From: Candidatus Odinarchaeia archaeon | GTDB taxonomy: Archaea; Asgardarchaeota; Odinarchaeia; Odinarchaeales; Odinarchaeaceae | NCBI GenBank assembly: GCA_029856525.1 | Contig: JAHQXC010000018.1 | Location: 1-20,289 of the forward strand | Reading direction: 5' to 3' | Length of the DNA stretch: 20,289 bases | Shown here: positions 1 through 20,289 of the stretch, in pieces | How positions within the stretch are numbered: the first letter of the stretch is position 1 | Layout of the letters: every line of letters starts with the position of its first letter | Notes under the pieces: generated by a model | Told to the model about the DNA's origin: nothing | Database searches by the model: none | Seen by the model: only the letters and a program-made list of their open reading frames with translations | Program-made: the position numbers and the translations under genes

Positions 1-902
1 GTTTTAATGAATGATTCAGCTTGCTTTCTTCTTATATCTGTTAACTGGTCTAGCGGATAGTAGTCTTCAGCTTTATGAGAGAAATATTTAAGGTTTTGTA
101 TATAGTTTTTGAAGAGATTGAGGAGTTGAACTGATTCTTTCTCCGGTAAAAAAGGATGGGCTACATATAGGTATTCAGATGAATCTATGCTAGGCGGGTA
201 TATTTTTATGGTGTAAGCTCCGATATCATAGCATTCTATGAATTTATATAATTGTTTGGGTTGAGCTAGCGCCGGGGGTTCTCTAACCGGGATTATTTCA
301 AAATTAACCAGCTGTTCATATATTAATTCTAATGGTTTAATTTTCACCTCATAGGGGAGTTTTAAATATTGCTTTATTAGATTAGCCTGCTCTAGTTTTT
401 TTCTAATTTCAACCAGCTTTCTATAGAATTTTTTAAAGCATACGCCGCATTCTTTTCTCCGATTATACTTTAAATTTTCTAAGTTAAACACCAGTTCTAA
501 ATAATATTTTAACGGTTCTTCTAAAATTGAATTAAATGAAAAAGCGTTTCTTAAAAAACACGTTGGATCGGCGCAGGCTCCAGTTTCACGTAAACTTTTA
601 TATAAATCGTTGATATTTAACGAGTCTTTTAGACTTAAAATTTTATCATATAAATCGGTGATGGTTTTCTTGAATTCTTCTGGAATAATGAGGGTGGCGT
701 TTAGCAGTCTAACATGAATTTCAGACCAGTGTTTTTCCGAGAAAGCGATTATATTGAAGACTTTTTGAATAATTTTACCTATTGAGACTTCGTTTAGATC
801 GGTGCCTGCGAAGTCGTTGACTGAGAGGATTTTCTTCTCTGATTCCTCGCTAGTAGAGTATTCACTCGCATATTCGTTGAATCTCGTAGCTACACCCGTA
901 AA
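1..902 (-). CDS. Partial (runs off left edge) probable type IV pilus/type II secretion assembly ATPase, N-terminal region (FlaI/TadA/VirB11-like)
   Basis: Manually translated a stop-free frame from 902 to 1 (...EYASEYSTSEESEKKILSVNDFAG...CADPTC...KECGVCFKKFY...IECYDIGAYTIKIYPPSIDSSEYLYVAHPFLPEKE...). The YxIGAYTIKIY...YLYVAHP segment resembles the N-terminal domain of archaeal secretion ATPases. It lies downstream of a MinD/TadZ-like gene. Walker motifs are not in the window, so the product call is tentative. Confidence 0.55.
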
Positions 903-931
903 TTAGTTGAAAAGAAATTATAAAAAATCAG

Positions 932-1282
932 CTACCGACTGTTGTCATCTATGTTAAACCGTGTTTTCTCTGTTATTATTGAGAGCAGTTGTTCTAGTAG
1001 ACGTGTATTATTTTCTAAAATAGCGTTAAGCTCGTTTATTCTTTCTATTAGAGTCGGCTCGCGATTTTCGGCTGGGAGAGGATAGGTCCATGTAGACTGC
1101 TGGTCTGTTTCATTGAAGCCGACTTTCTCTAATAAAGATAACTTGAGAATAGTCTGCTTTACACGTGTCTCAGTGAAGCCTAGTTTAATCAGAATCCGTG
1201 TGATTTCTTCATCGCTTAACCCGCTTTCTTTAAAAACTAGTACTAGATCCTCGATAGTTTTTTTAACAGTCATTGACATCAT
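932..1282 (-). CDS. Hypothetical protein (N-terminal helical motif, C-terminal coiled coil)
   Basis: 116-aa ORF. Its ATG overlaps the TGA of the upstream MinD-like gene (ATGA at 1279-1282), indicating translational coupling. Confidence 0.75.
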   Translation of the reverse strand: MMSMTVKKTIEDLVLVFKESGLSDEEITRILIKLGFTETRVKQTILKLSLLEKVGFNETDQQSTWTYPLPAENREPTLIERINELNAILENNTRLLEQLLSIITEKTRFNIDDNSR

Positions 1283-1944
1283 CTCTTCAAAAATCTAGAA
1301 ATAAAATTTATGAGAGCAGGGTTCTCGCGTTTTTGAATCGGAATCGGTATTTCAAATAGCTGGTTTACTAATTTTAACAATGATATTACAACACCCGTCT
1401 TACCGGATATTTTTGAAACAGGTTCACCTAGCTGCTCGCTTTTAATAAAACTTTTATCATAGGGTATTTGATAGAGAACAGGGGCGCCGAGAATTTTTTC
1501 AACTATGTTTTTACTATATTCGCATTCCTCGCATTCTCCGACTTTATTCAATATTATTCCGATTTTAACATTTAAGCCACTCTCCTTAACGAGTCTTACT
1601 AGTCTCATATTTTTTATTAACGCTAATCGCAGAGGTGTGGTTACGATTAGAATATAATCAGCTTCTATTTCAAATGTGTTAAGTATAGGTGTATTCGCTA
1701 ATACGTATTCGACTCCACTCTCTCTCCATCTCTTTATTAGAGTTAAAGGATCTGAATCCCCTGGGTTGTTTATTAAAATCTGCCGGTTCAAGACTGCTGA
1801 TTTCAATAATTCAGCGGTCTTTTTACCGTTTAAATCTATAACGCCGACGCGCCTGCCTAGGGTTGAAAGCAAGTATGCTGTATTAGTTACAATCTGCGAG
1901 CAGCCTACGCCCCCTTGCGCTGATGTGAAACAAATAAGCTTCAT
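1279..1944 (-). CDS. MinD/ParA/TadZ(CpaE)-like protein with degenerate P-loop
   Basis: N-terminal SAQGGVGCS aligns with the MinD-family SGKGGVGKT. Also has VGVIDL, ILIVTTP, IILNKV and IPYD motifs typical of the MinD/ParA fold. Confidence 0.75.
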   Translation of the reverse strand: MKLICFTSAQGGVGCSQIVTNTAYLLSTLGRRVGVIDLNGKKTAELLKSAVLNRQILINNPGDSDPLTLIKRWRESGVEYVLANTPILNTFEIEADYILIVTTPLRLALIKNMRLVRLVKESGLNVKIGIILNKVGECEECEYSKNIVEKILGAPVLYQIPYDKSFIKSEQLGEPVSKISGKTGVVISLLKLVNQLFEIPIPIQKRENPALINFISRFLKR

Positions 1945-2013
1945 ATAAATCCGGTTATTTATATTAAGCGGTGTTTAAATAGGCAGCTCCAGATAAGCTA
2001 ACGGGTTAAAGAG

Positions 2014-2409
2014 ATGCATTTAACACTTGAGAAGGCTTTCAGCTTAACTCTTTCTCTTTCAATATGCATATTAATAGGGGTTCCTGTAGTTAATTTAGCG
2101 TTAAATACTCTACGCCAAGGAGAAAATTATCAAACAGCTTTCCTATTATTAAACCAGATGAATTACGCAGCGAAGCAAGCAATAGACAGCGGAGGGGTTT
2201 ATATCAGCAAGGTGACTATCACTGTAAACTTGACTCTTTGGAGTTTAGATAAAACCGTTTATTGTAAATATGGGGATGGCGCGGACTGTGTTTTAGAACA
2301 AACCTTTCCTTTAACCGTGGATTTAACCCCTCCTCCAGGCTTAGGGGAGTTTCTACTCGTTGTGTTATGTGACAGCGATATTTTAGTGATAAAATTTTTA
2401 GAGGCTTAA
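2014..2409 (+). CDS. Pilin-like protein with single N-terminal hydrophobic segment
   Basis: 131 aa with an N-terminal LTLE followed by a hydrophobic stretch, then an amphipathic helix and beta-rich region. Adjacent to a Tad-like locus. No clear prepilin cleavage site. Confidence 0.45.
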   Translation: MHLTLEKAFSLTLSLSICILIGVPVVNLALNTLRQGENYQTAFLLLNQMNYAAKQAIDSGGVYISKVTITVNLTLWSLDKTVYCKYGDGADCVLEQTFPLTVDLTPPPGLGEFLLVVLCDSDILVIKFLEA

Positions 2410-2412
2410 ACT

Positions 2413-2652
2413 TTGCTGGTTTTATTTCTAATAATGTTTTATATAATCTGGTTTTCAGGGATTATATTCTTCTCTATTAGCAGCGATATTGTAAGCTGTA
2501 TTTTACTCGGTTCAATATATGCTGTAACAATACCTGTTGCTTTAATTTTAGTTAGGGGGAGTGGTGTTTTAGAAGCTGTTACATGTATACTGGTGGCTAT
2601 TATAGTTATATTATTTATCCTCCAGTCTATTGTCTCCTTCACCTTGAGCTAG
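2413..2652 (+). CDS. Small integral membrane protein (about 3 TM)
   Basis: 79 aa, almost entirely hydrophobic. TTG start 8 nt after GAGG. Confidence 0.55.
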   Translation: MLVLFLIMFYIIWFSGIIFFSISSDIVSCILLGSIYAVTIPVALILVRGSGVLEAVTCILVAIIVILFILQSIVSFTLS

Positions 2653-3618
2653 GAGATTAAACTTGTTTATATGCTGGTAGTGGTCTCTTATACTGTATTC
2701 AGCTACACCTAATATAGAGGCTATCTCTTTCTGAGTGAGTAAAACAGGTCTCTTTTCCTCACAGGCTATAGAGCGTTCAGCTGCGTAAATAATTGAAGCT
2801 GCGAAAACATAGGGATTTCTCCCCCCGCGCTCGACTTTAGGTATTTTATTCAATAATTCTAAAGCCTTTAAATGAATTCTATGCCAGTATGAGTCTGGAG
2901 TCTGATGTGAGAGTTTAGCTTTTATAAAAGGGTTATTCGATAGTGTTGAAATCATTCTTGTCAGATAGTCTTCACTCTTTCTCACCTTCAGCGTGTAACC
3001 TAGATTAATTCTAAGTTTAAGCGCGGTCCTAGTTATTAACCGTTCATTCACTCTATGTCCTAGTTTCTGAAACGCTGCGCATACTTCTGTTAAAGTTAAG
3101 GGAGCTACGTGCTTCTGCTCTCTGATAGATAAAATAATGCATACCGCGATTAGTGAAACGTGGTTTACGATTTTAGCCTGGTATCTGTTTTTTATCTTTT
3201 TATAAAGATATGCAGCGTTATCTCTTACATACGGGGGGAGGTTAAGTATACTAGAGATCTGGTTGAGTATTCTAAGTATACGATACTCTGTTTGACGGCG
3301 AGTGTACCGGGCGTAAATATTCTGCGCGTTTTTTAATCTTCGAAGTTGGGTTCGCCGCTTCTCAGAGATCTTTTTTAATTTTAAATCTGAAAGTTTACGT
3401 GAATTATAATAGTCGATGTAGCTGCCTAACCCGTCCACTATATGGAGTCTTTCACCTAAAGCTCCTCTCGACTTAGAATTATTATTGTCTAATGCTTCTA
3501 AAGGTTCTTGAAATAATTGGTCGACAACTAAACCGCATAACGAGCATACGTATTCCCCGGTTGTTAACACAACATGGCCGCCGCATTCAGGGCATACGCT
3601 TTCAGTCATATCCAACAC
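2611..3618 (-). CDS. tfb: Transcription initiation factor IIB (TFB) paralog, divergent
   Basis: Zn ribbon CPECGG...YVCSLCGLV, two cyclin repeats and C-terminal HTH (TQKEIASILGV). Likely start is ATG at 3609 after GGTG. Confidence 0.9.
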   Translation of the reverse strand: MLDMTESVCPECGGHVVLTTGEYVCSLCGLVVDQLFQEPLEALDNNNSKSRGALGERLHIVDGLGSYIDYYNSRKLSDLKLKKISEKRRTQLRRLKNAQNIYARYTRRQTEYRILRILNQISSILNLPPYVRDNAAYLYKKIKNRYQAKIVNHVSLIAVCIILSIREQKHVAPLTLTEVCAAFQKLGHRVNERLITRTALKLRINLGYTLKVRKSEDYLTRMISTLSNNPFIKAKLSHQTPDSYWHRIHLKALELLNKIPKVERGGRNPYVFAASIIYAAERSIACEEKRPVLLTQKEIASILGVAEYSIRDHYQHINKFNLLAQGEGDNRLEDK

Positions 3619-3634
3619 CGAGAATTAAAACAAA

Positions 3635-3648
3635 CTTAACCTTTAAAA
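3635..3648 (-). promoter_or_regulatory. BRE/TATA promoter of tfb
   Basis: TTTTAAAGGTTAAG on the minus strand about 25 nt upstream of the gene. A near-identical motif precedes ftsZ. Confidence 0.5.
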
Positions 3649-3758
3649 CAGTGATATAAACGGAGTGTAGTCTTCACTGAAATAATAGATCGCATTAAAA
3701 TAGGTTCAAGATTAATTTTAATAGAGTGAAAAATAGGTTAGAGAGTCAGGTGAAAGTA

Positions 3759-4115
3759 TTATATTTTTTTAATAGAGAGGTATACGGTTTTTTTAAGACG
3801 GGGCTGGAAATAATTCTCAGGGAAGGTGAATTTTGAAAGCAGCCCTGAAAAAGATATGTAAATCGTGGTCGAGTTATCCGACGTCTCCGCGGCGTAGATT
3901 CTACCAACCATCTCGATATCAGTGTTTCTTTCTTCAGCTGGCTTAGAATAGTCTAATTCGATTTCGATATGATCATCCTTGTTAAAAGTATTCAGCCTTT
4001 TAGGCAGCTCACAGGTAAATATTTTATCCCGCGCCTCGGTTTCAGCTTCTAATTTCACTATCTTCTCGTTATCTGTAACGGAGATGTTTTTTATAATTGC
4101 GGTAAACCCCGCCAT
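3759..4115 (-). CDS. rpoG: DNA-directed RNA polymerase subunit G (Rpo8/RPB8 homolog)
   Basis: 118-aa OB-fold-like protein with YISFSGLL matching the RPB8/Rpo8 YxSFGGLL signature. GGGGGTG RBS 8 nt upstream. Confidence 0.8.
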   Translation of the reverse strand: MAGFTAIIKNISVTDNEKIVKLEAETEARDKIFTCELPKRLNTFNKDDHIEIELDYSKPAEERNTDIEMVGRIYAAETSDNSTTIYISFSGLLSKFTFPENYFQPRLKKTVYLSIKKI

Positions 4116-4197
4116 CCGCTTTACACCCCCAGTTTAGAAGAAGATTCGAAAATATAATTCATAGACTATAAAGTATTTACATACGCTTTTAAGCTTC

Positions 4198-4310
4198 ACT
4201 GAGGCTATCTAAGTGAGCCACACCCCTATCGGAAGAAGCTTGCTGGCATCTCTACCAGTAGAGGACCGTCTCAGCAAGCCTGGGGTGACCGTTCCAGCCC
4301 AGTATCTTTA
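4198..4310. ncRNA. Candidate structured non-coding RNA, family unknown
   Basis: 58% GC over 4201-4300 versus AT-rich flanks. Stems GCTTGCTG/CAGCAAGC, CTCTA/TAGAG, CACCCC/GGGGTG, CTGGG/CCCAG and GGCT/AGCC. Not recognisable as tRNA, 5S, SRP or RNase P RNA. Confidence 0.5.
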
Positions 4311-4533
4311 ACCTTTTTGATGATTTAAAACTATAAATATTTTTTCGCATTTAATCAACAGCTTTCGCGGGCTTTCCGACGATAAAGTTAAAAATTTTAA
4401 TTTTTTAAAATATTCGGTGTTAGAATATTGCAAAGATTTTAATATAATTAGTATTTAGTTTTACCAAAATATTATATTAATGTTTTATCTTCAGAGAATT
4501 ATCTAAAATTAAATGTTTATGGAGAGATAAGAA

Positions 4534-4965
4534 ATGTCGGAAAGTACGGCTGGTAGAAAATTTTTTAGAGAGCTGACTATGATTCTTGAATCACCGGTGT
4601 CAGTGAAAACATCGTCGAATAAAACATACACGGGAATTCTGAAAGGATACGATCCTAATACGCTCAGTATATGTCTAGCAGATGTTAAGGATGAAACAGG
4701 AGCACAGTATCATAAAGTTTTCTTATATGGGGGGAAGATTACAGAGCTCATTAAAACCGAGGAACCTTTCGATCTAGCTGGCTTAGCGAATGAGTTACAA
4801 AAATTATTCCCTCCAGGTGAAGTAAAATATATCGAAGACGCCCGTCTAATAACCGTTCTTAATAAGATAAAAGTGACTGAGAGCGGTGTTGAAGGAACCG
4901 GGCCGTTAGCGGAGAGAGTTAAGAAAGTGTTTGACGCATATTACAGTGAAAAACAAAAACAATAA
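4534..4965 (+). CDS. Sm-like archaeal protein with C-terminal extension (SmAP3 type)
   Basis: Sm1 motif (VSVKTSSNKTYTGILKGYDPNTLSICLADV) and Sm2-like KVFLYGGKITEL, plus a ~65-aa C-terminal domain giving 143 aa, as in SmAP3. Confidence 0.85.
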   Translation: MSESTAGRKFFRELTMILESPVSVKTSSNKTYTGILKGYDPNTLSICLADVKDETGAQYHKVFLYGGKITELIKTEEPFDLAGLANELQKLFPPGEVKYIEDARLITVLNKIKVTESGVEGTGPLAERVKKVFDAYYSEKQKQ

Positions 4966-5030
4966 TACAACTCTTTTTTATAATTGTTTTTTCTATTTCA
5001 ATAAAATTACTTACTATAGAAGGGGGAAGC

Positions 5031-6662
5031 ATGGTTTTTGAAATAGTTGAGAGGGATCTAATGGGTAGAATAGGGAGAATTAAAACGAAGTCAGGGGTCA
5101 TTGAAACCCCTGCTCTTCTCCCTGTAGTAAACCCTCTTAAATTAACTATACCCCCGAATATATTGCAAGCGAATTTTAAAGTTAACGCGATAATTACAAA
5201 CGCATATATCTTGAAGAAGAACTGTTATGATGAAGTTGTTTTGAAAGGGGTGCATAGGTTTCTCGATTTCAACGGACCTGTTATGACTGATTCAGGCGCC
5301 TACCAGCTTCTAGTCTACGGGGAGGTGGATACAACCCCGGAGGAGATAGTTAGATTCCAAGAGTTGATTAACTCCGATATATGCGTCTTTCTAGACGTGC
5401 CGACAGGCAGCGGGGTAAGTTATAAAATAGCACGTGAAACTGTCGAGGAGACGATAAGACGCGGCCGTGAATGCCTAGAGATGAAGAGTAAAGAAGATAT
5501 CTTATGGGTTGGTCCTATTCAAGGAGGAGAGTTTATTGATTTAGTAGAGGAGAGCGCGCGGCGGATGGGGCAACTACCCTTCGACATATATGCTATTGGA
5601 AGCCCGACTAAATTCTTAGAGCAGTATAATTATTCAAAAATTGTGGAGATGATAACAGCTGCTAAAAACAACCTCCCCTTGGATAAACCTGTTCACCTCT
5701 TTGGAGCGGGGCATCCGATGACGCTCGCTTTAGCTGTTGCCTTAGGCTGCGATATTTTCGATTCAGCTTCATATGCTCTTTACGCGGAAGGAGACCGGTA
5801 TATTACCCCTAATGGTACTGTAAGATTATCAGAATTAAAAGACACTGTTTGCACATGCCCTGTATGCTCCAAGTATAATCCTATTGAAATAATACAGATG
5901 GAGAAAGAGATGAGAGTTAAACTATTAGCTGAGCATAATTTACATGTTATTTTAAATGAAATAAACAATATTAAATATTCGATAAGAGAGGGGAGGCTCT
6001 GGGAGCATTTAGAATACGATTCTAGAAGCCACCCCGCGCTTTACGATGCGTTTAAGCTTTTAAAAAATTATCAAGATTATTTAGAAAAAGGAACGCCTAC
6101 CAGTAAAAAACGTGCATTATTATGGTTAAGCGATGAGACTGTTAACAGACCTGAAGTGAAAAGGCATTTAGCAAGGTTAATTGAAGTAGAAGTGCCCTGG
6201 CGGCCTAAAATTCTTATACTGGTACCTGAATCTAAAAATAAACCGTTTAACAAGTCAAAACTTCACAACCAGTTGTTAAATATTATATTAGCTAGAGAAG
6301 ATGTTTTGAAAAGTGTTCAGATCGCGGTTTTATCAAAAATGTTCGGGCTAATACCGGTAGAAATCGAGGAGTACTATCCTCTTTCACAATATTTAACGCC
6401 TTCAGGGATATCGGATACTCAACTGCGTTTAATAAAAGAGGCTTTAATCCAATTTATTAATAGGAATTGTTTTAAAAAAATAATTTTATTAAACGATGAA
6501 GCTCAGTATGGGAGTGCTCTAGTTGAATTTCTCTTAAATATAAGAGAGGAGAACAGGATTTTAGAAGTAGATGTATTCCAGCTTAACCGCTCTAACTATA
6601 TAACGCGAGAGGATTTAGTTAGATTAAAAACCACCCTTACAGCGGGTGTTGAAAAATGTTGA
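5031..6662 (+). CDS. tgtA: Archaeosine tRNA-guanine(15) transglycosylase
   Basis: MTDSGAYQL, GPIQGG, HLFGAGHP, DIFDSASY and Zn site CTCPVC...H motifs. Confidence 0.95.
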   Translation: MVFEIVERDLMGRIGRIKTKSGVIETPALLPVVNPLKLTIPPNILQANFKVNAIITNAYILKKNCYDEVVLKGVHRFLDFNGPVMTDSGAYQLLVYGEVDTTPEEIVRFQELINSDICVFLDVPTGSGVSYKIARETVEETIRRGRECLEMKSKEDILWVGPIQGGEFIDLVEESARRMGQLPFDIYAIGSPTKFLEQYNYSKIVEMITAAKNNLPLDKPVHLFGAGHPMTLALAVALGCDIFDSASYALYAEGDRYITPNGTVRLSELKDTVCTCPVCSKYNPIEIIQMEKEMRVKLLAEHNLHVILNEINNIKYSIREGRLWEHLEYDSRSHPALYDAFKLLKNYQDYLEKGTPTSKKRALLWLSDETVNRPEVKRHLARLIEVEVPWRPKILILVPESKNKPFNKSKLHNQLLNIILAREDVLKSVQIAVLSKMFGLIPVEIEEYYPLSQYLTPSGISDTQLRLIKEALIQFINRNCFKKIILLNDEAQYGSALVEFLLNIREENRILEVDVFQLNRSNYITREDLVRLKTTLTAGVEKC

Positions 6663-7288
6663 AGATAGATTTCCATGTTCATACATATTACTCTAAATGC
6701 GCGTTAAGTAGCCCTGAAGATATTTTAAAAACAGCTGTTAAAAAGAAATTAAACGGGTTAGCGGTAACAGACCACAACACCTGTAAAGGTTATTATAAGA
6801 TGAGAAAAATTAAAACAGAATTACTCATTATCCCCGGGGTTGAAATTAAAACCACTAGCGGTGATATAATCGGTTTAGGTGTAACAGGGGAGTTTAAAGA
6901 TGTGAAAACACCGGAGGCCACTATCGAAATTATTCATGACCTAGGGGGTTTAGCGCTTATCCCACACCCTTTTGATTATCTTCGAAACGGGATAGGCTTG
7001 AAAATAAAAGATTTAAAACCAGATTTAATCGAAGTGTATAACGCTGGTATGATGACGCCCTTCGGAAATAGACTCGCTCAGGAGTATGTGAAGCATACAA
7101 GTTACGGGGTAACTGCTGGAAGCGACGCGCATATAATAGGTGAGCTAGGGGCAGCGTACACTCTTGTAGAAGAGGGGAGTGTCGACGATATTCTATCCTC
7201 GCTGGTGAAGAATAGGAAAAAATATTTCGGCCGACTTTCCCCCATTCACTGGTTGCTTTTAAGAAAAATAAGAAGTAAAATTAGATGA
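6656..7288 (+). CDS. PHP-family metal-dependent phosphoesterase
   Basis: DFHVHTYYS, TDHN, GVEI, HPF and GSDAH motifs. Overlaps the tgtA stop. Confidence 0.9.
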   Translation: MLKIDFHVHTYYSKCALSSPEDILKTAVKKKLNGLAVTDHNTCKGYYKMRKIKTELLIIPGVEIKTTSGDIIGLGVTGEFKDVKTPEATIEIIHDLGGLALIPHPFDYLRNGIGLKIKDLKPDLIEVYNAGMMTPFGNRLAQEYVKHTSYGVTAGSDAHIIGELGAAYTLVEEGSVDDILSSLVKNRKKYFGRLSPIHWLLLRKIRSKIR

Positions 7289-8497
7289 TCAATCTATTTT
7301 ATCTATACCTAAATCAAGAAGTTCTATACTAGAAGCGTTATCAGCGAGCGTCGTAGAATAATCCGCGTGCTTTAACAAATAGTTTTTAGCTACGTCAGGT
7401 CTCTCTCTTCTCGAATTACCTAAAAGCTGCGGGCTTTTAACACCTGTTAATATTAACATAACTCTTAGAATACCGTTCAATTGAGGATCGACTCTAGCAC
7501 CCCAGATAACCATCGCGTTCGGATCCATTCTATCTGTGATAATTTTAGCAACGTAATTCGCTTCTTCTAATGTTAGATCCTCACCGCCGACTACGTGAAT
7601 TAACGCCCCGGTCGCCCCCTCATAGTCTACTTCTAATAGAGGTGTGTTAAGCGCATTCTTAACCGCGAGCTCTGCTCTAGACCTGCCGGCTAATTTTAAT
7701 TTACTAGCGTTTTGAGGTCTCGACGAGTTGATTAAAGAGCTTTCTGTGTTTTTCTCTAAAGAGGAGGCTTCTCCTAAACCTACTAGCGCCACACCGCCGT
7801 TGGTCATAATAGTTCTAACATCCGCATAGTCGAGGTTTATTAAACTAGGCAGTGTTATAGTCTCAGTTATCCCTTTAACCATGTTAGCTAAAACCTCGTC
7901 TGCTACACAGAAAGCTTTATCGATCGGTAGGTTAGGCGCTATTTCAAGTAACCGATTATTATCTATAACCACAACGGTGTCAGCGTATTTTTGAAGCTTC
8001 TCTAAGCCAACTCTAGCCTTTTCAATACGCGCTTTCTCAACATGGAAAGGCATCGTAACCACGCCTACAACTATCGCCCCACAGTCTTTAGCTATCTCCG
8101 CGATTATAGGCGCGCTACCGGTTCCAGTTCCACCACCCATACCTGCAGCGATGAAAACTAAGTCTGCGTCTTGAAGCGCGGCTTTTATCGCATCCCTACT
8201 TTCATCCGCTGCAGCGGCGCCGACCTCAGGGTATCCCCCCGCTCCGAGACCTCTCGTAATCATCTCACCGATCAAGATCTTCCGATGAGCTTTGATAAAA
8301 TCTAAATGCTGACGGTCGGTGTTAATAGCAATACACTCCGCGCCGTGGATTCCGAGAGTTAATAAACGGTTAATTGTATTATTACCGCCCCCGCCTGTTC
8401 CCACCACAACTATACGCGCGTTGCCTGCTTCTTTGACGGGGGTGGTTCTCTCTTCATATTTAGCATGCGCTAGAGCGTCTTCAATAAGAGACCTCAT
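7289..8497 (-). CDS. ftsZ: Cell division protein FtsZ (archaeal FtsZ2-like)
   Basis: GGGGNN, GLGAGG, tubulin signature GMGGGTGTG and T7 loop [21 protein letters not shown] and NTDRQHL are FtsZ2-type sequences. Confidence 0.97.
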
Positions 8498-8533
8498 ATT
8501 ACAGCCCCTTTTTTCTATTATATAATAAAACGA

Positions 8534-8548
8534 CTTAAACCTTTAAAA
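8534..8548 (-). promoter_or_regulatory. BRE/TATA promoter of ftsZ
   Basis: TTTTAAAGGTTTAAG on the minus strand, about 36 nt upstream of the ATG. Confidence 0.5.
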
Positions 8549-8728
8549 ACTTATTTCATTTTTAAGTCGACTTATCATTATTAATTTAAATATAAGACAT
8601 GGATCTATTTAAAATATAACGTTAAAAAATTAAACCGGCGACATTGAAATTGAAAAACATATTAAGAATTTAAAATAAACTAATTTAATGATAAATTAAA
8701 AAAGAAGAAGAGATGTTTTTTAACGAGA

Positions 8729-9379
8729 TTACAAGTTAATTTCAGCCGCCGACCTAAAATAAGGGGCTTTAACAAGGAAGCCTAGTGTGAAAACCGACCA
8801 GCCGATAATTGAGATCAAATCTGGAAGTATGATGAGATTTAGAAGAGGGGTGATCGCTTTCATTAACTGGCTGATTAAGATTATAAGCGCGCCTATAATA
8901 ATTAAAAGCGGGTTAATCGAGGGAAGTCTCCGTTTAATATAAACCGCAGTAAATGTTGCAACAACCAGTATTATGTTAACAGCGATAAAAGGGCTTGTAT
9001 AAGTTACGATTAAACTAGGCGTCGTTGAAGAGAAGAGAACTGTGAGAAAACTTATAGCGTAAATTAAACCGCCGCCGATTAAAAGTTTATAGTTTTCCGG
9101 TAACCAGATTTTAAGAACACCGATAAACATGGTAACAGCGGTAATGCATATTAAAATACCTCGCGTTTGAAATAATGTTATTTCCGGGATGAAAAATGTC
9201 ATTGAATATACTAAATTTAGTAATGTTGAAACACCTATGAATAATATTGAAACCCCGAATAGAAAAGGTAGATCAGAGTAATATCTTGTCTGTGTTTTAC
9301 TCCATTTAAAAATAAGCAGTGTTGAAAGAAGGAAAGCAACAATCGCAGTTAAACCGCTAAATATAACTTCTAACTCCAT
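8729..9379 (-). CDS. Seven-transmembrane-helix membrane protein, function unknown
   Basis: 216 aa with seven hydrophobic segments counted by eye. GAGGTG RBS 8 nt upstream of ATG. Confidence 0.75.
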   Translation of the reverse strand: MELEVIFSGLTAIVAFLLSTLLIFKWSKTQTRYYSDLPFLFGVSILFIGVSTLLNLVYSMTFFIPEITLFQTRGILICITAVTMFIGVLKIWLPENYKLLIGGGLIYAISFLTVLFSSTTPSLIVTYTSPFIAVNIILVVATFTAVYIKRRLPSINPLLIIIGALIILISQLMKAITPLLNLIILPDLISIIGWSVFTLGFLVKAPYFRSAAEINL

Positions 9380-9690
9380 ATTTTAAACACCTCGCATCCT
9401 CTTTTGAAATCCACCATAAAATCAACAAAAAATTATAAAAACACCAATCAACTAATAGCTTTTCAACGAGGAGACTCTGGTTATTATCTTCAACTGATAA
9501 AACAGATACCGGTAAAACATTTTAAAAGGCGAATATAGGTTTTTCTCGAAAATAAAAATCCCGTTACCGCAACCCCCAGAGATCGTTGAAATATTATAAC
9601 CAAGCTATCCAAGCCAGCCGCGGTTTAAAACTGATGGAATTTCATAACACTTGCTGTAGTTTTTTAAGATTTAAAGTCGTGTATTATGAT

Positions 9691-9981
9691 ATGCCTTCAG
9701 TTTTGTATATATATGATGTTAAAAAAGGGCGGCAAAGAGATCCTCGCCGTACTATGTTCAATAAAGAATTATTCGGTTATAAGTATAAGTGGCTGACTAA
9801 AGACGGAGAGAAGAGGAGATTCAAAACAGGTTTACTTCAACGTTATAAAGCGGAGAGGATAGGTGACAGCGCTATAAGCGTTAGTTTAGAGTATTCCAGT
9901 TTTTTTGATGAATTATTTAAAATTTATAGCGATGTTATAACTGTGAGAAAATTCGTTATAGAAAAAGAAGTGTTATTATAA
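9691..9981 (+). CDS. Small Cas2/VapD-like ferredoxin-fold protein
   Basis: From ATG 9691 (96 aa): VLYIYDV...RRTMFNKELFGY...ERIGDSAISV. This follows the beta-strand-YD, helix, xSV pattern of Cas2/VapD. The longer TTG start at 9586 looks unlikely. Confidence 0.5.
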   Translation: MPSVLYIYDVKKGRQRDPRRTMFNKELFGYKYKWLTKDGEKRRFKTGLLQRYKAERIGDSAISVSLEYSSFFDELFKIYSDVITVRKFVIEKEVLL

Positions 9982-10172
9982 GAATAGAACATCTATATTT
10001 CCAGGCAGCCCGCCCTCTCCGAGCTTTAAGGTTTCATACACGACTTTCAGAGATTGCAGGAAAACCAAGTCTCATCAAGTGCTTTTACCGGTTGAACACC
10101 CTCATATTATTCAGTGAATAGACGAGTAGTAGGGAAATTCAAATAAAGTCTACTGCTCGGAAACACGGGGAA

Positions 10173-10194
10173 CCCCTTTATTTCCACTGGAGAA
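10173..10194 (-). promoter_or_regulatory. Origin recognition box ORB-1
   Basis: Reverse complement reads TTCTCCAGTGGAAATAAAGGGG. Confidence 0.92.
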
Positions 10195-10279
10195 TATTAG
10201 AAGGAGAGATCCGCGAGCGTATGAATACTCGTTTAATTTTATAGCGTTACTCGTATTTTTCATTCAATAAAATGTAATG

Positions 10280-10295
10280 GTGGAATAATAAGGGG
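10280..10295 (+). promoter_or_regulatory. Degenerate mini-ORB
   Basis: GTGGAATAATAAGGGG, the ORB right half with small changes. A second partial match, TCCAGGCGAA, lies at 10387-10396. Confidence 0.4.
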
Positions 10296-10586
10296 ATGTG
10301 TTTGTTAACCCGTTTGAAGGAGTGGCTAAAGTTTAGCGGCTGCTGTTATTCATTTGAAGAAGTTTAACAGCTAAAAAATATTATTATCCAGGCGAATTCC
10401 ATAAATGATGAGAATATTATTGTGTGATAGATTAAGTTTCACTCTGTTTATGTTTTTAAATTATCAGTTTATGATTCTAATATTGAACTGTTAATTAATA
10501 TAAGAGATATGTTTTTATACTGAAAAATTAATATACATTCAAACTATTTTTTTAACATTTAAAAATTATCTTACCCTATTTTTTCG

Positions 10587-10608
10587 TTCTCCAGTGGAAA
10601 TAAAGGGG
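10587..10608 (+). promoter_or_regulatory. Origin recognition box ORB-2 with extended G-string
   Basis: TTCTCCAGTGGAAATAAAGGGG followed by TGGGGGT. Confidence 0.92.
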
Positions 10609-10685
10609 TGGGGGTAAATAAGGTTGTTTAAAATAGTTTATTAAACTGAAATAAAAACTATTTAAGATCAGAGGCGTAATTATTA

Positions 10686-10964
10686 TTACTTAACTAATTC
10701 ATAATAAACAACGGGTCTCCCTTTTTTGTTTATTTTCAAAACGTATTTTTCTACTTTCCCAGATAAAATTAGTTTATCAAGAGTATCATATAATGTTGTT
10801 CTCGGTATTCCAGTATACTCAACCATCTCACTTCTTGTTAGAGCACCATGTTTCTCTAATAAGTCTAATATCACATTTTTTAGATCTAATCTCGATTTTA
10901 CTGTTGATTCAGTTATGTATGCTGACTCTTCGGTAATATTAGTTTTGTCGGATTTAGATGGCAT
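10686..10964 (-). CDS. Winged helix-turn-helix protein (TrmB/ArsR-like)
   Basis: ILDLLEKHGALTRSEMVEYTGIPRTTLYDTLDKLILSGKVEK...GRPVVYY is a classic wHTH with a GRP wing. Confidence 0.85.
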   Translation of the reverse strand: MPSKSDKTNITEESAYITESTVKSRLDLKNVILDLLEKHGALTRSEMVEYTGIPRTTLYDTLDKLILSGKVEKYVLKINKKGRPVVYYELVK

Positions 10965-11026
10965 TATAAACCGACCTATAATCTTTTATTAATAAATAAA
11001 ACACTAAACTATTTAAATATAATCAA

Positions 11027-11500
11027 CTACATTTTTAATCTTTCAATTAAAGGATATAATTGAACTAGCTTCTTTTTCGCGACGTTCACGTATAACCGGT
11101 ATCTTCTATCTAACCGGGGGCCGCTTCTTAATAAAATACCTTCTTCAACTAACCTGCTCAGATTAGTTGAAACAGTACTCAAGTTTATTTCTTCTTCAAA
11201 AGCTGATTTATATAATTCTTGAACATCCTTCGAGGTGAACGCGCCGTTTCTAAAATACTTTATAATAATTAACTCTATTTTCTGCTTCTTTGTAAGCGCG
11301 TCTAACTCTAAAGTTGTTGGCTGAAACTCTTCTTCTATATTCTCGGATTCAGGCTGCTTTAAAGTAGACAATAAGAATGATTCAAGAGGGGTGATTACAT
11401 TCTGGGGGAGCCCCCCATCAATTATTAAAGTGATCTTACTTCCAACATCATGGTTGAAGTATTCTATTTTAACACGCCCCCTTGCCATCAAATTCACCAC
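11027..11500 (-). CDS. Conserved archaeal protein with C-terminal winged helix-turn-helix
   Basis: FTSKDVQELY...INLSTVSTNLSRLVEEGILLRSG is a wHTH, preceded by a small beta-rich N-terminal domain. An alternative start is ATG 11488. Confidence 0.8.
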   Translation of the reverse strand: MVNLMARGRVKIEYFNHDVGSKITLIIDGGLPQNVITPLESFLLSTLKQPESENIEEEFQPTTLELDALTKKQKIELIIIKYFRNGAFTSKDVQELYKSAFEEEINLSTVSTNLSRLVEEGILLRSGPRLDRRYRLYVNVAKKKLVQLYPLIERLKM

Positions 11501-11948
11501 TCTTTCTCTAATATAATTTTTTGTATATTTATGTTTATCTGTGAAATAATATAAGCTGTGAAAACGCGATTAAACAATTTTTATCTAAAATCTGTTTTAT
11601 TTTCGCTTTTTTAACATTTAACAATTTCACAAATATGTTTATTATTAAATTAAATTTTAAAACATTTTTACGTGTTAATTAACATTTAAAACCATTATAC
11701 GCCGTTATTTCTTTGTTAATCGGGTTAAAAACTTGTTTAAAATAGAAAAAAGAAAAATAAAATAAGCTTCAGAATATTGATTATTCATGGTGAAGCGCCA
11801 TAATAAAAATTGAGAATACACTTTTAAAATCACGGATTTAAGTGTTAAAGGTTAACAACGCTTTTCATGGCATGTATCTTTCAATATAGTAAATCTTTAA
11901 TAATAAAATATAATAGTTCACTTTACTACTCTCGTAAGGGGGCTTTTT

Positions 11949-13187
11949 ATGAGTGAGAATACGTTGGATGCAACATTTGATCGTATTTTAATGAGTAACA
12001 TTTTTAAAAATAGAGATGTCATGAGGCCGACATATATACCTAGTGAGCTCCCTCATAGAGAGCAGCAGATAACCAGAGTCGGGTTGATCCTGGCAGCTGC
12101 ATTAAAAGGCGGGACTCCTTCTAATCTATTTATTTATGGTAAAACTGGAACGGGTAAGACCGCTGTTGTTAAATATGTTATAGAGAAACTTTCTGAAAGG
12201 GCGTCAAAGGTTGAGAGTAAATTAAAGGTTAATCACGCGTATATTAATTGCAGAATTATTGATACAACTTACCGTGTTTTAGCTCGTTTAGCTGAATCTG
12301 TTAACGTGGAAATACCGTTCACAGGATTACCGACGGATGAAGTTTATTTTCGGTTTAAAGATAAACTTGACTGCGAGTCTCAGCTTTTAATCATAGTGCT
12401 AGATGAAGTAGATAAGCTTGTTGAAAAAAGCGGGACAGATGTTCTTTATAATTTAACCAGGATTAATTCTAGTTTAAAACAGGCTAGGGTTAGCATAGTC
12501 GGCATTACAAATGATCTTAAATTCAAGGATTATTTAGATCCCCGTGTTCTCAGCAGTTTAAGCGAGGAGGAGCTGGTTTTCCCGCCTTACACTGCTTTGG
12601 AGCTTCAGGATATCTTAAAGCAGAGGGCTGAAATGGGTTTTAACCCGGGTGTTATTGACGCAGGGGTTATTAATTTATGCGCTGCTTTAGCTGCTAGAGA
12701 GCACGGAGATGCGAGGCGGGCTATTGACCTGCTCAGACTCGCAGGGGAATGCGCGGAGAGAGAGGGGGCTGCACGTGTAACTGAGGATCATGTGAGGCGG
12801 AGCATGTTCCAGTACGAGCAGGATATTGTTTCAGAGCTTTTAAAATCTTTACCGATTCAATCAAAAGTAGTTTTGCTTAGCGTTTACTTATTAGAGAGGA
12901 ATAAGGTGCCGGAGATTATTACAGGTGATATATTTAATATTTATTTGAAATTAGCTGAGTTAATTAAGATTGATAGTTTAACTCAGAGGCGGATAAGCGA
13001 TCTAATAAATGAACTTGACATGCACGGGTTAATAAACGCCGCTATTATTAATAAAGGCCGTTACGGGAGAACTAAGAAAATTAAATTAGCGGTTTCACCT
13101 GAGCTAGTTCGCGCGTGTTTAGAGAAAGATTTCCGGTTGAGGCGAATTTTTACATTAGAATCTAGTTTTTCAAATATCGGAGGGTGA
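11949..13187 (+). CDS. cdc6: Orc1/Cdc6 replication initiator
   Basis: Walker A GKTGTGKT, Walker B IVLDEVD, sensor GITND, GDARRAIDLL and C-terminal wHTH with GRYGRTK wing. Confidence 0.98.
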   Translation: MSENTLDATFDRILMSNIFKNRDVMRPTYIPSELPHREQQITRVGLILAAALKGGTPSNLFIYGKTGTGKTAVVKYVIEKLSERASKVESKLKVNHAYINCRIIDTTYRVLARLAESVNVEIPFTGLPTDEVYFRFKDKLDCESQLLIIVLDEVDKLVEKSGTDVLYNLTRINSSLKQARVSIVGITNDLKFKDYLDPRVLSSLSEEELVFPPYTALELQDILKQRAEMGFNPGVIDAGVINLCAALAAREHGDARRAIDLLRLAGECAEREGAARVTEDHVRRSMFQYEQDIVSELLKSLPIQSKVVLLSVYLLERNKVPEIITGDIFNIYLKLAELIKIDSLTQRRISDLINELDMHGLINAAIINKGRYGRTKKIKLAVSPELVRACLEKDFRLRRIFTLESSFSNIGG

Positions 13188-13196
13188 TAGAAGATA

Positions 13197-14738
13197 TTAT
13201 CCTCCATTATATTCCATGAAGTCGATTACATGAATTTTATTCTCTTTTAAGTCGTAGATGGGTACCTTGCAGGGCGTGGGTGTTATACCCATATTTTTCT
13301 GGTATTGTGTTTGACTCTGCCAGGTACCGGAGTTTACTAGTGCGATGTTACGGTAAAACTCTACACCAGTCATATGTAAATGGCCTGCATGGAAAACATC
13401 AGGCTCCTCTTCTATAACCAGGTAATCCTCCACCTCCGGGGATATCGGTGTTCTATTACCGAACTCGGGGGCTAAATGACGGCTGATTAACAGCTCTCTC
13501 ATTAGACTAGTCGGGTTAGATACGCTTACACCTTGAATAGACGCAGCTAAATCATCTAAGCTTCTACCATGATATATGAGAAAATTATGTGATTGTATTT
13601 GAATTAGCGCAGGATTACCAACCATTATTACATTATCCATCTTATATAATCCTCCAGCGTATTTCTCAGGTATCGCAGGTTGAGGAAGAGCTTGGCGGCT
13701 TGAATCATGATTCCCAGGGCTTATAATAATCTTTATGTAGTCTGGTATCTGTTCAAGATAGGAGCGCGCTTTTTCATACTGCTCTGCCACATCTAAAATA
13801 GCTAGGTCCTCCTCTTGTTTTGGGTAAACTCCTATTCCATCCACTAAATCCCCGGCGATTACAACATACTTCACTCGACCGGCAAGCGCCCTCTGTCTTT
13901 CATTTCCCAATTCCCCTTTAAGCCAGCGTATAAACTTTGTGAAATGTTTCTCTAAGAATTGTTTACTGCCTATATGGAGATCTGATAGTAGCGCTGCAAA
14001 TACCTGTTCCTCTGAGCTTTTAATTTTATGCTGCGTGGAAGTATTCGGCCAATATATTTCTTCTACAAAAAATAGGTTTGAGGAGCTTAAAGCACCCTCG
14101 AAGCAGAGCACCTGATCTAATAGAATGTTGTTAGCTTTTATAAATAATTCTTTATTACTTTTATTAATCACTGCTTTAATTGTACCGCTCGGATCCTCTA
14201 ATTCTAAGAGGATATTCCCTTTACCTGTTGTTTTTTTATCCATCACCATCGCTATTATTTTTATCTTCCCTTCCGCCGCGCTTACTTTACTAACTTCGCT
14301 TATATCTATAACATCGTTCATATCTTTTCTTGAAAGAAAGATTTTTTTAATTTTCATATATCTATTTTGAAAATATTTAACGAACTCTTCTATCTTACCA
14401 GTGGAGTAAGATTTACCGGTGGGGTCGAATAATATTTTTATTTTGCTGTCAAAATCCTTAGCTAAGGGTTGAGTTTTTAAGCTCCCAGTTAATTCCCTGC
14501 TTTTACTACTTGGGAGGGATTCCGTTTTATATTCTTCTTCAGCGTCTATTAGTGAATTGATTATATCCGTGTTTAGAACGGGCGGTAAATCTGTTTTCGC
14601 CGTGATCCTCTCGATGAGTATATTGATTACTTTATCAAGGTTTTCATTCTCTTTTATAGCTTGGAATGCTTCGGGTGTAAGCTGGTAACCTTTTTCTAAC
14701 AGATACTCTAACATTTGATTTAGCGCCTTCAAATTCAT
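13197..14738 (-). CDS. polD1: DNA polymerase D small subunit DP1 (3'-5' exonuclease)
   Basis: OB fold plus calcineurin-like phosphoesterase motifs SDLHIGS, AGDLVDG, PGNHD, YHG and FHAGHLH. Confidence 0.97.
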   Translation of the reverse strand: MNLKALNQMLEYLLEKGYQLTPEAFQAIKENENLDKVINILIERITAKTDLPPVLNTDIINSLIDAEEEYKTESLPSSKSRELTGSLKTQPLAKDFDSKIKILFDPTGKSYSTGKIEEFVKYFQNRYMKIKKIFLSRKDMNDVIDISEVSKVSAAEGKIKIIAMVMDKKTTGKGNILLELEDPSGTIKAVINKSNKELFIKANNILLDQVLCFEGALSSSNLFFVEEIYWPNTSTQHKIKSSEEQVFAALLSDLHIGSKQFLEKHFTKFIRWLKGELGNERQRALAGRVKYVVIAGDLVDGIGVYPKQEEDLAILDVAEQYEKARSYLEQIPDYIKIIISPGNHDSSRQALPQPAIPEKYAGGLYKMDNVIMVGNPALIQIQSHNFLIYHGRSLDDLAASIQGVSVSNPTSLMRELLISRHLAPEFGNRTPISPEVEDYLVIEEEPDVFHAGHLHMTGVEFYRNIALVNSGTWQSQTQYQKNMGITPTPCKVPIYDLKENKIHVIDFMEYNGG

Positions 14739-14880
14739 CCTCCAACGTAATCCATTATACTACTTTATAATCCATTACATGACGTAAGCCGCAAACTGTA
14801 ATTATTTATTAAAACATCTTAATATTAATATTCTTAAAAAATTATATTTCTATCACTTAAACTCTATTTATAAAAGCAAG

Positions 14881-15474
14881 GTGAGCGCCTTGTTTAATAT
14901 TCCCACTAGCGAAGATATAAAAAATTATAGAAAGAAGGCGGGGTTAACTCAGGCAGAGCTGGCCAGGAAATCTAATTTAAGCCAGTCTCTAATAGCGCGC
15001 ATTGAATCAAACACTGTGGATCCTCGACTGTCTACCATTAGAAAAATCATCGACGCTATTGAGGAGACGATGAAACTCAAGAAAACAGTCAGGGATATTC
15101 TGGCTCTAAAAAATAAGGAGAAAAATAAGCTTCCGTCTTTAATTGCATTGGATTTAAACGCTAAAGCCGCAGATGCTGTGGCTCTTATGAAAAAATACGG
15201 GGTGTCCCAGATCCCTGTTCTCGATCAAGGTAAAGCTGTTGGTTGCGTATTAGAATCAGATTTACTTGAAAAAGCTGTTCAGCGTAAAGACCTGTCCGCT
15301 CTCAGTGTTCGAGATGTGATGGCTGCCCCCCTACCTATTGTTAGCGTGAATTCTAAAATAGAAGAAGTTAATAAGTTCTTCGCGCAAGGTTATCCTGCTG
15401 TACTTGTGGCGGAAGCCGGGTCCATTATAGGTATCCTAACAAAAATAGACATAATATCGTATACTACGTTGTAA
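14881..15474 (+). CDS. XRE-family HTH transcriptional regulator with C-terminal CBS pair
   Basis: RKKAGLTQAELARKSNLSQSLIARIESNTVDPRLSTI, followed by CBS repeats (MKKYGVSQIPV; IIGILTKIDI). Confidence 0.92.
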   Translation: MSALFNIPTSEDIKNYRKKAGLTQAELARKSNLSQSLIARIESNTVDPRLSTIRKIIDAIEETMKLKKTVRDILALKNKEKNKLPSLIALDLNAKAADAVALMKKYGVSQIPVLDQGKAVGCVLESDLLEKAVQRKDLSALSVRDVMAAPLPIVSVNSKIEEVNKFFAQGYPAVLVAEAGSIIGILTKIDIISYTTL

Positions 15475-15493
15475 TACGTTGTCTGATTCTAGC

Positions 15494-15835
15494 TTACCCT
15501 TCTGTTAGTAAACTGGTTATATGCTCTTTAACCTTAGGGTAGCCGAGCTCTAAGGCTTGTCTTAGAATAACCGCGCTCTTCGCGAATGGTTTATACAATG
15601 CGTTGCTTCTAAGTGTTTTAATAAACTCGTCGATATCATTTTTAATAGCTTTTGGAATCCAAAGCGATATTTTTACCATGTCCTCTGTTTCAACAGCGCG
15701 GTTTCTAGGCTGCTCTGCTTCCCCACTCTGCTTCTTCTCTCTAACAATATTCTCCCAGGCGCTTGCGATTATTGAAGCTTTACCACCATCTATCTTCTTG
15801 AATCTTTCAGCGAACGGGTTTCTCGTTTTAGACAT
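15494..15835 (-). CDS. Ribbon-helix-helix protein with flexible N-terminal tail (SegB/ParG/CopG-like)
   Basis: Start ATG 15835, 6 nt after GGAGG. The C-terminal VKISLWIPKAIKNDIDEFI...KSAVILRQALELGY has an alternating beta strand followed by two helices. Confidence 0.6.
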   Translation of the reverse strand: MSKTRNPFAERFKKIDGGKASIIASAWENIVREKKQSGEAEQPRNRAVETEDMVKISLWIPKAIKNDIDEFIKTLRSNALYKPFAKSAVILRQALELGYPKVKEHITSLLTEG

Positions 15836-15881
15836 AATAATCCTCCAATGGATTATTTTATATGACATTGTATTATAACAG

Positions 15882-16802
15882 CTATATTAACCTTTTAACA
15901 GCTTCTTCAACAATATTCGAATCTATTTCGATTCCTTTAGGATTCTCAAGTCTAACATCTATGCTTAGAGCGCATAATTTCCTAATCGTACGCGGATGGC
16001 CCTTCGATAACTGGAATATTTTTTCTACCGCGTCTGGGGTGAAAGGGTATATTGCTGTTCCATCCACGCCTTTAAACTCCTCGTTTTTACTGTAAGCAAT
16101 CCACCTAGCAATATATTCCGCGGTTTCTTTGAAATTAAATCCTTTTAACTCGAATTTAATTAATATTCGATCGATAAACGGCTCCATTAACGGCGAAGAT
16201 AATTTCTTGAAGATCTCAGGTGTCCCTAATAAAATTATTCTGCAAATTTTTATTCCAGCATACTCTAAGTCACTGAACTGTTTTAACGTATCTAAACTAT
16301 TCAAACTAAGTTTCTGCGCTTCATCTAATATGATAATTGTTTGAACTTTTTTCTCAATAAAATTGTCTAGTAGCCTTTTAAGTATCATCGAGGCGACAGC
16401 TTCACGATTATTCCACTTCGATTCGAAATCTATATTAAGCTCAGATCCGATTAACCTTAACACTTGCAGATCGGTGTACTTCCCCGGGTCATCGATTACA
16501 ATGAACATATACTTTTTGCCTATAACCGGGTCGTTTCTAAGTTCAGCCTCCATTTCACGTCTAAAACATGATTTTCCGATCCCCGCATCCCCGTATATTA
16601 ATATTATTTGACTTTTCTGTCCGTTAAGCGCATGGGCGATTTGTATAATACAGTCTTCATTATTGTCAACGTATATTTCCCCTGCAGGTAGCTCTGCATC
16701 TTGGAATATTGTCTTCCGCCATCCTAGTAGCTCATAATATTTTTTCCTGGCCGCATCTAAATTTTTAATTCTACTAGTGAAAGCGTCTCGAGTCCAAGTC
16801 AT
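15882..16802 (-). CDS. ExeA/GspA-like AAA+ ATPase (AAA_22 type)
   Basis: N-terminal YYELLGWRKTIF (ExeA MYxxFFGLxxxPF-like), Walker A YGDAGIGKS, Walker B IILDEAQKL, ILLGTPE and sensor-II region GHPRTIRKLC. Confidence 0.85.
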   Translation of the reverse strand: MTWTRDAFTSRIKNLDAARKKYYELLGWRKTIFQDAELPAGEIYVDNNEDCIIQIAHALNGQKSQIILIYGDAGIGKSCFRREMEAELRNDPVIGKKYMFIVIDDPGKYTDLQVLRLIGSELNIDFESKWNNREAVASMILKRLLDNFIEKKVQTIIILDEAQKLSLNSLDTLKQFSDLEYAGIKICRIILLGTPEIFKKLSSPLMEPFIDRILIKFELKGFNFKETAEYIARWIAYSKNEEFKGVDGTAIYPFTPDAVEKIFQLSKGHPRTIRKLCALSIDVRLENPKGIEIDSNIVEEAVKRLI

Positions 16803-16919
16803 TAATATCCCCTGGTATACTCCAATATATTACTTCATAATATGAATTTTTAATTCTTCTGCAATTTGAATATCTGTCTATCTAATATCCTACTTTGTAT
16901 TATAATATATTCTATTATC

Positions 16920-17459
16920 CTACTTCAGGCTTTTATGATCGCTTAGTTTTTCAATTAGTTCACGTAAATGGTTTTGAAAGCCGGCGAGTATTTCTTTAAC
17001 TTCTTTGAAATCGTTTTTATCTTCTTTAAGTTGGGCATAAGCTTTCTCATAATATTTATAATATTCTCTTAACTCTTCAGCTAATTCTAAATATTGTTGA
17101 AGCCGCGGGTCTTCGAATAAACCTAGATAGCCTAATAGTATGATCGTATAAATTGAACGGATTACATTCTTTCTAGCTTGTTTTAGAACTCTATTAAAAG
17201 CGCCCCTGGAAACCCCTGTGCTCGTCGTGATTATCCTTCTACGTCCCGGTTCTTCTAATTCTGCTTTTATTCTTCTTAGCCTTGCTTTCTTCTCATACCC
17301 TATTTTTTCATTTGAAAAACCATTTGCTAGGAAGTCTAATAGCAGCGTATTAAGCTGTATTTCAGTTAAATTGGTCTCTTTTAGGAGAGTTTTTGTAATA
17401 GGGTCTTCTAATTGCCGATTAATCCAAAAAATAACGTTTTTATCGGTTTCTTCGTTGAT
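16920..17459 (-). CDS. Conserved-looking helical hypothetical protein, probable non-AUG (ATC) start; absent from ORF track
   Basis: Stop-free frame 17516-16920 contains no ATG, GTG or TTG codon. GGAGG lies 7 nt upstream of in-frame ATC at 17459. Translation: INEETDKNVIFWINRQLEDPITKTLLKETNLTEIQLNTLLLDFL...GVSRGAFNRVLKQARKNVIRSIYTIILLGYLGLFEDP...DHKSLK* (179 aa). Confidence 0.8.
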   Translation of the reverse strand: MNEETDKNVIFWINRQLEDPITKTLLKETNLTEIQLNTLLLDFLANGFSNEKIGYEKKARLRRIKAELEEPGRRRIITTSTGVSRGAFNRVLKQARKNVIRSIYTIILLGYLGLFEDPRLQQYLELAEELREYYKYYEKAYAQLKEDKNDFKEVKEILAGFQNHLRELIEKLSDHKSLK

Positions 17460-17616
17460 ATTTTTTCCTCCTGAATTAAGTCTTAATATGGATACAAAAT
17501 TGTATACGTTAACCCTCTATATAAAATCTTGCGTTTAAAGTATATAATATTAAAAATTATAAAACCTATACATATTCTTATATTCTTTCTTTATAAATAT
17601 AGGATGAGGTGACCTT

Positions 17617-18170
17617 ATGGACGAGATTAAATTGTTAAGCATAGATATTGAGAAAGAACCGGATCACCAGATAATAATAGGGCAGGGGAATTTTTAACCC
17701 TTAACACGGGTTAAAACCCCAATTTCTCTATTAAAATGGTTGATGAACTTTACCGTATAGTTCAAGCCGCGCTACCAGGAGCTACTAGCGGCCAGGTTAA
17801 ATTCGCCTGCGCTATGAATGAAGCTGAGCCACGGTTGACTCGGGTGGAGGGGAATGATGAGACTCTGAAAAAACTAGCTGCGAAAAACGCTTTAAACATC
17901 GGCGCCAGTCACGTATTTGTAATTCAATTTAAGGGCGCCTGGCCGATTAATCTAATGAATGCTTTAAAGTTTAGTTATGGTGTAGTCAACTTATATGTTG
18001 GAACAGCCAATAAATGTAAAGTGATTCTCGCTGAAACGTCTTTAGGATCTTCTGTGGGGCGCGCTATTCTCGGAGTGGTGGACGGTCAATCTGTTAATAA
18101 AGTGGAGAGTGAGACGCAGAGACAGGAGCGTAAAGATTTAGTTAGAAAAATAGGGTATGACTTTGGATGA
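17617..18170 (+). CDS. Adenosine-specific kinase / AMP-binding protein (DUF355, PAE2307-like), split by a 32-nt intron: join(17617..17690,17723..18170), 173 aa
   Basis: GAGGTG RBS then ATG 17617 gives MDEIKLLSIDIEKEPDHQIIIGQGNF*. The downstream frame gives NFSIKMVDELY...FACAMNEAEPRLTRVEGND...IGASHVF...WPIN...GVVDG...IGY. Joined, they read IIIGQGNFSIKMVDEL, the family N-terminal motif. Confidence 0.92.
17691..17722 (+). other. Bulge-helix-bulge (BHB) archaeal intron in a protein-coding gene
   Basis: Central 4-bp helix GGGG(17685-88)/CCCC(17717-20), two 3-nt bulges AAT(17689-91) and AAT(17721-23), intron stem TTTTAACCC/GGGTTAAAA with a 7-nt loop, and an exon stem with 9 of 10 pairs. Cutting after the second nucleotide of each bulge removes exactly 32 nt and restores the frame. 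Confidence 0.88.
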
Positions 18171-18255
18171 TAATGTAATGCAGCGGAATACATCAACCTA
18201 CTAGCCAAATAGATACCGGTTCATTCCAAAAAATAATAAAAATATAAAAAATTAT

Positions 18256-18552
18256 TTATTTCTTATTTTTTGGAGCAGCTTTATTAGTTAACGCTATTTC
18301 AATAGCACTTACGTTTGCTTGACCGCCTTCTGCTGTATTGATTTGCTCTGTACTAATCTTTATATTCTTAACCTCCACTGATGTCATGAACCGGTTCTTC
18401 AAAATCTCTGCTACGTCAACAGCTCTACTAATAGCTCTACCTCGAGCTTTTACAATAATTTCTTCAGCTCCTTGGTTTAATTGGGTTACACAAGCTAAAA
18501 CATAGTTCATAACTGGTTTATTCCCAACGTATACGACATTTGCATCTGACAT
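18256..18552 (-). CDS. albA: Chromatin/RNA-binding protein Alba
   Basis: [14 protein letters not shown]...[18 protein letters not shown]...NVSAIEI is a canonical Alba sequence. GAGGTG RBS. Confidence 0.98.
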
Positions 18553-18851
18553 AATAGTTTCACCTCTATTTTGATATACTGAAGTACCCCCGCTAATAGC
18601 TAGGAGTATTTTCTCATATTGTCAAATGAAGTTAAAAACCTTGCGTTAATAAACCATTTTCCTACGGAGACTAAGCTTCCACGTCTGTTGCCAGATGGTT
18701 AACATTTTACACTTATTCAACCGTTTAAGCCTAGAGCTCTCTTGAAGGAGAATACTTAGCTAATTGAGGGAATAAAGTTTTCACGACGCTTATCCTATTA
18801 AGTAGTCAGTGTAGCCTAAGTTTAATATTCCTAAAAAATATTATAAGAAAC

Positions 18852-19433
18852 ATGGTGTTATTAATGCCCGAGCTCCAGTGGGCTATAACATGGTATGGTA
18901 GAGGGGGTCAAGGCGCGGTAACAGCTTCTAATATCCTAGCTAAAGCTGCATTTATTGACGGTTTTCGTTTTGTTCAATCCTTTCCTTTCTTTGGACCTGA
19001 AAGGCGTGGGGCTCCTGTTAAAGCATATACGAGAATAAGTAGGAGGCCTATCAACGACTTTACCTCAATATACTCCTCTGATGTATTGTTGATTCTTGAT
19101 CAGAAACTTGTGGCTGATGTTAACCCTATTGAGGAAATTAATCCGGGTGGTTATTTAATCATTAACGCATCTGGTGTAAATATAAGTTTAGATTTAAAAA
19201 ATCATGTTAAAATATTTCAAGTTAATGCGAATGATATCTCTCTTAAACTCGGTTTGCAGGTTGCAGGCCTTCCTGTCGTCAACACTTGTATGTTAGGGGC
19301 TTTCTCAAAGGCAACGGCTTTAGTTAAATTAGATACGATTCTTAAAGTTATTGAAGAAACATGGAGCGGGGAGTTTTTAGCTAGGAATCTTAAGGCGGCG
19401 GAATTAGCATATGAAACATGTAGGATGTTATAG
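18852..19433 (+). CDS. porG: 2-oxoacid (pyruvate/ketoisovalerate):ferredoxin oxidoreductase gamma subunit
   Basis: GRGGQGAVTAS, FGPERRGAPV and NTCMLGAF motifs. Confidence 0.93.
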   Translation: MVLLMPELQWAITWYGRGGQGAVTASNILAKAAFIDGFRFVQSFPFFGPERRGAPVKAYTRISRRPINDFTSIYSSDVLLILDQKLVADVNPIEEINPGGYLIINASGVNISLDLKNHVKIFQVNANDISLKLGLQVAGLPVVNTCMLGAFSKATALVKLDTILKVIEETWSGEFLARNLKAAELAYETCRML

Positions 19434-19480
19434 TATAACATATTCTATAGTAATATCTTATCTTATATTAAGTGATATAA

Positions 19481-19735
19481 ATGAAAAAAACACCAATACC
19501 TGTTTCGAAACCTTGTGAAGGCGCATTCGGTAATACCGGTAGCTGGCGGCACAGCATGCCGGTAATCGATTATTCTAAGTGTATATGCTGTTATAATTGC
19601 TGGCTATACTGCCCTGACGCGGCGATAATCGTTAAGAAAGGGGCCGCTCCGAAAATTAACTATAATTATTGTAAGGGCTGCGGAATATGCGCTCAGGAGT
19701 GCCCTAAAAAATGTATTTTAATGGTGGTTGAGTAA
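19481..19735 (+). CDS. porD: 2-oxoacid:ferredoxin oxidoreductase delta subunit (2x[4Fe-4S])
   Basis: TGSWR...CICCYNCWLYCPD and YCKGCGICAQECP motifs. Confidence 0.95.
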   Translation: MKKTPIPVSKPCEGAFGNTGSWRHSMPVIDYSKCICCYNCWLYCPDAAIIVKKGAAPKINYNYCKGCGICAQECPKKCILMVVE

Positions 19736-20289
19736 TGGGTGAAATTCAAATTTTAACAGGAAATTACTCGATAGCGGAAGCTGTGAAGCAATCTAATGTA
19801 GATGTTATCGCCGCTTACCCTATCACCCCGCAGACGCAGATCATTGAGGCTCTCGCTTCTATGAAAGATTCCGGGGTTCTTAAATCAAGGATCATCCGTG
19901 TTGAAGGTGAGAGAAGCGCTATGGCGGCTTGTATAGGGGCAGCATCAACAGGCTGCAGGGTGTACACAGCTACTTCATCACAGGGGCTAGCTTTAATGCA
20001 TGAACTGCTATACTGGGCGGCCGCTTCACGGCTACCTATCGTCATGACTAATGTGAACCGCGCTTTAGCCCCACCCTGGAATATATGGGTTGAACATACA
20101 GACTCCCTGCTTGAAAGAGACTTAGGCTGGCTTCAAATATATGCGTCTTCAAACCAGGAGGCTTATGACTTAATCTTCCAATGTTTTAAATTAGCTGAAT
20201 CAACTACTGTTCAATTACCTGTAATGCTTTGTATAGACGGTTTTCTAATTTCACATACAGCTATGCCTGTAGAATTAATCGAGCAAAAA
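19735..20289 (+). CDS. porA: 2-oxoacid:ferredoxin oxidoreductase alpha subunit, partial (runs off right edge)
   Basis: ATG overlaps the porD stop (TAATG). Manual translation MGEIQILTGNYSIAEAVKQSNVDVIAAYPITPQT...TATSSQGLALMHE...NRALAPPWNIW...DGFLISH contains the YPITP signature. Confidence 0.95.
   Translation, partial: MGEIQILTGNYSIAEAVKQSNVDVIAAYPITPQTQIIEALASMKDSGVLKSRIIRVEGERSAMAACIGAASTGCRVYTATSSQGLALMHELLYWAAASRLPIVMTNVNRALAPPWNIWVEHTDSLLERDLGWLQIYASSNQEAYDLIFQCFKLAESTTVQLPVMLCIDGFLISHTAMPVELIEQK

Follow-up and report, generated by a model that had tools for sequence, protein, structure and literature searches.

An AAA+ ATPase gene and the gene of a small tailed protein, located close to the replication origin of an Odinarchaeia archaeon, belong to a fast-evolving module that is present across Asgard archaea. 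The conserved togetherness of these genes near origins and the presence of ParA-ParB in their slot in one lineage make the module, as judged from sequence, a credible candidate for a new chromosome-handling system. Our tentative reading, which we regard as a real possibility, is that the ATPase and the tailed small protein may constitute a two-component, origin-linked DNA-handling machine, ancestral to much of Asgard, and that a nearby helical protein, here called HEL, may be a linked DNA-binding accessory. No description of the module was found in the literature searched.

The window, i.e. the whole stretch of 20,289 nucleotides that was analysed, contains the following features of the module and its surroundings:

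10172 to 10609, no strand: oriC core, inverted 23-nt ORB elements around a 392-nt AT-rich spacer
11949 to 13187, plus strand: cdc6/orc1 (Pfam Cdc6_lid and Cdc6_C)
13197 to 14738, minus strand: PolD small subunit DP1 (Pfam DNA_pol_E_B)
14881 to 15474, plus strand: HTH_3 + CBS regulator (Pfam)
15494 to 15835, minus strand: small adaptor protein, 113 aa, sA type, probable start (orthologue alignments; GGAGG before the ATG)
15882 to 16802, minus strand: AAA+ ATPase, 306 aa, AAA_22/ExeA-like (Pfam AAA_22)
16803 to 16919, minus strand: intergenic region 5′ of the ATPase gene, with two direct repeats and a GTATAC box
16920 to 17459, minus strand: HEL, 179 aa, helical (ORF 16923-17459; translation and conservation)
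17460 to 17530, minus strand: HEL 5′ region, with a TATA-like TTTATATA and a GGAGG Shine-Dalgarno sequence; conserved element GTATACAATTTTGTATCC at 17490-17507

The ORF calls yielded three co-directional minus-strand ORFs for the small protein, the ATPase and HEL, in the place where a preliminary description had reported a three-gene module. The two ORB elements at 10172-10194 and 10587-10609, which include TCCAGTGGAAA, form a perfect 23-nt inverted repeat about 4.9 kb from the module. Together with the adjoining, Pfam-matched cdc6 and DP1 genes this agrees with the position given in that description, about 5 kb from oriC and beside cdc6 and DP1. Its statement that transposase and type II secretion genes are missing nearby also held, as none were found in the window. 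A MinD-like gene is present in the window, 13 kb from the module. The HTH_3 + CBS regulator repeatedly adjoins HEL in Atabey-, Jord- and Freyarchaeia loci of the census described below.

The ATPase gene is present in a single copy in the genome. Its product comprises core and lid alone, plus an N-terminal extension (DAFTSRIKNLDAARKKYYELLGW), and the catalytic motifs are intact: Walker A GDAGIGKS, Walker B ILDEAQ, a conserved DR and sensor-2 GHPR. The protein matched AAA_22 (PF13401) with an E-value of 6.6e-17 (62.5 bits against a cutoff of 27) and TIGR03015 with 8.5e-23, the latter at 81 bits, below the cutoff of 324.5. Matches were also obtained between the core and the orc1/cdc6 subfamily model (1.8e-9), and between the ATPase and the MuB-type 'DNA transposition protein' of PHROG (8e-19). 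The structure model reached a moderate pLDDT of 65; the first 46 residues and the stretch 207-252 were poorly modelled. With this moderate model the best fold match among the reviewed UniProt (Swiss-Prot) models was ExeA (P45754, E 3.9e-14), and in the PDB archaeal Cdc6/Orc1 came top, followed by MuB and TnsC (2qby_A, 8xvc_A, 7ufi, 7m99). A PDB sequence profile search with the ATPase family gave no match.

These results support the earlier assignment of the ATPase as an ExeA-type AAA+ protein. It had also been described as distinct from deviant-Walker ParA/SegA, and indeed Pfam revealed no ParA, CbiA or AAA_31 match. Nor did Pfam detect Cdc6_C or Cdc6_lid in the ATPase, which stops after the lid. 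Transmembrane segments and a peptidoglycan-binding domain were searched for and not found. In the phylogenetic tree the bacterial ExeA clade (100/100 support) leaves out all archaeal forms, including the Odin ATPase, which thus does not group with the secretion-type ExeA of bacteria; nor is a transposase nearby. Whether the Odin and the Thor/Jord-type ATPases are orthologous was not resolved by the tree.

The longest ORF of the small protein extends from 15494 to 15868 on the minus strand. Translation probably does not begin at the ATG at 15868: the ATG at 15835, which gives a protein of 113 aa beginning with MSKTRNPF, matches all orthologues and is preceded by GGAGG. Its N-terminus is formed by a conserved peptide (NPFAERFKKIDGGKA), which a charged linker joins to a C-terminal domain that ends in GYP and whose RHH-like strand-helix-helix pattern is kept in the orthologue alignments. 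Of the RHH protein with a flexible N-terminal tail that had been proposed, the tailed layout and the secondary-structure pattern thus stood, and the fold itself found no significant match in Pfam or among PDB sequences. The profile of the small-protein family (13 clusters) did not match any PDB chain at E-values up to 10. The chains searched include 7DUV and 7DV2, the entries for SegB given in PMC8682754, so that the resemblance to SegB suggested in the preliminary description is not detectable. The AF2 monomer model was poor (pLDDT 57) and all-helical. Protein-language-model neighbours belonged to the CopG, MetJ and ParB_C RHH families (0.84-0.87), which we take as a lead only. Using hhalign, the sA family gave a weak in-register match to p126, the partner of f14 (P 0.0025), and sB matched p126 in register with P 1.3e-4; the alignment of the Odin small-protein family with the g24/L042 RHH partners was not significant. 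An RHH fold of the small protein is at most probable.

Homologues of the ATPase, near or distant, have a small gene directly downstream in every case. These partners are all laid out alike: a short conserved peptide at the N-terminus is followed by a low-complexity linker and then by a C-terminal domain. The N-terminal peptide reads NPFAERFKKI in the window, SIFKGRLEEV in L042, NVFERRMKQV in L044, NVFEKRAEEL in L069, DLIRERMKKE in f14 and LLGKYRKEE in the Thor protein. It is kept even where the C-terminal domain is a different one (DUF5343, DUF4177-like), and its persistence across differing domains points to an ATPase-contact element. RHH_1 covers the whole domain in two partners (E 0.002-0.004) and Arc matches a third; for the Thor partner, the ten best named language-model neighbours all belong to the RHH clan, ParG among them. 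The signal for RHH is better in these partners of homologues than in the window protein, where it is weak. In the f23 family the ATPase is fused to a MarR-type wHTH in place of the small partner. The RHH signal in the partners and this fusion therefore suggest that the ATPase family works with a DNA-binding module. Some distant homologues occur in non-origin contexts, in a Fic-ATPase-DUF5343 arrangement or beside Hjc, and a true integrase-linked relative (L040) is a distant match only. In genus g24 a T2SSE-type ATPase is encoded 2.5 kb away.

Both the ATPase and the small protein look Odin-specific when sequences are searched strictly, and they are present in 7/7 Odinarchaeia genomes. A search of the genome collection for related loci returned Odin loci and bacterial ExeA only, and a metagenome search two short contigs. 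HEL is far more widespread than the sequence-defined ATPase/RHH pair: it was found in all seven genomes of the order and in 120 of 400 Asgard genomes. A census covered the neighbourhoods of 43 HEL loci from approximately 30 Asgard genera. An ExeA-like ATPase with a tailed small protein was encoded within 0.5-4 kb in 38 of the 43, in at least four different gene arrangements, and the proximity of the pair to HEL survives several rearrangements in different classes. In genus g2 the gene upstream of the ATPase is unrelated, and HEL is encoded on the opposite strand at a distance of 1.6-2 kb; in Thorarchaeota unrelated housekeeping genes stand between HEL and the pair. The wider spread of HEL and its separation in Thorarchaeota make the notion of a three-gene module too tidy. 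What stood of the expected co-occurrence was the pair, in the Odinarchaeia and as divergent equivalents next to HEL in about 30 genera; HEL does not always adjoin it. Not all of Asgard has the system, since Lokiarchaeia-type families lack HEL (f22: 0/135).

The predicted origin proximity in relatives was borne out in many lineages, and the hypothesis of the preliminary description withstood the refuting conditions set out with it. In 15 of the 43 HEL loci cdc6 or DP1 was found in the same locus, cdc6 lying 4-10 kb from HEL in Odin, Atabey, Jord, Frey, f14, f30 and g24 genomes, and ORB cores were detected in most HEL loci and lineages against a background of 7 per 530 kb. In Thorarchaeota there was no cdc6 within the census locus. 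Genes that clearly have nothing to do with the module (HypF, POR-like, ACS-like) belong to the kept neighbourhood as well. Some of the linkage may therefore be a legacy of ancestral gene order near an origin that rearranges slowly.

In Atabeyarchaeia (three genomes, two genera) the identical slot beside HEL is occupied by a ParA-ParB pair. These genomes contain no member of the ATPase family, and the families that do carry the ATPase are essentially devoid of ParB_N. The replacement by ParAB is a single evolutionary event. A 2024 review goes no further than to state that Asgard archaea possess homologues of ParA and ParB that they 'may use' (PMC7617429). The absence of ParB from most lineages with the module, the cross-class origin linkage and the ParAB replacement turn this into a testable question. 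It is conceivable, if somewhat doubtful, that Odin-, Thor-, Jord-/Frey- and related lineages segregate or organise their origins by an unrecognised machine, in which an ExeA/Orc-like AAA+ protein would be driven by a tailed RHH adaptor with HEL as third component; this would be an equivalent of ParABS/SegAB with another motor fold, displaced by ParAB in Atabeyarchaeia.

Like the type Ib cassettes ParF-ParG and delta-omega and the archaeal SegA-SegB, the module is a two-gene unit near the origin that pairs an NTPase with a small DNA binder, in the module's case a predicted one. The type Ib and SegAB binders carry a flexible N-terminal tail and a C-terminal RHH domain, as the module's partner does if its probable RHH fold is correct, and the tail of SegB, ParG and omega activates the ATPase (PMC8682754). 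The slot shared with ParA-ParB in Atabeyarchaeia adds to this likeness. The module differs from these systems in having an AAA+ (AAA_22/ExeA-like) protein instead of the deviant-Walker-A ParA/SegA, and its small protein is without detectable sequence similarity to SegB and ParG. Type Ib and SegAB systems have a centromere repeat array, whereas none was evident in this window, where only short two-copy repeats and GTATAC boxes were seen.

With ExeA/GspA the ATPase shares the core and lid, the GxPR sensor-2 and an N-terminal 'G[WFL]...PF' motif. The cognate gene is directly downstream in both cases (ExeB/GspB; the true ExeA locus is L012). The module lacks the transmembrane and peptidoglycan-binding C-terminal half of ExeA/GspA, as well as GspB and secretin, and its partner looks instead like a cytoplasmic, soluble, RHH-like DNA binder. 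An ExeA of a secretion system was rejected because membrane and peptidoglycan-binding domains and GspB are missing. MuB, TnsC and Orc1/Cdc6, from the group that also includes TniB/IstB, are the top structural neighbours of the ATPase. MuB, TnsC and TniB/IstB are encoded beside a DDE transposase or integrase, whereas neither the module nor its orthologous loci have one, and the ATPase is single-copy and vertically conserved; a transposon helper was rejected because no transposase is nearby. A defence system was likewise rejected, as PADLOC, NCBIfam and PHROGs gave nothing for the small protein or HEL. Orc1/Cdc6 proteins have a C-terminal winged-helix domain. The ATPase is without it and is therefore not an Orc1/Cdc6; the bona fide cdc6 is the neighbouring gene.

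In the MuA-MuB and TnsB-TnsC pairs, ATP-dependent assembly on DNA is controlled by a terminal peptide of the partner. By analogy, it is plausible that the module has such partner-peptide-controlled, ATP-dependent DNA assembly in common with MuB/TnsC. In the mechanism that we propose, the small protein would dimerise through its C-terminal RHH-like domain and bind specific sites in the origin region. The conserved N-terminal peptide, on its flexible charged linker, would dock onto the AAA+ ATPase and regulate it, and the ATPase would oligomerise on DNA in an ATP-dependent manner, like its structural relatives Orc1/Cdc6, MuB and TnsC. The output might be positioning, partition or organisation of the origin region, that is, the job of ParA-ParB, ParF-ParG and SegA-SegB, with an AAA+ motor replacing the ParA-type ATPase. 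That the module binds DNA, that the peptide docks, that the ATPase oligomerises and what the cell uses it for are all inferred; the comparative sequence data support a putative partition-like or origin-organising role linked to the origin. The known partition motors are ParA, actin-like and tubulin-like; should a role of the module in partition or origin organisation be confirmed, an AAA+-driven class would join them. The Odin proteins are small, single-copy and thermophile-derived, and therefore suited to biochemistry and structure work.

The ATPase could, as an Orc/Cdc6-like AAA+ protein without winged helix, be recruited to oriC by the RHH protein and/or HEL and modulate Orc1/Cdc6, MCM loading or origin firing, in which case the module would be a regulator of replication initiation or licensing. 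The match to the orc1/cdc6 model, the top position of archaeal Cdc6/Orc1 in the PDB fold search, the conservation of the module beside cdc6, DP1 and ORB elements, and the f23 wHTH fusion, which reproduces the Orc1 architecture, are consistent with this. We nevertheless consider it unlikely: the best reviewed UniProt (Swiss-Prot) match is ExeA and not Orc1, the Atabeyarchaeia slot holds a system for partition and not for initiation, and the Thorarchaeota census locus is devoid of cdc6. The origin-licensing role suggested in the preliminary description found no specific support. A functional link to the origin might also be missing altogether, the genes being a generic ExeA-like ATPase/adaptor cassette (e.g. 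from envelope or pilus assembly, defence or a mobile element) located near oriC through inherited gene order. This we think improbable, although ExeA/GspA is the closest named family, the T2SSE-type ATPase of g24 and the MinD-like gene of the window lie 2.5 and 13 kb off, distant homologues occur with Fic and DUF5343, and unrelated housekeeping genes belong to the conserved neighbourhood. It does not fit with the lack of a transmembrane or peptidoglycan-binding domain, GspB, secretin, transposase, integrase and PADLOC match, with a single-copy ATPase gene in all seven genomes of the order that falls outside the bacterial ExeA clade, with a partner that looks, by sequence, like a DNA binder, or with the proximity to HEL that outlasted rearrangements in different classes.

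The upstream regions bear on another alternative. Two direct repeats of AAGTAGGATAWTAGA, 30 nt apart, precede the ATPase gene, together with the GTATAC box at 16815-16820; G301, the closest relative, also has the repeats, whereas GAATAC-type boxes take their place in the 85% and 77% relatives. The repeats and the box are candidate operator sites. The GTATACAATTTTGTATCC element upstream of HEL is exact or nearly exact in the four Odin-lineage genomes examined. Small RHH proteins of archaea are known to act as cell-cycle transcription factors (10.1101/2025.10.16.681758). Along with the short boxes 5′ of HEL and the ATPase, this would suit a transcriptional regulatory unit, possibly cell-cycle related, in which the small RHH protein represses its own and neighbouring promoters like aCcr1-3 of Sulfolobales, with the ATPase as cofactor and origin proximity incidental or a matter of gene-dosage timing. 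GTAWTAC is, however, not enriched in the window (2 found, 3.1 expected), a plain repressor has no need of a conserved AAA+ partner or of a long linker bearing a conserved N-terminal peptide, and the displacement by ParAB is left unexplained, so that we assign this alternative a low probability.

The core of HEL is HTH-like (GVSRGAFNRVLKQARKNV), and a coiled-coil-like tail makes up its C-terminus. Its profile gave coiled-coil noise only against PDB sequences, and its 987 database relatives are all hypothetical, a few being labelled UPF0251 DNA-binding. The HEL ORF contains no ATG, GTG or TTG; the start is an ATC (17457-17459) following GGAGG. An ATC or ATT start is kept in two other genomes of the genus, and the 85%-identical relative uses GTG.

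Translation of the window showed that three open reading frames of the same direction fill 15494-17459 on the minus strand, in agreement with the preliminary description of three genes. The features needed here are as follows (adjoining genes assigned with Pfam).

10172-10194 and 10587-10609: perfect 23-nt ORB inverted repeat containing the ORB core TCCAGTGGAAA
11949-13187: cdc6, adjoins the module
13197-14738: PolD DP1, adjoins the module
14881-15474: HTH-CBS regulator, adjoins the module
ATG at 15835, after GGAGG, minus strand: small protein, downstream ORF, 113 aa, N-terminus MSKTRNPF
15882-16802, minus strand: AAA+ ATPase, middle ORF, 306 aa
16923-17459, minus strand: helical protein (HEL), upstream ORF, without ATG, GTG or TTG

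The ATG at 15835 is most likely the start of the small gene, in a register shared with all orthologues. HEL appears to initiate at ATC (17457-17459), 7-8 nt after a GGAGG; ATC or ATT stands at this site in two other genomes of the genus, and GTG replaces it in a more distant, 85%-identical relative. The far flank of the module carries a DUF355/adenosine-kinase-like gene, Alba and POR subunits (Pfam). The ORB inverted repeat is a textbook archaeal oriC. Its distance of 4.9 kb from the module, with cdc6 and DP1 adjoining, confirms the location claimed earlier (about 5 kb). The module genes are single-copy in the 1.32 Mb host genome. Transposase and type II secretion genes, said to be missing nearby, were not found in the window, nor were integrase genes. 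No description of the module was found in the literature searched. FtsZ (7289-8497), a MinD/ParA-like P-loop protein of 221 aa (1279-1944) and a TFB-like gene (2611-3618) lie on the same contig as oriC; the module of genus g24 has a TFB-like gene and a T2SSE-type ATPase beside it.

The Walker A (GDAGIGKS), Walker B (ILDEAQ), invariant DR and sensor-2 (GHPR) motifs of the ATPase are intact and conserved. The protein matched Pfam AAA_22 above threshold (E 6.6e-17) and a PHROG of MuB-type transposition proteins; matches to NCBIfam TIGR03015 (ExeA-like PEP-CTERM ATPase) and to an orc1/cdc6 subfamily model were both well under cutoff. The nearest solved structures to its fold model (pLDDT 65, good core) were archaeal Cdc6/Orc1, MuB and TnsC. 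The closest fold among reviewed UniProt (Swiss-Prot) models is ExeA/GspA (E 3.9e-14). In a maximum-likelihood tree bacterial ExeA formed a 100/100 clade without any archaeal form, which places the window ATPase outside this secretion-type clade; the preliminary description had named grouping with secretion- or transposon-associated clades as a refutation. The Thor, f30, g24 and Jord/Frey ATPases formed a second 100/100 clade. Since the Odin ATPases made up their own clade on an unresolved backbone, this tree speaks neither for nor against a single origin of the Asgard forms.

Three known roles were rejected for the ATPase. A secretion ExeA would have a membrane and peptidoglycan-binding half together with GspB and secretin, all of which are missing; Orc1/Cdc6 would have a winged helix and a transposition helper a transposase, which are missing as well. 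In family f23 (L035:1147-2310, L037, L039) an ATPase homologue is fused to a C-terminal MarR-type winged helix in place of a separate partner. This fusion gives an Orc1-like architecture via a different route, and it ties the ATPase family again to DNA binding.

All small partners are built alike, with a C-terminal domain joined through a charged linker of low complexity to a short peptide that is conserved at the N-terminus. The peptides read:

window: NPFAERFKKI
L042: SIFKGRLEEV
L044: NVFERRMKQV
L069: NVFEKRAEEL
family f14: DLIRERMKKE
Thorarchaeota: LLGKYRKEE

Because the peptide is kept where the C-terminal domain differs (DUF5343 in L069, DUF4177-like in L044), we infer that it is an ATPase-docking element. 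The N-terminus of the ATPase itself (16776-16802, DAFTSRIKNLDAARK) resembles the partner peptide (15794-15820, NPFAERFKKIDGGKA) in the pattern F-x-x-R-phi-K-x-phi-D, with a similar echo in other lineages; the two could bind the same surface.

The C-terminal domain usually shows a strand-helix-helix pattern, after which comes a conserved [FY]P motif. Of the tailed RHH protein claimed earlier, the tail layout and this pattern held up, but profile searches gave no significant Pfam or PDB match for the window family. The evidence is consistent, if weakly, with an RHH domain. RHH_1 matched the whole domain in two partners (E 0.002-0.004) and Arc matched a third. The ten best named language-model neighbours of the Thor partner all belong to the RHH clan, ParG included, and the C-terminal part of the window protein had CopG, MetJ and ParB_C as neighbours with sub-threshold scores. 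Using hhalign, the f14 partner aligned in register with subtype sB (P 1.3e-4) and with the window family, sA (P 0.0025). The AF2 monomer model of the window protein was poor. The suggested resemblance to SegB did not hold beyond, at most, the architecture, because the profile search of the PDB missed the SegB structures 7DUV and 7DV2 (PMC8682754).

A word-seeded search of 5.8 billion proteins retrieved only eight close ATPase relatives and one bacterial ExeA; the small-protein family comprised 13 clusters. Exhaustive HMMER comparison with 1.8 billion representatives added a handful of intermediate metagenomic ATPase homologues (P0010-P0017, 100-208 bits), below which thousands of classical bacterial ExeA proteins ranked. 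A small gene lies directly downstream of every nearer ATPase homologue. A search of 400 Asgard genomes found both genes in all members of the Odin order (7/7), and Odin-only profiles detected neither protein elsewhere at comparable scores. Locus L048 (JBHLKK010000010.1), from a genome labelled 'Candidatus Hodarchaeota', has an Odin g2-type arrangement with an ATPase 65% identical to that of the window, and the label is probably a misclassification. Some distant ATPase homologues occur in other contexts, with Fic and DUF5343 or adjoining an Hjc-like nuclease. One of them (L069:115-2872) belongs to a Fic - ATPase - DUF5343 operon, whose DUF5343 protein bears the same N-terminal NVFEKR peptide; the operon may put the same pairing of ATPase and adaptor to another use.

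HEL, with a conserved HTH-like core and a coiled-coil-like tail at its C-terminus, was likewise found in 7/7 Odin genomes. In g2, the second Odin genus, it lies on the other strand, 1.6-2 kb beyond the small gene, and the ATPase is directly preceded by an unrelated gene. The genome search found HEL as a single copy in 120/400 Asgard genomes (28/85 genera); its 987 database relatives are all annotated hypothetical except for a few JGI 'UPF0251 DNA-binding' labels. We took a census of 43 loci, one or two of 15-19 kb per genus around HEL, with neighbours classified by BLASTP and taxa labelled by source name (Jordarchaeales, Ca. Freyarchaeum, Thorarchaeota, Ca. Atabeyarchaeum and Helarchaeota among them).

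Gene pairs in the HEL census
34/43 loci: ExeA-like ATPase and tailed small protein, 0.5-4.0 kb from HEL (median 3.4 kb); Odin, g24, f30, Jord/Frey, Thor
4/43 loci: diverged 439-aa AAA ATPase and homologous tailed small protein, 1.1 kb from HEL; f14
3/43 loci: ParA and ParB, 0.9-2.2 kb from HEL; Atabeyarchaeia
2/43 loci: none of these pairs; f3 and a Helarchaeota-labelled locus

The genes thus co-occur in relatives (38/43 HEL loci with ATPase and small gene) and in many lineages sit near origins, as the proposal of an origin-proximal module had anticipated. ATPase, small gene and HEL occur in at least four different orders and orientations, which speaks for closeness having been retained and against a frozen operon. 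Thorarchaeota loci have two unrelated genes between HEL and the pair. Since HypF, POR-like, ACS-like, PAN and other housekeeping genes are also part of the conserved neighbourhood, inherited gene order would contribute to the pattern. HypF is directly beside HEL, often within 1 kb, in g24, Jord, Frey, f30 and most Thor loci (L072, L088-L090, L100-L128). The f14 variant (L091:9667-12121, L097, L121, L122), convergent with HEL, pairs the 439-aa ATPase with a tailed RHH-like protein of 126 aa and further includes a protein of 199 aa without known family.

The HEL-cdc6 distance was 4-10 kb in complete or large assemblies of Odin, Atabey, Jord, Frey, f14, f30 and g24, and cdc6 fell within the census locus in 15/43 cases. 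The ORB core (TCCA[N]TGGAAA; chance expectation about 0.04 per locus, 7 occurrences in 530 kb of other loci) was present in most census loci outside Thor; of the Thor loci about half have it, close to a homologue of the 131-aa gene flanking the window oriC. Because cdc6 and ORB recur across lineages, the comparison indicates that the position of the cluster near the origin is conserved, and is no chance feature of this one genome. The 131-aa gene (9586-9981) matches no Pfam family. Its homologues in Jord, Frey, f30 and Thor loci likewise adjoin ORB motifs, so that it counts as a conserved gene flanking the origin.

Gene order runs DP1, cdc6, wH157, ..., ParA, ParB, HEL, HTH-CBS in Ca. Atabeyarchaeum and two related genomes, and DP1, cdc6, wH157, p131, ATPase, small protein, HEL in Jord- and Freyarchaeia. 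The ParA-ParB pair, seen between cdc6 and HEL at L087:7652-9251 (Ca. Atabeyarchaeum), L095 and L096, is canonical (ParA: AAA_31, E 4.7e-55; ParB: ParB_N plus HTH_ParB). The three Atabey genomes have no member of the ATPase family, a 16-sequence profile having given only generic P-loop matches of about 20-26 bits there. ParB_N occurs in 3/3 Atabeyarchaeia, in 9/89 of a group of families including Thor, and is absent or rare in the other ATPase-bearing families (f1 0/3, f14 0/19, f15 0/5, f16 0/6, f30 0/1, f13 1/12). ParAB in this slot is the strongest hint that the module is functionally equivalent to a partition system; the replacement is one evolutionary event.

The earlier observation was essentially right, and its interpretation, a new segregation or origin-licensing system, is a reasonable though unproven hypothesis that survived the refutation tests named with it and gained comparative support. 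We rank first, tentatively, a partition-like or origin-organising machine. A regulator of replication initiation seems unlikely. We consider it more doubtful still that the genes form a transcriptional or cell-cycle regulator pair, and equally so that they are a cassette unrelated to the origin.

In the window no centromere-type repeat array was seen and GTAWTAC was not enriched. GTATAC was modestly enriched (9 found, 4.2 expected), with boxes upstream of both HEL and the ATPase and beyond the 3' end of the small gene. The repeat AAGTAGGATAWTAGA, in two copies upstream of the ATPase, is kept only in the closest relative, and the element GTATACAATTTTGTATCC, about 35 nt upstream of HEL (within 17490-17530), is kept in four genomes.

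What the first reader, a model, noticed from the sequence alone, without database searches (positions are those of the whole stretch)
17675..17733. Canonical bulge-helix-bulge intron interrupting a protein-coding gene (DUF355 kinase): candidate new archaeal pre-mRNA splicing target
Seen in the sequence: a 32-nt insert (TTTTTAACCCTTAACACGGGTTAAAACCCCAA) shifts the frame and places TAA at 17695. It folds as an exon stem (17675-84 with 17724-33, 9 of 10 pairs), a 4-bp GGGG/CCCC helix, two opposed 3-nt AAT bulges and a perfect 9-bp intron stem. Established knowledge: the archaeal tRNA splicing endonuclease (EndA) cuts after the second nucleotide of each BHB bulge and RtcB ligates the exons; the well-documented mRNA case is crenarchaeal cbf5. 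Applying that rule removes exactly 17691-17722 and gives GGG AAT TTC TCT ATT = G-N-F-S-I, restoring the GQGNFSI motif and a 173-aa protein behind a strong RBS. Inference: expression of this enzyme depends on tRNA-type splicing. In a possible Asgard archaeon, this would parallel eukaryotic non-spliceosomal mRNA splicing (HAC1/XBP1) and suggests more frameshifted 'pseudogenes' in the genome may be BHB-intron genes.
Basis: partly seen in the sequence, partly recalled or inferred. Interest (0 to 1): 0.95.

Follow-up and report, generated by a model that had tools for sequence, protein, structure and literature searches.

The report
tRNA-type intron splits an Asgard protein gene
A 32-base insert shaped like an archaeal tRNA intron interrupts the only PF04008 ("adenosine-specific kinase") gene of this Odin-type Asgard archaeon, and all 13 distinct relatives' copies examined carry one at the same codon, so the full protein almost certainly needs tRNA-style cutting and rejoining of its mRNA, a process reported for very few archaeal genes.

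Summary
Bases 17691-17722 break the PF04008 gene inside the Asn codon of its conserved GQGNFSI motif. [quoted passage not shown]

Removing them by the canonical EndA rule gives a 173-aa protein. It matches an HMM of 96 intronless homologues end to end.

The main evidence is comparative:
- 13 distinct orthologues, covering all 7 genomes of the order, carry an insert of 25-46 nt at exactly this codon.
- The GGGG/CCCC helix and the 3-nt bulges are kept, while the intron stem differs by compensatory changes (98% of cells paired, 10 pairs changed on both sides, 0 of 500 shuffles as good).
- 22 other genomes of the phylum that have the gene lack the insert.
- Exon 1 evolves like coding sequence, and 6 of 13 orthologues have no ATG at the supposed internal start.

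The genome encodes alpha and beta EndA subunits and RtcB. Four more genes of this genome (gcvPA, kae1, a PflX-like radical-SAM gene and UPF0147) have the same kind of insert.

No RNA data could be found, so splicing itself is inferred, not shown.

This scan found the same intron earlier in relatives' DNA. In the papers searched, only cbf5 and HVO_1309 are reported. I class it as a new member of a known kind.

The parts
17606..17612 (+). Shine-Dalgarno-like GAGGTGA, 4 nt upstream of the exon-1 start codon
   Evidence: Read. GGTGA/GGAGG-type motifs stand at the same place upstream of exon 1 in the relatives.
17617..17690 (+). Exon 1: 24 codons (MDEIKLLSIDIEKEPDHQIIIGQG) plus AA, the first two bases of the Asn codon
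   Evidence: It is conserved as protein in 12 relatives, with many synonymous-only codon changes. It aligns to the N-terminus of intronless homologues.
17691..17722 (+). 32-nt BHB intron. It shifts the frame and places TAA at 17695-17697 in the exon-1 frame.
   Evidence: An insert of 25-46 nt sits at the same codon in all 13 distinct orthologues.
17723..18170 (+). Exon 2: the T that completes the Asn codon, then FSIK-MVDELY... to the stop at 18168-18170. The 144-aa ORF from ATG 17736 lies inside it.
   Evidence: Pfam PF04008 Adenosine_kin, E 6.6e-41, profile positions 22-153 of 154. The spliced product is 173 aa.
17675..17684 (+). 5' strand of the outer (exon-exon) helix h; pairs with 17724-17733
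   Evidence: 9 of 10 pairs in the window. In the 10-sequence alignment, 95.6% of cells pair and 3 pairs change on both sides at synonymous sites.
17685..17688 (+). 5' strand (GGGG, exonic) of the 4-bp central helix H
   Evidence: GGGG is invariant in 13 of 13. Its partner is CCCC, or CTCC in 2 sequences (G.U).
17689..17691 (+). 5' bulge AAT. The predicted cut is after 17690.
   Evidence: AA is invariant (exonic) and the third base varies A/T (intronic) across 13 sequences.
17692..17716 (+). Intron hairpin h': stem 17692-17700 with 17708-17716, loop 17701-17707
   Evidence: The first 7 stem pairs are paired in 13 of 13 sequences, with 2-4 pair types each. In the 10-sequence alignment, 7 of 8 pairs change on both sides.
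17717..17720 (+). 3' strand (CCCC, intronic) of the central helix H
17721..17723 (+). 3' bulge AAT. The predicted cut is after 17722.
   Evidence: The first base A is invariant, the second varies A/G/T/C (intronic) and the third, T, is invariant (exonic).
17724..17733 (+). 3' strand of the outer helix h (codons TTC TCT ATT A..)

Best explanation
The gene is a split PF04008 gene whose pre-mRNA carries a 32-nt archaeal bulge-helix-bulge intron.

Proposed mechanism:
1. The transcript folds so that the two exon ends pair (17675-84 with 17724-33).
2. GGGG pairs with CCCC, and two 3-nt bulges flank that 4-bp helix on opposite strands.
3. The organism's (alpha-beta)2-type splicing endonuclease cuts after the second base of each bulge, that is after 17690 and after 17722.
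4. RtcB joins the exons and probably circularises the intron.
5. The mRNA then reads ...GGG CAG GGG AA|T TTC TCT... and is translated from ATG 17617 into a 173-aa protein with an intact GQGNFSI motif.
6. Unspliced RNA yields only a 26-aa peptide.

The intron was gained once, in the ancestor of this Odinarchaeia order, and has been kept since.

Shown here: the DNA anatomy, its conservation and covariation, the fit of the spliced product, and the presence of the enzymes' genes. Inferred: cleavage, ligation, and that splicing is constitutive.
For: Structure
- The minimum-energy fold is the BHB (z = -4.8).
- RNAalifold predicts the same structure independently from 10 orthologues.

Conservation
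- Every close homologue in the protein database (58-91% identity) was called as a truncated protein of 132-144 aa, whereas more distant ones are 158-176 aa.
- The DNA of 13 distinct orthologues has an insert of 25-46 nt at the same codon.
- All 7 genomes of the order have it. The 22 other genomes of the phylum with the gene have open frames of 161-200 aa.

Covariation
- Inner stem: the first 7 pairs are paired in 13 of 13 sequences, with 2-4 pair types each.
- On alignment A1, 98.1% of cells are paired, 10 pairs change on both sides, 0 of 500 shuffles reach this, and slid controls give 2-4 such pairs.

Cut sites
- The only variable bulge positions are the third base of the 5' bulge and the second base of the 3' bulge. 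The cut-after-second-base rule puts exactly these in the intron.
- That rule gives Asn in 13 of 13. Cutting after base 1 would give N/S/I/T, and after base 3 K/N.
- Intronless archaeal homologues have GQGNF.

Frame
- Intron lengths fall in all three classes mod 3, and every unspliced form stops after 26-34 codons.

Product
- An HMM of 96 intronless homologues scores the spliced protein at 201 bits over positions 2-159 of 160, against 171 bits (positions 27-159) for exon 2 alone.
- The 40 residues spanning the junction score 28.7 bits, E 1.6e-10.

Exon 1
- In its 22 aligned codons, 5-10 differ synonymously only and 1-8 change the amino acid.

Enzymes
- There are two EndA genes, each with N- and C-terminal domains. 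One has the Tyr/His/Lys catalytic residues and the other lacks the His.
- RtcB is present.
- Asgard archaea are reported to have (alpha-beta)2 EndA with the L1 loop that gives broad specificity (PMC5829648).

Context
- The same kind of insert occurs in gcvPA, where Pfam GDC-P positions 9-99 and 101-426 fall on either side and the insert is conserved in G001, G002 and G005.
- It also occurs in kae1, a radical-SAM gene and UPF0147.
Against: - There is no RNA-level evidence. No spliced junction, circular intron or junction peptide has been seen.
- BHB-like geometry of this strictness arises by chance a few times per genome (7 observed, 3-6 in shuffled genomes). The fold alone therefore proves nothing.
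- The pair closing the outer helix at the 3' bulge is a single A-U followed by an invariant C/U mismatch. RNAfold leaves it open, so the 3' side is slightly relaxed compared with a textbook BHB.
- The alpha/beta assignment of the two EndA genes rests on my reading of catalytic residues, not on a test.
Confidence: 0.88

Rival explanations
1. Translational bypassing or programmed frameshifting. The ribosome takes off before the hairpin and lands after it, as in phage T4 gene 60, so no RNA splicing is needed.
For: In the window itself the codon before the insert and the last three bases of the bulge region are both AAT. A stop codon and a hairpin follow the take-off site, which resembles gene 60 superficially.
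Against: Matching take-off and landing triplets occur in only 1 of 13 orthologues. The others have AAA/AAT, AAA/AGT, AAA/ACT or AAT/ATT. Insert lengths fall in all three classes mod 3, so no single frameshift works. What is conserved is the 4-bp helix with two 3-nt bulges, which is the EndA recognition geometry. A bypass signal has no need of it.
Confidence: 0.03
2. The gene is damaged or N-terminally truncated. Only the 144-aa ORF from ATG 17736 is made, and the upstream 26-codon ORF and the hairpin are a leader or regulatory element.
For: Gene callers annotate exactly this 144-aa form in all close relatives. The ORF alone still passes the Pfam threshold.
Against: Six of 13 orthologues have Leu codons (TTA, CTA, CTT, CTG) instead of ATG at that position, and no SD-like motif precedes it. 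Exon 1 is conserved as protein, has its own SD and start codon, and matches family positions 2-26 that the short form lacks. Solved structures of the family are full-length proteins of about 160 aa that include this segment. This is the only PF04008 gene in the genome.
Confidence: 0.05
3. EndA cuts the mRNA at the BHB but the exons are not rejoined. The motif would then be an mRNA-decay or processing switch, as with eukaryotic TSEN cleavage of some mRNAs, rather than an intron.
For: Yeast TSEN cleaves mRNAs without splicing them (PMC10485636). I have no evidence for ligation here.
Against: Exact restoration of the frame and of an invariant Asn in 13 of 13 orthologues, and purifying selection on exon 1, have no explanation if the halves are never joined. 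RtcB is encoded.
Confidence: 0.04

Closest known systems
cbf5 pre-mRNA intron of Crenarchaeota (Desulfurococcales and Sulfolobales; Watanabe 2002, Yoshinari 2006, Yokobori 2009 = PMC2738675)
   Same: It is a short BHB-type intron inside the coding region of a protein gene. It is confined to one clade, in organisms with a heteromeric (alpha-beta)2 splicing endonuclease, and is removed by the tRNA splicing machinery.
   Different: The gene (PF04008, not cbf5) and the lineage (Asgard/Odinarchaeia, not Crenarchaeota) both differ, so this is an independent gain. The cbf5 of this genome is uninterrupted (331-aa open frame). The motif here is close to canonical hBHBh', whereas the cbf5 motif is described as more relaxed (PMC10485636). 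Splicing of cbf5 was shown experimentally. Here it is inferred.
HVO_1309 mRNA of Haloferax volcanii, cut by EndA (PMC7714728; spliced form noted in PMC10485636)
   Same: It is an mRNA substrate of the archaeal splicing endonuclease outside tRNA and rRNA.
   Different: It is a euryarchaeon with a homodimeric enzyme. By my recollection the BHB lies in the 5' UTR region; I did not check that in the paper.
Archaeal tRNA introns (canonical hBHBh' at 37/38 and non-canonical sites)
   Same: The geometry is identical: a 4-bp helix, two 3-nt bulges and flanking helices. The predicted cut positions are the same, and the size range (25-46 nt) is similar. This genome is rich in them: ARAGORN finds only 19 tRNAs, 14 with an intron called.
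   Different: The host is an mRNA. Both strands of the outer helix and one strand of the central helix are coding sequence, so they evolve under both protein and RNA-structure constraint.
HAC1/XBP1 unconventional mRNA splicing in eukaryotes (IRE1 cleavage, then ligation by tRNA ligase or RtcB)
   Same: It is spliceosome-independent removal of a short, frame-changing intron from an mRNA. Stem-loops define the cut sites and a tRNA-type ligase joins the exons.
   Different: The nuclease is different (IRE1, not EndA/TSEN), and splicing there is regulated by stress. Nothing here indicates regulation, so this is an analogy only.

Membership tests
Archaeal BHB intron (substrate of splicing endonuclease EndA) | A 4-bp central helix flanked by two 3-nt bulges on opposite strands | tested here: met
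   GGGG/CCCC with AAT and AAT bulges. Kept in 13 of 13 orthologues. RNAalifold consensus agrees.
Archaeal BHB intron (substrate of splicing endonuclease EndA) | Flanking helices h (exon-exon) and h' (intron) on either side of the bulges | tested here: met
   The outer helix has 9 of 10 pairs and the inner stem 9 pairs. Covariation: 10 pairs change on both sides, with 0 of 500 shuffles as good. One weakness: next to the 3' bulge, a single A-U pair is followed by an invariant C/U mismatch.
Archaeal BHB intron (substrate of splicing endonuclease EndA) | Cutting after the second base of each bulge yields a functional mature RNA | tested here: met
   It gives Asn and GQGNFSI in 13 of 13. The spliced protein matches an HMM of intronless homologues over positions 2-159 of 160.
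Archaeal BHB intron (substrate of splicing endonuclease EndA) | The host encodes the splicing endonuclease and the RtcB ligase | tested here: met
   Two EndA genes above the Pfam cut-off. RtcB is present, carries an intein and is cut by a contig end.
Archaeal BHB intron (substrate of splicing endonuclease EndA) | Spliced RNA, an excised or circular intron, or in-vitro cleavage is observed | not testable with these tools
   No RNA run is listed for this locus.
cbf5-type pre-mRNA intron (homologous to the crenarchaeal case) | The intron lies in the cbf5 gene | tested here: not met
   The host gene is PF04008. The cbf5 of this genome has an unbroken 331-aa frame. The element works like the cbf5 intron but is not the same intron.
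PF04008 Adenosine_kin (DUF355) protein family | Match to the family profile over its full length | tested here: met
   Exon 2: E 6.6e-41, Pfam profile positions 22-153 of 154. The spliced product covers positions 2-159 of 160 of an HMM built from 96 homologues. The kinase activity implied by the family name was not tested, and the PDB entries are titled 'hypothetical protein'.
Translational bypass element (T4 gene 60 type) | Matching take-off and landing codons | tested here: not met
   Matched only in the window. The triplets differ in 12 of 13 orthologues.

The most novel reading that the evidence does not exclude
This intron is one of a set. In this Odinarchaeia order, tRNA-type (EndA/RtcB) splicing would be a routine, obligatory step in making several proteins: PF04008, gcvPA, the essential kae1, a PflX-like radical-SAM enzyme and UPF0147, all in this 1.3-Mb genome. 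At least two of these introns date back to the ancestor of the order. That would be the first multi-gene mRNA-splicing regime in archaea, and it would lie in the closest prokaryotic relatives of eukaryotes. A bolder and much less likely version is that splicing is regulated, as for HAC1/XBP1.
Probability: 0.6. Interest if true: 0.85.

Novelty: new member of a known kind. Interest (0 to 1): 0.7.

Why it matters
Protein-coding genes interrupted by tRNA-type introns are reported for very few archaeal genes. A 2023 review counts two, cbf5 and HVO_1309, and expects more (PMC10485636).

This case adds a new gene in a new lineage, the Asgard archaea. It has a near-canonical motif and is kept across a whole order.

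It also has a practical consequence. Every gene caller truncated this gene to 132-144 aa in all relatives. Odinarchaeia proteomes in databases therefore contain systematically wrong models for this gene and at least four others.

If RNA data confirm it, the locus gives a clean natural substrate for studying how EndA reads an mRNA. It would also bear on whether protein-coding genes in the relatives of eukaryotes tolerated introns before the spliceosome existed.

Tried and rejected
- RNA evidence: the look-up of sequencing runs listed no RNA holder. Read laying on three DNA contig sets laid nothing, which is uninformative.
- Search for the spliced junction as DNA (pattern GGRCAGGGGAATTTYTCNRTWAAA). 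There was one hit in metagenome contigs, a chance match in unrelated sequence on L049, and none in GTDB genome contigs. So I found no cDNA-like or intron-less Odin-type copy.
- Genome-wide count of mRNA introns by BHB geometry plus ORF joining. Candidates at the true cut site did not clearly exceed controls with the 3' cut shifted by 1-2 nt. The excess was about 10 on a background of about 65, even with a codon-usage score, a spanning-ORF filter and an A-first bulge filter. The method cannot list the introns; it only suggests a handful rather than hundreds.
- Exon 1 alone (24 aa) gives no Pfam hit because it is too short. I replaced this test with an HMM built from the fetched homologues.
- I did not run Pfam, a structure prediction or a database search on the spliced protein itself. 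It has no reference, and I did not type it in.
- Rfam: no known RNA family at 17300-18300.
- Repeat or mobile element: blastn-short of the intron and the whole BHB against the genome finds only itself.
- Group I or group II intron, and intein: rejected on size (25-46 nt) and on in-frame stops.
- Literature: six searches found no report of an intron in PF04008 or of mRNA BHB introns in Asgard archaea. The library lacks most subscription journals.

Full report
**Observation**

The window carries a PF04008 (Adenosine_kin, DUF355) gene on the + strand that is broken near its 5' end.
- An ORF starts at ATG 17617, behind GAGGTGA, and stops after 26 codons at TAA 17695-17697.
- A second ORF in another frame, from ATG 17736 to 18170 (144 aa), matches Pfam positions 22-153 of 154.

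RNAfold of 17670-17738 gives, as the minimum-energy structure, an outer helix, the GGGG/CCCC helix, a 3-nt bulge and a 9-bp hairpin. The energy is -22 kcal/mol, z = -4.8, and 0 of 200 shuffles fold as well. Removing 17691-17722 gives a 522-nt reading frame and a 173-aa product reading ...HQIIIGQGNFSIKMVDELY....

**Is the fold more than chance?**

On geometry alone, only weakly. A strict scan of the 1.32-Mb genome required a 4-bp Watson-Crick central helix, two 3-nt bulges, an inner run of at least 7 pairs and at least 8 of 10 outer pairs. It found 7 motifs, against 3-6 in three block-shuffled genomes. The window's motif is the best of the seven. The case therefore has to rest on other evidence.

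**Comparative evidence**

A protein search with the 144-aa ORF showed that every close homologue (58-91% identity, several named Odinarchaeia MAG proteins) had been called at 132-144 aa. More distant homologues are 158-176 aa.

I fetched the DNA of these relatives and of species-representative genomes.
- All 7 genomes of the order, in two families, have the break.
- The 22 other genomes of the phylum that have the gene show open frames of 161-200 aa.
- In all 13 distinct orthologous sequences an insert of 25-46 nt sits at the same place, inside the Asn codon of GQGNFSI.
- The flanks GG(G/A)CAGGGGAA and C(C/T)CCANTTT are kept, but the inserts differ in sequence and length.
- Their stems keep pairing through compensatory changes. 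The first seven inner pairs are paired in 13 of 13 sequences, with 2-4 pair types each.

On a MAFFT alignment of ten of them, the named structure has 98.1% of cells paired and 10 pairs changed on both sides. None of 500 shuffles reaches this, and structures slid by 1-3 columns give only 2-4 such pairs. RNAalifold predicts the same structure on its own. Even the outer helix, which is coding on both strands, shows paired synonymous changes (ATA/TCT to ATC/TCG).

**Cut sites**

Across the 13 sequences the 5' bulge is AA(A/T) and the 3' bulge is A(A/G/T/C)T. The established rule is that EndA cuts after the second bulge base. That rule puts exactly the two variable positions in the intron and always yields AA|T = Asn.
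- Cutting after the first base would give N, S, I or T.
- Cutting after the third base would give K in 9 sequences.

Intronless archaeal homologues have GQGNF. The comparative pattern therefore supports the canonical cut positions independently of the rule.

**The product**

Insert lengths fall in all three classes mod 3, and every unspliced form ends after 26-34 codons. All spliced forms are 173-176 aa.

An HMM built from 96 intronless full-length homologues gives these scores:

| Query | Score | HMM positions |
|---|---|---|
| Spliced protein | 201 bits | 2-159 of 160 |
| Exon 2 alone | 171 bits | 27-159 |
| The 40 residues across the junction | 28.7 bits (E 1.6e-10) | 2-34 |

Exon 1 evolves as coding sequence. 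In its last 22 codons, 5-10 differ only synonymously and 1-8 change the residue, mostly I/V/L or D/E. Solved structures of the family (2D16, 2EKM, 1VGG, 1WVQ/2GL0) are full-length proteins of about 160 aa that include this N-terminal segment.

**Rival readings**

- *Internal start at 17736.* Six of 13 orthologues have a Leu codon there, and no SD-like motif precedes it.
- *Ribosomal bypass.* This needs matching take-off and landing codons, which occur only in the window (1 of 13).
- *A single frameshift.* This cannot serve inserts of all three length classes.
- *Cleavage without ligation.* This does not explain why the frame and the Asn are restored in every lineage.
- *A repeat or mobile element.* The element is found nowhere else in the genome.
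- *A known RNA family.* There is no Rfam match.

**Machinery**

The genome encodes two endonuclease genes, each with the N- and C-terminal EndA domains. One has the Tyr/His/Lys residues and the other lacks the His (this is my reading). That fits an (alpha-beta)2 enzyme. Asgard archaea were reported to have this type with the L1 loop linked to broad specificity (PMC5829648). The cbf5 intron was likewise linked to heteromeric enzymes (PMC2738675, PMC10485636).

RtcB is present, interrupted by an intein and cut by a contig end. ARAGORN finds only 19 tRNA genes, 14 with an intron. This suggests a genome full of interrupted tRNA genes.

**Context in the same genome**

Leads from other first-stage notes were checked here.

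| Gene | Location | Insert | What splicing restores |
|---|---|---|---|
| gcvPA | C123:4019-4047 (+) | 29 nt | YTPYQAEASQG; Pfam GDC-P 9-99 on one side and 101-426 on the other; same-site inserts with different stems in G001, G002 and G005 |
| kae1 | C27:13284-13315 (-) | 32 nt | GPGLGPCLR; splits TsaD profile positions 63 and 64; 8-bp outer helix |
| PflX-like radical-SAM gene | C124:8175-8203 (-) | 29 nt | CxxxCxxC |
| UPF0147 | C13:17456-17482 (+) | 27 nt | The family's C-terminal segment (exon 1 matches Pfam UPF0147 positions 2-69 of 81) |

The cbf5 gene of this genome is uninterrupted. My own geometry-plus-ORF scan could not separate true introns from background. It is compatible with a handful of introns, not hundreds.

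**What is missing**

No RNA run holds the locus, the read-laying run returned nothing, and no spliced copy turned up in contig collections. Splicing is therefore a strong inference, not an observation.

**Comparison with what is known, and novelty**

The closest known case is the crenarchaeal cbf5 pre-mRNA intron. The mechanism and enzyme type are the same, but the gene and lineage differ, and the motif here is more canonical. A 2023 review lists cbf5 and HVO_1309 as the two archaeal genes spliced this way and expects more (PMC10485636).

Six literature searches found nothing on PF04008 or on Asgard mRNA introns. A 2026 preprint on Asgard tRNA introns does not treat mRNAs.

This scan had already found and followed up the same intron in three relatives' genomes. 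My analysis was made independently on this window and agrees with them.

**Verdict**

This is a real feature and very probably a spliced mRNA intron (0.88). It is a new member of a known kind, with interest of about 0.7.

Noticed in passing
G000:C123:4019-4047 (+); locus L046:720-748: A 29-nt BHB insert (CCCC/GGGG helix, ATA and AGA bulges, 9-bp hairpin) splits gcvPA. Pfam GDC-P positions 9-99 lie on one side and 101-426 on the other, and splicing restores YTPYQAEASQG. Same-site inserts with different stems occur in G001, G002 and G005.
   Followed up: yes
G000:C27:13284-13315 (-); locus L056: A 32-nt BHB insert in kae1/tsaD. The Pfam TsaD profile is split between positions 63 and 64. The outer helix has 8 Watson-Crick pairs and the central helix is G.U-rich. 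Splicing restores GPGLGPCLR.
   Followed up: partly
G000:C124:8175-8203 (-); locus L047: A 29-nt BHB insert lies between Cys2 and Cys3 of the CxxxCxxC motif of a PflX-like radical-SAM gene. Splicing gives CTFRCAYC. The outer helix is weak.
   Followed up: partly
G000:C13:17456-17482 (+); locus L048: A 27-nt in-frame BHB insert with a stop codon sits near the 3' end of a UPF0147 gene. Exon 1 matches Pfam positions 2-69 of 81, and a 13-aa exon 2 follows.
   Followed up: partly
G000:C95:1-1311 (-); locus L014: The RtcB gene carries an intein inserted after GYDINC, and the contig end cuts it. Only the first 50 profile positions match before the intein.
   Followed up: partly
whole genome G000: ARAGORN finds only 19 tRNA genes in a 93%-complete genome, 14 of them with an intron called (a few calls are implausible). 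Many tRNA genes are probably hidden by multiple or non-canonical introns.
   Followed up: no
window 15882-16802 (-) and 18256-18552 (-): Gene order is conserved around the split gene across the order. An AAA_22-type ATPase lies upstream on the opposite strand, and an Alba gene lies convergent downstream, followed by POR subunit genes.
   Followed up: no
G000:C91:23876-24214 (+); locus L045: The cbf5 gene, host of the classic crenarchaeal mRNA intron, has an unbroken 331-aa frame in this genome.
   Followed up: partly
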